Positions 1 through 64,000 of a stretch of 64,000 bases of DNA are shown piece by piece. Position 1 is the first letter of the stretch. Each line of letters begins with the position of its first letter. Under the pieces are notes generated by a model. That model did not search any database. It saw only the letters and a list, made by a program, of their open reading frames with translations, and was not told the origin of the DNA. The stretch is from Caldisericia bacterium (GTDB lineage Bacteria; Caldisericota; Caldisericia; JAAYUI01): the NCBI GenBank assembly GCA_963674785.1, contig OY771555.1:160001-224000 (forward strand), read 5' to 3'. Position numbers and translations under genes: made by a program.

Positions 1-1
1 C

Positions 2-1534
2 ATGACCGAGACTGCCGATGGAATTTTGACAGTTGATTCTGATGGGATACTTCATTATCTAAACTGGGACAATGGTAAAGATATCTGGGCTCTTCCTCTT
101 GGTGAAGAGGTTCTATCAGGGATCATAACTGACTCTGGGAATGCTTATCTTGCAACAATGAGTGGTAATGTTCACTCAATATCAATTTCAGGTGGACGTT
201 CTGATTGGATGAGAAGCCTCAAAGAAGAGGTTGTAAGCTCAAATCTTTCCATCTCTGGTGGCAAGCTTTATGTCGGCAGCAAAAGACCTGCGAGACATTT
301 GCACTGTTTAACATTGACGAGTAGCTCACTTTGGAACGAATGGTTCGAAATGCCGTTTGGATGTAATATCTCTGCGGGGCAAAACGGCGTGCTTGTTATC
401 CCAACAAGTGGTCAGGGTCAATATTTATCTCTATCGACATCAGATACCATCTGGAAGTGTGATGTTGGAGGGCTTTCAGAAAGTGCACCAGTAGTCGACG
501 GCAACCAAGTATTTTTCACTCTAACGGATGGTTCAGTTAGATCGATCAACTCAGACAATGGAAGACTTATTTGGAGAAAAGATTTTGAAACACAAATAAA
601 TTCATCTCCTGCAATTGGAAACGGCAAGATAGTGCTTGCCCCAAGCAACAAACCTGTTGTGTGTCTGGACTCAAAAAATGGCAGGGAATTATGGCAAACA
701 AATCTTTACAAGTATGTTGGCTCTGCACCAACCATCTATGGTAACACTGTATTTGTTGGGGCATGGGATGGACTTGTGTACTCGTATGACCTTCAAACAG
801 GCAACCCTGAAAGACAATACAAAACCTACGGACAGATAACTTCCTCCCCGACGATCACAAGAGACGGTGTATTTGTTGGATCACACGACAGATTCTTCTA
901 CAAATTTCACAGAATTAACGGGAACAATGAGTGGCTTTATCCAACAGGAAAAGTTAAGAGAACCTGTGCTGAATCAAACAGGAACGGTTTTGTAATCTCT
1001 GAGAACACTATAACCTCACTTGACATGAAAAAGAGTCACGTCAGCTTGAATTGGAGCCGCAAATTTGACTCTTTGGTCATCGCTGAACCCGCCTATAGCC
1101 AGACTCACCTTTTTGTAATGACTGCTGATGGCTATGTTACATGTATTGACCAGAACGAGGATAATGGGGAAACCTATGTGTGGAAAAAGAAGCTTTCTCT
1201 GGATGGTTCTTACAAGAGCATTATTTTATGCCGAGACAGATTATGCATTTTGACCGGAAAATCCATTTATATTTTGTCCGCCGAGACAGGTAAGGAATTG
1301 TGGAATTATAAGCGAGGAATCAATATTACAGGGATGGTTCTCTCAAATGGCAAACTCATAATCTCAACACAGTCTGGTTCAATTGTCTGCATGAGTCCAA
1401 CTCAAAATGTAAACGTACAAAAACCAGACAAGCTTCCATCCGCAGAGTACACACTCGACCCAAAATCCAAAGAGGATGTAATTAATGAAGCAATTCAAAA
1501 CAAAACAACACCTGACCAAATCATGGTTTGGTAG
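2..1534 (+). CDS. PQQ-like/BamB-type beta-propeller repeat protein (5' probably truncated by window edge)
   Basis: Repeated 'G.VY..D..TG..LW' / 'SSP.I..G.V' propeller motifs along the ORF. Confidence 0.8.
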   Translation: MTETADGILTVDSDGILHYLNWDNGKDIWALPLGEEVLSGIITDSGNAYLATMSGNVHSISISGGRSDWMRSLKEEVVSSNLSISGGKLYVGSKRPARHLHCLTLTSSSLWNEWFEMPFGCNISAGQNGVLVIPTSGQGQYLSLSTSDTIWKCDVGGLSESAPVVDGNQVFFTLTDGSVRSINSDNGRLIWRKDFETQINSSPAIGNGKIVLAPSNKPVVCLDSKNGRELWQTNLYKYVGSAPTIYGNTVFVGAWDGLVYSYDLQTGNPERQYKTYGQITSSPTITRDGVFVGSHDRFFYKFHRINGNNEWLYPTGKVKRTCAESNRNGFVISENTITSLDMKKSHVSLNWSRKFDSLVIAEPAYSQTHLFVMTADGYVTCIDQNEDNGETYVWKKKLSLDGSYKSIILCRDRLCILTGKSIYILSAETGKELWNYKRGINITGMVLSNGKLIISTQSGSIVCMSPTQNVNVQKPDKLPSAEYTLDPKSKEDVINEAIQNKTTPDQIMVW

Positions 1535-2930
1535 TCTTTTACTCGTAATTTTTTTTAGCACAAATGTTTTTGCCGGAGGGGAACTTATCCGAATTGGGCA
1601 AGCATGGTGTCAATGTGCTTTTCAGCCAACTGAAGTTTGTCTGATGGATAATTGGGTTTTGTATGTAGACAAGGAACTTCATCAAATATACACATTCACA
1701 CACAGCGGGACTTTTAATGGCAATCTTTCTCGCGATGGAAACTGTGTAGGTCCTGAGGATTTCACACCATTTAGACTTGCATATATCGACAATCTTGTTT
1801 TTGCAACCTGTCACCACGATAACGCAGTAAAAGCACTCAGAAATGGTAAAGTAACCGAGAAAATCACAACTGCAGAGCTCGGTTTCCCAAATGCCAAACC
1901 AACCGCAATAAATGCTGGTGATTACTTCATATATGTTGCACTTGATAATGATAAACTCGTTGCCATGTATTATGATTTTGAGGTTGAAACAATTATCGAT
2001 ACTAATTGTGTTGCAATGGATTTTTTGGATGAAAACCTGATCGTCATAACTGAAAATGGGTTTTTAAAAACATACGATGTTGATTTGAATTTCATTTCTG
2101 AGAAAGACCTTTCGGGTCATTACGCTGGTCAGATTCAAAATCCAACAGATATGGTTATGGATGATGAGGGTTTGATATGGATTACCCATGATGGTGGATT
2201 AACAGTTCTAAACAATGATGGCACTTTTGGGGTATGGGGTAACAAATATTCTGATATGGAAATCGAACGAACAATAATCAGTGGTGATCCGATTGTTGGG
2301 TCAAAAGGGATATTCCCAGCAAATGCTGTAGACACAAGTGGTGGCTACTTTTATCTCACCCAAAATGGAAAATACGGTTTAACAGTCTCAAAAGACCTTA
2401 TAAATCAGGTTCCAAGCTCCCAGGTTCATTTTATGGCAATTGCACTAACAGAAGATGAATACTGGAAACAAGCGATAAATATTTGGAAACTTCAACAGTA
2501 TCTTTATCCACAAGTCTTAGTTGCAGTATTCCAAGATAGCGGACTTGAAAAAATTGGAATAAACGGAAATGGCGTATACCTAAATGGTGAATATATAACC
2601 GATGATTTCTCAGAAATCGAAAATGTTGAGATTTTCGGAGATGAAATTCTTGAATGTTCTGCTGAAACATCAAACATCAATATCAACGTAACTGAAGGAA
2701 AGCTTGTGGCTGATGTGAGCAAATCTGATGAACCTTTTGAAACCTCTCTTGCTCTCCTTGAGATACATGGTGAAAAGACACCGCTCATCGTTGATGATAT
2801 AAGTCTAATCCATGCAAACAGATTTCAAAAAATTGAATGTGATATAAACATTCCAGAGTACCCATCTGTTTTGTTTGCTGTGATACTAAACAAGCAAGGA
2901 AAGTCACTTGGAGCAAGGATTATCAGATAA
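1485..2930 (+). CDS. Secreted hypothetical protein with probable NHL/beta-propeller region
   Basis: 481-aa ORF with N-terminal hydrophobic signal (LLLVIFFSTNVFA) and P..I/M.V beta-repeat pattern (e.g. QNPTDMVMDDEGLIWIT). Confidence 0.6.
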   Translation: MKQFKTKQHLTKSWFGSLLLVIFFSTNVFAGGELIRIGQAWCQCAFQPTEVCLMDNWVLYVDKELHQIYTFTHSGTFNGNLSRDGNCVGPEDFTPFRLAYIDNLVFATCHHDNAVKALRNGKVTEKITTAELGFPNAKPTAINAGDYFIYVALDNDKLVAMYYDFEVETIIDTNCVAMDFLDENLIVITENGFLKTYDVDLNFISEKDLSGHYAGQIQNPTDMVMDDEGLIWITHDGGLTVLNNDGTFGVWGNKYSDMEIERTIISGDPIVGSKGIFPANAVDTSGGYFYLTQNGKYGLTVSKDLINQVPSSQVHFMAIALTEDEYWKQAINIWKLQQYLYPQVLVAVFQDSGLEKIGINGNGVYLNGEYITDDFSEIENVEIFGDEILECSAETSNININVTEGKLVADVSKSDEPFETSLALLEIHGEKTPLIVDDISLIHANRFQKIECDINIPEYPSVLFAVILNKQGKSLGARIIR

Positions 2931-2937
2931 ATTAATT
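2888..2937 (+). repeat. Copy 1 of a 50-bp imperfect direct repeat (copy 2 at 3340-3389)
   Basis: aaacaagcaaggaaagtcacTtGgaGcaaggattatcagataaattaatt vs aaacaagcaaggaaagtcacAtAgaAcaaggattatcagataaattaatt, 47/50 identical. Confidence 0.9.
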
Positions 2938-2939
2938 AA

Positions 2940-3339
2940 GGATCTCGCAAACTTTAGAGTGGCATCTTCCTAAAAGTCTTAAGGAGAGTATGGTAGGCAC
3001 TCTTACTTGCCACTCTCATATTCCATCTCCATTGAGACTCTTTCAAGTACCCGACCTTTGGTGATTGGTATGAGTTCATTTCTTGAACAGTTCTTCACAA
3101 TCTTTGTGAATACTTTATCTCCTCTCTTTATGATACCGAAGACAGGTATCTTTGAGTCTGCTCTCCTACCCCTCTTTCCTCTTATTCTCTTTCCTCCAAA
3201 ATAGCTTTCATCAAGTTCTACTTCACCTTCTACTGGTGATTCATCTGCTAGTGTAAGAATCCTTCTTCTGAATTTGTTGAACAACTTCCCTACTGTTACA
3301 CGAGAAATGTTTGAAAAATCTGCAGTTTGCTGTGATTCA
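2940..3339 (-). mobile_element. IS1595-family (ISXO2-like DDE) transposase remnant, internally deleted
   Basis: VELDESYFGGKRIRGKRGRRADSKIPVFGIIKRGDKV is the IS1595 motif; the C-terminal LKESQWRWNMR...KMPL* lies in another frame right after; the middle catalytic region is absent. Confidence 0.85.
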
Positions 3340-3389
3340 AAACAAGCAAGGAAAGTCACATAGAACAAGGATTATCAGATAAATTAATT
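3340..3389 (+). repeat. Copy 2 of the 50-bp imperfect direct repeat
   Basis: Matches 2888-2937, the 3' end of the upstream CDS. Confidence 0.9.
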
Positions 3390-3719
3390 TATTTTAATTA
3401 AAGTTTATATTCTTCATTTCTTGGCTCAAATGTTGTTACTATTGACATTTTTAATTAAATAATAGTAAATTTTACACCTTCATACTTATTTAGATTGTGC
3501 TAGAATCCTCTTACATATTGATAACAAACGTTGTCTAGGAGAGATTACAATAACAGATTAGGAATAATATTAACAACTAAAACATGGAACATGATTCATC
3601 GATCAGTTTGTTAAATATGTTTAACGTTTTGTATCGCAAAACGAAGCTTGTTGAGAAAGCACATGGTAGAAGTATCTTCCTCAACAAGGCAAAGAACTTG
3701 AAAGGAATGATTACAAAAG

Positions 3720-4139
3720 ATGGTAACAGTAGAATTCCAAGGGGAATACGATAAGGAAAAGAATCTGTCGATATTCAAATATGTCGATATACCACAATCA
3801 AAAGAAGACGTAGAGTTTGTCGTTGAAAAAGCCACACCACTTTGGAAAGGCGACGGTATTCATAAAAGCTGGAACATCACAGACATAACAGCACTCGGAC
3901 AAGCCTCACCAAGTCTTGTCATTTACTACAACAAGCTCTGTAAACCAATCTTGAAAAAACACGTACACAATTATGTCGTGGTAGCAGGAACATTGCTTGA
4001 AAAAGTTGCAACAAGTCTGTTTAACACATTTATGGGTGAAAAACACCCTGTTGCATCATCAATGGAAGAAGCGCTTGAAATAATTGAAAGACTCCAAAAA
4101 AGAGACGGAGTTTTTCCATCAAAAGCAGAAAATCTGTAG
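3720..4139 (+). CDS. Hypothetical protein, possible STAS/SEC14 (SpoIIAA-like) fold; tandem paralog 1
   Basis: 139 aa, collinear and highly similar to the next ORF (PLW.GDGIHK.WNITD.T.LG.ASP.LVIYYNKL; LEKVATSLFNTFM); C-terminal 'S.EEAL..I' is typical of STAS/SEC14-like proteins. Confidence 0.7.
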   Translation: MVTVEFQGEYDKEKNLSIFKYVDIPQSKEDVEFVVEKATPLWKGDGIHKSWNITDITALGQASPSLVIYYNKLCKPILKKHVHNYVVVAGTLLEKVATSLFNTFMGEKHPVASSMEEALEIIERLQKRDGVFPSKAENL

Positions 4140-4154
4140 AAAGGATGACAGTCT

Positions 4155-4571
4155 ATGAGAGTTGTTGAATTTGAAGGAAACTATGACAACGAAAAGAACA
4201 TTTCATTTGTGAAATTCATAAATACACCTAAATCAAAGGAAGACATAGAGTATTTTGTAGACAATACTCTTCCACTTTGGAGAGGTGACGGGATTCACAA
4301 ATGCTGGAATATAACTGATTTAACTGGTCTTGGGAAGGCATCCCCAGGTCTTGTGATCTACTACAACAAGTTGGTAAAGCCACACATCAAAAAGCATCTT
4401 GAGAACTATGTTGTTATTGCCGGATCAACACTTGAGAAAGTTGCAACAAGTTTGTTTAACACCTTCATGAGGGAAAGGCATCCCATTGTCTCAAGTATTG
4501 ATGAGGCAATGGTGATAATCAAAAAATGGCAAGAGGAAAAGGGTATTTTCTTCTCAAAGATTGGCGAATAG
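4155..4571 (+). CDS. Hypothetical protein, tandem paralog 2
   Basis: 138 aa, RBS aagga upstream, paralog of 3720-4139. Confidence 0.7.
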   Translation: MRVVEFEGNYDNEKNISFVKFINTPKSKEDIEYFVDNTLPLWRGDGIHKCWNITDLTGLGKASPGLVIYYNKLVKPHIKKHLENYVVIAGSTLEKVATSLFNTFMRERHPIVSSIDEAMVIIKKWQEEKGIFFSKIGE

Positions 4572-4573
4572 AA

Positions 4574-5023
4574 TCAGAGAGTAATCAGGGAGTTCTCGTA
4601 GTCTTTTACTCGAAGCTTTGTACTTCTTTTTGATTTGCCAGTCCAGATTATGTGTCCTTCCTCTTCGAGAAGTTCTTTCTGATAGTCAGGAGCTCCGGGG
4701 TATTTTTCTGAAAGTAATCCGTCCTTTTTAACGCATCGCCACCATGGAAAAACCTCTTCACCGATTACCTTATTCTCCTCAGACGCTCCCGCTACCATAT
4801 TCATAAAAATCCCTGTGCACATGGGGCATGTCCAATCCGCACCAAATTTCTTTGCAAGCTGATCTCGTATTTGATTCGCAGTAAGAAGTTCACCTTTTTT
4901 TGGAATTCTCATCACTTCTGCAACATCCATGGGAGTAGGCACCAGAAGAAGACCTTTTTCAGTTTCAGAAAAACTTCTTTCGCATTCCTTATAGAGTTGT
5001 TCTCTTTTGGTTTTTCTGGCCAT
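4574..5023 (-). CDS. MGMT/alkyltransferase-like DNA-binding protein
   Basis: TCPMCTGIF ... PWWRCVKKDG ... KYPG ... QKELLEEEG; PWWR replaces the catalytic PCHR. Confidence 0.7.
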   Translation of the reverse strand: MARKTKREQLYKECERSFSETEKGLLLVPTPMDVAEVMRIPKKGELLTANQIRDQLAKKFGADWTCPMCTGIFMNMVAGASEENKVIGEEVFPWWRCVKKDGLLSEKYPGAPDYQKELLEEEGHIIWTGKSKRSTKLRVKDYENSLITL

Positions 5024-5269
5024 CTAATTTCGATCTTTCCAGGCCGGAAGTTTAGCAAGATTCTTGATCGCCATCTCTCTTGCAGCGGCTTCGTCAAAGC
5101 CTTGTGACTGAACTAAAAAACCAGTCATACCAGCAACACATTCTTCATAACTTTTCATTGAGCCATCTTCTCTTGCACAGTAGAGGCAATAGTCCTTTGA
5201 CTCATCTCCAAGAGCAAAATCCTCCTTCTTCTCCATCGGCATTCCGCAACAAATACAAATTTTACTCAT
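5024..5269 (-). CDS. Small zinc-ribbon domain protein
   Basis: CICCGMPM ... DYCLYC ... LPAWK pattern. Confidence 0.75.
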   Translation of the reverse strand: MSKICICCGMPMEKKEDFALGDESKDYCLYCAREDGSMKSYEECVAGMTGFLVQSQGFDEAAAREMAIKNLAKLPAWKDRN

Positions 5270-5867
5270 CTTTCCAGTTCCTTTCTGAAATCAGATTCAT
5301 ATAGTTATCAACAAGTTCATATCCTCTTTTTTTAAGTAATGACCCTTCTACACAATAAAATCTTTTATTCTGAAGATAGTGATGAATAAGCCCAATCCAG
5401 GTTGTAAAAAGAAAGCTCATGGGCATTCTTTTTATTAAACCTTTTTCCATTTCGGTTTTTGCGGCACTATACATTGAGTGAGAAATCGCGGAATGAATAG
5501 AAACAACACTTACCTGTACATCCTCGGGCAAGGTGTTTAGTTCAGAAATCAACCTTGCATAAAGGTCTTCATACTCAGATAAAGTTGCAAGATGTGTTTT
5601 TAGTACAGTTCTTATACCCATATCCGCATCAATATCCGCCCTCATTTTCCTTGTGACACGCATACCAAAATCATGCATTACGGTAACAAGTAATTCATCG
5701 CGAGTTGGAAAATGCAAAAAAACCGTTCCGTGCGAAACGCCTGCAGTATTTGCAATATCGATCGTTCTAGCTCCACTTATCCCATCAAGCTCAAAGTGTT
5801 TCATTGCGGAATCAATAAGCTTCCTATGAGTATCTTCACGTTTTTCTTTTCTAGATTTTGCGATCAT
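5262..5867 (-). CDS. TetR/AcrR family transcriptional regulator
   Basis: HTH: ARTIDIANTAGVSHGTVFLHFPTRDELL; start moved to ATG 5867 because the longer ORF runs through the tRNA. Confidence 0.9.
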   Translation of the reverse strand: MIAKSRKEKREDTHRKLIDSAMKHFELDGISGARTIDIANTAGVSHGTVFLHFPTRDELLVTVMHDFGMRVTRKMRADIDADMGIRTVLKTHLATLSEYEDLYARLISELNTLPEDVQVSVVSIHSAISHSMYSAAKTEMEKGLIKRMPMSFLFTTWIGLIHHYLQNKRFYCVEGSLLKKRGYELVDNYMNLISERNWKDE

Positions 5868-5878
5868 ATCTTTTAAAC

Positions 5879-5907
5879 TGAGTTCAGACTCACTGAGTTT
5901 TGACTCA
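5879..5907. promoter_or_regulatory. Tandem palindromic operator pair TGAGT-N4-ACTCA, probable TetR autoregulatory site
   Basis: TGAGTtcagACTCA (5879-5892) and TGAGTtttgACTCA (5894-5907) immediately upstream of the TetR start. Confidence 0.65.
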
Positions 5908-5983
5908 TAATATGCCGAAACATCAACATTGTCAAGTTCAACTGTTGACTTGTGAATACGTAACAATAATATATTAAACATGT

Positions 5984-6059
5984 GGGCGGGTGGCTCAGTT
6001 GGTAGAGCATTTCCTTCACACGGAAGAGGTCGCAGGTTCGAGTCCTGTCTCGCCCACCA
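5984..6059 (+). tRNA. tRNA-Val (anticodon CAC)
   Basis: 76-nt cloverleaf GGGCGGG...CTCGCCC-A-CCA; D loop agttggta, anticodon loop TTCACAC, T loop GGTTCGAGTCC. Confidence 0.97.
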
Positions 6060-6093
6060 ATAAGTGCTCAAAAGAGATTAAAGGGGTGCAGTT

Positions 6094-8112
6094 TTGTTGC
6101 TTTACACGGTACCAATAGTCGGCTTACTTGGACTTATCACAGCACTAATACTTGGTGTTGGAATTTCAAGAAGTGATCCGGGAATCGGAAAAATGGTAAG
6201 CATTGCCGCCGCAATTAGAGCCGGGGCATTCGCATTCCTCCTGAAAGAATACCAATATATGCTTATCGCATCAATCCCATTTGGAATTGCAATTGCGTGG
6301 ATTATTGGCCTACAGGCACTGATTGCGTTTGTTTGTGGGGCTCTCTTTTCAATCACAGCGGGTTTCATTGGAATGAACATTGCAACGCTTGCAAACAACA
6401 GAACAGCACAAGCAGCAAGTAAACACGGTGAAGGAAAGGCTCTTGAGGTTGCATACTCAGGTGGTGCGGTCATGGGACTTGTTGTTTCATCACTCGGAAT
6501 AATCGGTGTTTCACTTTTCTTCCTCTTCTTCAAAGATGTCACTGATGCAAATACCCTTCGAGGAATTCTTGTCGGATTCTCAGTTGGTGCATCATTTGTT
6601 GCCCTTTTTGCAAGAGTCGGTGGAGGAATCTTTACAAAAGCGGCCGACGTTGGCGCAGACCTTGTTGGTAAGGTTGAAGCAGGAATACCTGAGGACGACC
6701 CAAGAAACCCAGCCGTTATAGCAGATAACGTCGGTGATAATGTTGGTGATGTTGCCGGAATGGGTGCAGACCTTTATGAATCATACGTAGGAGCGATCGT
6801 ATCGGCGCTTGTCCTTGCAGCAGTCGCAGGAGACTCAGTAGAAAAGATCAAGTTGATTCTCTTCATAGTCGCGGGTGGACTTCTTTCATCAATCGTTGGT
6901 ATCCTAATTGTCAAGCTTGGCGCAAGAGCCGGAAAGGTCAAACCTTCAGTTGGACTCCAGCTTGGAACTGGCGTTGCAGGACTTCTTTCACTTGGAATCC
7001 AACTCTACCTTTCGATTTCATTGCTCGGTAGCATCAGATATTTCTGGGCATCCGCAGGCGGACTTGCCGCAGGGCTTCTCATTGGGTTTGTAACTACATA
7101 CTACACATCAGCAAAACCAGTGAAATATATTGCTGAACAGAGCAAAGGTGGCCCAGCTACCAACATCATCGCAGGGTTTGGTGTTGGAATGGAATCAGCG
7201 GTTGTTCCAATTATTATCATTGCGATAGCTATCATTCTTGGGTACACGGTTGTTAATGGAGTCTTCGGAATCGCCCTTGCGGGGGTTGGAATGCTCTCAA
7301 CCTTAGCCGCGACACTAACCGTTGATGCTTATGGTCCAATTGCCGATAACGCAGGCGGAATTGCACAGATGAGTGGACTCGACCCAAAGGTCAGGGAGAT
7401 AACTGATAAACTGGATTCACTCGGGAACACAACTGCTGCCATGGGGAAAGGATTTGCAATTGGCTCTGCGACTTTAACAGCACTTGCATTCTTTGTTTCA
7501 TACACTCATGCAGTTGGACTAAACACACTCAATTTCCTTGAGCCAGGAGTGCTTGCTGGTGGACTTATTGGTGTTGCTATGCCAGCACTATTTTCATCAC
7601 TCACAATAAGATCGGTTGGATCGACAGCAAGCATGGTTGTTAACGAAGTTAGAAAACAATTCAAAGAAAAAGTTGGTCTTCTCGCTGGAAAAGCAGAACC
7701 TGATTACAAAAAAACTGTTAGTATTGCTACTCAGGGCGCATTAAACCAAATGATTCTGCCATCAATCCTCATGATTGCAACACCTTTTGTGGTTTTTTAT
7801 CTTTTTGAATTATTCAAAAAAGGGACAGGTATCCAAGCTCTCGGTGGAATGCTTGTTGGAGCAACACTAACGGGAGTCCTACTTGCGATCTTTATGGCTA
7901 ACGCTGGCGGCGCTTGGGATAATGCAAAAAAATATATCGAAGAAGGATTCTTCGGTGGAAAAGGTTCAAGCGTTCATAAAGCAACTGTTGTTGGGGATAC
8001 CGTTGGTGATCCACTAAAGGACACAACTGGCCCATCAATAAACATACTCATAAAACTTATGTCAGTAATTTCACTGCTATTTATACCATTTTTGTTAGAA
8101 TTAATGAAATAA
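6094..8112 (+). CDS. hppA: Membrane-bound ion-translocating pyrophosphatase, K+-dependent type (probably Na+-pumping)
   Basis: GGIFTKAADVGADLVGKVEAGIPEDDPRNP, DNVGDNVGD and GDTVGDPLKD motifs; GNTTAA marks the K+-dependent subfamily. Confidence 0.95.
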   Translation: MLLYTVPIVGLLGLITALILGVGISRSDPGIGKMVSIAAAIRAGAFAFLLKEYQYMLIASIPFGIAIAWIIGLQALIAFVCGALFSITAGFIGMNIATLANNRTAQAASKHGEGKALEVAYSGGAVMGLVVSSLGIIGVSLFFLFFKDVTDANTLRGILVGFSVGASFVALFARVGGGIFTKAADVGADLVGKVEAGIPEDDPRNPAVIADNVGDNVGDVAGMGADLYESYVGAIVSALVLAAVAGDSVEKIKLILFIVAGGLLSSIVGILIVKLGARAGKVKPSVGLQLGTGVAGLLSLGIQLYLSISLLGSIRYFWASAGGLAAGLLIGFVTTYYTSAKPVKYIAEQSKGGPATNIIAGFGVGMESAVVPIIIIAIAIILGYTVVNGVFGIALAGVGMLSTLAATLTVDAYGPIADNAGGIAQMSGLDPKVREITDKLDSLGNTTAAMGKGFAIGSATLTALAFFVSYTHAVGLNTLNFLEPGVLAGGLIGVAMPALFSSLTIRSVGSTASMVVNEVRKQFKEKVGLLAGKAEPDYKKTVSIATQGALNQMILPSILMIATPFVVFYLFELFKKGTGIQALGGMLVGATLTGVLLAIFMANAGGAWDNAKKYIEEGFFGGKGSSVHKATVVGDTVGDPLKDTTGPSINILIKLMSVISLLFIPFLLELMK

Positions 8113-8122
8113 AGGAGGCGCT

Positions 8123-9124
8123 ATGAGAAGAATAGGTGTCGTTACATCTGGTGCAGACTGTCCGGGTCTTAATGCAGCGATAAGAGCTGTTGCGAGAAAA
8201 GGCTTTGACCTTGGTTATGAAGTAATCGGCGTTCGAAATGGCTGGAAAGGTCTTATTGAAGATGACGTATATGTGATGCATAAAAGACATGTCTCTGGGA
8301 TTTTGTATCTTGGCGGTTCTATTCTTGGCTCAGGTCGCTTTGATCCCTTTAGTTCAGAGAAAGAATTTGCATCATTCCAGGAGAATTTTAAAAAATATTC
8401 CCTAACATCATTGATAGTAATCGGAGGATTCACATCGCTTCGAATTGCATCAAGGCTCAATGAGGCTGGTTTTGCAACAGTTGGAATACCCGCAACAATT
8501 GATAATGATGTATCATGTACAGAGGCCTGCATTGGCTTCGACACAGCAACAAACTTCGTTACCCACTCACTCGATAGACTTCATGCAACTGCATCTTCAC
8601 ATCATAGAGTAATGGTTGTAGAAGTTATGGGTGGAGGCTCAGGATGGATAGCTCTTATGGGTGGACTTGCAGGTGGAGCAGATTACGTCATCACACCAGA
8701 AGAACACACATCGTTTGATAAAGTTGTCAAACACATTGAACACAGAAGATCATCAGGCAAAAACTTCTCGATCATCGTCATCACAGACACAGCACAAGTT
8801 GATGGAATGCCTTTTGAAATTGGTGATTCACCTCAGACTGGCGTTGGTGCAAAGCTTGCCAATGAAATAGAAAAAAGAGCCGGAATCGATTCAAGATACA
8901 CCGTTCTTGGACACCTGCAACGAGGTGGAACACCAACGGTTGTTGACCGTGCGCTTGCAACAAGATTTGGATACGAGGCAATCGAATTACTCAAACGTGG
9001 TGAGGTTGGTAAAATGACATCCCTTAAGGCTGGACTTGTTGTTCCTGCCGATATGGATGCTGCAACACGTGAACGCAGAAGACCTGACCCAAAAATGTTC
9101 GAGTATGCGAAACTCTTCTATTGA
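8123..9124 (+). CDS. pfkA: 6-phosphofructokinase family protein with degenerate active-site motifs
   Basis: PFK fold (DCPGLNAAIRAV, TIDND, GFDTA, VLGHLQRGG) but GGFTS replaces GGDG/GGDD and EVMGG replaces EVMGR. Confidence 0.85.
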   Translation: MRRIGVVTSGADCPGLNAAIRAVARKGFDLGYEVIGVRNGWKGLIEDDVYVMHKRHVSGILYLGGSILGSGRFDPFSSEKEFASFQENFKKYSLTSLIVIGGFTSLRIASRLNEAGFATVGIPATIDNDVSCTEACIGFDTATNFVTHSLDRLHATASSHHRVMVVEVMGGGSGWIALMGGLAGGADYVITPEEHTSFDKVVKHIEHRRSSGKNFSIIVITDTAQVDGMPFEIGDSPQTGVGAKLANEIEKRAGIDSRYTVLGHLQRGGTPTVVDRALATRFGYEAIELLKRGEVGKMTSLKAGLVVPADMDAATRERRRPDPKMFEYAKLFY

Positions 9125-9151
9125 TAAATTGCAAAATCGACCACAATAAAC

Positions 9152-12100
9152 TTGTTTAATTCAAGATTCAATATAATCAGAAAACTCGGGGAAGGAGGAA
9201 TGGGTGAGGTGTATCTTGCCCACGATACCAGAACTGGGTCTGATGTTGCTCTCAAGATCGCAAACCTTGAGAGTTCAACTGCTAGAGAGAGATTCTTACG
9301 TGAAATTGAGATTCTTTCAAGTATTTCACATGAAAACATTGTTGACTACATAGACAATGGGATCAATGGAAATACTCTCTGGTATGAAATGGAATATATT
9401 CCCGGACTCCAGTTAATCCACTGGTTTAAGGGACAAAGCAATATTGATTTTAAAAGTCTTGCAAAAATCTTTTCTAAGATTGCATCAGCCTTATCTACTC
9501 TTCATACAAATGGGATTATTCACCGCGACATAAAACCCGATAATATTTTGGTTTGTAATGGGGAACCAATAATCGTTGATTTTGGTGTGGCACATCTAAT
9601 CGATAAGGGAGATCGAGCAAAGCTTACGAGAGCAGGTTCTGTTGTAGGTACAATCCAGTATATGTCTCCAGAACAAGTAACGGGAAGCCATATCGATGGG
9701 CGCTCAGACCTTCACTCACTTGGTGTGATCATGTATGAATTATTAACTGGAGAACACCCATACGAAGCAACCACTCTGCCGGGAATGATCTCAAGAATCC
9801 TTCAAGAAAGACCAATAAAACCATCAAGTCTAAACCCAGATATACCCGACAACCTTGAAATGATAATACTCAAGCTTCTGGAGAAAAACCCTGACTTGAG
9901 GTACAAATCAGCCGACGAACTCGAAACAGCTCTTCTGAGGTATTGTAGTGGAGGGGTTCTGACTGAGGCTGTCAATCTTTCACCACTAAAGACTAATGCT
10001 TCAAGAGATATTCCATTCGTTGGAAGAGATAAAGAACTAAATCAGCTCGAACTCTTACTTCACTCAGCAATCTCAGGAAGAGGACAGGCTATTGAAATCT
10101 TTGGTGAAGATGGTTTAGGAAAATCAAGATTGATTGAGGAATTCAGAGCACAGGCTCTTGGACACCTTTCAAAATTCCTATTGTGTTCACCACAAATAGA
10201 GGGAAGCTCAAGACTAGCAATATCATCAATTCTCGACCAACTAGCTGATTATGAAATCAATTTTGACAACAGGATTATAAAAAAACATCCACACATGATT
10301 AGAAGTCTTTCTGCAAAATTTGCAGACTCTGTCGGAATAGAAGAAAAGCCGCCTAACATCGGAGATTCAAAAGATATCCCAAACGTTGTTGCTGAAATAA
10401 TAATCAATGCCTTCCCAGAAATCCCATCTATTTATGTTTTTGAAGATGGAATTGATAGTCTTACATTTGAAATCGCAACAGAGATTTCAAAAAAAATTGC
10501 AGATAGAAAAATAGTTGTGTGTTTTGCGACAGAAAATGAGTTAAGCAAAACGATAGCAGAAAAAAAAGGCTTATCAGGGCAAGCAAATTTTTCAAAACTA
10601 ATTCTTAAACCACTTCAAAAAAATGAAATTGACGCGCTTTCAAGAGCTATCCTTGGCAGAGATTTATCCGAACCAGAAATGGATAAGATCTTTGCCAGTT
10701 CAAACGGAATGCCAAATGTTGCAATCCAGCTTCTCTCAAATATGCGTGAGGGTAGTAGGACAGTCTCACTCACATCTCTACCTGAAAATGTAAACAGCAT
10801 TTATCTTGAAAAAATCTCAAAACTTGGAGGGGAGACAAAACAACTTATTGAAGTGATGTCTCTTTTGAAGAAACCAATTCCAATCGGTCTATTGAGTCCA
10901 ATTTCATCTCTTGAAAAAGTGGATTTTGATCTTGCGTTTGAAACTCTTGATTCAATTGGATTCATTAAAGAAAAAAACATAGGCAGAGAACTTGTTGTAG
11001 AACTTGCAACAGCTGATTTGAAAAAGATAGTCTGTGAAGAACTGAAAAAAGAAAAAGCAAAAGAATACCATAATCGAATCGCTTCAACTCTTGAAATCTA
11101 CTACTCAGACACAAAAGATCAGGACATAAAAAAACGTATAGCAGAACACTATGTTGAAGCTGAAGAATTTGATAAATCATCAGAGCTATATTTATCAATA
11201 TTCAGTTATTACAACTCACATGGGAATTCAAAAAATGCAATTGATGCGATTAATGAACTTGAAAGAAACTTTGAGAAAATAACCAAAAAATCTCTGATTA
11301 TAAATTCTGTGTACTATTTCCTTATCAATTTTCCACTAACAAACCAAATGGAATTGTTTGAAAAATACAAGTTAATTGGTTTGCAACTATTAGAGAAAAA
11401 TGACCTACCTGGTTACACAGTTTTTTCGTATTATTCTGCAATTGGTGGTGCATACTTAAGGCAAAGACTTCTACTTGAATCGAGAAAACACATTGATAAA
11501 GCAAGAACTCTATACGACCAGGTCGAAGACAGTCGAAAACTGGATTTAAATATCCACGAAATTAATCAGGCAATTTTTGAAACAAACATTGAAACGCTCC
11601 GTGAGCTACTTGAAGAGCGAAAACGACTGCTTGAAAACACAAATGCTTCGGAGATTGACTGGATACCTTATTACAATAGTGAAGCAATATATTTCTCTGA
11701 AATTGGAAGCCATGCAAACGCCGTAGAAAACTTTAAAAAATCGCTTTCGATTGCCAAAAGACTCAACCATAAAAGGCAAGAACTTAGGGCGCTCACAAAT
11801 CTTGGAACTGCATGCGCTCACGCTGATCTTAATTTCAAAGCGATCGATTATTATAAACAGGCTCTAAAACTTGCAAAAGATCTTACTCTTGAAAACATTC
11901 ATGCCCTAATCTTAAATGACATGGCAAACCTTTATCTAAATGAAGGTAAAACCGTAGAATACCGAAATATATTACTTGAATACAAAAGACTGTATGAGGA
12001 TAAGGAAATCACAAAGGCTTTGATTGATTGGACATATAATTATTCACACCTCAAGGTTTTAGAAAATGATTTTGATGAAGCAGAAAACATCTTATCAAAA

Positions 12101-12769
12101 ATGAAAAACAGGGTAATTGAGTCAAACAGAAGTTTCTGGCTTCGCGAAGTCCTATATTATGAGGCACTGTGCACATTTGATAAAAACAATTTTAGAAGAG
12201 CAAAACTTCTGTTTTTACAACTCCTTGACCTTTTCAAGATTGATAAATTAGAGGACACCTTAACTCAGCTTTTCATATCAAATATTCATCTTGCCCACAT
12301 ATATGTCATCGAAGGCGAACTTGATGAAGCCGAAGAACACTACCAGAAAGCTTATTCTCTCTGCAGGAGTTACAAACAAGATATTCTTGAAAATAACCTC
12401 TTTTTTGCTGAAGCCCATATTGAGTTTGCAAAATCCATAAAAAAAGGCAGCTTTGGATTCAAAGAGTTTTTTGATGAAAGCTCATGGAGAACCTCATACA
12501 ACATTTTGATGCAGTTATCCAAAAAGTGTGAACACAAAAAATATACTATGTCAATTCTTCCAACAAGTGCTACAGAGCTTTTCGCAAAACTCGTTATCCT
12601 CAGAATAAAAAACGACAAGAAACTCCGGACAATTGAAAGAAGACAGATTTTTGAGCAGGCTGTAAATCAAATCGAACTATTATTGAAAAAATATTCAGAA
12701 CACAATTTTTCTTACAAACGTGATGAAATCATTGAGCTTAATAACGAGCTTATAATGCTTCTCGAATAG
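9152..12769 (+). CDS. Ser/Thr protein kinase + AAA/STAND-like ATPase + TPR repeats
   Basis: LGEGGMGEVY, VALK, HRDIKPDN, DFG, GTIQYMSPEQ; FVGRDKEL and GEDGLGKS P-loop; TPR-like helices at C-terminus. Confidence 0.9.
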   Translation: MFNSRFNIIRKLGEGGMGEVYLAHDTRTGSDVALKIANLESSTARERFLREIEILSSISHENIVDYIDNGINGNTLWYEMEYIPGLQLIHWFKGQSNIDFKSLAKIFSKIASALSTLHTNGIIHRDIKPDNILVCNGEPIIVDFGVAHLIDKGDRAKLTRAGSVVGTIQYMSPEQVTGSHIDGRSDLHSLGVIMYELLTGEHPYEATTLPGMISRILQERPIKPSSLNPDIPDNLEMIILKLLEKNPDLRYKSADELETALLRYCSGGVLTEAVNLSPLKTNASRDIPFVGRDKELNQLELLLHSAISGRGQAIEIFGEDGLGKSRLIEEFRAQALGHLSKFLLCSPQIEGSSRLAISSILDQLADYEINFDNRIIKKHPHMIRSLSAKFADSVGIEEKPPNIGDSKDIPNVVAEIIINAFPEIPSIYVFEDGIDSLTFEIATEISKKIADRKIVVCFATENELSKTIAEKKGLSGQANFSKLILKPLQKNEIDALSRAILGRDLSEPEMDKIFASSNGMPNVAIQLLSNMREGSRTVSLTSLPENVNSIYLEKISKLGGETKQLIEVMSLLKKPIPIGLLSPISSLEKVDFDLAFETLDSIGFIKEKNIGRELVVELATADLKKIVCEELKKEKAKEYHNRIASTLEIYYSDTKDQDIKKRIAEHYVEAEEFDKSSELYLSIFSYYNSHGNSKNAIDAINELERNFEKITKKSLIINSVYYFLINFPLTNQMELFEKYKLIGLQLLEKNDLPGYTVFSYYSAIGGAYLRQRLLLESRKHIDKARTLYDQVEDSRKLDLNIHEINQAIFETNIETLRELLEERKRLLENTNASEIDWIPYYNSEAIYFSEIGSHANAVENFKKSLSIAKRLNHKRQELRALTNLGTACAHADLNFKAIDYYKQALKLAKDLTLENIHALILNDMANLYLNEGKTVEYRNILLEYKRLYEDKEITKALIDWTYNYSHLKVLENDFDEAENILSKMKNRVIESNRSFWLREVLYYEALCTFDKNNFRRAKLLFLQLLDLFKIDKLEDTLTQLFISNIHLAHIYVIEGELDEAEEHYQKAYSLCRSYKQDILENNLFFAEAHIEFAKSIKKGSFGFKEFFDESSWRTSYNILMQLSKKCEHKKYTMSILPTSATELFAKLVILRIKNDKKLRTIERRQIFEQAVNQIELLLKKYSEHNFSYKRDEIIELNNELIMLLE

Positions 12770-12798
12770 ACCATAAATAAAAAAGTAAACATTGATTC

Positions 12799-12827
12799 TT
12801 GAAGAAGCCACATTGTTGTTGTATATT
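12799..12827 (+). promoter_or_regulatory. Sigma70-type promoter of the leader/ABC/selD operon
   Basis: TTGAAG-N17-TATATT. Confidence 0.6.
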
Positions 12828-12852
12828 CATGGCACTTATGAAGGAGATTGTA

Positions 12853-12942
12853 ATGACAACTTACAGATCGCTTTGAGCAAACAAAGGCAGATGGTTCATC
12901 TGCCAAGCCCAGACGGTCTGTTGCTTCATTTTGACCGTCTGA
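12853..12942 (+). CDS. Putative leader peptide with in-frame UGA (Sec): MTTYRSL-U-ANKGRWFICQAQTVCCFILTV
   Basis: AAGGAG (12841-46) 6 nt before ATG; TGA at codon 8 (12874-76) followed by a SECIS-like hairpin; frame stays open to TGA 12940-42. Confidence 0.65.
12886..12904 (+). promoter_or_regulatory. SECIS-like hairpin of the leader ORF
   Basis: GGCAGATG-GTT-CATCTGCC; apical loop begins GU, 17 nt after the UGA. Confidence 0.65.
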
Positions 12943-12975
12943 AAACTTAGACTTAGGAGGTCATTTTATGAAGCG
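12910..12975 (+). promoter_or_regulatory. Mutually exclusive anti-sequestrator / SD-AUG sequestrator structures (translational attenuator)
   Basis: CAGACGGTC 12910-18 pairs with GACCGTCTG 12933-41; alternatively GCTTCAT/ATGAAGC, TGACC/GGTCA and GTCTGA/TTAGAC enclose the SD AGGAGG 12955-60 and ATG 12968. Confidence 0.7.
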
Positions 12976-14131
12976 TTTCGTTACATTTGCACTTATTCTT
13001 TTCCTCGCACTTGGAGTCTTTGTCTCGTGTGGTGCTGAAAAAAAGGTGGATACAGAACCGACACCAGCAGACGTCACACCAGCAGAACTCCCTCTTTTGA
13101 GAGTGGGACACGTCAATCAGGATCATCACCTTGCACTCTACGTCGCAGCACTAAAAGGCGAATTCTTTAAGGATCAAGGTGTCTGGATGACAGAGATCAA
13201 ACCTAAAGAAAGATACACACTCCACACAGAAAATGGAGCTATCGCTGAGGTTCAACTTGTCAAATCTAAAGGTGGTTCAGAGATGACAAACAACCTCCTT
13301 GCAGGTCTTTTTGATATTGGCTTTGGTGGAGTTCCTGCAGTTATGAGTGTTGTTGATAAAGGAAAAGATGTCAGGATTCTGATGCCTTTGCAAAACGCTG
13401 GCGACCAGCTCATCGTAAAAAAAGATATGCCAGTCGAAAACTGGGAAGAGTTTGTAGAATACGTAAAAAATAACGAAACACAGCTGAAACTCGGATACAA
13501 AGCCCCAACTGCAGTTCAATACATCGTTGCTCAAAAGGCATTTACAGAAGTTGGAATCACACAAACAGAAGACCCAACAAATACAGATGCAATGGTTCTT
13601 TGGATCAATCAAAAGGGTCAAAATAACATGACCACAAATCTGGCTGCAGGTCAAGTTGATGGGTTTGTAGCAAATCAACCAACACCGGCACAAGCGATCA
13701 TATCTGATGTAGGAAAATTTATCACTGAACTTTCTGTATTGCCACCAGATGGAATGTGGAACCATCACCCATGCTGTATGGTTTGCAGCAATGAAAAGGT
13801 CAAAACAGAATACCCAGAGGAAACAAAACAGTTCCTTAAACTCATCATGCTTGCAACAGACCACATAAATGACGACATGGATGATGCAATCGAAATTGCC
13901 TACGAATTCCTCGGACAAAAAGAAGGGGTTGAACACTTATCCATTCCAACTGTATACTACAACTGCGATGACGATGAAGTTTGGAGAGGTGGAGTTGCAA
14001 CATGGGCAGTTGTTATGAATGAAATCGGAAAATATACAGGAGAACTAAAGGATATCAACGATGAAAGAGCAGTTGATCTCTGTGTTGATTTCACATTCCT
14101 TCACGAACTTCAAAAGGAGTTAGGAAAATAG
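12968..14131 (+). CDS. ABC transporter substrate-binding lipoprotein, NitT/TauT family
   Basis: Lipobox FVSC; LRVGH..QDHHLALYVA, DIGFGGVP, QVDGFVANQP, HHPCC; RBS AGGAGG. Confidence 0.9.
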   Translation: MKRFVTFALILFLALGVFVSCGAEKKVDTEPTPADVTPAELPLLRVGHVNQDHHLALYVAALKGEFFKDQGVWMTEIKPKERYTLHTENGAIAEVQLVKSKGGSEMTNNLLAGLFDIGFGGVPAVMSVVDKGKDVRILMPLQNAGDQLIVKKDMPVENWEEFVEYVKNNETQLKLGYKAPTAVQYIVAQKAFTEVGITQTEDPTNTDAMVLWINQKGQNNMTTNLAAGQVDGFVANQPTPAQAIISDVGKFITELSVLPPDGMWNHHPCCMVCSNEKVKTEYPEETKQFLKLIMLATDHINDDMDDAIEIAYEFLGQKEGVEHLSIPTVYYNCDDDEVWRGGVATWAVVMNEIGKYTGELKDINDERAVDLCVDFTFLHELQKELGK

Positions 14132-14973
14132 ACCGACAAAAGATTTCTAAAATTTTATGGAGCGTGGGTGGAGCAATTGTTCTACCCCTGCTTCTTTTTC
14201 TTGTTTGGGATTACAGTGCTGCAAGACTTGGCTCATCAACTCTGCTTCCCAGAGTATCCGATGTTTTTGATGTGGTTTTGCATCCCACAGAAGACCTAAT
14301 CAGACAAGGCACCCTGCTCTTCCATGTCTATGTTTCATCGATTCGGGTATTGATGGGTTTTGTGATAGGATCGTTGCTTGCCATAGTTCTTGGAATGATA
14401 ATGGGTTTATCAGACAAAGTAAGGCATTTTGTCACACCATTCATCGAGATACTAAGACCGCTTTGTCCTGTTGCCTGGATTCCCTTCGCGATAATTATCT
14501 TCGGTGGAGCGACCCTTTCAAACACATTTGGATACAAGTTTACTGATTCGATTCTTGATTATGTTCAGATTGCTCAACTATTCATTATCGCCTGGGGAGC
14601 ATTCTTTCCGGTATTAATAAACACGATTGATGGCGTCAGTGGTGTCAGAAAAATATGGGTTGAAACAGCAAAAACGATGAACGCATCCAAACTACAGATT
14701 TGGTCAAAGGTGATTCTCCCCGCAAGCTTCCCATCCATTTTGACTGGGCTTAAGGTTGGACTTGGTATCAGCTGGATGGTTGTAATTGCAGCCGAGATGT
14801 TTCCGGGTCCTTCTGCTGGAATCGGGTATCTGATGATGGAGGCATACGCACAAACTGAAATCCATATTCTCGCTGCCGGATTAATCACAGTTGGAATCAT
14901 CGGAGCGCTTCTGAACGCCATTTTAGCGGTTATCCATAAAACCTTTGCGGGTTGGCAGGCGAAGGAACGATAA
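14128..14973 (+). CDS. ABC transporter permease, NitT/TauT family (start ATA 14128 or GTG 14164)
   Basis: LRPLCPVAWIP, FFPVLINTIDGV, EAA-like ETAKTMNAS, VIAAEM. Confidence 0.9.
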   Translation: MDRQKISKILWSVGGAIVLPLLLFLVWDYSAARLGSSTLLPRVSDVFDVVLHPTEDLIRQGTLLFHVYVSSIRVLMGFVIGSLLAIVLGMIMGLSDKVRHFVTPFIEILRPLCPVAWIPFAIIIFGGATLSNTFGYKFTDSILDYVQIAQLFIIAWGAFFPVLINTIDGVSGVRKIWVETAKTMNASKLQIWSKVILPASFPSILTGLKVGLGISWMVVIAAEMFPGPSAGIGYLMMEAYAQTEIHILAAGLITVGIIGALLNAILAVIHKTFAGWQAKER

Positions 14974-14975
14974 AC

Positions 14976-15785
14976 ATGATAAAACTCAGTGCAATATATA
15001 AAGATTTTGATAAGCAGGAAGTTTTGAAAAACATCAATTTGAAATTCTTACCTGGGGAGTTCAACTGTATTCTTGGGCCAACCGGTTGCGGAAAAACAAC
15101 TCTTTTGAGAATTATTGCAGGGCTTCTAAAACCAGATTCAGGTGTAGTCAAAATCGAGAAGCCATCGATTTCAATGATTTTCCAACAGCAAACCCTTTAC
15201 CCATGGAGAAATGCACTCTCAAATGTTTGTCTTCCACTTGAGTTCAAGGGATACTCAAAAAAAGAACGCATCAAAATGGCAATGGCTAGATTAGCCGAGG
15301 TTGATGTAGCAGATGCAGCCAAAAAAAAGGTCTTCCAGCTATCTGGTGGAATGCAGCAGAGAGTACAGATTGCAAGGGCTTTGGTCTCTAATCCATCAGT
15401 ACTTCTTGCTGACGAACCATTCGGTTCACTTGATGAAAAAACAAGATACAAGCTTCAAAAAAAACTCAGAGAGATAACCCTTTCAAACAATACAACAACA
15501 GTTTTTGTAACTCATAATATTGAAGAGGCAATTTATCTTGGAGATAGAATTATTGTAATTGGAAACAAAGGGGTTCAAGCAGATTTTGATCTTACCACCC
15601 CACACCCTAGAGACAGACTTTCGAAATGGTTTACAAGTAAAATTCTTGAAGTAAGAAATGTTTTTGAAACACTCATCGAAGATGAAGATACAACTGATGG
15701 GATTGAAAAAAGCGAAGAACCCGAAGAAAATAACGACCCATTCAAAACAATGAAACTCGATGTGACAACAGATGAAAATGAATAA
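14976..15785 (+). CDS. ABC transporter ATP-binding protein, NitT/TauT family
   Basis: GPTGCGKTT, LSGGMQQRV, LLADEPFGSLD, VTHNIEEAI; stop overlaps the selD start. Confidence 0.93.
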   Translation: MIKLSAIYKDFDKQEVLKNINLKFLPGEFNCILGPTGCGKTTLLRIIAGLLKPDSGVVKIEKPSISMIFQQQTLYPWRNALSNVCLPLEFKGYSKKERIKMAMARLAEVDVADAAKKKVFQLSGGMQQRVQIARALVSNPSVLLADEPFGSLDEKTRYKLQKKLREITLSNNTTTVFVTHNIEEAIYLGDRIIVIGNKGVQADFDLTTPHPRDRLSKWFTSKILEVRNVFETLIEDEDTTDGIEKSEEPEENNDPFKTMKLDVTTDENE

Positions 15786-16806
15786 AGAAGAAGAGTTCAG
15801 GCTTACAAAATTTGCCGGATGTGCTGGTTGAGAGAGTAAGTGGGGGCCGGGAGCTCTCAAGAAGTTACTCAGTGACTTACCTGTTTTTGAGTCACCAGAT
15901 TTAATCACTCGTGACGTCAATAAAGCTGATGCTGCCGTTTATAAAATCAATGATGATTTATACGGTATCTATACAATTGATGTTTTCTCACCAATTGTTG
16001 ATGACCCTGAAGACTTTGGTGCAATCGCCTTTGCAAATTGTATTTCTGATGTTTGCGCAATGGGTGGGACACCAGTTCTTGGGCTAAATGTTTGTATGTT
16101 CCCAGCAGCAGCTCCAGTTGAAAAACTCAACCTTATACTTAAGGGTGCATCTGAGTCAGCCCAAAAAGAAGGGGTAATAATTGCCGGTGGACACACAACC
16201 AAAAATGATGAACTCCACTACGGACTCTCAGTTTATGGGACTGTAAAACCAGTAGATCTCAGGCTTTCATCAAATGCAAAACCCGGAGACCATATCATCC
16301 TTACAAAAGGACTCGGGACGGGTATCCTTTTTGCAGCAAAAGATAGGGCTGAGGGCGTTAACTGGCAATCAGCAATTGATTCGATGAAACAGACATCCGT
16401 TATTGCGTCAAAAATCCTAACCGAATTTGGATGCAGGTGTAGCACCGATATTACAGGTTTTGGGTTTGTACCACATCTTCTTGAAGTACTCGAAGAGTCA
16501 AGGGTAGCAGCCAAAATTAATCCAGAATCTCTTCCGCTTCTTCCTGGCGTGATTGACTTTTCTAGATCATTTGCCTGTCCGGTTTTATCAACAAACATGG
16601 AACTTGCCGGGGCAAAGTTCGACTCTGGCAAACATGATCCTAAATGGATCAACATCTGCTTTGACGCCCAAACTTCTGGTGGCTTTATTGCATTTGTTTC
16701 AGAAGAAAATGCCGGTAAGTGTTTAGAAAAGCTTATTGATGCAGGATATCAGGCAGCAGATGTTGGTGAGGTTGCTGAGGGTGAGTCGAAAATTACATTG
16801 GTTTAG
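15778..16806 (+). CDS. selD: Selenide,water dikinase (selenophosphate synthetase), selenocysteine-containing
   Basis: ATG 15778 gives MNKEEEFRLTKFAGCAG-U(TGA 15829-31)-ESKWGPG, the catalytic U-x-x-K; then DAAVY, TIDVFSPIVDDP, ISDV.AMGG, IAGGHT, TDITGFG, DAQTSGG. The ORF track shows only the C-terminal 248 aa. Confidence 0.93.
15834..15870 (+). promoter_or_regulatory. Bacterial SECIS element of selD
   Basis: Upper stem TGGGGGC/GCTCTCA with loop CGGGA 16 nt after the UGA; lower stem GAGTAA/TTACTC. Confidence 0.75.
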
Positions 16807-16832
16807 AGATATTCCAACCTGGGCTCGATCAA

Positions 16833-19511
16833 TTAATGGTTTCTGATTGGCCAAATTGTTTGTGTTTTGATAAAGTCTTCGTAACCAGACACATATCCAA
16901 ATCTTGACCTATTATAATAATTTGAAGGCATCAATTCAGACTCCAAAACATCGATAACTCCATTGCTAAGGAACTCCAATCTTACAAATTCCAAATCTTC
17001 CCTGCTGTCCTTTAATCCCCTGAAATATTCAAAATCACTACTCAATAAAACAGAACCTCTTTCTGGTAATCTAAAGGTCAAGAGTTTTTTCTCACCAAAT
17101 TTTAAATCTGTTATTTCTATTGATTCAGAAAACCTAGAATAAATAGGAGCAGCTTCCTTTAACTCATCCTTATAAGTATACCTCTCGTGCCCCCAACCCA
17201 TCAAATAAAAAACTCCTGAAAGATTCTCACCAAATCTATCCCCTCTAGTGTTAACTATTTCGAAAGTTATAGTTTCAGTACCCTGATCTATCATTTTTAT
17301 TGAAAATGTTGGGCATGGTTTCGTTTCATACAAATAGTTATAAAAATCACCACCTGCGCCAAAATGGAGAGTTCTATCCTGATAGATTATTTGAGGATCT
17401 CGAATCCACTGAACTGAATCAACCATAGATGAATACCAATACATAGGCATACTATCGATATTAACCTGGAATATATCCGAATCGATTTCTGGGAATTTTT
17501 CATTGTGAAAAATATTCTTAGCAACGGAAAAGTCAATACATGAGATCCTGTCTAAATACCTGATACCACTTAAATATTCGGGGTTTTCCAGGCTATCTAT
17601 GTATAAATCATCTCCAATTGCAGTAATAATTTTCCCTTTAAAATGTTTGTTTATTCCACCATTTTTTACAATCTCTATTCTTTCCATCAATTCGTCATAG
17701 TAGACAATCGTTGATGGTGTGAAGATAAACTCTTTAGGTTTTGAGCTTAAAACAAGTTTATTTGATTCACCTGTTGTTAGATTTATCGATAAAACTAGAA
17801 ATCTTTGTTTCCCTGATGCCCTTTCTTCCAAATCGAAGACTTTTCCAAAGAAATCATTACATACTATATCTGTCTCATCTTCATCTATATCATCGATCCA
17901 TGGACTTATCCTGTATTTTTCCAAATCGATTTTTTCGTATCCAAACTCCAGGATTTCACCAGTCCTCAAATCAATTTTCCGCATAATTCCATTTTCATGG
18001 TACGAATAACAGAAGAATCCTTTGTGGTAATATGATCCAGCGAAAAAATAATCCTCTTCATTAACATCAAAACTTACCTCTCCTCGCATACCACCATATG
18101 ATTCAACACTAACTGTATAAGCATCTTCATTTTCCTCTACATCCACCCTGCATCTAACTCTAGCATTTGAATCAGCATCATTAATCTCACTACTTGTAAC
18201 ACTATCTGAATAATCAAATGTCAAATCGTCCTTTAACGCAAAAGCACAAACAAAAGAATCACTGCACCAGTTTGACTCATGTGAGTAGTCATAAGCATAA
18301 ATTTTCCCATCGATGTTTTTGCCACCTGATTCTGCATTTGCTAAAACTCTTTTTATCAATTCACCAGTTTTCAAATCATAAATATCAAACTTCCCATAAT
18401 CTCTCGTAAACAAAAAATCACCAGCCAAAAACAAAGTTTCGATATGGTTTCTATCACAATATGGGATACTCAATACCTCTTCTTGGCTCTCAAATGAAAT
18501 CACCTTGTAGCATTGATTCCTAAATGTCCCCTCATCTTCGATGAATTGAGCTGATCTCATACAGTGATACTTCTCATTAAAATCATAGGTAACGCTCTGA
18601 CAACCATTGTTTTCAAATTGAATCCTTTTTATAATTTGCCCATCTTTGCCCAATAAAAACATAATTGTTGTCGTTTGTTAATCAAATTCATCTTCCCCCA
18701 CAAAAGTCAGATAAACCAGATATAAATCCTGCCTATTTAATACACTAAACCGTATATCTTCATCATTGATGATTTTTTTGATTTCTTCAGGGAGATCAAT
18801 AAATACTCCTTCTTTAAGATTTGCGATTTTTTCAGCAGTCATAAGCAAAGTGTCTTTCGAATAACGCTGACTTTTCCTTCGAAGAACTTCTTTCCCACTT
18901 TTCAAATCAATATATTTGTATTCATATTTTTCTCTGAATTTATCTGAAGAACCATCAATTTCTCTAATAAAAACCAAAAATTTGCCAAACAAAAGATCAT
19001 TATACATGAATCCTTCATCATCAACAGTAGGAGAACTCCAGGCAATTTGCATATCAATAAAGTCAAAAAGCTCAAGATAATATACACCATTAACCTCATA
19101 AATATTCTCAATATACCGTGTATTCCACTCCCAAGAATTATCAAGAAACCCAATATTTTCAGTTTTCATTTTCTCATCTAAAATCTGATTTTTATCATAA
19201 CCAATCGGATACAGCTTTTCATTCTTAAAACCTGTTAGGTCTTCATATTCCTTTGAATAGATATCCAATGGTCCATGAATATTGAGGTTTTTGTCAACAA
19301 CATATCTGAATCTGTGATAACTGGAATCCATGTATGATTCACCCATACTCTCATCAAAAGGCATCACATCGACCCCAAAGGTCAATGGAATGATTTTCGA
19401 AGGAGCAACAGGCAAATGAACTGTTACTTTCTCATTCTGCCCAGCAGAAATATTAATAAATTGAACAAACACGAAAACAACAACCAACAATAAAACCTGA
19501 AGTTTTCTCAT
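16833..19511 (-). pseudogene. Secreted hypothetical protein split by an in-frame TAA (ORFs 18678-19511 and 16833-18662)
   Basis: Upstream ORF has RBS ggagg and a signal peptide; its TAA is followed in the same frame by 5 sense codons and the ATG of the 609-aa ORF, with no obvious RBS. Confidence 0.6.
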
Positions 19512-19573
19512 CTTGCCTCCACATGAAATACTATAATAATTATGTATGGTTTATGACAAAAATCCATAACCTA

Positions 19574-19600
19574 ACTTTTCTAACATGACCCCCGTACTAT
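19574..19600 (+). promoter_or_regulatory. Putative ECF-sigma promoter ACTTT-N14-CGTACTAT, copy 1
   Basis: Same motif and spacing at 21590-21616. Confidence 0.5.
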
Positions 19601-19632
19601 ATCTTGAAAGCAGCAACCGAAAGGAGAACGAA

Positions 19633-20928
19633 ATGAAAAAAATAATAACAATCGTACTACTGGGAGCACTTGTTTTAGGAATGGCAATCACAGGAACTGC
19701 ATTTGCAAGAGAAGGACAGAGGAATTCAGCAAATGGACAGACTCCTGCAAATGGAACTTTGGCAGAAAAGGTAAGAGAGATTCCACAGATGGGAACAGTG
19801 GTTTCAAAAAATGCAAACCAGATCGTAATTTCTGGTCCAGGAATGGATTTTGTTCAGATCACAATTACACTTAATGATGAAACAAAATTCTACGACGGAA
19901 CTGTCGAGCATGAGCAGGGTGAAGAGCCAACAGAAATCTCAATCTCTGACATTAAAAAAGGCGACAAGATTGTTGCTCACGGAAAGATTGTAAGAGACGA
20001 CGAAGAATCACCAACATCTTACATTGCAGCAAGAGTTGTTAAAGTTAACCAGTTTCCAAGACTGGATGCACCAGGAGACAGTGGAAGAGAGCAGCCACCA
20101 ACAATGAACGTTCTTTTCAAGTCAGCAAGCGGAAACACAATCACGGTTACAGACCCAGCTGGTGAAAATGAACTAACAGTGACACTTGCTGAGAATGCAA
20201 AAATCTTCAAACTCGTCAAGGGTGAAGATGATGAAAAGGCAACCAGAGAAGAAGTTGAAGTAAGCGGACTCTCAGAAGGTGACAAGCTTGTTATCACCGG
20301 AAAAAGAGTAAAAGACGACGAAGGAAACGTAACTGTCACAGCAATGATTATCCTCGTTGTTGACGAATTCCCAGCACAGCGTCCTGGAAAAGACAGAGGC
20401 GACGACAAAATGCACCAGGTTCTTGGCACATTCAACAGCTTTGATGGTGACTACATGATTCTCGATCCAATCGCAGAGGATGCCGAGCAGATTAAGATCA
20501 AACTCTCCGAAAAGACAGCCTTCGTCAAGTTTGAAAAATCAGAAACCGAAGGTGAAAAACCAGAAAAGATTGAGATGTCAAAAGATGATCTTAAAGCTGG
20601 ACAAAAAGTCTCAGTTCAGGTCATCCCAACAAGAGATGGTGATTCAGAAACAAGAGAAGCCACAGCAGTGGTTGTTGTCTTCCTTGACGAGTTCCCACCA
20701 GCAAGAGCAGGCGGAGAGATCACAGCAATCAACGCAAAGTCAATCACAATCAAGATGAAGAATGAAGACGAGGTAACATTTGAAATCACTGATGAAACAG
20801 TATTCCAGATTCACTCAAAAGATGCTGACCCAGTTGAAGCAACAAAGTCGGATTTCAAAAAGGGTGACATGGTCGGAATCGTCCACAGAGATGGTGCGGC
20901 AATCCTCATCACAAAAAGAGCAGAATAG
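19633..20928 (+). CDS. Secreted DUF5666-like (OB-fold) repeat protein
   Basis: RBS aaggag, signal peptide, about 4 repeats of G.V......I....ETKF....DLK.GD.V...G...A..I. Confidence 0.75.
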   Translation: MKKIITIVLLGALVLGMAITGTAFAREGQRNSANGQTPANGTLAEKVREIPQMGTVVSKNANQIVISGPGMDFVQITITLNDETKFYDGTVEHEQGEEPTEISISDIKKGDKIVAHGKIVRDDEESPTSYIAARVVKVNQFPRLDAPGDSGREQPPTMNVLFKSASGNTITVTDPAGENELTVTLAENAKIFKLVKGEDDEKATREEVEVSGLSEGDKLVITGKRVKDDEGNVTVTAMIILVVDEFPAQRPGKDRGDDKMHQVLGTFNSFDGDYMILDPIAEDAEQIKIKLSEKTAFVKFEKSETEGEKPEKIEMSKDDLKAGQKVSVQVIPTRDGDSETREATAVVVVFLDEFPPARAGGEITAINAKSITIKMKNEDEVTFEITDETVFQIHSKDADPVEATKSDFKKGDMVGIVHRDGAAILITKRAE

Positions 20929-20953
20929 TAGCGAATAAATAAATCTTCTCATC

Positions 20954-20985
20954 AAAAACCCCCGAGGAATCCTCGGGGGTTTTTT
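20954..20985 (+). terminator. Rho-independent terminator (bidirectional)
   Basis: aaaaaCCCCCGAGGA-a-TCCTCGGGGGtttttt. Confidence 0.9.
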
Positions 20986-21000
20986 AAATTTGTTATGTAA

Positions 21001-21247
21001 ATAAAACAATCAGAACACGTTGGAAGAAAAGTAGTTGATCAGCTTGTGAATGCTCTGAAATCGTCACTACAAAAAAGCAAAGCTGACAGCCAGGAAAGAC
21101 CTAAAAAGACTTCATTATGAAAGGTGTTTTGTTACTTTTTCATTCACAAAGAGTGTTTATGAAGAGCATGCAAGACTAAAACGTGAAGATGATATTGATA
21201 TTGAACTTATGACTGTGGAGGATGTTGTAAAGGAATTCAAACAATAA
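21001..21247 (+). pseudogene. Remnant of an Mrr-like restriction endonuclease C-terminal domain
   Basis: IKQSEHVGRKVVDQLVNAL ... KGV...FSFTKSVYEEHARLKREDDIDIELMTVEDVV*, with frameshifts and no start. Confidence 0.5.
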
Positions 21248-21589
21248 ACGACTGACAGTGTTGTTTCCTCATCTCAATCAGTATAATCACTATGACAGAC
21301 TAAAAGAGGGGAGGCGTACATGGGAAGAAAATCTTCATCTAGGAAAAGCAAGACTTCATAAAGAAAGACTGGTTCATCTCGTAATAGAAAAACCGTTAAT
21401 GTTAACTCCAACACTCGAAAAGACGGAACAAAAGTCCATGAGCACAAACGTTCTAAACCAGACTAATAAATCCAAGACTTTATCATCACACCACCAATAG
21501 GCAAAATACAAAAAAGAACTGTCGAGTCATTGAATGACATTAAAAAAAAATGAATAAAAATCCTTAACTTGCGAAGTGTAGCTATACTG

Positions 21590-21616
21590 ACTTTCTCTGA
21601 GATTCCTACGTACTAT
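21590..21616 (+). promoter_or_regulatory. Putative ECF-sigma promoter ACTTT-N14-CGTACTAT, copy 2
   Basis: Same motif and spacing as 19574-19600. Confidence 0.5.
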
Positions 21617-21646
21617 CTCATATAACAACAATACGAAAGGAATATC

Positions 21647-22300
21647 GTGAAAAGATTATTATCTATTGTGCTTATTGGAATGCTTTTATCAGGAGTGGTA
21701 GCCCTAGGAGTTACATTTGCAGAGGAAGAAACTCTTCCCGAGAAACCAGAACGACCAGAAACAATCAGATTAAAGCTCTGGGTTAACACTTCAAAATTTG
21801 TGAAGGATGATGTTCAGATTACTGATCTTGACCCTGCACCGACAACAAAATCACCACCTCTTCCATCAGAGCTTGCAGGAAACACATACATGCCTGTAAG
21901 AGCAGTTTTTGAAGCTCTTGGGGCAGATGTGCAGTGGATTGATGACGACAGAAGGGTAGACGTGCAGCTCGGAAGAATAAAGCTTCAGCTTTGGGTTGAC
22001 AATGTATCGACGGCAAAAATCAATGACGAAGAGGTGACCATATACAATGCCGACGAATCAAAGGTTCTCTACCCAACGATTGTAGATGGAAAAACAATGC
22101 TTCCATTAAGATTTGCCTGTGAATCACTTAAAGCTGATGTTAACTGGATTGAAAGTGAATCGGCAATCGAAATCGTATACCCCTCTGAAACGATGGAAGA
22201 GCCACCAGCAGATGGCGAAGAAAGACCTGAACCTCCAGGAGATGGCGAAACTCCGCCAGACAAACCAGAACCACCAGAAGATGGAGGAGAACAGCCGTAA
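21647..22300 (+). CDS. Secreted copper amine oxidase N-terminal (stalk) domain protein with Pro/Glu-rich tail
   Basis: TYMPVRAVFEALGADVQW and PTIVDGKTMLPLRFACESLKADVNW. Confidence 0.85.
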   Translation: MKRLLSIVLIGMLLSGVVALGVTFAEEETLPEKPERPETIRLKLWVNTSKFVKDDVQITDLDPAPTTKSPPLPSELAGNTYMPVRAVFEALGADVQWIDDDRRVDVQLGRIKLQLWVDNVSTAKINDEEVTIYNADESKVLYPTIVDGKTMLPLRFACESLKADVNWIESESAIEIVYPSETMEEPPADGEERPEPPGDGETPPDKPEPPEDGGEQP

Positions 22301-22324
22301 AAAAGGAAACTGATCAAAGTTTTT

Positions 22325-22357
22325 AAAACCCTCTGTCTTTTAAACAGAGGGTTTTTT
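22325..22357 (+). terminator. Rho-independent terminator
   Basis: aaaaCCCTCTGT-cttttaa-ACAGAGGGtttttt. Confidence 0.85.
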
Positions 22358-22427
22358 ATTGATATTCATTATCTGGTAAAAGTGTTCAGGAATTTCAATT
22401 ATCTTCTTTGATAAACTAAGAGGGTCA

Positions 22428-23261
22428 TCATTTTTTTAGATAAACAAAATAGTAGATACCGCCAATAAATATAGCCCCACCTACGATATTTCCAAGTGTG
22501 ACAGGTACGAGGTTATTAACAAGAAAAGTTGACCATGTAAGACTACTTGCTCCACCACCCAGCCCACTTGCAGCTAAAACCCCAGCATTTCCTTTCAGAA
22601 ACAATCCCAAAGGTATGAAATACATGTTTGCAACACTGTGCTCAAAACCACTCGCAACAAACGCCATTATTGGGAAGTATATCCCAGCAATTTTACTAAC
22701 TAAATCTTTTCCTGAGATAGCCAACCACACAGCGAGAACAACAAGTATGTTGCAGGCAACACCTCGTAAAAATGCCTCCAGAAAACCTAGGTTTACCTTT
22801 GTGACAGCAATATTCAGAGCATATGTCCCTACCCCATAATCACCCATTTTGTAAAGACCACCAAAGTAGACAAGGATAACCAAAAAAATAGAACCCACAA
22901 AGTTAGCCGAGAAAACGATTGACCAGTTTCTAAATAAACCAGAAAGAGCTATTTTACGCTTAAAAAGAGAAATACTCATCAATGAATTACCAGTAAAAAG
23001 TTCTGCTCCACCAAGCACAACAAGAACAAGTCCAACACTAAAAACACTACCTCCGATAAACTTGCTCAATCCGAGTCCAAAATACCTAGAAACATCATGG
23101 GTGACAACAGTATAAAGATGTGATCCAAATCCAATGTATAACCCAGCTAAAATTCCCGACAAAAAAAGTTTGGAAAAAGAAAGTTTTGATTTATCTTTGC
23201 CAATATCAACAAGCTTTTGTGCTACTTCACATGGAGTTAAATAGTTTATATTAATACACAC
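22428..23261 (-). CDS. Formate/nitrite transporter (FocA/FdhC family)
   Basis: GAELFTGN, RGVACNILV, FVASGFEHSVANMY, VTLGNIVGG. Confidence 0.93.
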   Translation of the reverse strand: MCININYLTPCEVAQKLVDIGKDKSKLSFSKLFLSGILAGLYIGFGSHLYTVVTHDVSRYFGLGLSKFIGGSVFSVGLVLVVLGGAELFTGNSLMSISLFKRKIALSGLFRNWSIVFSANFVGSIFLVILVYFGGLYKMGDYGVGTYALNIAVTKVNLGFLEAFLRGVACNILVVLAVWLAISGKDLVSKIAGIYFPIMAFVASGFEHSVANMYFIPLGLFLKGNAGVLAASGLGGGASSLTWSTFLVNNLVPVTLGNIVGGAIFIGGIYYFVYLKK

Positions 23262-23305
23262 CTTACTGTCTATGGATCACTCTTAGATACACCATAGACT
23301 TTAAT

Positions 23306-23342
23306 ATGTGATCAAATTAACAAGGCACATACTTATCGTCAA
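23306..23342 (-). promoter_or_regulatory. FNT promoter (TTGACG-N17-TAATTT) with overlapping Rex-like operator
   Basis: ATGTGATCAAATTAACAA (23306-23) resembles the Rex box TTGT(G/T)AA-N4-TT(C/A)ACAA and overlaps the -10. Confidence 0.45.
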
Positions 23343-23451
23343 GATTGTTTCAATAACAGTTTCGGTGATAGTTGATTAAGGATAAATATAAAAAGAGGAT
23401 TTAAAATAATATATTTATACTTAGATATAATAACAATAATACAATAGATAC

Positions 23452-23476
23452 AAAAAAAGCCTCTATTACTAGAGGC
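23452..23476 (-). terminator. Terminator of the 16S rRNA transcript
   Basis: Minus strand GCCTCTA-gtaa-TAGAGGC-ttttttt. Confidence 0.85.
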
Positions 23477-23594
23477 AAATCTTTGTGTAATAGTAAGAAA
23501 ACTAGATAGCAATGTTCCAAAAAAAGTCAACGGGTCATCCGGTGAATTAAATCTTTTTTTGTTGTCTTGATATTTCTACCAAGAAAAGCTCCTT

Positions 23595-25132
<1,538 letters not shown>

Positions 25133-25292
25133 TCTTATATATGTATTATATATAAAGTGTTATATTAAATAACTAGGTGCTCTCACACCTATATTGTCAT
25201 TCTGGAATTGCACCGGATATTGACTTTCATGTGTTAATTGCTATCTAGTTTTCAAACTACTACATTTCCCAGAAGTGAATCGAGGAAAGTTC

Positions 25293-25379
25293 AGTTTACC
25301 ACAAAAGGTGACCACCGTCAAGCAGTTACCCTTTCGGCCAACGAGTAATGAAATATAACCCAAAAAGTTATAGAGTCAA
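25293..25379 (-). promoter_or_regulatory. Tandem rRNA promoters P1/P2
   Basis: TTGACT-N16-TATATT (25379-25352) and TTGACG-N17-TAAACT (25321-25293). Confidence 0.75.
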
Positions 25380-25548
25380 GGAATGGATATAACATGAATA
25401 ATATATTGCATTCATGGGACTTTCTTGAGAATCAAATTCAATAATCGAAAGGTTCCTTTAACCATCATTCGAAAGATTTTCACCAAAACGCTTCACATTC
25501 AACGATTAAATCGAATCCTTGACATTTTACGATATTCGGTCACTATTA

Positions 25549-25565
25549 TTGCAACTATATTGCAA
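25549..25565. promoter_or_regulatory. Palindrome TTGCAA-N5-TTGCAA upstream of feoA, probable Fur-family metalloregulator box
   Basis: Inverted repeat just upstream of the feoA RBS and downstream of TTGACA (25519). Confidence 0.5.
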
Positions 25566-25578
25566 AAGGAGGCACTCG

Positions 25579-25890
25579 ATGACTGAACATTCAAAACACA
25601 GAGGATCTCGATTCAGAGGTCATTGTTGTCAAAAACATGGAGACAATGAAAACTCTCTTCCTGTTTTATCTGAGTTCCCAGTAGGCAAAAAATGCAAGGT
25701 TGTCTCTCTCATGGGTTGCATGATGAACAAAAGGCTCGCAAATATGGGTCTTGGTGTTGGCTCGATTATAGAGATAATCAAGAATGATTTATCAGGAGGA
25801 CCGTTGATCGTTTTTTCTGATTCTGTAAGAATCGCCATTGGTAGAGGAATGGCAAGGCAGATTTGCTGTGAGGAGATAAAAGATGAGTAG
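25579..25890 (+). CDS. feoA: Ferrous iron transport protein A
   Basis: RBS aggagg; KRLANMGLGVG...GPLIV....RIAIGRGMA. Confidence 0.9.
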   Translation: MTEHSKHRGSRFRGHCCQKHGDNENSLPVLSEFPVGKKCKVVSLMGCMMNKRLANMGLGVGSIIEIIKNDLSGGPLIVFSDSVRIAIGRGMARQICCEEIKDE

Positions 25891-28147
25891 AGAATACGAA
25901 ATAGGATTGGCAGGAAATCCGAACGCGGGTAAAACTTCTGTTTTTAACCACATAACCGGAGCAATGCAAACGACCGGCAACTGGCCAGGAGTAACAGTAT
26001 CAAAAGTCTCTGGAAAATGCAGCGTTAAAAACGAAAAGATGAACATCGTTGATCTTCCAGGGACATATTCTCTCTCAGCACATTCTGAGGATGAACTCGT
26101 TGCAAGAGAATATATCGTAAAGGATAACCCAGATGTTGTGATAAACGTTCTAGATGCAACCGCACTTGAACACAATCTCTTCTTGACGCTTCAAATTATT
26201 GAACTTGGGGTTCCTGTCGTAATTGCCCTTAACATGACAGATGAAGCAAAAAAAAGGGATTTAAAGGTTGACGCAAAACGTCTTTCAAACATCCTCGGCG
26301 TTCCAGTAATTGAAACAATCGGAACATCTGGCGAAGGTGTTAAGGAACTTATGTGTGCAGTTCTTGATGTCGCAAAGTCCAGAAAGAGAAGTAACTATCT
26401 CGTCGATTATGGTCCCGAGATTGAACATTCGACCCAGAAGATTCAGGAAGTACTCTCCGAAACTGAAATCGCTAAAACAAAGTATCCTCCACATTTCTTT
26501 GCTCACAAGCTTCTCGAAAATGATAAAGCAATTTGCAACGAAGTAGAAACAATAAAGCATCCAGAACTCGTTCACGAAATCGTCAATAAGGAGATAAAAA
26601 GGTTAAAGGGGATTTTTGGGGATGATGTTGAAACTCTCGTCATAGATCGTCGTTACGAACAAGCAAGAATAATCTCGAAAGAAGTGGTGAAAGGAATCGT
26701 TAGAAGACAAAGATTTGTTGATAAAATTGATAGATTTCTTGCAAACAGATTTATTGGAATTCCAATATTTGGTATCGTTATGTGGGGGATATTCTATGCA
26801 ACATTTACTTGGGGTGCCCCACTCAGTGATTGGGTAGCCGAGGGGTTAGCATGGATAGACACAACATTGTTCGGTGCTCTCGTTGACTCATCATCCGTTC
26901 TTGTTTCAAATATTGGGAACTTCCTAAGTGGAGTTATCAACGATGGTATCGGTGGAATATTAGTATTTTTCCCATTCATTGTCATCCTCTTCCTTATCCT
27001 CTCGTTCCTAGAAGACAGCGGGTATATGGCTCGAATTGCGTACATAATGGATGGCATAATGTCCAAAGTCGGGCTTTCGGGAAAAGCATTCATACCATAC
27101 GTTGTCTCATTTGGATGTGCTGTACCTGGTGTTGTTGCCACAAGGACGCTTGATTCAAAAAGGGAAAGAATTTTAACTATACTTACTGCACCTCTTGTTT
27201 CCTGTGTTACAAGAATGGAAGTTTTCTTTTTCCTAGCAGCAATTTTCTTTGCAGGTTCGGCACTTGCTCAATCACTTGTTGTATGGTCAGTATTCATTTT
27301 TGGTATCCTGCTGGCTATCACTCTCGTTGCGATATTCTCTAAGATCTTCTTCAAAAACGAACCAGCAACACCACTTCTTATCGAGCTTCCACCATACAGA
27401 TGGCCAACACTTAGATCAGTTCTAATCCACACATGGGATAGAACCAAACACTTCCTCCAGAAAGCTGGTGGTGTCATACTTATTGGTGCAATTATTTTCT
27501 GGATCCTTTCAAACACACCAACAAGTGGAATAACCTCCTCAGCAACCCCATGGTTCATTGTACTTCTAGTTCTCGCTTTATGGATGGTTATAAATTCAGT
27601 TTTTTCAAAAAGATTATATAAGAACACCGAAACTCGATCAAAAACGGTTAAAACAATCAACATCATTCCATTCGTATTGATCGTTGGAGTATTCGTTCTT
27701 GGTGTCATGCCACATATCAGCTTAAGCGTTGATGCAATCGAACAGTCACTCGTTGGAAAAATAGGACACTCACTTGAATGGTTCGTTAGACCATTGGGAC
27801 TTGACTGGAGAGCAGTTATTGCACTCATTGCAGGATTTGTTGCAAAAGAACTTCTTATTTCAATCTTCGGCGTTCTTGGCAATTTTGCAGAGGATGCAGA
27901 ACCAGGTGGGCTTGAAGCAGGGCAAAATCCAGAGGGAACACCAGCAGTTATTGCCACTTGGTACACAACACCTGCTGTTCTCGGAATGATGGTTTTCTTT
28001 AACCTTTACTCCCCATGCCTTGCAACAATCGGTGCGATCAAAGCTGAGGCAGGTTGGAAATGGATGTGGTTCTCAATAGCTTATGGAATCGCTCTCGGAT
28101 GGATAATGTCATTCATTGTTTACCAGGTCGGGTCGCTTTTCATTTAA
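25883..28147 (+). CDS. feoB: Ferrous iron transport protein B
   Basis: GNPNAGKT, GNWPGVTV, DLPGTYSL, LNMTD, LEDSGYMAR, FGCAVP, ELPPYR, YSPCLAT. Confidence 0.97.
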   Translation: MSREYEIGLAGNPNAGKTSVFNHITGAMQTTGNWPGVTVSKVSGKCSVKNEKMNIVDLPGTYSLSAHSEDELVAREYIVKDNPDVVINVLDATALEHNLFLTLQIIELGVPVVIALNMTDEAKKRDLKVDAKRLSNILGVPVIETIGTSGEGVKELMCAVLDVAKSRKRSNYLVDYGPEIEHSTQKIQEVLSETEIAKTKYPPHFFAHKLLENDKAICNEVETIKHPELVHEIVNKEIKRLKGIFGDDVETLVIDRRYEQARIISKEVVKGIVRRQRFVDKIDRFLANRFIGIPIFGIVMWGIFYATFTWGAPLSDWVAEGLAWIDTTLFGALVDSSSVLVSNIGNFLSGVINDGIGGILVFFPFIVILFLILSFLEDSGYMARIAYIMDGIMSKVGLSGKAFIPYVVSFGCAVPGVVATRTLDSKRERILTILTAPLVSCVTRMEVFFFLAAIFFAGSALAQSLVVWSVFIFGILLAITLVAIFSKIFFKNEPATPLLIELPPYRWPTLRSVLIHTWDRTKHFLQKAGGVILIGAIIFWILSNTPTSGITSSATPWFIVLLVLALWMVINSVFSKRLYKNTETRSKTVKTINIIPFVLIVGVFVLGVMPHISLSVDAIEQSLVGKIGHSLEWFVRPLGLDWRAVIALIAGFVAKELLISIFGVLGNFAEDAEPGGLEAGQNPEGTPAVIATWYTTPAVLGMMVFFNLYSPCLATIGAIKAEAGWKWMWFSIAYGIALGWIMSFIVYQVGSLFI

Positions 28148-28165
28148 AGGACATAAAAACACAAA

Positions 28166-28465
28166 ATGATACTTAAAAAAACTCTCGACGCTCTAAAAAC
28201 TGGAGGATTTAGAACCCTTCCAGAGCTTGCTGGTCACCTTAAGATAACTACTGAAGAGTTAAAAAGCATCATAGACATACTCGTTGCTACGGGAAAGCTC
28301 CGAAAAAAAGAGCAGCAAATAAGCGGAAGCACTGGCTGTAGTGGTTGTTGCTGTTCCCAATCATGCTCAGGTTGTTCTTGTCATAATTCAAAGAGTAAAG
28401 CATCTTCAGTAGAAAGCACAAGCAAAAACAGTATTTCATTCTATGAGATAGCAGAAAACCCATAG
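28166..28465 (+). CDS. FeoC-like winged-helix protein with Cys-rich tail
   Basis: LPELAGHLKIT.EEL..IID.LV..GKL followed by CSGCCCSQSCSGCSC; directly after feoB. Confidence 0.75.
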   Translation: MILKKTLDALKTGGFRTLPELAGHLKITTEELKSIIDILVATGKLRKKEQQISGSTGCSGCCCSQSCSGCSCHNSKSKASSVESTSKNSISFYEIAENP

Positions 28466-28596
28466 CTATGAATGTCATCGAGTTTGCATGCAAACTCAAA
28501 CTATTGTTAAATTTCTATATGTACACATTATCAGTTTTTCCAACACACCTAGGGTCTAGAATCATCTAGGAATTTCCAAGAAAAGGAGTAGAAATT

Positions 28597-29499
28597 GTGA
28601 AAACTATACAATATAGTTGCAAATTTATCGCATTAGTTGCTATCATCGCATTAGCCACGACATTTGCAATCACAACAATATACGTAAACGCACATACACC
28701 AGGTGCAAAACCAGAACCAATCTTCGAATTCAAATCGATAACACTCATGGATGGAACAGAAGTTATCGAGCTATCAATCGATCAGTTGAATAAATTCCAC
28801 GCTGAGGGAGTAGCGTTATCAACAGAAAGACAGCTTATAAAACAGGGAAAAAGTGATGAAGAAATCAGAGAAGCGATTGAGGAAAAAAGAAGTACAGAAT
28901 CAGGGGCAGGACCGTGTGGGATTAGTGTATATAGGGCAATGCTGATTGCTGCGCGTGAACTTTGGGAAGATGGGATAATCACTAGATCGGAACTCAAGAT
29001 TGAATCAAATTGGACTGGAGGAGGATCAATAGATTTTTGCAGGTATCTGACTGGAAACACGGATAGAATTGCAGTTGAATCAAAGGGAGAGTTCGTACTC
29101 TCAAACAAAGGGAAAACAGTAGACATCGATATTGATTATCCGGAAATCAAGAAAATTTCAAAAGAAATGAACTCAAGTTCTTTCTTTTACCGAATAACAA
29201 ATAAAAGTACAGGTAACTCGATAGATTTCCAAATAGCTGAAGATATTATTCCTGAAGGATATTTCTCACTTAGAAGTGATGCAAAATTCAATAGCGAGGT
29301 TTCAGAGAGTATTCTTAATGAATTCGCATCCTCATGGTCAGAGTTTCGGGATAATCTGCTTCTACTGAATGATTGGGAAATATTTGAGGGGATAGAGGAA
29401 CCACCAGCAAAAGCACCAGTAATGGCACTTATTGTTATCTTTGGAGTTCTAGCTCTCATCGTAATTATGTGGATTGTGGGTAAAACGAGGAGATTTTAG
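28597..29499 (+). CDS. Membrane-anchored secreted protein, possibly FmdE-like metal-binding
   Basis: Signal peptide, FH...GPCGISVYRAML..ARELW motif, C-terminal TM helix. Confidence 0.5.
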   Translation: MKTIQYSCKFIALVAIIALATTFAITTIYVNAHTPGAKPEPIFEFKSITLMDGTEVIELSIDQLNKFHAEGVALSTERQLIKQGKSDEEIREAIEEKRSTESGAGPCGISVYRAMLIAARELWEDGIITRSELKIESNWTGGGSIDFCRYLTGNTDRIAVESKGEFVLSNKGKTVDIDIDYPEIKKISKEMNSSSFFYRITNKSTGNSIDFQIAEDIIPEGYFSLRSDAKFNSEVSESILNEFASSWSEFRDNLLLLNDWEIFEGIEEPPAKAPVMALIVIFGVLALIVIMWIVGKTRRF

Positions 29500-29855
29500 T
29501 TTCTCGTTTTGTGTTTATTTTCATGTTTAAGAAAGTTTTATTATGAGTCAATCTCAAGCAATCGGTTAAAAACTAACCAGCTTAAGGTCTTCACACATCA
29601 AAGGTTCACCGCCTTTCCATTCTTGAGAACCCATAACCCACAATATGGGTTCTCATCAAAAAAGTAATTTTCAAACCAAGCAGGCAAAATATGATCACAA
29701 CAAAAATGCTTGATACACCATCTCTTTTCCAGGAGCCAGAACTCACCTCTGGCTCCACGACCTAAAGTCCATCAAAAAGTTATATGAATCAATCATTGAT
29801 GAGCTAATGCAAAAGAATAAAATAGGGCTTATAAGAAAAATAAATGAGTTAAGGA

Positions 29856-30149
29856 ATGTGTGACGCTATGCAGAAAATTAGACCCGGTCAGTTGATTGAT
29901 TTCATAAAGGAAAAAGGATTCACAACCATTAAAACAGCTGCAGGAGAGCTGAACGTCAGCGAGGAAGGAATCCTTGAGTTAATAAAACTACTAAGGAACA
30001 AAAAACACCTCGTAAAAATAGATTTAACAGAAGATTCTGATTGTGAAAGTGGAAGTTGCAGTGGATGCAGTGGTTGTGGTGCAAGTTATGTGATTCAAGT
30101 AGACGATGAGCAAATTGCATATGCTCTTTCATCCATTGCCTCCAGGTAA
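29856..30149 (+). CDS. Second FeoC-like winged-helix protein
   Basis: IKTAAGELNVSEEGILELIKLLR followed by CESGSCSGCSGC. Confidence 0.65.
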   Translation: MCDAMQKIRPGQLIDFIKEKGFTTIKTAAGELNVSEEGILELIKLLRNKKHLVKIDLTEDSDCESGSCSGCSGCGASYVIQVDDEQIAYALSSIASR

Positions 30150-30288
30150 AACTAGAAAACTTTTTCGGTATACAAAAAGTAAACAGTATAAACATCCCTA
30201 TATTTTACAATTTAGATATATTTCTAAAAACATCTGATAACAATTGTATCAAAAATTATAGTAAACTCATGGTGTCAAGGAGGGCACA

Positions 30289-33200
30289 ATGAAAAAAATT
30301 GGTACAATTACGCTTATAGTTTTATTAGTTTTAGTATTTTTCCCATCCTATTCCCACAATGAAGAAGTGATAGCAGACGTTCTTGAATCATGTCCCGAAA
30401 TCAGATCTTTTGGGGTTCTTCCAGATAGCATATATGTGAATACCAATGTCGCTCAAACCCAAAGTGGCGTTGTGATGCACGATTTCTATGGAGATATCGA
30501 ACTTACAACGCGGTCAATAAACACAGGGAGTTATAAATGCGATATCACATGTGAATTTACATATACGGATGTTAACTACACCCATCTCTATTGGAGAGTT
30601 ATCATTTATGATGGAAAAGTTCACGATGTATGGCTTGACGGAAAAAAGATCAAACCAAAACTCGAAGAAGATGACGGTCTCATGTGGATATCCACGGAAA
30701 TTGATGAAGACTTCGAGTATGGTGAGCATTCGATGAGATTTGTCTACAGTGTCGATTTTGAGCAATCAAATCCCGACAACACAAGATATCAATGCTTTGT
30801 AAAACGGATACCATGCTCATATGTACGAGGGATGGTGGCCAACGCATTTTGCACAGCAGTACACAGACATAATTCATACCTCATTTGATCTTAAAATGCC
30901 AAACACATGGTTCATGATGGGAGATTTTATCCCTGAAGAATACAGAGATGAACCTAGTCCAACAGGTGAATATCACATGGAACAATACGAATCATATCCT
31001 CCTATCATGAGGATATGCTGCGGTGAATATGAAGTCACAAAGTATGAAGGTGACACCTATGATGTCAGGATGTATGCCTTCAGGGGCCAATCTGGAGATG
31101 CCGAATATCTAATTGGCACAAGCAAAGATTCAATCGAGTTTTTCTCGGAATACTACGAACATCCTTGCACAAATGATTTCTTTATTGCCGCACAAACTGC
31201 CGGCAGAGGAAGCGGAAGAGGGATGGACGGCGGATTCATAATGGATACCAACTATCTGAATCGTCAGAATATGGCTGAGGATTTTATATCTCATGAGGTA
31301 TCACATGTTTGTTGGTGGGGAGGAACCGGAGTAATGGGGAATACTTCTCAACCAAACTTAAGATTTCTAAACGAAGCAACCGCAGAATTCTCAAGTCTTC
31401 TGTTCTGTGAGCAGGTACTCTCAGAACAGAAGGGTTTTGAAGAGTGGAAGCTTAGGATGGAGTGGTACAGAGACACGAAAGACTATTACAAATCAAAAGG
31501 GTGGACAGAACCTCCAATAATAAACCCGGCATCTGCAGACAATTTTTCAATCACGTACTATAAAGGTGCATGCGTTTTCTGGGCTTTAAGATATTACATG
31601 GGTGAAGAGAATTTTAGAAATGCGATGATCGAGATTTTCAATAATTACGCTAGATCAAATGCTCCAAGCGATGATGAGTGGTACAGACCATCAATTGCCG
31701 ATTTTTACAACACATTCAAAAAACATGCGAAAAGGGATATCAGCGGATTCTGGAGCACTTATGTTGGAAGCACTGAACTCCCAAGGCTTGATTATTCTAT
31801 TAACCGAATCAGATATAAAGGAGTAATCTATGATTCAGTAAACCTGAAAAATCTTACAGAACACAAATCACCATTAATGGTTCATGTGTACCACTCAGAC
31901 GGCACATATGAAGAAGTGATTCTGGAAGAACTTGACCAATCATTTAGGATCGATGGGCATGCCTCAGGAGTGTTATTTCATGATTACATGGGATCAATGC
32001 CAGAGCCAGACGATATTTCAAATAAAATGAATACGGCGTCTATTGCTGCTGTTGTTTCCTGGGAACCGCCAACTATCTTCGTATCCAAAAAAGATGGAGA
32101 AGAGTACGTAACTCGAGCTGAAAAATGGGTTGAAAAAACTGGTGGAGAGGTTGTAATTGATGATTTTACAGAACTGCCTTTTAAAAAGCCTATTCTTCTC
32201 GTCGGACCATCAGCAATTATCGAGTTTGCAGCCGAAGAGTACAAAAATCTCCGAATCAAAGACACAGAAGATGGATTAAATTGGCTTGGAAAAAAATTTG
32301 AAGGCCGCTTTAGTACAATTGTTGTCACATATGACAAGGATGATATTGAGAGACCAATTATAATCGATACTGGTGTTGGAGAAATCCCAGAAAACCTTTC
32401 ATATACAGGGTTATACACAACACAAGACAACCGAATAGTGATGGGATATAACTACCTGGATCCTGAAACGGAAGAAATCCCGGGGCCAGATGCACTTTGT
32501 CAGCTTCCATGGGAAAAAATTGATTCACAGGTTGACAAATCAGCGTTCTACGTTTCTTTTACAAACCCGAGACCTTTTGAAATCTCCTACAATGGTTTCT
32601 CATTCGAAGACTTTGAGTTTAAGGATATTGAACAGAAGTTTGAGCCAGAGACACTTTCCTCTGAGGTGCTGCTTGATCTCTCAGGCGGAAAAACTCAAAA
32701 TGTCAAAATATCACACTCGGATAGATTTGTAACTGAGGAATGGGATTTCAATATCAGTCTTGATCCCAATATAGATGAGTTTAATGGACTAAAAAAGATA
32801 ATTATTCCAGAAATAGTCAAAGGTGAATCCATTGAGATAAAATGGATTGAACAAATGGAGTACATATACGCTATTGACGATTTTAAAATGACTGACTGGA
32901 AGATGGGCTCAAGATTAACGCTAACCGATCTAGCAAAGGGAAGACATACACTCAAAATGCTCTTCAACGATAACGGTTTACTTAGCCCTCTAATCGAAAA
33001 AGAATTTGTGTCAGGTGTGAGTGAACCAGAGCTTCAACTGGACAAAACATTCGCCCTGTGGAAAAATGGAGAAATCAGAATTACAGGCAAGGCAACCCCT
33101 GGGGTTGAATTGATTCCACCAGGTGAAATCGATGAGGAAGGGAACTTTGAAATAATTGTTTCTACCAATGAAATCCCTCAAATCATATCCATTACTGCAA

Positions 33201-33634
33201 AAAACGAATATGGTCTGGAGACATCAAAAAGCATAAGCATCATCAAGTTCATCAAACTTGACATGTTCCTGGGAAAGGAAAATGTAACATCTGATATTGG
33301 AGAGACCTGGACTCTTGATGTTCCACCCCAGCTTGTAAATGGGTCAACATATGTTCCGATGAGATTCATTGGTGAAAGACTGGGTGCTGATGTCTCCTGG
33401 GTTGCTGATGAAAAGAAAGTTATCTACAGCCTTAGGAACACCCAAATCGAGATATGGATCGGTAATGACATCTCAAAAGTCAACGGTATCGAAACAAAGA
33501 TGCCCGGAGAGCCAGTGATCATATCCGGAAGAACGCTTGTACCGGTAAGATTTGTATCTGAAGCGTTGGGTGCAAAAGTCACCTGGTGTGGTGAAGAGAA
33601 GAAGATAACTATAGAGTATCCGAATTTGGAGTAG
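30289..33634 (+). pseudogene. M1/gluzincin aminopeptidase with C-terminal copper amine oxidase stalk domain, +1 frameshift at about 30801-30804
   Basis: HEVSH...NEATAEF and YYKGA..FWALR motifs; signal-bearing ORF 30289 joins ORF 30821 if one A is removed from gtAAAAc (CFV-NGYHAHMYEGWWP). Confidence 0.75.
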
Positions 33635-33638
33635 GATA

Positions 33639-35186
33639 CTACTTTTTATAGGTAAGGCGGATCTCTTTGGTTTCTGCAATCCAATCAACATTGCAGCCAT
33701 GAGATTCGCCGAGAAATCTGAATGGAACCATTGTTCTACCATTGATGATGCTCGGAACAACTCCCGGGTTTGGGTCAATCTCTACAATCTTTCCATCAAC
33801 TCTCGCCTGGTTTTTCCCAATCCAAAACTCAACAATTTCGCCTGCAAAATAGCTTGTAACTTTTCGTTCAGCAGCATCCCATCTGACCCATCCACCAAGG
33901 GGCTCAATTACGTATCTTGCGGGGATGAGTGTCCTGTCGTGAGCAATAACAGGTTCAGAGTCTATTGAGATATTCGTACTGTCAATCGTTAGCGATGATT
34001 GACCAAGCTGGAAACCAAGATATTTGGCACCAGCACCAAAGGAACAGATTTTACCCAACTCATCACCAATAAATATTGAACCATCTGAAATGGCTGGAGC
34101 TGATGTAAACCCTCTAGTATGCTCTATCTGCCAAAGAGTCTTCCCACTCTTTGAGTCAATACAGTAGATGACCCCCTGAGTATCAGAAGAGCCGCTTACC
34201 TTAGTCGCAAAGTATGTTTTGCTTGATGAGATCGGTGCTGAGACAATCTCCTCGCCAACCTTCAAACTCTTAATCCATTTCGATGAACCATCAGAAGTCT
34301 TGATGGCCTTCAGGAAGTTTTTCGAACCTATCTTTACACCAACTATAAGTGAATCATCATATATTGAAGGAAGAGTTTCGATTGAATCACCCACATCAAT
34401 GTTCCATTTTTCTGAACCATTTGAGGAGCTTAAACAAAACATCTCACCACTTTCAAAAGACACAAAACAATTGTCTCCTGAGACCGTAACACTCTGCTCA
34501 AAAAGCCCTTTACTGAGAGTTTTTTTCCATATCTTTGAACCTGTTCTATAATTAAAACAATGAACACTTTTTTCTGAAGCTACATAAACTCTACCGGCAG
34601 AGTATGAAGGTATCCCAGCAGTTTCTCCAGAAAGCTGTTCTGTCCAGTCCTTCTTTTGTTGAAGAGGGTTTTTTAGATAGGTTATATTAGTAATTCCATT
34701 TTGGGTACTCGTATAGAAAAGACCCCTTTCAGGTACAACAAGCACAGAATCAACTTTTGTATTTGTTTCAATAGAAAATCGTTCTCGACCATTTTTAAGA
34801 TAAAAAACATCAATCGATCTCCACCCAGGAACAAAAATCAAGTCGTTCCATATGGCCGGGATTGTATCAGAGTCAACCGAACCGAGAGTCTTTGACCATT
34901 CTTTTCGGCCGTTGCTGCTTATACAATTCAACCTGCCACCATCTGAAATATATACAATTTTATCACCATAAACGATAGGCGGAGAAAGGGTTGCAGCATT
35001 TGTGTCATACTCCCAATATTTTGCGAATCGATTCAATGACAGCCCACAGGAGTCATCAAATGCACCTGTCCTTGCAGGGTTGCCTCGGTGCATCTCCCAA
35101 TTGCAGCCGATAGCAAAAGTACAGACAGGATTGATTGTCAATACTGCCAGCAAAAATAGTATTATCGCGACTCTTTGAACGTTCAT
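33639..35186 (-). CDS. Secreted PQQ-like beta-propeller protein with C-terminal copper amine oxidase stalk domain
   Basis: W.MHRGNPARTG, propeller repeats, RTLIPARYVIEPLGG and GRTMVPFRFLGE. Confidence 0.85.
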   Translation of the reverse strand: MNVQRVAIILFLLAVLTINPVCTFAIGCNWEMHRGNPARTGAFDDSCGLSLNRFAKYWEYDTNAATLSPPIVYGDKIVYISDGGRLNCISSNGRKEWSKTLGSVDSDTIPAIWNDLIFVPGWRSIDVFYLKNGRERFSIETNTKVDSVLVVPERGLFYTSTQNGITNITYLKNPLQQKKDWTEQLSGETAGIPSYSAGRVYVASEKSVHCFNYRTGSKIWKKTLSKGLFEQSVTVSGDNCFVSFESGEMFCLSSSNGSEKWNIDVGDSIETLPSIYDDSLIVGVKIGSKNFLKAIKTSDGSSKWIKSLKVGEEIVSAPISSSKTYFATKVSGSSDTQGVIYCIDSKSGKTLWQIEHTRGFTSAPAISDGSIFIGDELGKICSFGAGAKYLGFQLGQSSLTIDSTNISIDSEPVIAHDRTLIPARYVIEPLGGWVRWDAAERKVTSYFAGEIVEFWIGKNQARVDGKIVEIDPNPGVVPSIINGRTMVPFRFLGESHGCNVDWIAETKEIRLTYKK

Positions 35187-35256
35187 TTTCCTTTAGTGTT
35201 TATCTTAGCAACGATTCACTCAGTTTCAATACAAAATTTCAAACTGATGGTTCAAA

Positions 35257-35859
35257 TTAAGCAATTTCTTCAAATCCAAGCTCAGTTAAAGCAATCCTTT
35301 TCATAAACGGGTACGCAAATATCTCCCCTGTTTGTTCGACCTTTAAAAGACCTTCGGTTTTGAGTTTTTTTGCCATTTTTGCAATCTCATCAACACCTGC
35401 AGAGCTAAAGATTTTTAGATATTCCTCTGGCACAACATATTTATCATCAAAAAATCCATACTCCATAAAAACATCAACTTCTGAAAGTTTTACAATAGTT
35501 CGAAGCAAATTTTTTACACTTAGTGTTAACTCATCAAGCTGTATTTTGGGCTTTTCCTGGGGAGGAGGTTCTGGTAGCTCAGATATTTCTTGAGCATCCA
35601 CTTCATCCACAACTTCAGGTATAATTAGGTTTTCAGTTTCTTTGTCATCTATCCAATCTGGTAAAACATCAGCTTCAAGAACTTCTTTTTCTGCCGAGAC
35701 CGGTGGAAAAACTTCGTCTTTTGCAAACTCATTAATGATTTCATCAAGAGCATCAACAGTAGACTCCCCAGAAAACTCAGCTCTAACATCTGATTTTAAA
35801 TCATCCTCATCAACCTTCAATCTATAGCTTCTTTTGGTAATCCTTGGTTTATCAGCCAT
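35257..35859 (-). CDS. Acidic hypothetical protein
   Basis: RBS ggagggg before ATG 35859; no recognisable domain. Confidence 0.6.
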   Translation of the reverse strand: MADKPRITKRSYRLKVDEDDLKSDVRAEFSGESTVDALDEIINEFAKDEVFPPVSAEKEVLEADVLPDWIDDKETENLIIPEVVDEVDAQEISELPEPPPQEKPKIQLDELTLSVKNLLRTIVKLSEVDVFMEYGFFDDKYVVPEEYLKIFSSAGVDEIAKMAKKLKTEGLLKVEQTGEIFAYPFMKRIALTELGFEEIA

Positions 35860-36072
35860 CTCACCCCTCCAAATCACTTTTGATACAAACTTATTGTACA
35901 GCATATTGAATAATTTTTCATCTAATCCTTTTGACACCCAAAAATCGATTAAGATTATTCAGAAACAAAAAATATAAAACACATAAGAAAGTCTTTTGTG
36001 AAGCGAGTTTGATTAACAATTAGTTTACATTTCGCCCTTGTATTGGAATTCCAATTCCTTACTATTCCCTTC

Positions 36073-36762
36073 ATGAGTTCGGGGAAATTAGCAATTGTCG
36101 ATTTTGGTACAAGGCATATCAATTCGTTGATATCGCTTGTTCATCAATATCTCTCTGATGATGAGATAAGGCTTATAAGGGTTACATGGCCTGGAGCAGA
36201 AATCAGGACTTTGAAGTTTGATATCCCTGATGTTGATTATGTAAGAAATACATTTGAGCTTTCTCATTTAAGAGATTCGGATGTTGGCTTGGTACTAACT
36301 GGAAGCCCGGACACAGTAGGTTCTAATAAGGGATTTCGATCAATGTCTGATGATATTTATTATGAATTTGAAAAACCAATGCTCTGTATCTCATACGCTC
36401 ACCACCTGATCAGCACACTTGTAGATCCAAACTGCCACATGATCCCCAGAGGTGAGAGAGGAAGAACAATGCTCCTACCGCATCCAGATGCCATGAAGGA
36501 TGATATCTTCAAAAACCTTCCACCTGGATTCCTCGTTTCAAATTACCACGATTGGGCAATTTCAAAGATACCAAGAGGATTTCATCTTCTCGGTGAGACT
36601 CGTGGTGCCCAGAGTGTCATATCAGCGATAAAACATGATTTCAAACCAATATACTCCTTCCAGTTCCATCCAGAGATTCCTGTCTCAGGGTATTGGTCTG
36701 GTCCAGATATTGTGAAGCATTTTGTAGAGCAAGCCATTCCTCAAAGAGTAACAGTCCAGTAG
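36073..36762 (+). CDS. Class I glutamine amidotransferase-like protein (GMP synthase A-like), nucleophile Cys replaced by Ser
   Basis: AIVDFG, LVLTGSPD, PMLCISYAHHLI (canonical PILGICYG.Q), YHDW, FQFHPE. Confidence 0.75.
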   Translation: MSSGKLAIVDFGTRHINSLISLVHQYLSDDEIRLIRVTWPGAEIRTLKFDIPDVDYVRNTFELSHLRDSDVGLVLTGSPDTVGSNKGFRSMSDDIYYEFEKPMLCISYAHHLISTLVDPNCHMIPRGERGRTMLLPHPDAMKDDIFKNLPPGFLVSNYHDWAISKIPRGFHLLGETRGAQSVISAIKHDFKPIYSFQFHPEIPVSGYWSGPDIVKHFVEQAIPQRVTVQ

Positions 36763-36840
36763 ATTAAAGCTCACTCATACTCTGCTGCATATCAGCTAAA
36801 ATTTTGACTGTTTCTCTAAGTCTGCTATCATTCTAGGTGG

Positions 36841-38283
36841 ATGATGAAAATGAAAGAGACAATCAATTCAGTTGAAGAGTATCTTGGAACAATAAGAACT
36901 CTTACAAAAAATGTTGGGGATTTTATTTTTAGAGGTCAAGAGGATGCTGGTTGGCCAGTTGAATGCAGTGCCTCAAGACGGCTTCGTGTCTTTTTAAAAG
37001 ACGACTTAGTCCCAGAGTTTCTAATCCACTACCATTCAGCTATTCTGACAAATATTAAAACAAAACGTTTTCCCGAATATCAAAAACAGGACATACACGA
37101 AATAGATATAATCGCAGACCAACAACATATGGGAGCAGCCACAATGCTAATCGATTTTACAAGAAACTCCCTTGTTGCACTCTATTTTGCATGCCTCTCA
37201 TCACAAATCAAACCAATCAGGGGTGCGGTTTTTGTCGTAAACTGTAATGATTTAAAGCGATTCAATTACGATGAGAACAGGAATTATTTTGACCCAGATA
37301 CTCACCAAATAACTGGAGATCTTATAAAAAAGGATATTTTTTTCTGGGAGCCCAGTTTTATAAACCAAAGAATACAAGCTCAGGATTCTGTTTTTGTGTT
37401 TGGTATACCAATCCTTAATATTTCTGATGAAAATGTCATTCTGATTGACGAGAATGCAAAAGAAACAATCCTGAAAGAGTTGGATGACTTCTTTAACATA
37501 AATAGTTCAACCCTTTTCAATGATTCCTTCGGATTCGCAAAAGCCAACAGCGTCGAATCTCCAATGAGTTACAGAGATCAATACAGCGAGCGAGCCATAA
37601 TTCTGTCTTTCATAAAGAATAAAGAATTCGAAAAAGCAGCAACTAAACTCGATATATACATAGAAAAATATCCGAATGATGATTTCGGATATTACCAAAG
37701 GGGCTTATCTAGATTTCGACTCGGGAAAATAAGAGAATCGATAGTGGATTTTAGCGATGCCTTAAAGATAAAACCCAATGATTATAAGATTCATAATGCT
37801 AGTGGGATTGGAAAGTCTAAAATTGGAGATCTAGATTCTGCCATAATGGACTTTGATAGAGCAATTCAACTTCATCATGATTCAGCGGAAGTTTTTTACA
37901 ACCGTGGAAATGCCAAAAGGAAAAAGGGTGATTTTGAAGGGGCGCTTGCTGACTACAACAATGCGATTCTTTTGAAACCAACCATCGCTGGCTTCTATGT
38001 AAACAGAAGCATCATAAAATCAAATCTCAACGATGTCAGAGGAGCGATTTCTGACCTCGACGAAGCCATCAGACTCAACCCCAATGTTCCTGAAGCGTTC
38101 TATAACCGTGGCTGTGAATATGAAACCCTCAGCAAACAAGAGAATGAAGAGGAAAACACCAGAAAGAAGCTTGAGAATTTCAGAAAAGCACGAGAGATTG
38201 CAGAAGAACAAGGCAATGAGCTTATTATAAAAAAGATTCAGGAATCTCAGAATCAGAACTGTTCAAAGATTACAGATCAGTAA
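36841..38283 (+). CDS. FRG domain + TPR repeat protein
   Basis: FIFRGQ, QHMGAATMLIDFTRNSLVALYFAC, NQRIQAQDSVF; TPRs YNRGNAK...A.ADY..AI.L.P. Confidence 0.9.
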   Translation: MMKMKETINSVEEYLGTIRTLTKNVGDFIFRGQEDAGWPVECSASRRLRVFLKDDLVPEFLIHYHSAILTNIKTKRFPEYQKQDIHEIDIIADQQHMGAATMLIDFTRNSLVALYFACLSSQIKPIRGAVFVVNCNDLKRFNYDENRNYFDPDTHQITGDLIKKDIFFWEPSFINQRIQAQDSVFVFGIPILNISDENVILIDENAKETILKELDDFFNINSSTLFNDSFGFAKANSVESPMSYRDQYSERAIILSFIKNKEFEKAATKLDIYIEKYPNDDFGYYQRGLSRFRLGKIRESIVDFSDALKIKPNDYKIHNASGIGKSKIGDLDSAIMDFDRAIQLHHDSAEVFYNRGNAKRKKGDFEGALADYNNAILLKPTIAGFYVNRSIIKSNLNDVRGAISDLDEAIRLNPNVPEAFYNRGCEYETLSKQENEEENTRKKLENFRKAREIAEEQGNELIIKKIQESQNQNCSKITDQ

Positions 38284-39527
38284 ACCCCTTCGGGCAGATT
38301 CTCGGCTCTTGAAAGCAGGAACTGGAATGAGAGAAGATTAAAATCTGGGTCTCTTTCATCTACCAAGATGCTGACTGCTCCATCGGTTGGAAGATTAACA
38401 TCTCTTCTTACTTTCAAGATCACGTATGAGTTCGGATCTTTATCGTAGAGCTTTCTTTCAAGCATCCATCTTTGATTAATATCCTCGGTGTCAAGTCTCA
38501 CAATCTGGTCGCCAACCATAAGCCCCGAGATTTCAGCAGGAGTCTCTTTTACAAAGCCAGAGATTATAAGATTTTCGCTCTCATCATCAATTACAATTCC
38601 TATTCTTGCAGGATCAACCAATCTCACAAGCAATCTCTCATATATTGGATTTGAAGCATCTTCAATTCCATATGGCACAAGTTCTTTTAGGGACATATCC
38701 TTAAACTGCATGAAGTTACCAGCCCAATGCGAAAGCTGTGCTGAAAAGATGTGATTAAACTTAACCGAGGAATAGACTAGATAGGTCATCATATCAGGAT
38801 CAAGTTCAGCACCACACCAAAGCTGCAATGCATAAGCAAAATCAGAAAGGAATTGTTCCCAACCACTTAATGCAGTTCCATATTGTTTGGTCAATTTCTC
38901 AATCTGTGTGAGATCAAAATCCTCTTTTTTCGATTCACGCATAAGCAAAGCTGCAATATACCCTTGCTCAACATACTCATATGTAACCTCTGTATGGATA
39001 AAAATTTCGGCTGAATTCCCATCAACTGAAACTCTTGTTAATCCAGGTGCAAGCGATGGATCAATTTGGATATTGATTCTCTCAAAGTTATTCTTTACAC
39101 GGAGTTTATCGTTCAACTTTGTAATTCTTGTTTTGATATTATCTGCATCCAAAAGCTCCAAAGAATGTTGTGAAGTTGCAATCGCCTTATCTCTAAACAT
39201 ATCCAGAGTCTCATCTGTGAGATTCAAAAGACTTTCAAATCTACTATCTGGAACCGGATTTCCAACAATATCAATTGAATTGGTAAGATCAGATCTGTCA
39301 GTTGAATAAAGAACCTGATTCGTGATAACCCCAAGATTCCTCACATAGTACTCAAAGCTTTCAAGTCTACCTGTATCCCACCCGCCATATGAGGCAAGCA
39401 ACAACCCAACCTTTAAATCGTTCCAATCGGGATCCAACGTAACCTCAGTATCTATGGGTCTAGTAGCCCCGCTACAACCAGCAAATAAAAAAACCATAAT
39501 CAAAAATGAAGCTAGTAAGTTCCTCAT
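38277..39527 (-). CDS. Lipoprotein with C-terminal PDZ domain
   Basis: Lipobox FAGC; IGIVI...ETPAEISGLMVGDQIVRLD. Confidence 0.75.
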   Translation of the reverse strand: MRNLLASFLIMVFLFAGCSGATRPIDTEVTLDPDWNDLKVGLLLASYGGWDTGRLESFEYYVRNLGVITNQVLYSTDRSDLTNSIDIVGNPVPDSRFESLLNLTDETLDMFRDKAIATSQHSLELLDADNIKTRITKLNDKLRVKNNFERINIQIDPSLAPGLTRVSVDGNSAEIFIHTEVTYEYVEQGYIAALLMRESKKEDFDLTQIEKLTKQYGTALSGWEQFLSDFAYALQLWCGAELDPDMMTYLVYSSVKFNHIFSAQLSHWAGNFMQFKDMSLKELVPYGIEDASNPIYERLLVRLVDPARIGIVIDDESENLIISGFVKETPAEISGLMVGDQIVRLDTEDINQRWMLERKLYDKDPNSYVILKVRRDVNLPTDGAVSILVDERDPDFNLLSFQFLLSRAENLPEGVY

Positions 39528-40417
39528 TTTATCTCCTTGAGTACTTCTTCTATATTGGGTGGGTTAGGAAAGTTATAGATCACACCACCCGGTTTCTCAT
39601 TATAATACGGTCTATTGCAACCAGGACAACCAGGAGTTTGAAAGTCAGCGGCAACTGTATCGGATGCAAAAGCTTCCACACTTATAAGCATATCATTCTC
39701 ATCAAACTCAAATCTACTTTTCGGATTCTTCCTCAAGGTTGCAACTGCAACCTGAATTTTTCTATATCTTTCGACTGATGGCTGGGATTCATTTTTAAGT
39801 CTTGTTCCCGGAATAGGAGTAAATGCAAAAAGCGAAACATTCACATTTCCAACAATCAGTTCTCTTGATAGCTCAACAAGTTCTCTATCAGTTTCTCCGA
39901 GCCCAGCAATAAGATGGGTTGTTATTTTCCTTGGGTATTTTGCAGCTAGTTTCAAAATCAAATCTTTTGTTTTTGGAAATGAAATCGACTTAATACTACT
40001 AGAAAGTTTTTCTGAAGCACAATCTAGAGCAATCGAAACGATATCCGCACCGGCATCAAATAGTTTTTTTACATCATCCTCTGATTCTATACTCATTGAG
40101 ATTGAAATCGGAATATCAGTAACACTCTTAATTCGATTCAGAACATCAAAAACCTCAGCTGAGGCTTGTTTGTTTTTGACTGCCTGAAGACAGATTCTAT
40201 CGGCTTTTGATTCAGGAATCTTTTTCAAAATCTCTGAAAGTTGAACTTCAGGCCATGTGACCCTGGAAAGCAAGGCATTATTCCCCGACGACTGTGGACA
40301 GAATGCACATCCACCAAGGCAGTTTTCCCCAATCAACAAAAAGATAGTCTTTGGTGAAAAAGGGAATCCTCCTGGCTTTAAGCCAAGTAATTGTAACGTT
40401 CCATATGACGCTCTCAT
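39524..40417 (-). CDS. Radical SAM protein, LipS2-like lipoyl synthase subunit
   Basis: CLGGCAFC (CX3CX2C), LSRVTWP, HLIAGLGET, C-terminal TPGCPGCNRP. Confidence 0.75.
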   Translation of the reverse strand: MRASYGTLQLLGLKPGGFPFSPKTIFLLIGENCLGGCAFCPQSSGNNALLSRVTWPEVQLSEILKKIPESKADRICLQAVKNKQASAEVFDVLNRIKSVTDIPISISMSIESEDDVKKLFDAGADIVSIALDCASEKLSSSIKSISFPKTKDLILKLAAKYPRKITTHLIAGLGETDRELVELSRELIVGNVNVSLFAFTPIPGTRLKNESQPSVERYRKIQVAVATLRKNPKSRFEFDENDMLISVEAFASDTVAADFQTPGCPGCNRPYYNEKPGGVIYNFPNPPNIEEVLKEIK

Positions 40418-40421
40418 TGAG

Positions 40422-42128
40422 TTAATTTATATCATATGTGACTGTAATATCAATTCTTTTTTCGTCACCATCCCACCCAATTTCACCATTTAAGGTGTCC
40501 TGGGCAATAAATCTGAGTGGAACAAGTGTCGTACTATTTTGAATAAATGGTGCTGCATCAAGTTTTAGAAGCTGCCCATCAAGAAATGCTGTTGTTGAAT
40601 CAATCATAACAATACAAGTATGCTCTGGACCGACTACCGTTACTGATCTTGTATCACCGTCCCATTTTACCTCAGACCTCAATGACTCCGAGACAAACCT
40701 GACGGGAAGAAATGTTCTTCCATTTTTAATGGTTGGTGGAACCTGAAGATAAACCCTTACTCCATCAACATAGGCTTCAGGTTGACCAATCCACATAGAG
40801 ACTTTAATCGTTTCCTGAAGAACAAGTTCAACTTCTTTAGTCCAGGTGGTTTCATTCCCTGCAGTATCAACTGCAACCAAAGAAAGTGTGTTTGTCCCAG
40901 ATTTTAAAGGAAAACTCACTGAGAACTTTCCATCATCCACAGCCTTAACGGGTTTTGAACCATATTTAATTGTTGCACCAGGCTCAGTAATTCCATTTAC
41001 TACAAGTGGATTTTTGTGAACAACGTCACCGGGATCTGTTACAGAAAGAACCGGTTTTACAGTGTCTAATGTGACTTGAACAGTTTTTTCTGTCACTCCA
41101 CCCTTATCATTTTTTGCATAAAACTCAATCTTATTGAGTCCTTCATTGAGCATCAATTCATGCTCGAACGAACCATCAACGGCGATCTCTCTTGGCATCC
41201 TGTTGATTTTTAAGCTTACACCAGGGTTTGTTCTACCCTTAATAGTAATGGTACTCTGGTTGGTAATCATGCCTTCTTTTGGTTCATCAATTGTTATATC
41301 AGGTGGAATTACCTCTTCTACAGCTTTTTCCATAAGGTAGAAAGTACACAAAACTTCAGCAGTACCACCATTTGAATATATTTCACATCTGCTTTTATAA
41401 TTCTTATTCACCCTCAATCCTTCAGTTGGTGGATTAACAGTCAGTGAAATCTCTTTCTCATCTGCTGTAAAATTCACAGGATCAACTGAAAGCCAAGAGC
41501 TATTGCATTCGGCAGTCGCCTTCAGACCTTCTTTGCCAATGTTTTTTACCTTCGCTGTAAGAGTCTTTGAATCTCCAGGATACATCGAACCAAAATCAAG
41601 TGTTTCTGGGCTTACTGTTATTTTTGGTTTTGTTGGAGAAGAGACAACTTCAACATAAGAATCTTTTGTTGTAAGTTCGACACTTTCAAACCCTTTTGTT
41701 TTAGCGATAACCTTTTCTATCTTAATATCTGATTTTTCAGATGGTGTGAGTCCAACAAAATTAAGCATACAAATAGTTTTCAATTCAGATGGAAGGGTTG
41801 TTTTTTTATCGATATGAGAAACTGTCACCGTAACTGTACCAGATTTTGCATTATTAATCTCAGCAACAGGTTCCACTTCACCCTCGATAAAGCTTCCCCA
41901 CTCATAATCGTTGAACTTTAAAACTTTTGCCTCATAAACAATTTCAAAAGATAAGGCATAAACATCCTTGAGGTCTCTTGATCTGATGTCAACACGAAGT
42001 GTGTCATTCTTCATGATTTTCTTTAAAACTGGTTCAACCGTAAGCTCACCCTCAGATGAACTCACATATCCAGCAGAAATTATCATCATCGAACAGACAA
42101 TCACTGATAAAATTTTATTTCTCATCAT
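40422..42128 (-). CDS. Secreted modular surface protein: cohesin-like + Ig-like repeats + copper amine oxidase stalk
   Basis: YALSFEIVYEAKVLKF (cohesin-like), SPETLDFG...WLSVDP, DG.F...L.EG.N.I, GRTFLPVRFVSE. Confidence 0.8.
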   Translation of the reverse strand: MMRNKILSVIVCSMMIISAGYVSSSEGELTVEPVLKKIMKNDTLRVDIRSRDLKDVYALSFEIVYEAKVLKFNDYEWGSFIEGEVEPVAEINNAKSGTVTVTVSHIDKKTTLPSELKTICMLNFVGLTPSEKSDIKIEKVIAKTKGFESVELTTKDSYVEVVSSPTKPKITVSPETLDFGSMYPGDSKTLTAKVKNIGKEGLKATAECNSSWLSVDPVNFTADEKEISLTVNPPTEGLRVNKNYKSRCEIYSNGGTAEVLCTFYLMEKAVEEVIPPDITIDEPKEGMITNQSTITIKGRTNPGVSLKINRMPREIAVDGSFEHELMLNEGLNKIEFYAKNDKGGVTEKTVQVTLDTVKPVLSVTDPGDVVHKNPLVVNGITEPGATIKYGSKPVKAVDDGKFSVSFPLKSGTNTLSLVAVDTAGNETTWTKEVELVLQETIKVSMWIGQPEAYVDGVRVYLQVPPTIKNGRTFLPVRFVSESLRSEVKWDGDTRSVTVVGPEHTCIVMIDSTTAFLDGQLLKLDAAPFIQNSTTLVPLRFIAQDTLNGEIGWDGDEKRIDITVTYDIN

Positions 42129-42925
42129 CTCATCAACCTCTCAAGAATAACTGCAACACCATCTTCTTCATTACTTGGCGCTACAAAATCCGCTTTTTCT
42201 TTTACTGTTTCTGTTGCATTCTTCATCGCGTAAGACATTCCACACACTTCAAATGCTGGAATATCATTATCCTGGTCTCCAAATGCAACAGCATTCATCA
42301 AATTCCATCCGTTTTTTTTGGCAAGCAGCCTTAAGGCATTCCCTTTTGAAACACCAAGCGCTCCTGCCTCAAGAAATGAAGACCAAGAGCTTACGAAATC
42401 GAGTTTTCCAGAAAACTTCTCACTCAATTCATAATACAGCCCATTTTCACCCAAGGTTTCAGATAGAATAAAAACTCTTGTAGGATCTTCTTTTTTATTC
42501 CTCAAAAACCCTGAAAGATTTGGGACAACAATTGACTTCATACTGGTTCGGTACTCATACATATGAGATCTTTCATTTTCCTCTTGTATGTGAAATCTAT
42601 CTTCCAGATAAAAACCAATGAGGTCAACCCGGTCAATCATCATATCGATTAACTCAACTGTATATTCCCACGGCATCTTCTTATGAAAAATAGGGGTATC
42701 TATATCGGAATATCTTATATACGATCCCGAATAAGCAATTATCGGGCAATCGAATCCAATAATCTTAGTGTATGGGAATATCGAGGCATACCTTCTACCA
42801 GAGGCAAGCACAACCTCAATACCTTTTTCTCTTGCACATCTTAAGGCTTCAATGTTTCTTTTTGAAATATCCTTCTCATTCGAAAGCAGAGTGCCATCAA
42901 GGTCAACACAAATTAACTCGATCAT
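42125..42925 (-). CDS. Cof-type HAD-IIB hydrolase
   Basis: DLDGTLL, LASGR, SKGNAL, FGDQDND, SNEEDGVA. Confidence 0.93.
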   Translation of the reverse strand: MIELICVDLDGTLLSNEKDISKRNIEALRCAREKGIEVVLASGRRYASIFPYTKIIGFDCPIIAYSGSYIRYSDIDTPIFHKKMPWEYTVELIDMMIDRVDLIGFYLEDRFHIQEENERSHMYEYRTSMKSIVVPNLSGFLRNKKEDPTRVFILSETLGENGLYYELSEKFSGKLDFVSSWSSFLEAGALGVSKGNALRLLAKKNGWNLMNAVAFGDQDNDIPAFEVCGMSYAMKNATETVKEKADFVAPSNEEDGVAVILERLMR

Positions 42926-44313
42926 TTTTTCTTTAATCTTGAAAATGGTTTTCGGAGCTTTTTCAACAGGGCGCTCTCAGAAAGTGAAGGAACTTTTGAT
43001 TCATATGGTTCAACTGCGATACCAAATTTTGCAAAGACATCTGTATTTTGCCTGAAGTATTCAAAAATAGCTTTAACAAAAACCAAAAATGGGATTGCAA
43101 GGAGAATAGCAAATGGTCCAAAAAGTGTCGAGAAAGCAAACATCACAAACACAATCAAAAGTGGATGTGTTTGCGTAACCTTTGCAAAAAGAGGTTTTGA
43201 AATCAGGAGATCTATTGTTTGTTCAATGATAATAAACCCAATTGAATAGTAGAGGATTATGCTCCAATTTCCCGTCGGAATTGCAGAGGCAAACGCAAGC
43301 AAAAGTCCAAGCGTAAACGATAGAATCGGGCCAACATATGGAACCATCTCACCAAACGCCACTATCACCCCTATTATAAATGCCGAGGGTAGACCCAAAA
43401 TCGCACACATTAATCCTACCAATATACCCGTTGTCGCTGAAAGAAGTGACTGCGCCCTTACATACGTCCAGATTTTCTCATAAACATTTGCAAGCACACC
43501 TTTTACAACATTTCCAGTTTTATTTGGGAAAATCGAGAATAACACAGCATTGGCCAAATCCCAGTCAAGTAGCAAAAATATTGTAATTATAAGGATTATT
43601 AGCCCATTGAAGATTCCATTTGCGATCTTGCCAACAAGATTCACAGTTCCGGAAATAATTGAAGTCGCAAGTGATGAAAGCCAACTTGAAAGGTTTTGAA
43701 GTGCAGTATCAATTGTTTCAGATATCGAAGCAGATGGTGAGATAACCAAAATCTGGTATTGCAAATCATTTATTATTCCATCTAGCTCCTCAATCTCATC
43801 AGCATTTTCTACCGGATCAAGAACCGAGATTCTATTTTCGATTGAATCAATTGCGGTACCGTATGAAAGAGTTAAGGCGTTTGAAACATGTCTACCTTCA
43901 CCATTCAAGGTAAGGTTTACGATCCAACCCTCAACGGAATTTTTTATCTCATTTACATCCAACTGTTGAAAAGTATCAGCAAGCTCTGTTACCTGAGTTC
44001 CAATAACCTTTGATGCAGGAATAATAATCCAAACCATAATCGTTATGATCACAAGGAAGCTTATAACAATTGACAAAACACGAGGTAATTTCAGTTGGAC
44101 TTTTTTCTTTTTCGCGACCTTAAAACTTCCCCTGGACAAAAAGTCGACCATCGGTCGAACCAGGAAAACAAATACAAGCGAAATCAAAAATAGAAGTAGC
44201 AATGACCTTAGAAGCCAAAGACCATAAAACAACAAACAAATAAGGAGAACTACAGCGATTGCCAAAAGAACTTTTAGGAAACCGTTGAGTTCTCCTCTTG
44301 TAATTTGAATCAT
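42922..44313 (-). CDS. AI-2E (PerM) family transporter
   Basis: YVRAQ, EMVPYVGP, THPLLIVF, LLAIP pattern with multiple TM helices. Confidence 0.85.
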   Translation of the reverse strand: MIQITRGELNGFLKVLLAIAVVLLICLLFYGLWLLRSLLLLFLISLVFVFLVRPMVDFLSRGSFKVAKKKKVQLKLPRVLSIVISFLVIITIMVWIIIPASKVIGTQVTELADTFQQLDVNEIKNSVEGWIVNLTLNGEGRHVSNALTLSYGTAIDSIENRISVLDPVENADEIEELDGIINDLQYQILVISPSASISETIDTALQNLSSWLSSLATSIISGTVNLVGKIANGIFNGLIILIITIFLLLDWDLANAVLFSIFPNKTGNVVKGVLANVYEKIWTYVRAQSLLSATTGILVGLMCAILGLPSAFIIGVIVAFGEMVPYVGPILSFTLGLLLAFASAIPTGNWSIILYYSIGFIIIEQTIDLLISKPLFAKVTQTHPLLIVFVMFAFSTLFGPFAILLAIPFLVFVKAIFEYFRQNTDVFAKFGIAVEPYESKVPSLSESALLKKLRKPFSRLKKK

Positions 44314-44330
44314 TTTTTACCTGGAATTAT

Positions 44331-44579
44331 TTAGTGAAGTTCAGAATCAAATTCTTCTGTTGCTTTTTGTGGAACTCTTTTGTCAATTTCTTCTTTGACT
44401 TTTGAAGCTATTTGACCAGCAATCTTTCTGGCTTCTTTTGAGTATTCCATTCCCTTTTCATAAACGAGTTTTTGTGTGTCCTCACCTTTGGCTGGGGCAA
44501 ACATTATTCCAAGGATAAAACCAATTGCTGAACCGATAACAACACCTGCTACAAATCCGCTTCCATCTCTGTCTGACAT
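44331..44579 (-). CDS. YtxH domain protein
   Basis: FVAGVVIGSAIG...MFAPAKGEDTQK; RBS ggagga. Confidence 0.85.
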   Translation of the reverse strand: MSDRDGSGFVAGVVIGSAIGFILGIMFAPAKGEDTQKLVYEKGMEYSKEARKIAGQIASKVKEEIDKRVPQKATEEFDSELH

Positions 44580-44583
44580 ATTT

Positions 44584-44934
44584 TTAATCCTCCTTTTTAT
44601 TTCTTTTTCTTCTACCAAGCATGCTTCCCACAAATCTCATGCCATCAACGATTGACCCGAGACTTGAGATAACCGTACCAATCAATAGTACAGACTTATT
44701 AACCACAGGTTCAGCCTCAGTAACAATTGAATTAACTTTTGGCATGATCTCCGTGTTTACCGTTTTTGTCATTTTTTCGGCCTCGGATAGCGTTCTTTTT
44801 ACTTGAAGTAACATTGGTACAAGGTAAAGAACAACAACCAATGCACAAACTCCCAGAAGACCGATAAGAATCCACATCGCCGTTATTTGAACGTTCAATC
44901 TTTCAATAAGCGTCGAAACTTGCCCTTGAGTCAT
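44584..44934 (-). CDS. DUF948/YtxG-like membrane protein
   Basis: N-terminal TM helix and amphipathic coil, directly upstream of ytxH. Confidence 0.65.
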   Translation of the reverse strand: MTQGQVSTLIERLNVQITAMWILIGLLGVCALVVVLYLVPMLLQVKRTLSEAEKMTKTVNTEIMPKVNSIVTEAEPVVNKSVLLIGTVISSLGSIVDGMRFVGSMLGRRKRNKKED

Positions 44935-44956
44935 TTTTACCCACCTCACATTTCAT

Positions 44957-45128
44957 TGCCCCACAAATGCCGTGATAGCCGGGGGTTTCTGCACCCCTCA
45001 TCAAGTGGGTCGCAACTTTCATAAGGCTTATGAACCAGATCTTTACAGGCACAGTCGCCTCAAGGCTTCGCAACCCTTCCATTTACGTTAGGCAGAAAAC
45101 GTAGCGTATGCACGAACACAGCAGGGCA
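44957..45128 (-). ncRNA. ssrS: 6S RNA
   Basis: About 172-nt rod: 5' TGCCCTG..GTGTTCG pairs with 3' ACGGCAT..TGGGGCA; CCCACTTG/GGGGTGCAGAAA central motifs; promoter TTGAAC-N16-TAGAAT with extended TG upstream. Confidence 0.85.
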
Positions 45129-45177
45129 TATGAATATTCTAGCACAAACCCCAGTAAGTTCAAGCTTGATGAGCTAG

Positions 45178-45708
45178 TTATGAGAAAAATATGTTGATGA
45201 TAAATCTTATAAGACCGAGAGCAAACATCGTAAGTAGTATTGCCATCAACCATTCTGAGATTTTCCCCCATGGGAGAATTCTTGTCTGCCCGGTTGCTGC
45301 AGGGAGTCTTTTTGGTAAGTCAATTGTCAAACTTTCGCCATTTTCTATTCTTTCGATTGGAAAAGAGATCGATGGTGAATTGCCCCATTTTGTGTATAGG
45401 TTTATCTCCCAACCTGAAAGCTTTCCACAATCAACAAGTTCGAGAAGGGTGACCTCATTGCTATTAATATTTCCATTGCTTGAAACAATCTCAGTATCAG
45501 AAAAAACCGAAAAAATATGCGGTCGGGGTAGCAGTGTGGTTAAAGGATATATCACTGAGATAGACACAATCAAAAGGGCAGCCAACAGGGTGCTGTTTAT
45601 TGTTCCTAGTGGTAACCAAAGAAGAACAATTGATGGAGAGAGGGTTAGAAACCACACCCAAAAAGATGACATTCCAGACTTCGTTTTTATTGCTTTCATA
45701 ACATCCAC
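45178..45708 (-). CDS. Hypothetical membrane protein
   Basis: 176-aa ORF with 3 hydrophobic segments, 3 nt after the upstream gene's stop. Confidence 0.55.
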   Translation of the reverse strand: MDVMKAIKTKSGMSSFWVWFLTLSPSIVLLWLPLGTINSTLLAALLIVSISVIYPLTTLLPRPHIFSVFSDTEIVSSNGNINSNEVTLLELVDCGKLSGWEINLYTKWGNSPSISFPIERIENGESLTIDLPKRLPAATGQTRILPWGKISEWLMAILLTMFALGLIRFIINIFFS

Positions 45709-45711
45709 CTA

Positions 45712-46305
45712 CTAAAACAACTTCCAAAAAAACAAAACTGCGAGAGCAACAACCGATACAATCAGCCCCCAATCAACCATGTGATAACCAGCATATTGCT
45801 CAGTAAAAGTCGCATTTGGAATCGCAACTTTTATATCTTCGATCAATTCATCAGGTTTTTGAAGCTCATCCAGGGCGATAGATCCAAACAACCTGAGATC
45901 TGAACCAGTAAATATTTGAAGCTCTCTTCCAAACTTGCTTGACCTTTTGACAAGCACAATTCGAACAACATCTTCAAGCTGGACTACTTTCGCAGTAACC
46001 TGCAGAAACGTGTCGGAAAGGTAAACCCTTACGATCCCAGTTCTGAAGAAAAGCCTGGAAAGCCATGCCACAAAAATTGCCAGTCCAATAGTCCCGATTA
46101 CGTATACCCATCCAATATTCAATTTATAAAACTCCACAGGCAACAACATAGAAAACACTGCCGCATAGACAATAACTGAATAATAAAAATTGATCGGATG
46201 ACCTGAACTCAACGTATAATACTTTTTTATCTTCTCTTCTTCCACGCTCTGGATTATATGACTTGACCAAGCATAAGACAAGTTAGTAAAATGAAGCAAG
46301 TGCAA
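45712..46305 (-). CDS. Hypothetical membrane protein (start uncertain)
   Basis: 2 TM helices, a soluble region and a C-terminal TM. Confidence 0.55.
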   Translation of the reverse strand: MHLLHFTNLSYAWSSHIIQSVEEEKIKKYYTLSSGHPINFYYSVIVYAAVFSMLLPVEFYKLNIGWVYVIGTIGLAIFVAWLSRLFFRTGIVRVYLSDTFLQVTAKVVQLEDVVRIVLVKRSSKFGRELQIFTGSDLRLFGSIALDELQKPDELIEDIKVAIPNATFTEQYAGYHMVDWGLIVSVVALAVLFFWKLF

Positions 46306-48519
46306 TACTCGCTGTATGAAAAGAAGAGAACCAAGATTCCGTCACCGAGAAATGACGAAAAACTCAAAGCGCTAAGGAAATACTTTTTTGTTTCATTCTC
46401 TATTCTAATCCTCATTGTATCGGTGTTTTTAATAATTCAAATATGGCCAAAAAAACCAGAAATAAAACTGATACTTGGTACAGAAGGCGAGGTAGTTTTT
46501 GATGGGAAAAGCATCGGAATTGGAACAGAATTCACCCTCAGAAAACTCGAAAAAGGACTTCACACGATTGTTGCAAAGTCAACAGAAAAAATTCCTTTTT
46601 TACTTGAAGAAGTCGAAGAAATAAATATCCAACCTGGGGTTAAGACTGAACTTAAGATGCTTTCTGTTTGTGAACTGAGCATCAACAGCAATCCTCCAGG
46701 CGCAAGGGTAATGATCAGCTCAATAGATGGTGAATTGAATCTTGGAAAAACTCCGATCGACACAAAAATCCAATCCGGTCATTTTGAAGTTACTGTCAGG
46801 CTTCCTGGTTATCCAGAGTACAGAAAATCCATATTGACCGTTGATCTTGAACCTATCGACTTGAATATTGACTTAGAGCAACAAGCACTTTCAGAACCAG
46901 GTGCAAAAAGACTCATCAACAATCTTACAATCAAATCGATGATGCATGGGTCAAGCTTCATAATCAATGGAAAAAATTATACTTCACCTGGATCATTTGC
47001 AATTGACCCTGGAATTCATGAAACCACCTTGATATATGGGAAAAATGAGATATTCAAAACTGAAGTGGTATTCCCATCCGTAGGGAAACCAGTAGTTTTG
47101 TCTTGTCCAGCAAATATAACAAATCCATCCATCCATTTCTCAGGTAATCTTCATGTCATCCCTCAGGATGCAAGAGACATATCGATATCAAATGATGATA
47201 AATTTCTTTTTTACTCAACACCAACAAGATATATCTACGAGACGGTTAAATCAGTTGATCTTGAAACTGGAGAAACAAGATGGGTCGTTGATGTTGATTC
47301 CGCATGGGAAAACCGACCAATCATAATTGGTGGATGCAGCAACACCAGCGTATACGGGATGGCTGGAGTCCCTCCAAAATTCTCGGCCTCTCCATTTGCA
47401 ATCGACATAAGACACGGAGTTGAAAATCAGAGATTCTACAGTGAAAACTCTGCTCTTCCATTATCAGAAAAACCTATTGACCATTTGTCAACACCCACTT
47501 ATGCAGGAGTTTGGAGTGGTTATTACAAAACCAGCAAAGAGGTTACAGGGTTAGAGGTTCTAATTAAGTCTCAAAACGAGGACGAGAGATTTTTGAAAAT
47601 ACTTGATAAAGGATGGGATGCAAAATATCTGGGGTACTCAGAATCCGCAAAGGATAACTCAAAACCAATTTTCATATTTCACGTGTGGAAGGGAAACATA
47701 AACAGGCTCCTGATACTTGACCCCGAAAAAAAATTGTCGGACATCGAATTGGATAAGAACCCTAAGGAGAAAAATCCTGAATGGGTAACAATTGGTATAT
47801 CAATCCAACCTGACTTCCTCGTTTCAGATTCGCACAAAATCCCTGCGAAACATTTTCTGATATGTGATAGCAAAAACACATATGCAATCACTTATCCAAG
47901 TGGAAAGGTAAAATGGAAAAGATATTTCAATATCCCAACAACAGAAAAACCGGAATTTAAGATTATCAAGGACAAACCGGTAGTTCTATACACATTCGAT
48001 GTAAACCCATTTGAAGTCCAGCTTGACGTGAAAACTGGAAAAGAGGTAGATCGAAGAGAAAACCCAATCACTCCTCAAGAGTTTTTCAATCCAGATTCTA
48101 ATATGATGGGCATTTTTCTTAAGGAAGATAAATTATTTTCAGGGGTTTACGAAGACCCTCAGGGTGGTTTTAGCTATAGATGGGAAAAAAAGGTCGAAAA
48201 TGGACTAGCATTTTTAACTGAATGTGGTGGCATAACAATTTCTAGAGGCACCTTCACAGTTCTTGCGAGCCATGGGTTAGAAGAGATTTTATCTTTTAAT
48301 GTCCCAGGATTTGATCCAACCCTCCCATTTGACTATATCTCAACTCCAAACCATATTGCTCTACATAGTAACAATAAATGCTGGGTCATTAACCAAGATG
48401 GTCTAATTGTTGGATTTTATCAAGACATTTCAAAAATTGAGAAAGCTAATGACTCGTCAACTTATGCATTTTTAGCGGTTTCTAAAAATCAAAAACTCAT
48501 AATCCCCTGGTCGAACTAG
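46291..48519 (+). CDS. Membrane-anchored PEGA domain protein with propeller-like C-terminus
   Basis: TM anchor; LSINSNPPGARV...LGKTP...GHFEVTVRLPGY is a PEGA motif. Confidence 0.8.
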   Translation: MKQVQYSLYEKKRTKIPSPRNDEKLKALRKYFFVSFSILILIVSVFLIIQIWPKKPEIKLILGTEGEVVFDGKSIGIGTEFTLRKLEKGLHTIVAKSTEKIPFLLEEVEEINIQPGVKTELKMLSVCELSINSNPPGARVMISSIDGELNLGKTPIDTKIQSGHFEVTVRLPGYPEYRKSILTVDLEPIDLNIDLEQQALSEPGAKRLINNLTIKSMMHGSSFIINGKNYTSPGSFAIDPGIHETTLIYGKNEIFKTEVVFPSVGKPVVLSCPANITNPSIHFSGNLHVIPQDARDISISNDDKFLFYSTPTRYIYETVKSVDLETGETRWVVDVDSAWENRPIIIGGCSNTSVYGMAGVPPKFSASPFAIDIRHGVENQRFYSENSALPLSEKPIDHLSTPTYAGVWSGYYKTSKEVTGLEVLIKSQNEDERFLKILDKGWDAKYLGYSESAKDNSKPIFIFHVWKGNINRLLILDPEKKLSDIELDKNPKEKNPEWVTIGISIQPDFLVSDSHKIPAKHFLICDSKNTYAITYPSGKVKWKRYFNIPTTEKPEFKIIKDKPVVLYTFDVNPFEVQLDVKTGKEVDRRENPITPQEFFNPDSNMMGIFLKEDKLFSGVYEDPQGGFSYRWEKKVENGLAFLTECGGITISRGTFTVLASHGLEEILSFNVPGFDPTLPFDYISTPNHIALHSNNKCWVINQDGLIVGFYQDISKIEKANDSSTYAFLAVSKNQKLIIPWSN

Positions 48520-48597
48520 AAACAACTCAAAGAAGCAACATCTGAAAAGGGTTTACCAACCAATGAACACTACAACAAAACACTGTGAAAACAAGTT

Positions 48598-48726
48598 CAG
48601 CCGGGCGTGGGAGGGTCACCCGGCTGGGAGCATCCCCCTTTCAGGGGATTTTGGGAGGTGGGATCTGGGGTAGATCCCTTCACGGACCTGGGGAAATCCG
48701 CGTAGCACCAAGCTACCACACCACTG
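48598..48726. ncRNA. Unassigned GC-rich structured RNA candidate with five hairpins, probably minus strand
   Basis: CAGCCGGG/CCCGGCTG, ATCCCC/GGGGAT, GGGATCT/AGATCCC, CACGGA/TCCGCG and GTAGC/GCTAC stems in an AT-rich intergenic gap. Confidence 0.55.
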
Positions 48727-48819
48727 TATGTTTTCGATTAAAAAAAAGTTGTATCTCGTGTGTATATAACTGATTATTCCATTGTTTCTCAAAACCTGCA
48801 ATGGTAATTTTGATTAAGA

Positions 48820-50091
48820 TTACTTGTTCAGAAATAACTCGGGCATTAACCCTTTTAAAAATAACTCAGACAACTTATCAGCTGCTCGTATGTTACTGGC
48901 CCCAAGTGGATCATTGGGGTTGTTATTCAATTCAGTTTTTACAATTTGGCATTCAATAAGTCCAACATTCTGATACACCGAGAATCTTTTCATATCGATT
49001 TTTATCAAATCAGCCTGGATCTCTTCACCTTTATTTATCCGAGATAAATTATTCTCGTGAATATATTTCAAAACCTTCATATCAGTTTCTGCAACTTGAT
49101 TTGACTTATATCTCAGAATGATTCGAATCGGGAGCTCTTCATCTGGATGATGAGAAAATGCAATCCAGTCTAGTCCAATATGTCTACCACAACCTTTCAA
49201 ATTCTCCAAAATTTTCAATCGATCTTCGCTCATAACTGAGCCAATCCCAAGATTTGAAGTTGAATTCTCGAGTGTCAGTTTTGACTTTATCAAAACTGCA
49301 TTTTCCGCATCACCAATAAAAGGGATCATGTCGGCAATTTCTTTTTCAGAAGCCAGGCCAACTTCTTTTTGTCTTATCAAAACAGCAGTTTCATCTGCTT
49401 GTTCAACGTTGTTCTTCTCATAATTAAAATATCCAAACTCGGGGCTATATGGGGCAACCTGTCTTCCATAAATGGGAGATTTATTTGACCAAGGAGCAAG
49501 GAATGATGTCATAGAAGAGTTGATCAGAGGTTCAGTAGAATAACCATCCTCACTCATCGCAGGCAGAAGCTTATCACCCATCGATAGATTTCCCGCAAAC
49601 CATGTTCCACCAGAAATTGTATCATGAACCATCCAATTCCAGTTTTCAGGATCATCTATTGGTTGTTTTTGTTGATATATTCTGCTTAAAAGAAAATCTG
49701 GAGAATACATCGATGCAAGAATCAAATCAAAGTCAGATGGAGAACTTGAATAATATCCAAGTCTCTCCAGACCATGCTTTATGTTGGTAAAAGAAATAAG
49801 GTTAAAGCCAAATTTGGAAATGTCATCATTGAGGCTTGAAGGAATATATCCAAGGGCGAGTTCGGCTGTTGTTCCCGTAACTTTTGGAAGTTGAAACTCA
49901 TCAAGTTCAGGTAATTCACTCAGATTTATTGGTGACACATAATCATCAGCATTATCAACTCTTTCGCTAATATTTTGATCAACTAAGTCATCTTCTGGTT
50001 CAATTCCAGCATTACCACAAGATACGAGAGAGAGAAATGCAACAAACACAAAAACCGAAACTGCAATTTTCAAAAATCTACTAATCTTCAC
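48820..50091 (-). CDS. Hypothetical lipoprotein
   Basis: Lipobox LVSC after a hydrophobic signal. Confidence 0.65.
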   Translation of the reverse strand: MKISRFLKIAVSVFVFVAFLSLVSCGNAGIEPEDDLVDQNISERVDNADDYVSPINLSELPELDEFQLPKVTGTTAELALGYIPSSLNDDISKFGFNLISFTNIKHGLERLGYYSSSPSDFDLILASMYSPDFLLSRIYQQKQPIDDPENWNWMVHDTISGGTWFAGNLSMGDKLLPAMSEDGYSTEPLINSSMTSFLAPWSNKSPIYGRQVAPYSPEFGYFNYEKNNVEQADETAVLIRQKEVGLASEKEIADMIPFIGDAENAVLIKSKLTLENSTSNLGIGSVMSEDRLKILENLKGCGRHIGLDWIAFSHHPDEELPIRIILRYKSNQVAETDMKVLKYIHENNLSRINKGEEIQADLIKIDMKRFSVYQNVGLIECQIVKTELNNNPNDPLGASNIRAADKLSELFLKGLMPELFLNK

Positions 50092-51124
50092 TTGTCACAA
50101 GCTCCATAAAATCATTTACCATAATATCTATCGTTATATGATTGAGTTCCCCAGAGGGTTCAATTCCAAGAATGTTTTGATAATCCGTAACTGCTTGTTC
50201 CATCTGCTCATCAAAAACATCAGAATTCAATAGCGGATAACCAAGCCTTGTAAGAATAGTCCTAAAACTTCTTATCTTCTCACCGGTATCGCCAACCACA
50301 AACTTCTCAATTCCAAACTTCAAATTAGTTTTAAGATAGATTGTTAGGATTTTTCCAAGGTCAGTATCTTCTTCAACCAGTATCCGAGGGGCTCTATGGA
50401 CAATCTGTCCATTCATGTATCCTCTATCTGAAGTTACACAGCCATTTAAACCATATCTGCTTATTTCGATAATAACATCAGTTGTGTAGGCACCTTTTGG
50501 AATAGAAAATGTTCGTACTTCTTTACCGATATTATCCTCAACATCCTTAATCGATTGAGAGATTTCGTAATCAGCTCTTGATGCACTTGCCGCTGAAAGG
50601 TCAATATGATTAACTGTATGAGAACCAATCTCAAAACCTTGATCAGATATCTTTTTTAAATCTTCCCACCCTAGATAAAAAAGTGACTGATTTGGATAAT
50701 GTTTTCCCACCTTACCAGTGATAACAAAAAAGGTTGCATTAAAATCAATTGATTTCAGATCATATGAAGCCTGAAGATTGTCATCATGTCCATCATCAAA
50801 CGTGAGCACAACATGACTCAGATCGAAATCACCGGTTCCAAGTTCATCAATTGATTCAGCAAAAGATATACCCTTCATACCCATATTCTTTAAAATCATC
50901 ATCTGTTTATCAAAGGTCTCAGGTTTAATGTACATCCCCGGATGTTTTGACCCTTCAGGAGCATTGGAAACACAATGATATTCAAGAATCAACACACCAA
51001 CATCACTTGTTGGAATCTTTGGCCATAATGCTCTTGCATCGAGATCATATAGAGCATCTACACTTCCAACTGATAGAAAAACTAATCCCAAACATATTAT
51101 CAATTGTAGAATCTTCCTGCTCAT
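50081..51124 (-). CDS. Polysaccharide deacetylase (CE4/NodB) with C-terminal peptidoglycan-binding domain
   Basis: LEYH, LTFDDG, EIGSHTVNH; GDTGEKI...LTRLGY...FD...AVTDYQ. Confidence 0.88.
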   Translation of the reverse strand: MSRKILQLIICLGLVFLSVGSVDALYDLDARALWPKIPTSDVGVLILEYHCVSNAPEGSKHPGMYIKPETFDKQMMILKNMGMKGISFAESIDELGTGDFDLSHVVLTFDDGHDDNLQASYDLKSIDFNATFFVITGKVGKHYPNQSLFYLGWEDLKKISDQGFEIGSHTVNHIDLSAASASRADYEISQSIKDVEDNIGKEVRTFSIPKGAYTTDVIIEISRYGLNGCVTSDRGYMNGQIVHRAPRILVEEDTDLGKILTIYLKTNLKFGIEKFVVGDTGEKIRSFRTILTRLGYPLLNSDVFDEQMEQAVTDYQNILGIEPSGELNHITIDIMVNDFMELVTSED

Positions 51125-51155
51125 ATGACTATTTTATATCGAGATTTTTCTCGAT

Positions 51156-52667
51156 TCAATGAACACTTACCATGAGTGCATCAAAATTTCCTGAAAAATC
51201 AGGGATACCCCAACAATGCAAAAGAGTTCCGACTTCTATTGTCTCAGGGTCAATAAACCCAAATCCACCCTCAATTACTTTACATCCTTTTCTGCAGTCA
51301 ACATCCAGTTTTTTTCCCTGAAGGTCATAGTTCATTGATCCGAGGCAATCTAGTTTTATTATTCCATTTTCATAACCTGTAAACCAGCCAGTTAATCTAA
51401 CACCCATTATCCCAAACTCAGGAACATACACTCCAACAGCTTTTCCATCTGTTAACCAGCTCAACAAAATTGTGTTTTCTTCAATTGCACCACCCGGTGA
51501 ATATATCCATGAGTAATCATCAATAAGTGATTTATGCTCATCTCCGAAGTAATCAGTTATGCTTTCTGTCTCTTCATTCCACACACCAAACACAAAATCC
51601 GAAGATTTCTTTGGGTCTGTTGTAATAACATCCACGTTTAGCTCATTTGAGTATTCACCAAAGATTCCAATCACTTCAACGGGATAATCAATTGGAATCT
51701 TTAAAAGCTCCTTGTAGTTAAGAATCAGACCATCATGGATAATCAGAGTGTTCTGGGAAAAGGTAGTCTTCAGTTCACATTCAACAAACTGGTTTACAAC
51801 ACATGAGATTTTAAGTGTTTCACCATTATTCTCTTTTACGACTCCAAGAATTCGTCCCCCATCTGTTGCCTGGCTAATATTGCACACGAGTGAATTAACA
51901 AGGATTGAATTTGAATCATTATCAATCAAACCGTTGCAAAGTGAGACTCTACCAGGGATTATCTGTGAGATGTTTATTCGATTTCGTCCCTCAAATATTT
52001 GACTTTCATCATCAAAAAACAATTCATACTCGCTACTTGTAATCTTTCTTCCATTCTTTTCGCTTTTGACAAAGAAGAATTCATTAAGATCATTTTTTCG
52101 AATCTGACCAGTAAACGTTGTTGGAGTTTCGATTCTTTCAGCAACAGCATAAACAATAATCATTTGATCTATCCTGACACCGAAAAGGTCGACTTTACCT
52201 ACAATACGACCCATTGAATCCCAAAGAAAATCTCCTGAGAAAACAGAGTTCGATGAAAAGATTGGAAAATATTTCTTTCCCAATGAATAAAAAAATCCAT
52301 CCTTAAATTCACCAGTAAAATGATCGCACCCTTCTCTACAAACCAGGGAATCTACACAACCTGATTCAAAATCCCAGTGTCCTGCAACAAATACATTTTT
52401 TGAGACTTTCGAGTCAAAAGATTTCTTTTCAAGCTCGAGCCGAATTGCCGCAAGATTCTCGTTAACCTCAGAATTTAGATAGTCCTCTGAGTTTATATAT
52501 TCTGGAATCAAGTAATAATCGAAATCATCTAGTCTTAAGACATTTCCAAAAAAAATTGAAATTGGGCCGTCATTTTGCTCAACCGAAAAAACGTTGTTTG
52601 CAGCAAAAGAAGGGAGTATCAAGCAAAAGGACACAAAAAAGAGGAGGATTTTCTTTGAAGAAATCAC
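51156..52667 (-). CDS. Secreted hypothetical protein with DUF5666/OB-like repeats
   Basis: Signal peptide and G.V....I.PG..V...G repeat pattern. Confidence 0.55.
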   Translation of the reverse strand: MISSKKILLFFVSFCLILPSFAANNVFSVEQNDGPISIFFGNVLRLDDFDYYLIPEYINSEDYLNSEVNENLAAIRLELEKKSFDSKVSKNVFVAGHWDFESGCVDSLVCREGCDHFTGEFKDGFFYSLGKKYFPIFSSNSVFSGDFLWDSMGRIVGKVDLFGVRIDQMIIVYAVAERIETPTTFTGQIRKNDLNEFFFVKSEKNGRKITSSEYELFFDDESQIFEGRNRINISQIIPGRVSLCNGLIDNDSNSILVNSLVCNISQATDGGRILGVVKENNGETLKISCVVNQFVECELKTTFSQNTLIIHDGLILNYKELLKIPIDYPVEVIGIFGEYSNELNVDVITTDPKKSSDFVFGVWNEETESITDYFGDEHKSLIDDYSWIYSPGGAIEENTILLSWLTDGKAVGVYVPEFGIMGVRLTGWFTGYENGIIKLDCLGSMNYDLQGKKLDVDCRKGCKVIEGGFGFIDPETIEVGTLLHCWGIPDFSGNFDALMVSVH

Positions 52668-53461
52668 TTGAATGCAATTCCAGCATAGGTGACAACATTG
52701 CTGAAATCATGACTCATTTCGCCAGAGTTTGAGTACGCAAGGAGTTTTCCAGATGTAGCTCCTCTTCTTTTTGAAAGCTCCGTAACAATTGAGATAGGAA
52801 TAACGCCACATATAGACATCTCTTTATCCACGGATATCTGAATAAACTTCTCCCAATCAAGCTCTTTTATAGAGTTGATTGCAACCTTATCTCTTGCCTT
52901 TGCTGTATACTCTGGTTCATAATGAGTAAAATCAGACGATGCAACAAAAAGGATATCCTTTCCATTGACACTCTTATCAATTGCATCAGCTATATCAATA
53001 ACAACATCAATATTGCTTGTTCCAATAGCTATCGGAACAATCCTCATGTTTTTATTCTTAATCTGGAAAAAAGGAAGCAACACCTCAATACTGTGTTCTG
53101 ACATGTGAGCCTTTTCATCTAGCTCAGCATATTCGGAATTCTTCGCAATTTCTTTTGCAAGCGAAGAGTCAACCTCAACATCACCAAGCGGAGTTTCCCA
53201 TTTTCCTTCTGGATACACAGAGACTGCAGTTCCTAATCCCGTATGGTTGGGTCCAAAGATTATCACTGTATCAGGCACCTTGATCTTTCCTACAACAGCA
53301 CCTGCGGTTTTTCCAGAATACATTATACCAGCATGAGGAACAACTATCCCAGGGATACTGACCTCTTTTCCAGACTCACCAAGAAAACCTTCAATTGCTT
53401 TTCTTAATTCTTCCGGATCTGAAGGATAAAATCTTCCTGATACACATGAAACTCTTTCCAT
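52664..53461 (-). CDS. MEMO1 family protein (AmmeMemoRadiSam protein B)
   Basis: GRFYP, VPHAG.MYSG, GPNHTG, EHSIEV.LPF, ASSDFTHY, SICG. Confidence 0.93.
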   Translation of the reverse strand: MERVSCVSGRFYPSDPEELRKAIEGFLGESGKEVSIPGIVVPHAGIMYSGKTAGAVVGKIKVPDTVIIFGPNHTGLGTAVSVYPEGKWETPLGDVEVDSSLAKEIAKNSEYAELDEKAHMSEHSIEVLLPFFQIKNKNMRIVPIAIGTSNIDVVIDIADAIDKSVNGKDILFVASSDFTHYEPEYTAKARDKVAINSIKELDWEKFIQISVDKEMSICGVIPISIVTELSKRRGATSGKLLAYSNSGEMSHDFSNVVTYAGIAFK

Positions 53462-53538
53462 ATAGATTAATGATATAAACTTGAAGTTACCGTGTCAATC
53501 TTGAAAGCTTAGCTCTTATCAATAACATCAATGAGTGT

Positions 53539-54171
53539 ATGTGCATACCAATACTTGATTGCGATAACACACTATACAAGAGCGATACCTTATTCGAGGT
53601 CATCGGCGAGAGAATTATTGATTTCATGAAGGTTAAGTTGGGATATCCCGACAATGAAAGCGTTCATGAGGTCAGGAAGAGCTACTGGAAAGATTATGGA
53701 ACAACTCTTGCTGGACTCATAAGGCATAACGATGTTGATCCTTCAGATTACCTTGAATATATTCATGACCTCAATCTCAAAGATTTCGTAAAACCAAATC
53801 CAATAGTCAGGAAAAATCTAACAGCAATTCCAAGTAAAAAAGTAATCATGAGTAACGCCCCTCGAAAACACGTGCTTGAAGTATTGGAAATACTTGAAAT
53901 TCCTGATATCCCAGAAAGAGTATATGCGATTGAGGAATTCAATTACGATGGAAAACCTTTTAAATCAAGTTATCAATATGTTCTAAAAGAGTCGAACATC
54001 AAACCAGAGGATGGAATTATGTTTGATGATTTCGAGCAGAACCTCGATGGCGCTAAATCAGTCGGACTTAAAACATGTCTTGTTGGGAAAGCCAATTCAA
54101 ACGGATTTGACTTCCAGATTAATGACATATCCGAGATATTAAAAGTGTTTTTTGTAAACCCGGAGGAGTAG
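53539..54171 (+). CDS. HAD pyrimidine 5'-nucleotidase-like hydrolase
   Basis: DCDNTLY, YWKDYGTTLAGL, MSNAP..H, KP, MFDD...NL..AK..GLKT. Confidence 0.88.
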   Translation: MCIPILDCDNTLYKSDTLFEVIGERIIDFMKVKLGYPDNESVHEVRKSYWKDYGTTLAGLIRHNDVDPSDYLEYIHDLNLKDFVKPNPIVRKNLTAIPSKKVIMSNAPRKHVLEVLEILEIPDIPERVYAIEEFNYDGKPFKSSYQYVLKESNIKPEDGIMFDDFEQNLDGAKSVGLKTCLVGKANSNGFDFQINDISEILKVFFVNPEE

Positions 54172-54172
54172 T

Positions 54173-57100
54173 ATGTTTAAGAAAGTTCTATCAATTCTTC
54201 TTGTAGTCTTTATGATCCAGATTCCGCAAATATCATTTGCGGCTGACCCCTCAATAAACGCTGAGGGCTCAGATGGTGCGATAACCATCTCATGGGAAGC
54301 ACATCCCGATGCAAGTTACTACGATGTGGTAATGATAAGACCAGAGATGGAATCACTGTCAGGTATATTTAGTGGAACAGAATGGGTAGTAGGTGACGCT
54401 GAACCAGACACAAAATATAGTTTTTTTGTTACAGCCTATGATTCAAATCTTAATCAGATATACAGGTACGATGAGGTATCAGCTGAAACAGATGCAGCAA
54501 AATCAACTCTAACGGCACCGTGCAATAAAATCCTTGCATTTACAATCAATCAAAAGCAATACACAATCGATGGTGAAAAAAGTGAAATGTCAACTGCCCC
54601 CATCATCAAAGGTGGTAGAAGCTTCCTTGTAATAAGATATGTTGTCGAACCAATCATGGGTGAAATCGGTTGGGAAGGGTCAACAAAAAAAATTACAATT
54701 TCAGCCCTCGGGCATGAAATAGAGATGTGGATTGGAAAGCCAATTGCACTCGTTGATGGAGTTGAAAGACCAATTGATCCGAACAACGCTGAGATTACAC
54801 CATTTATTGAAAACGGAAGAACTCTTGTTCCCCTAAGATTCCCAGTTGAGGCTCTTGGTTCTGGAAGCATTTCCTGGTTTGGTGACACAAAAACCGCGGT
54901 TCTTACCTTCCCAATGGGATGTGAAAGTGGAATCATCGGGAGAATAACTAACTCAGGGGAAGGATTCCTAGAGGTTTCCTCAGACTCAGGTCAAAAGGTG
55001 AAGTTTGATATTGACGGTACCTCACCATTCATCAACGGCTCATGTGTCAACATAAAATATGAAAAAATCGGGGATAAAAACATCATAGGCAGCATCACAA
55101 AAGCACCTTGTGATATGACATGCACCGGTGAAAAGGTCGCTGGCGAGGTAAAGGTTATTACTGGTGACGAAATAACAATTGAAGGACTTGATGGAAAATG
55201 GAATACATACAAGTACTCCACAGGAATCCTTAAACCAAAAGTGGGTCAGAAAATCAGTGGATGTGTAGATGGTGAAACATTAACAAAAATCAGTATTGAT
55301 CTTCCATCAAAAAAAGATATTGAGGGAGAGGTTCTTAAAAAAGATTGTGATAATAACCAGGTGATGATCTCTTCGGGTGATAAAACACTCAGAGTAGAAC
55401 TACGAGACCAGCTATCATGTGATGATTTCCCAGAGGGTGATTGTGTAAGAATTTCTGCAGAATCTCATCCACTTTCTCCAGACGTTGTTTTTGCTGATTC
55501 GGTAAAAGTTGTCCCCTGTGGTGAAAGAATCGAAAAAACTCTTTATGTCCAAAATTTCTGTGAATCAAATGCGATTGAAGCAATGGATATTGAAGGTAAC
55601 TCTTATGCTATAGAGTTGCCAACGTCACAACTTTGTGCATCATTAAAACCTGGAAACTGTATTTTGGTAAACGGAACAATCTCGGGAACTTTTATCTTTG
55701 CAGAAGACTTAAAAATCACAGATGCACCAAAAGAAGATAACTATTTGAGAGGCGTTATCTCGTCCCTTTCACCATTAAAGGTTTCACTTCCAGCGGGAAG
55801 TGAGTTTTCATTTGATAAACCAAAATACTTTGGGGCAGATTTGACTATTGGTCTTGGTATTGAACTTTGGGGTTCGATCTCTGATGATTTTATCAGAAGC
55901 GTTAAAATCAATATCTTGTCAGGGTTTCCAAGCACAATAACCGGAAGGGTAATTGGTGCAGTTTGTCAAGCAAAAAAAATACTCATCATCAACTCCGATG
56001 GAAAATTCGAAATCAAACTTCCCGAAAATATCAAATGTGAAGATATTCAAACAGGTTCATGTATCAATGCATTTGGGGAATCCTCTGATGATTCTTCATT
56101 TGATTCTGCACTTGTTCAAATCGTTCCTTGTGAATCCGAGTGTTACGGTCAAACTTTTGAAGGAATAATAATATCAACAAACTGTGATTATGGTGAAGTA
56201 TCAATCATTTTTGAAGATACCGAATACACAGTAAAAGTTCCTACTGATACAAATTGCTCAGAACTCAGCATTGGATCATGTGTGAAAATCTGTGGCTCTT
56301 TGGATGGAAAAATCATAACATCTGACTCATTTGAGGTTTTTGAGTGTTTAGAACCTGATTGCGCATCCGATATGATATATGGAATTGTCAGCTCAATTGA
56401 CCATGATTCAAGAGAAATAATCATCGAGACAGAGGATGAAACAATAAGTTCAATTGTTCCTATTACAACAGACATTGATAGCTTGGTTGTTTCTGACTGC
56501 GTTGAGTTTTGCGGAAATAAAGAAAACCCTGAATTTATGAGTCGTATTTTCTGTGAAGCTATTGACGACGTAATCTCTGGAACAGTAAAAGAAGCTCAAG
56601 ATAATGGATATCTTATTACCACAAAGGACGAAGAGCTTCTTCTTGTAACAAACAAGGAATTGTCTGTTGGGATGTGCATCAAAGCAATTGGAACAAAGAA
56701 GCTTCCAACATTCACTGCAAAAATTGTTTCCGTTGTCCCATGCTCAGATTCACCCACCCTGCAAGGCGAAATTGTTGGGGTTGATTGCTGGTCAAAAACA
56801 ATCTCAATAAAAACCTCATCTGGGACAGATACAGTAACCCTTGGCGAAAAAACACAGTGCGAAGACATTAATCTCGGTGACTGCATAATCTACAAAACAA
56901 CTGATGATGGACCTGAGATCGAAATCACCGATTGCTCTGAAAACATTACTGACACAATCCAGATCGCTATTACTTCGGCTGATGATGGATGGATTTATGG
57001 AACGACCTTAGATACCAAAAAGGCAATCAAAGTCAGAACATCAGAAAACTTTGAAATAGGCGATCTCCTGCTGGTTGACGGACACAGAGTCAATAGTTCA

Positions 57101-60100
57101 ACATTTGATAATACAGAGATTAGTGAAATTGGTGAAAAGTTTATCTCAAAGAAATCTGGCATTCTTCTCTTTGAGGGTTGGGAACCAAATTCAAAGGTAT
57201 GCTTCCTATCTGATAATCTAGGAACAAAACACATCGCAATATCACCAGAAATAGATTTTTCAGAAATCAAAATTGGGTCATATGTTGGAATTGATATGCT
57301 TGAGATTGATGGTGGATATGGAATCGGTTCAAAGATAATAACAAACGTTGACACACTCTCAAAGGATGATTTTGAATTCACACAGGTTGTTGGAGTTATC
57401 TTTGGAATAGATACAGTCGACAGTGTTATTTTGCTTCACACATACGAGGGAGATAATGTTATAGTCTCACCTTCAGACAGTTCAGTTCTGAAGACTCTTA
57501 AAACCGGTGACTGTGCGATCGCAAAAGGAAACTTGAAACTAGATACAATGTGGATCACCGAGGCAGCAATCGAAGCATCAGACTGTATGGGTGGTGAAAT
57601 TGGAAGACAATTCACAGGTGTCGTTGTTGGAATCGATGCAGTAGCAGGAAGACTTCAAGTTGCAAGCGATAACGGAGAGATATTATACACAGTGTGGCTT
57701 GAGGCTGTCTCACAGCTTACAGGATTAACTCTTGGAGATTGCGTTTCCTGCTCAGGTGTTCTCATTAAAAAGGATGATGAAAGCAACCTACTTGGAAGAG
57801 AAGTCACAAGGATAGATTGTTTAGCTGAGGCGAATAAACCAATTCTGATTGAAGGTGAAGTTGACCAAATTGATGAAGATGCAGGATTTGTAAGGATCAT
57901 AACAATTGATAAAACTTCTTGGAAAGCATTTTTGGCTGAGGATGCAAAAAACCATGATGTCGAAAAGGGAGATTTTGTTAGATGCTCTGGAAGACTTCAG
58001 GCCAAAAAAGGGATTATCGCCAAAGCATTTATAACTCCAATTACACCTGCAACATTCTACTGGAGCGTTTCAGGAGAAGTCACAGCAACAGAAGATAAAT
58101 CATTTGTACTCAAAGATAGCGATGGCAGAGACTGGAAAATGAAAGGCAATAAGCTTCCAGAGGCTGGTGATAAGATATTTGCAGTTGGAATTTTGCCAAT
58201 CGATGGTTTCGCAAGTCTGGATGATGTTAATTGGATCAGCATGGAAAACTGGGAAGAACCAATTACTAAAATCTCTGGTGTCGTTTTCGGTCTTTCATGT
58301 GGAATGGACAACCTTCTTCTAAGAGACAAATTCGCAACAATGACTTCCATAAGACTACCTAAAACTGGTTTCTGCGGTTACTTTACCGTTGGTGAATGTA
58401 TTGATATGAAGGGTCGACTCATGGCAAACATTCACGGAATGGCAAAAGTTACAAGCGTAACCCAGTCGACCGAGAACTGCTTTGAAAGAGAAGTAGCTGG
58501 TCGAGTGGTTGCAAGATCACTTGTTGATAAAGTTGCAGTTCTTCTGACAAGCGACGGAACAAAGATAAGACTTGGATTTGAAACTGAGGCAAAATGTGTC
58601 AAAGCTGAGGTTGGCAAACTTTATTCTGCAACAGGAAGATTTATGCCATACGCCCCTGATATTTTGAAAGTTGATTCTCTCAGCAAAATCAACAGTGTTG
58701 GTTCGTACAGCGCCGAAGGTATTATTGTTGCAAAAGCTGATGAAGTCATATATCTAAAGAATAACTCTGGGAAAATAGTAAGAGTAACTCTTCCGGAAGA
58801 CTCAAAATCATTCGATGGAATGATTGGTTGCAGAGTTACTGTTGAGGGTGAAAAAGACACTGATTCAAGCGTTAACGCAAAAAGCATCTCAGTTGTCAAC
58901 GACGAAGACATCGCAATCGAACTGGTTGGCAAAGTTATCAAATCGGGAAACGGGTATGCACTTCTTTCTGAGGAGGAGACCGGAAAAATATGGAGAATCG
59001 AATCTGATGATGATATTGCACTTGGTAACTCATTTGTTGTAGGATGGCAGAAAACAAACAGACATTGCATCATCACTGGTGCCAAGGTTATTAAGATCGA
59101 TAACGAACCCACAACACAGGTTTTGATGTGGGGAGTGGTCAAAACAACTGATTGTGACAACAATATTGTAGATATTCAATTGGACGATGGAACAGTTTAC
59201 GAGGTACATTCTGGATACTACGGTCAATGTGAAACATTTACTCCTGGAGAACTTGTTCAGATTGTTGGACAGGTTCAGCCAAAATCAGGCAAAGTTATAA
59301 CTGGTGCGAGAATGCTTAGACCTGGGCTTGTTGGTGACAGAAAAGTTATTGTCGGGGTAGTTACAGAGGTTTCATGCACTTCAAGAATTGTCAAACTTCA
59401 AGAGGACGACAGAGGAGATATTTCCGGTAACAACTGGGTTATCAGGCTTTCTGATGATGTAGTTTGCGAAGATATTGAAGTTGGAGACAGAATAAAGGTT
59501 GAGGGTGACCCAGTCACATCTGAAAAATATGTTCTTGAGGATGCAACTATCTCCTCACTTACTCAGAAGATTCAGGATGCTAAAATCCAGGGGAAACTCG
59601 TAACATTTGACCGGGATGAGAATATTTTGATTCTTCTTTCCGAAGGAAGATACTACAGGATAGTCCCAAAAAATGGTGACGCATTTGAAAGCACTCTTTT
59701 TGTTGGGGATGAAATAATTGTTACAGCAAAGATTGCCTCAAACAGAAAAACAATTCTTAAAGAGGCTACCTGGGAAATTGTTCCAGATGAGAAGGCATAC
59801 ATTGTTCTACATGGTTGGGTGGATGTAGCATCATGCCCAAAAATCAGGTTTTATACAAATGACGAGGAATTCTGGAGAATAAACATTGAGGAAGGTGAAC
59901 CATGCGAGATGCTCAATAAAGGTTCTAGAATTTCAGTGAAGGGATTAAAAGACCTCTCCCAGGATCATCTAATGCACCACGCCATGATTCTAAATTACAT
60001 GAAGAAAACCGTTTTCATGGGAATTATTGATGAAATAAACTGCTCAACCGGAATCGCTATCGTTGACATGGACGGCGCAAAAATGCAGGTTCATTTGGAA

Positions 60101-60949
60101 ACAGGATTTGATGGATGTCTTCAAGACAAATTCTCAAAGGGTGATGCAATTCAGGTTACGGGATGGAAACATGATCTATATCAAGAAGCCCCTGTTTACT
60201 TTGCAGAGTTCGAGAGGTTTGGTAATTCTGCAGGAATGATTCCTGTAGACTTCACAGGAGAAGTCTTAATCAATCCAGATTGCAAGAAAAATGAAGTCCA
60301 AGTAGCATCAAGCCATGTCATTTGGAGAGTAAGGCTTCCTGACGGTTATGACTGCAACAGCATAACTCAGGGTGATTGGATACACATCAAAGGTGGGATT
60401 GAGGATTGGGACAACAAGATTATCCTCGGTGAATCAATCGAAAAGGGACAGGCATGCATTTTTGGTTCCATTGCAAGAGCAAATTACAGCAAAAATGAAC
60501 TATTTGTACAAGAACTAGAAAAAGATCAACAATGGACAGTCACACTCCAAGATACAAGCAAGACTTCACAGTTTAGAACCGGTGATTTTGCAATCTTCTA
60601 CGGTGAAAGTTCATCAAGTAACAGAATGTCTATCTCAAACGCAACAGGAACAAAGCTTCAAGAAATCGAAGGAGTCGTAGATGAAATTGACTTGGCAAGT
60701 CAGTCAATCACCGTAATAAATGGAAAAAAGAAATACAAGGTGATGGTTAAAACTGATTGGATAACTGTTTCAGATTTTGAAAAAAACAAGGGTGTTTTTG
60801 CTGCAGGAATAAAAACAGACAAAAAGGCTGAGGATGGATCAATAATCTATGAAAACTGCTATATCAAATATGATATGAAGCTTGATCCAAAAAGTACTGG
60901 AAGTTCATATCCAAAACTCCTTGACGTAAGCTCCTGTATCCCAGATTAG
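54173..60949 (+). CDS. 2258-aa secreted protein: FN3 + copper amine oxidase stalk + long array of Cys-rich DUF5666/OB-like repeats
   Basis: Signal peptide, ITISWEA...EPDTKYSFFVTAY, GRTLVPLRF, then repeats of about 65-70 aa G.V...C...V.L....C..L..G.C....G. Confidence 0.85.
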   Translation: MFKKVLSILLVVFMIQIPQISFAADPSINAEGSDGAITISWEAHPDASYYDVVMIRPEMESLSGIFSGTEWVVGDAEPDTKYSFFVTAYDSNLNQIYRYDEVSAETDAAKSTLTAPCNKILAFTINQKQYTIDGEKSEMSTAPIIKGGRSFLVIRYVVEPIMGEIGWEGSTKKITISALGHEIEMWIGKPIALVDGVERPIDPNNAEITPFIENGRTLVPLRFPVEALGSGSISWFGDTKTAVLTFPMGCESGIIGRITNSGEGFLEVSSDSGQKVKFDIDGTSPFINGSCVNIKYEKIGDKNIIGSITKAPCDMTCTGEKVAGEVKVITGDEITIEGLDGKWNTYKYSTGILKPKVGQKISGCVDGETLTKISIDLPSKKDIEGEVLKKDCDNNQVMISSGDKTLRVELRDQLSCDDFPEGDCVRISAESHPLSPDVVFADSVKVVPCGERIEKTLYVQNFCESNAIEAMDIEGNSYAIELPTSQLCASLKPGNCILVNGTISGTFIFAEDLKITDAPKEDNYLRGVISSLSPLKVSLPAGSEFSFDKPKYFGADLTIGLGIELWGSISDDFIRSVKINILSGFPSTITGRVIGAVCQAKKILIINSDGKFEIKLPENIKCEDIQTGSCINAFGESSDDSSFDSALVQIVPCESECYGQTFEGIIISTNCDYGEVSIIFEDTEYTVKVPTDTNCSELSIGSCVKICGSLDGKIITSDSFEVFECLEPDCASDMIYGIVSSIDHDSREIIIETEDETISSIVPITTDIDSLVVSDCVEFCGNKENPEFMSRIFCEAIDDVISGTVKEAQDNGYLITTKDEELLLVTNKELSVGMCIKAIGTKKLPTFTAKIVSVVPCSDSPTLQGEIVGVDCWSKTISIKTSSGTDTVTLGEKTQCEDINLGDCIIYKTTDDGPEIEITDCSENITDTIQIAITSADDGWIYGTTLDTKKAIKVRTSENFEIGDLLLVDGHRVNSSTFDNTEISEIGEKFISKKSGILLFEGWEPNSKVCFLSDNLGTKHIAISPEIDFSEIKIGSYVGIDMLEIDGGYGIGSKIITNVDTLSKDDFEFTQVVGVIFGIDTVDSVILLHTYEGDNVIVSPSDSSVLKTLKTGDCAIAKGNLKLDTMWITEAAIEASDCMGGEIGRQFTGVVVGIDAVAGRLQVASDNGEILYTVWLEAVSQLTGLTLGDCVSCSGVLIKKDDESNLLGREVTRIDCLAEANKPILIEGEVDQIDEDAGFVRIITIDKTSWKAFLAEDAKNHDVEKGDFVRCSGRLQAKKGIIAKAFITPITPATFYWSVSGEVTATEDKSFVLKDSDGRDWKMKGNKLPEAGDKIFAVGILPIDGFASLDDVNWISMENWEEPITKISGVVFGLSCGMDNLLLRDKFATMTSIRLPKTGFCGYFTVGECIDMKGRLMANIHGMAKVTSVTQSTENCFEREVAGRVVARSLVDKVAVLLTSDGTKIRLGFETEAKCVKAEVGKLYSATGRFMPYAPDILKVDSLSKINSVGSYSAEGIIVAKADEVIYLKNNSGKIVRVTLPEDSKSFDGMIGCRVTVEGEKDTDSSVNAKSISVVNDEDIAIELVGKVIKSGNGYALLSEEETGKIWRIESDDDIALGNSFVVGWQKTNRHCIITGAKVIKIDNEPTTQVLMWGVVKTTDCDNNIVDIQLDDGTVYEVHSGYYGQCETFTPGELVQIVGQVQPKSGKVITGARMLRPGLVGDRKVIVGVVTEVSCTSRIVKLQEDDRGDISGNNWVIRLSDDVVCEDIEVGDRIKVEGDPVTSEKYVLEDATISSLTQKIQDAKIQGKLVTFDRDENILILLSEGRYYRIVPKNGDAFESTLFVGDEIIVTAKIASNRKTILKEATWEIVPDEKAYIVLHGWVDVASCPKIRFYTNDEEFWRINIEEGEPCEMLNKGSRISVKGLKDLSQDHLMHHAMILNYMKKTVFMGIIDEINCSTGIAIVDMDGAKMQVHLETGFDGCLQDKFSKGDAIQVTGWKHDLYQEAPVYFAEFERFGNSAGMIPVDFTGEVLINPDCKKNEVQVASSHVIWRVRLPDGYDCNSITQGDWIHIKGGIEDWDNKIILGESIEKGQACIFGSIARANYSKNELFVQELEKDQQWTVTLQDTSKTSQFRTGDFAIFYGESSSSNRMSISNATGTKLQEIEGVVDEIDLASQSITVINGKKKYKVMVKTDWITVSDFEKNKGVFAAGIKTDKKAEDGSIIYENCYIKYDMKLDPKSTGSSYPKLLDVSSCIPD

Positions 60950-60977
60950 ATTTTTTTGTTTCAAAATTGTTAATTTT

Positions 60978-61013
60978 GCGCCGAGGGTTTTCATCCTCGG
61001 CGCTTGTTATTTT
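60978..61013 (+). terminator. Rho-independent terminator between convergent genes
   Basis: GCGCCGAGGG-ttttca-TCCTCGGCGC-ttgttatttt. Confidence 0.75.
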
Positions 61014-61131
61014 ATAAGAGTTTTTTTGTATCGAATTGAAAAAATCATTTACAGAAACTCTTCTCACTTATTACAACTTAACTACCACATCAAAATACGC
61101 TAGGATTCTAGCTACGAACGAACTTTGAAGG

Positions 61132-61983
61132 CTATCCGTAGTTTGAAAGTTTTTCAAAAACTCTTTCTACCGAATCAATTGGAGTTGATGCACCAGAAAT
61201 CAACCCAATTGATTTGATTTGGGATGAAGAAACATAAACCGAGATTTCTTTCAGAAGTAACTCATCAAGATCATCGGAGCATTCAATCCAAATAGTTTTT
61301 GTGTTTTGTTTTTGGGAAATCTCAACAAGCCTTTTTGTATTCGCAGAATTTTTGCCACCAACAACAACCATTAGGGAAACTTTTTTTGCAAGCTCTGATG
61401 CATTTTTTTGTCTTGTCCTTGTTGAAGGGCAAATCGTATTTTCAATAAGTAATTGATTAGTTTTTTCAATAAGTGATGTAGATACATCCTTTAGGGTCTC
61501 TATATTCTGGGTTGTCTGACAAACAAGGGCAATCTTATCATAGCAAGCAACAAGGGAAGCCTCAACCGCGGAAGAAACGATGATTGGGTCTTTTGTATAA
61601 CTGCTTACTGATTTGATCTCCGGATGATTTTTATCTCCCAAAATAACAACTTTGTATCCTTGCTCACCAAGTCTTTCCACTTGTTTTTGAAACTTAACGA
61701 CAAAAGGACAGGTTGCATCGATAATTTTTTTATCAGAAAGAATACCTAAAATTCCCTTTGGTGCTCCATGGGCTGTGATAACTAAATTATCAGAGGTAGC
61801 ATCTGAGACTGATTCAACTGTTGATATTCCACGACTTTTAAGGTCTTCAACAACACTCGGATTGTGAACAAGCCATCCAAGAATCTGAACATCACCTTTC
61901 TTTGATGCAACCTCAACAATCTCTAGTGCCCTTTTTACGCCAAAACAAAAGCCCTGGGGATTTTCAGGTTTAATGACTTTCAT
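61132..61983 (-). CDS. ispH: 4-hydroxy-3-methylbut-2-enyl diphosphate reductase
   Basis: GFCFGVKRA, VHN, AHG, DATCPFV, HPE, QTT, TICPST..RQ, SANT, GASTP. Confidence 0.96.
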   Translation of the reverse strand: MKVIKPENPQGFCFGVKRALEIVEVASKKGDVQILGWLVHNPSVVEDLKSRGISTVESVSDATSDNLVITAHGAPKGILGILSDKKIIDATCPFVVKFQKQVERLGEQGYKVVILGDKNHPEIKSVSSYTKDPIIVSSAVEASLVACYDKIALVCQTTQNIETLKDVSTSLIEKTNQLLIENTICPSTRTRQKNASELAKKVSLMVVVGGKNSANTKRLVEISQKQNTKTIWIECSDDLDELLLKEISVYVSSSQIKSIGLISGASTPIDSVERVFEKLSNYG

Positions 61984-61987
61984 TTGA

Positions 61988-63022
61988 TCAGCTCGAACGA
62001 ATACTCAGATTATCGATTATTATCTTCAATCTTTCTTTGAGTTTCTCATCAATATCTATCAATTCAAGAGCAGAAAGTGCCTTTGAAGAATATTCCCTTA
62101 CCTGCGTGTTTGCATAATTATATGAGCCCGTCTGCATCAAGCAATCCAAAATAGTATTTGCTGACTCATCAGAAACATCACCTTTAAAGGAGTCGAGTAT
62201 AAGTTTTTTAGCTGACCTGCTTCCATTTTCAAGTGCATGTGCAATTGGCAAAGTTTTTTTGTGTTTTCTTAAGTCAGAGGCGATAGGTTTACCAGTTTTT
62301 CTTTTGTCTCCCCAGAGACCCAAAATGTCATCCTGAATCTGAAAGGCCATTCCGGCAGCCTCTCCAACCTGTTTCATCGGGCCAGAGAGTTTCCTGATCT
62401 CTTCTTTTGGATGAAGAGAGAAACTCTGTGCAAACGCCTGTCCAAGAAGAACAGATGTTTTTGACATTGCCATTCTTATATATTGGGCTGTAAAAACTTC
62501 TTTTTTTGATTCGAAACTAATATCGAGATGTTGACCCTCAAACACACGATTCGTAAGATGCAAAAACGAATTAAGCCAATCAGACATCTCCTTTGGTGGC
62601 AAATGTGAGCAGGCCTTCATTGCGGCTTCCTGAGACAGTGCCTGAAGAATCATCCCACCATTTAGAGCTTGTGGTATCCCAACCAGTTTCCAAAGGGTTG
62701 GTCTAGTTCTTCTAATCTCATCTCCATCCTGGATATCATCAACAACAAGTGTGAAATTATGGAAAAGCTCAAGAGACAAAGCTCCATATAGAGCATAGTC
62801 TTCATGACCAAGATATTTTGAAACAAGAAGAGGAATTGCAGACCTCAGCCTTTTCCCACCTTTAATGATCTTTACAGGCTCAAAGTCTTCCGAAACCAGA
62901 CCAAGTTGATATTTCACATATGAGTACAGGAGTTTTGGGTTTCTATCAGCCAGGAATTCATTAAGACCATCGTTTACTTTTCCAATATAGGTTCTAAGCT
63001 GGGTTCTGAGTTCTGTTGCCAC
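61988..63022 (-). CDS. Short-chain polyprenyl diphosphate synthase (GGPP/FPP synthase, IdsA type)
   Basis: GGKRLR, HNFTLVVDDIQD..RR (Phe at -5 before FARM), KT, FQIQDDILG. Confidence 0.92.
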   Translation of the reverse strand: MATELRTQLRTYIGKVNDGLNEFLADRNPKLLYSYVKYQLGLVSEDFEPVKIIKGGKRLRSAIPLLVSKYLGHEDYALYGALSLELFHNFTLVVDDIQDGDEIRRTRPTLWKLVGIPQALNGGMILQALSQEAAMKACSHLPPKEMSDWLNSFLHLTNRVFEGQHLDISFESKKEVFTAQYIRMAMSKTSVLLGQAFAQSFSLHPKEEIRKLSGPMKQVGEAAGMAFQIQDDILGLWGDKRKTGKPIASDLRKHKKTLPIAHALENGSRSAKKLILDSFKGDVSDESANTILDCLMQTGSYNYANTQVREYSSKALSALELIDIDEKLKERLKIIIDNLSIRSS

Positions 63023-63084
63023 TATTAATCCTTTCAGAAACCTTCAAATTTCATTCCGAGGAAACATTATGGACTATTTTTCGA

Positions 63085-63660
63085 TTATTGACAAGTCTTG
63101 ACATTTTCAAGTGCAACTGTTGCAACAATATCCTCGGTAACTTCACACACAAATACTTTGTCAGCATTTGAGACTGAAACATCCATTCCTGGTAAAAACT
63201 GCAGTTGAGGTATTTTTTGAAATTGAAGTTCACCTGAAAAACTGTAAAACTGACCTGGAATAAAGTCACTTGCACACTCACCACATGGGAGTTTTACAAT
63301 CGCTACAATTGGAGGATTTGTTTTCAGATCAAGAAGCGCCATCTCCCCATCCATTATTATTTTGCTGAATGTAGCATTTGTGTTTGTTTTATTTGGATCT
63401 GGAAGACCATTACTTATTTCTTGTAACAAAGAAGACTGATCAGAATCACTTTTATGATAATCAGTTTCTCTTACAAGCAGAACAAACTGCCCGGTCATCT
63501 CTGAGGAAAAATCAGTTCCAAACATGGCTTGCCACGACGAGTATATAAAGCTTAACATACACGGAGCATACCAAAAAGTAATCACCCAAACCAGAAAAAT
63601 ATTTGCAGCTATGTTCTTGCATAGCTGAAATTGAATCTTATCTTTATAACCATGAAGCAT
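63085..63660 (-). CDS. Hypothetical protein (start uncertain)
   Basis: 191-aa ORF with hydrophobic N-terminal segment, co-oriented upstream of idsA. Confidence 0.5.
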   Translation of the reverse strand: MLHGYKDKIQFQLCKNIAANIFLVWVITFWYAPCMLSFIYSSWQAMFGTDFSSEMTGQFVLLVRETDYHKSDSDQSSLLQEISNGLPDPNKTNTNATFSKIIMDGEMALLDLKTNPPIVAIVKLPCGECASDFIPGQFYSFSGELQFQKIPQLQFLPGMDVSVSNADKVFVCEVTEDIVATVALENVKTCQ

Positions 63661-64000
63661 TGTAAGGTTCTCATGTTGGAAGGTTTCTCAGGAGAGCTGA
63701 GTTATTTGATACCTGAATCACTTCACATTGAAGTTGGATTCAAAGTGATTGTCCCACTGGGAGAAAGACTATCCCAAGGACTTGTGACAAGTATTGATGA
63801 CAATCCACCAACAGATTTTCAACTCAAAGAAATAGTTTCAATTTCATCATCTTTTCCACTTTTTGATGAGCAGGTTCTTGAAACGTCACTTCTTGCTGAC
63901 CTTGAGAGCTTCAATCAAACTGGATACCATCTGTCAAATTATCTATATCAACCCCCCTCACCAAAGATTCACAAACTTGTGAAGCTTACAGGAATTGATT
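63652..64000 (+). CDS. priA: Primosomal protein N' N-terminal 3'-DNA-binding domain (runs off window)
   Basis: Open frame from ATG 63652: MKHCKV...ELSYLIPESLHIEVGFKVIVPLGERLSQGLV...LKEIVSI. Confidence 0.7.
   Translation, partial: MKHCKVLMLEGFSGELSYLIPESLHIEVGFKVIVPLGERLSQGLVTSIDDNPPTDFQLKEIVSISSSFPLFDEQVLETSLLADLESFNQTGYHLSNYLYQPPSPKIHKLVKLTGID

Follow-up and report, generated by a model that had tools for sequence, protein, structure and literature searches.

The operon encoding an NMT1-type ABC transporter and a selenocysteine (Sec)-containing selD is preceded by a leader that is probably (we estimate roughly 0.6, from sequence comparison) a ribosome-operated translational attenuator reading Sec decoding capacity, with the operon probably ON when selenium is scarce. 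The initial annotation of this DNA had proposed that a leader frame with a UGA and a SECIS-like hairpin governs a choice between exclusive RNA pairings that hide or free the Shine-Dalgarno (SD) sequence of the transporter, and this proposal is supported by conservation in five lineages and by compensatory changes. The features of the locus are given below in coordinates of the window, i.e. the whole 64,000-nucleotide stretch that was analysed.

12799–12804 (TTGAAG) and 12822–12827 (TATATT), + strand: promoter-like site TTGAAG-17-TATATT, from a promoter scan
12838–12876, + strand: leader reading frame, from ATG 12838 (12 codons) or ATG 12853 (7 codons), ending in CUU-UGA
12863–12878, + strand: segment 1, which holds the UGA and has segment 2 as its partner (from the fold and covariation)
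12877–12942, + strand: read-through extension of 21 codons, with its stop, TGA 12940–12942, inside segment 3
12886–12904, + strand: SECIS-like hairpin, perfect 8 bp (12886–12893 with 12897–12904), GUU loop 12894–12896
12907–12921, + strand: segment 2, partner of segment 1 or (12910–12918) of segment 3 (from three-way covariation)
12923–12942, + strand: segment 3, the anti-SD strand, pairing through 12933–12941 with segment 2 or through 12923–12942 with segment 4
12953–12974, + strand: segment 4, with the SD AGGAGG (12955–12960) and the binding-protein ATG 12968, which has segment 3 as its partner in the most stable fold
12968–14131, + strand: ABC substrate-binding lipoprotein of the NMT1_2 family, with an invariant HPCC motif
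14164–14973, + strand: ABC permease
14952–15785, + strand: ABC ATPase
15772–16806, + strand: selD, Sec codon TGA 15829–15831

The comparison set consisted of five lineages, i.e. four species of one Caldisericia genus (the window included) and the metagenome contig L012, on which the encoded binding protein shares 53% identity with that of the window; the loci P0002, P0003, P0007 and P0008, which encode binding proteins at 93–51% identity, were left out of the leader comparison. When the homologous leaders were compared, the conservation expected under the initial annotation was found: the frame, the context of the UGA, the spacing and the hairpins are kept in all five lineages.

The promoter-like site is the sole such match on the + strand between 12600 and 13100, and in scans of all five lineages it lies 8–13 nt upstream of the first leader ATG. 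ATG 12853 encodes MTTYRSL, followed by TGA 12874–12876, and has AAGGAG (12841–12846) as its candidate SD; the elements originally reported here (TTGAAG-N17-TATATT, AAGGAG, ATG 12853, MTTYRSL, UGA 12874 and UGA 12940) can all be read in the sequence. There is an additional start, ATG 12838, in the same frame and 10 nt downstream of the −10 box. A second in-frame start with an SD occurs in three of the four genus members; the leader frame of L012 has no SD and that of L009 a poor one, and translation of these two leaders would depend on a near-leaderless AUG. Across the five lineages, the frame comprises 12, 12, 12, 13 and 10 codons, the intervening codons are not conserved, and the sole indel within it, in L009, is 3 nt long. 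Each of the five sequences hence provides a short 5′ leader frame with a start signal, as expected of an attenuator.

The sequence CTTTGAG around the UGA is invariant in all five lineages, and this invariance, which includes the wobble position, could stem from a constraint at the level of RNA rather than of decoding. Past the UGA, frame 0 is open for exactly 21 codons in all four genus members (in L009 despite a +1/−1 indel pair) and for 11 codons in L012, whereas the remaining two frames are variable, with 0 to 31 codons; the second stop of the genus members falls in segment 3, that of L012 in segment 2. Sulfur sensing by the three Cys codons of the extension, another early suggestion, gained no backing, the CC pair being present in only three of the five lineages and thus not conserved. 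The in-frame UGA, the SECIS-like hairpin and the constant length of the genus extension could also belong to a gene for a small selenopeptide (34 residues in the window) that overlaps the transporter leader by chance. We regard such a gene as highly improbable: the peptide is not conserved beyond the demands of the RNA helices, the indel pair in L009 changes 10 residues, and the extension of L012 has 11 residues, not 21.

The perfect 8-bp hairpin with its GUU loop was correctly described at the outset, with the loop G 17 nt past the UGA. In all five lineages, the leader hairpin has the same geometry, with a spacer of 9–10 nt, a stem of 8 bp, a GUU loop and the loop G 17–18 nt past the UGA. The GUU loop is invariant (5/5), five of the eight stem pairs show changes on both sides, and 97.5% of the hairpin cells are paired, compared to 25–47% in slid controls. 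When the genome was searched on both strands for the corresponding motif (TGA, 8–11 nt, a stem of at least 7 bp and a loop beginning with GU), 31 matches were found in 4.47 Mb, i.e. about one per 144 kb.

The organism's own selenoprotein genes provide a reference for this geometry. The single in-frame TGA of a Trx-like UxxC protein is retained throughout the family (11 of 11 genomes), and the SECIS of this protein, within the genus, consists of a spacer of 11–12 nt, a stem of 6–7 bp and a GUU or GUA triloop whose G lies 18 nt past the UGA; the loop distances in the leader and in this SECIS of the same genome therefore agree to within 1 nt. For the SECIS of selD, in the same operon, a matching distance of 16 nt had been claimed, but RNAfold places the start of its apical loop 12 nt past the UGA, in a different shape. 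This difference in shape was counted against the attenuator, and so was the second stop, which is not at a conserved place.

The proposal was to be given up if the genome lacked selA, selB and selC; all three are present, selC being the gene for tRNA-Sec, along with a Sec-type selD, and the selB product has a SECIS-binding winged-helix domain. Thus, the sequence features of a bacterial SECIS, namely an in-frame UGA, a short fixed spacer and a hairpin with a G(U) loop, occur in a host that has selA, selB, selC and selD. We infer that SelB would bind the hairpin, that Sec would be inserted at the leader UGA and that the frame would be translated, and also the likely direction of control.

The initial annotation described two folds: in one, CAGACGGTC (12910–12918) pairs with its complement GACCGTCTG (12933–12941), and in the other, AGGAGG and ATG 12968 are enclosed in a hairpin (12923–12974). 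Both pairings are present in the sequence and their exclusivity stands; the scheme was incomplete in that helix 1:2, with the UGA, had been overlooked. The minimum-energy fold of 12830–12990 (z = −4.89, with none of 200 shuffles equally stable) includes this helix, which joins 12863–12878 to 12907–12921 through 14 bp. In the alignment, helix 1:2 (14 pairs) has 92.8% of its cells paired in five genus sequences, compared to 30–49% in slid controls, with 1 compensatory pair, helix 2:3 (9 pairs) has 97.8% paired with 4 compensatory pairs, and the inner part of helix 3:4 (10 pairs) has 95.8% paired with 1 compensatory pair; these covariation counts are not independent events because there are only five lineages from one clade, four of them within a single genus. 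Alignment columns 9/54/77 and 7/56/75 display three-way covariation, which fits mutually exclusive pairings, and in L012 all four segments are remade from unrelated sequence. The UGA (12874–12876) lies within segment 1, and in L012 it sits in the internal loop that separates helix 1:2 from the hairpin.

Constrained folding showed that the free RNA adopts helices 1:2 and 3:4 in all five lineages, and in each of these, the structure of lowest energy has both the SD and the AUG base-paired. Folding of 12830–12990 had been expected to yield two near-isoenergetic states; instead, the fold that hides the SD is the most stable one, the ON fold lies 0.4–8.8 kcal/mol higher (8.8 kcal/mol for the 2:3 state of the window), and the resting state is OFF. 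When a ribosome footprint at the UGA was masked, helix 2:3 formed in four of the five lineages, and the window itself retained 3:4, which counts against the attenuator, as does the 8.8 kcal/mol gap of its 2:3 state. With the ribosome on the second stop of L012, 3:4 returned (AUG unpaired probability 0.00 vs. 0.82). The leader thus shows a candidate sensing codon in or beside segment 1, exclusive helices with covariation, and an SD and start codon tied up in pairing, as is characteristic of attenuators of the translational type.

A scan for intrinsic terminators on the + strand found none in the window, L007 or L008, and a conserved + strand terminator is absent, L009 and L012 giving isolated weak matches at non-equivalent places. 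On the − strand, the scan flagged the hairpin, with a T-rich tail, as a terminator; this reading was dropped, since no gene of that strand ends at this position and the relatives lack the T run.

Such a fold might also be that of a riboswitch-like RNA, in which a small molecule or another protein chooses between 1:2 with 3:4 and 2:3, the frame being incidental. The strength of the fold (z = −4.89) and the covarying alternative helices, which are typical of riboswitch expression platforms, are compatible with this possibility. Yet, Rfam has no match in the leader, T-box included, at E values up to 10 (11500–18000 searched), a conserved multi-helix aptamer is absent, the unpaired conservation being confined to CUUUGAG and GUU, and the conservation of the frame in five of five lineages would be a coincidence; we consider a riboswitch-like RNA very unlikely.

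The attenuator that we favour would operate as follows. Transcription would start a few bases upstream of a frame of 10–13 codons, which reaches CUU-UGA within segment 1, with a SECIS-type hairpin placed at the distance seen in the organism's own selenoprotein genes. The resting RNA would contain 1:2 and 3:4, whereby the SD and AUG of the binding-protein gene are buried and the operon is kept OFF. Any ribosome that is arrested or terminates at the UGA would mask segment 1, allowing 2:3 to form and freeing segment 4 (ON). If the UGA is decoded by SelB with Sec-tRNA, the ribosome would proceed through segment 2 and reach segment 3 in the genus or segment 2 in L012, so that 2:3 would be stripped and the OFF fold would return. 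Helix 1:2 with the UGA is what couples the position of the ribosome to the switch. Given this mechanism, the somewhat likelier direction is that the candidate selenium importer and selD are switched on when Sec-decoding capacity is low and switched off when it is ample; control of this kind, ON without selenium, is plausible. Two aspects count against this reading. Without Sec-tRNA, the UGA is a stop at which RF2 should release the ribosome, and a prolonged arrest like that at a hungry sense codon is not expected. In the genus, the read-through ribosome would open 3:4 too, 25–31 nt upstream of the transporter AUG, and this opening could switch the operon ON by coupling, blurring or reversing the logic.

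If the UGA is merely a stop, translation of the mini-frame, depending on general status or RF2 activity, would open 1:2, the hairpin would be a cap or pause site, and selenium would not be sensed. CUU-UGA is the slippery site of the RF2 gene, where the signal is the speed of UGA decoding, and its occurrence in the leader fits such a switch, as do the conserved frame and helices and the geometry, which places segment 1 under every ribosome that occupies the frame. However, a prfB-like +1 frameshift at CUU-UGA had to be rejected, the +1 frame past CUU-U being open for 18, 12, 6, 27 and 0 codons and thus not conserved, and a plain stop leaves unexplained the invariant GUU loop at the organism's SECIS distance, the constant 21-codon extension in the genus and the linkage to selD in three of the four genus members. 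We therefore deem a switch that uses the UGA as a stop alone quite unlikely.

Wherever a locus shows at least 53% identity and includes upstream DNA, the leader is found before the binding-protein gene (the window, L007, L008/L010, L009/L011 and L012). Downstream of the transporter, selD is present in three of the four genus members. The initial annotation associated the leader with an operon of uptake genes plus selD; the selD part of this association did not survive the comparison. The genus member G002 retains the leader without a downstream selD, and nine other selD genes (two in G002 and seven in two further genera of the family) lack it, their upstream DNA giving a single chance match to the motif. 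Hence, the leader is tied to the ABC transporter, not to selD, and was rejected as a selD element.

A core covariance model searched against 93 Caldisericota genomes gave E ≤ 6 × 10−10 in the four genus genomes only. The next five matches (E 0.003–0.08) were inspected and found to lie within unrelated coding sequence, and a second weak match in G000 has no hairpin. When 70 upstream regions of at least 150 nt from binding-protein homologues were scanned for a mini-frame, UGA and hairpin, 11 matches were obtained, compared to none in the reverse-complement control. Six of these are the leader itself (L007–L012) and another is L073; the matches in L020, L032, L040 and L055 were discarded, each consisting of the stop codon of a preceding outer-membrane-type gene followed by a hairpin. 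An archaeal origin of L012 was considered on account of a gatD neighbour, but G000 has GatD too, and the neighbour is no argument against a bacterial SECIS.

Leader-peptide attenuators are transcriptional in the case of trpL, hisL and pheL and translational in the case of ermC, cat and cmlA. They share with the leader described here a short frame, a sensing codon in segment 1, the exclusive pairings 1:2, 2:3 and 3:4, and the selection of helices by the position of the ribosome; in ermC, the output is likewise sequestration of the SD and AUG. Whereas these systems read the charging of a standard tRNA or the stalling of a ribosome by a drug, the sensing codon here is a UGA with a SECIS-type hairpin, which would read SelB/Sec-tRNA capacity, the alternative to decoding is termination rather than stalling, and there is no conserved intrinsic terminator. 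Attenuation of trp is summarised in PMC3892789.

The same source (Matson et al. 2013, PMC3892789) describes how selenium controls fdhFSec of Treponema primitia, where translation is coupled to transcription at the Sec codon. As in our proposal, UGA/SECIS decoding is there the read-out of selenium supply; the codon is the catalytic Sec codon of a structural gene, the transcript is prematurely truncated and selenium turns expression ON, whereas here a dedicated leader frame and alternative pairings would act on downstream translation initiation. Bacterial SECIS elements of selenoprotein genes, the genome's Trx-like UxxC gene included, resemble the leader in having a UGA, a spacer of 9–12 nt, a stem of 6–8 bp and a GU-loop with the G at 17–18 nt, but the leader element lies in a 34-codon frame that encodes no conserved protein, and the sequences on either side of it make up a regulatory switch.

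In E. coli, selAB has a SECIS-like element in its 5′ UTR (Thanbichler and Bock 2002, as reported in bioRxiv 10.64898/2026.03.03.709296). This element, like the present leader, is a SECIS-type hairpin ahead of selenium-metabolism genes that would report Sec-tRNA/SelB and reduce translation when supply is good. As described there, 3 nt separate the selAB hairpin from the SD, no decoded UGA precedes it, and it acts through SelB binding alone. An operator of this type, with a hairpin immediately before the SD and no decoded UGA, is not what the leader contains: here, the hairpin is 50 nt from the SD (12904 to 12955), it follows the in-frame UGA of a mini-frame, a three-helix switch is present, and the genes are different.

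The selAB precedent (bioRxiv 10.64898/2026.03.03.709296) nevertheless points to a reading without decoding, in which SelB-GTP-Sec-tRNA on the hairpin stabilises 1:2, and hence the SD-hiding fold, and neither the frame nor the UGA is needed. The hairpin indeed matches the organism's own SECIS in shape, its GUU loop is invariant, it caps helix 1:2, and SelB of this genome has the SECIS-binding winged-helix domain. Still, a SelB operator would leave unexplained the promoter-proximal ATG in frame with the UGA in five of five lineages, the frame-keeping indels and the UGA at SECIS distance; moreover, 1:2 is the ground state already without protein, and the distance to the SD is 50 nt as against 3 nt in selAB. 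We consider such an operator unlikely.

Bacterial selenium sensing and the control of uptake are largely unexplored, papers on the subject naming only a predicted LysR-type selenium regulator (PMC5322559) and the selAB operator, and no high-affinity selenium transport system had yet been identified in prokaryotes according to a 2022 review (PMC9312934). We found no description of such a leader in the literature. There is perhaps an even chance that it is a natural attenuator reading the 21st amino acid, which would mark the ABC transporter with the HPCC motif as a dedicated selenium importer. If the attenuator exists as proposed, Sec decoding would be a new sensor input to a classic attenuation mechanism, the leader would report Sec-tRNA/SelB capacity directly in vivo, and its presence would indicate which genes are regulated by selenium status, in this case those of an ABC transporter whose binding protein has vicinal Cys residues. 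The leader could then be re-used as a biosensor for selenium or for Sec incorporation.

The sequencing runs consist of contigs only, which carry no transcript start, strand or level. A single 1633-nt contig from a relative with about 92% identity spans 12849–13300 without a break and lends weak support to the attenuator; it comes from an RNA-library run, in which DNA carry-over is possible. The stem changes listed for this relative (12903, 12928 and 12934) all convert Watson-Crick pairs to G-U. The RNA-library contig ends at 12849 and a DNA contig of the same study extends further, which, coming from one study, is at most a hint.

The selenocysteine (Sec) machinery presupposed by the initial annotation, a Sec-sensing leader-peptide attenuator, was found in the genome holding the window (2.23 Mb, 39% G+C): selA, selB with the SECIS-binding wing domain, and a tRNA-Sec adjoining selB. 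In the window, a spacer of 198 nt separates a Ser/Thr-kinase gene (end 12769) from a four-gene operon.

Genes of the operon downstream of the leader
12968–14131, gene 1, NMT1-type ABC binding lipoprotein
14164–14973, gene 2, permease
14952–15785, gene 3, ATPase
15772–16806, gene 4, selD, Sec codon at 15829

Among 93 Caldisericota genomes, the binding protein is present in 4, every one from the window's genus, and scanning metagenomes with 28 aligned homologues as the query gave 79 loci; four further close homologues were seen at the protein level. The leader was identified at every locus with at least 53% binding-protein identity and upstream DNA, namely in genus relatives (L007, L008, L009) and on a metagenome contig (L012); with L010 a near-copy of L008 and L011 identical to L009, these and the window were counted as five lineages. 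No leader was found upstream of homologues with 32–44% identity, from high-G+C organisms, which mostly lie directly 3′ of an outer-membrane-type gene; in distant family members such a gene takes the leader's upstream place. In the window, L007 and L008/L010, the transporter genes are followed by selD, but in L009 they are not; the L009 genome carries two Sec-type selD genes elsewhere (L099, L107), apart from the transporter operon, compared with one selD fused to the operon in three genus relatives. The leader was found neither at these two selD genes nor at selD genes of the family's two other genera. Because selD genes outside the operon lack the leader and the L009 leader lacks a downstream selD, comparison of the loci assigns the element to the transporter, which corrects the uptake-plus-selD linkage originally described. 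A covariance model of the leader core retrieved nothing else convincing among the 93 genomes. The binding protein itself (12968–14131) belongs to a family of its own, in which the GH..DH and HPCC motifs are invariant (28 homologues, 33–80% identity); it scores weakly (31 bits, cut-off 300) against SaoX, the binding protein with a CC motif from the SAO system.

The leader region folds at −53 kcal/mol (z = −4.89; 0 of 200 shuffles as stable) and matches no Rfam family at E up to 10; a riboswitch-like RNA, which such stability might suggest, is considered very unlikely. Four segments form alternative helices.

Helices of the leader (percentage of alignment cells paired; substitutions)
12863–12878 with 12907–12921, helix 1:2, 14 pairs, 92.8%, 1 compensatory, 6 more one-sided
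12910–12918 with 12933–12941, helix 2:3, 9 pairs, 97.8%, 4 compensatory
12932–12942 with 12953–12963, helix 3:4 inner, 10 pairs, 95.8%, 1 compensatory
12923–12929 with 12968–12974, helix 3:4 outer, 7 pairs, 80.0%, 0 compensatory

Helix 1:2, which the initial annotation did not list, contains the UGA (in segment 1), and helix 3:4 buries the Shine-Dalgarno (SD) sequence and AUG of the transporter gene. At alignment columns 9/54/77 and 7/56/75, joint changes run across all three segments, as mutually exclusive pairings predict, and in L012 the four-segment arrangement recurs in unrelated sequence. The fold that hides the SD (1:2 with 3:4) is the ground state of each of the five lineages. Forming 2:3 instead costs 8.8 kcal/mol in the window, 3.1 in L007, 6.4 in L008, 6.4 in L009 and 0.4 in L012; thus, contrary to what had been proposed, the two folds are not near-isoenergetic. 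With a ribosome footprint masked at the UGA, 2:3 becomes the best fold in four of the five lineages, the window being the exception; with the footprint at the second stop, 3:4 is regained in L012 and lost in the genus.

The sequence features listed in the initial annotation were all located at the coordinates given there. TTGAAG-17-TATATT is the sole promoter-like site on the + strand of 12600–13100, and since the −10 box ends only 8–13 nt upstream of the ATG in frame with the UGA (5/5 lineages, promoter scan), the frame probably starts at or very close to the mRNA 5′ end.

Peptides encoded before the UGA
window, MKEIVMTTYRSL, 12 codons
L007, MKELMMRVHGSL, 12 codons
L008, MKEDQVSKQRSL, 12 codons
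L009, MTKDELFMKNRSL, 13 codons
L012, MNQQNFLRLL, 10 codons

In three genus members, AAG GAG (codons 2–3) also serves as the SD for a second in-frame start, which is the ATG at 12853 noted earlier. The central part of the frame lacks sequence conservation and has a single 3-nt indel; the frame's end, CUU-UGA-G, is invariant, wobble base included. After the UGA, frame 0 runs on without a stop for exactly 21 codons in the four genus members, in L009 despite +1 and −1 indels 30 nt apart, and for 11 codons in L012; the two other frames are open for 0–31 codons, patternlessly. That the leader is a selenopeptide gene, with this extension as part of its product, is highly improbable. The CUU-UGA hexamer (12871–12877) is identical to the one at which the RF2 gene slips, and possibly shares a 'slow UGA' context with that gene; frameshifting here is unlikely, the +1 frame not being conserved.

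A stem of 8 bp capped by a GUU loop begins 9–10 nt past the UGA in the five lineages (A·A as closing pair in L008). Both-sided changes occur at 5 of the 8 pairs, and 97.5% of cells are paired, versus 25–47% in slid controls. A TGA-hairpin motif of this kind occurs 31 times in the genome (4.47 Mb, both strands counted), and one of the matches serves a Trx-like UxxC protein as its SECIS; the only in-frame TGA of that protein persists in 11/11 family genomes. In the genus, that SECIS comprises 11–12 nt, 6–7 bp and a GUU/GUA triloop whose G is located 18 nt past the UGA; in the leader the distance is 17 nt (18 nt in L009). Given this resemblance, the leader hairpin is, in geometry, SECIS-shaped by the organism's own standard, whereas the selD SECIS differs in shape. 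The hairpin might act solely as an operator bound by SelB, a reading that we regard as unlikely.

All conserved parts are most simply explained by a leader-peptide attenuator of translation initiation with the Sec-type UGA as sensing codon, a reading to which we assign a probability of roughly 0.6; the core of the initial interpretation is thereby supported, with four side points corrected. A ribosome ending on the UGA would hold segment 1, allowing 2:3 to form and freeing the SD; if SelB and Sec-tRNA decode the UGA, the ribosome would traverse segment 2 and strip 2:3, and the OFF fold would re-form behind it. Low Sec decoding capacity would thus turn expression ON, which is sensible for an uptake system and fits both the genus and L012. 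This direction is somewhat favored over the opposite one, in which read-through in the genus would disrupt 3:4 and be coupled to the transporter AUG 25–31 nt downstream; the latter, still a serious contender, leaves the covarying helix 2:3 without a role and does not fit L012. When Sec-tRNA is lacking, the UGA acts as a stop codon and the ribosome would be released there rather than stalled, a kinetic difficulty for the attenuator; a uORF switch with the UGA as a plain stop appears quite unlikely.

Full-text literature searches retrieved no account of a leader reading frame containing a Sec codon in bacteria. The nearest known systems are classic leader-peptide attenuation, the SECIS-like operator to which SelB binds in E. 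coli selAB (as summarised in bioRxiv 10.64898/2026.03.03.709296) and selenium control of Treponema primitia fdhFSec via translation-transcription coupling (PMC3892789). A 2022 review notes that a high-affinity selenium transport system is still to be identified in prokaryotes (PMC9312934), and Lin et al. (2015) describe the regulatory network as unclear (PMC5322559).

A single study's DNA and RNA-library runs contain a relative with ~92% identity. One RNA-library contig (1633 nt) covers 12849–13300 in one piece; thus, leader and gene are contiguous in that assembly, with DNA carry-over possible. Among the differences listed, all three in stems (12903, 12928, 12934) yield G-U pairs, seven further differences lying outside that list.

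Elsewhere in the window's own genome (G000:C1), a surface protein of ~790 residues (TGA 1767789; L094, L120), with an N-terminal thioredoxin-like UxxC and C-terminal Cu_amine_oxidN1 repeats, keeps its single in-frame TGA in 11/11 family genomes and probably represents a selenoprotein that gene callers have split and left unannotated. In each of two PQQ/BamB-type beta-propeller genes (TGA 1075718, L090; 1493975, L093), a hairpin of 8 bp and GUC loop lies 3′ of an in-frame TGA, which in L093 falls within a Pfam propeller domain; both genes may encode propeller proteins that contain selenocysteine. A GatD of archaeal type, with GatD_N and asparaginase domains, lies at G000:C1:1308912–1309061 (L119) and also adjoins the leader in L012 (2374–3753, − strand); among 14 control genomes, GatD_N matches were confined to the four archaea.
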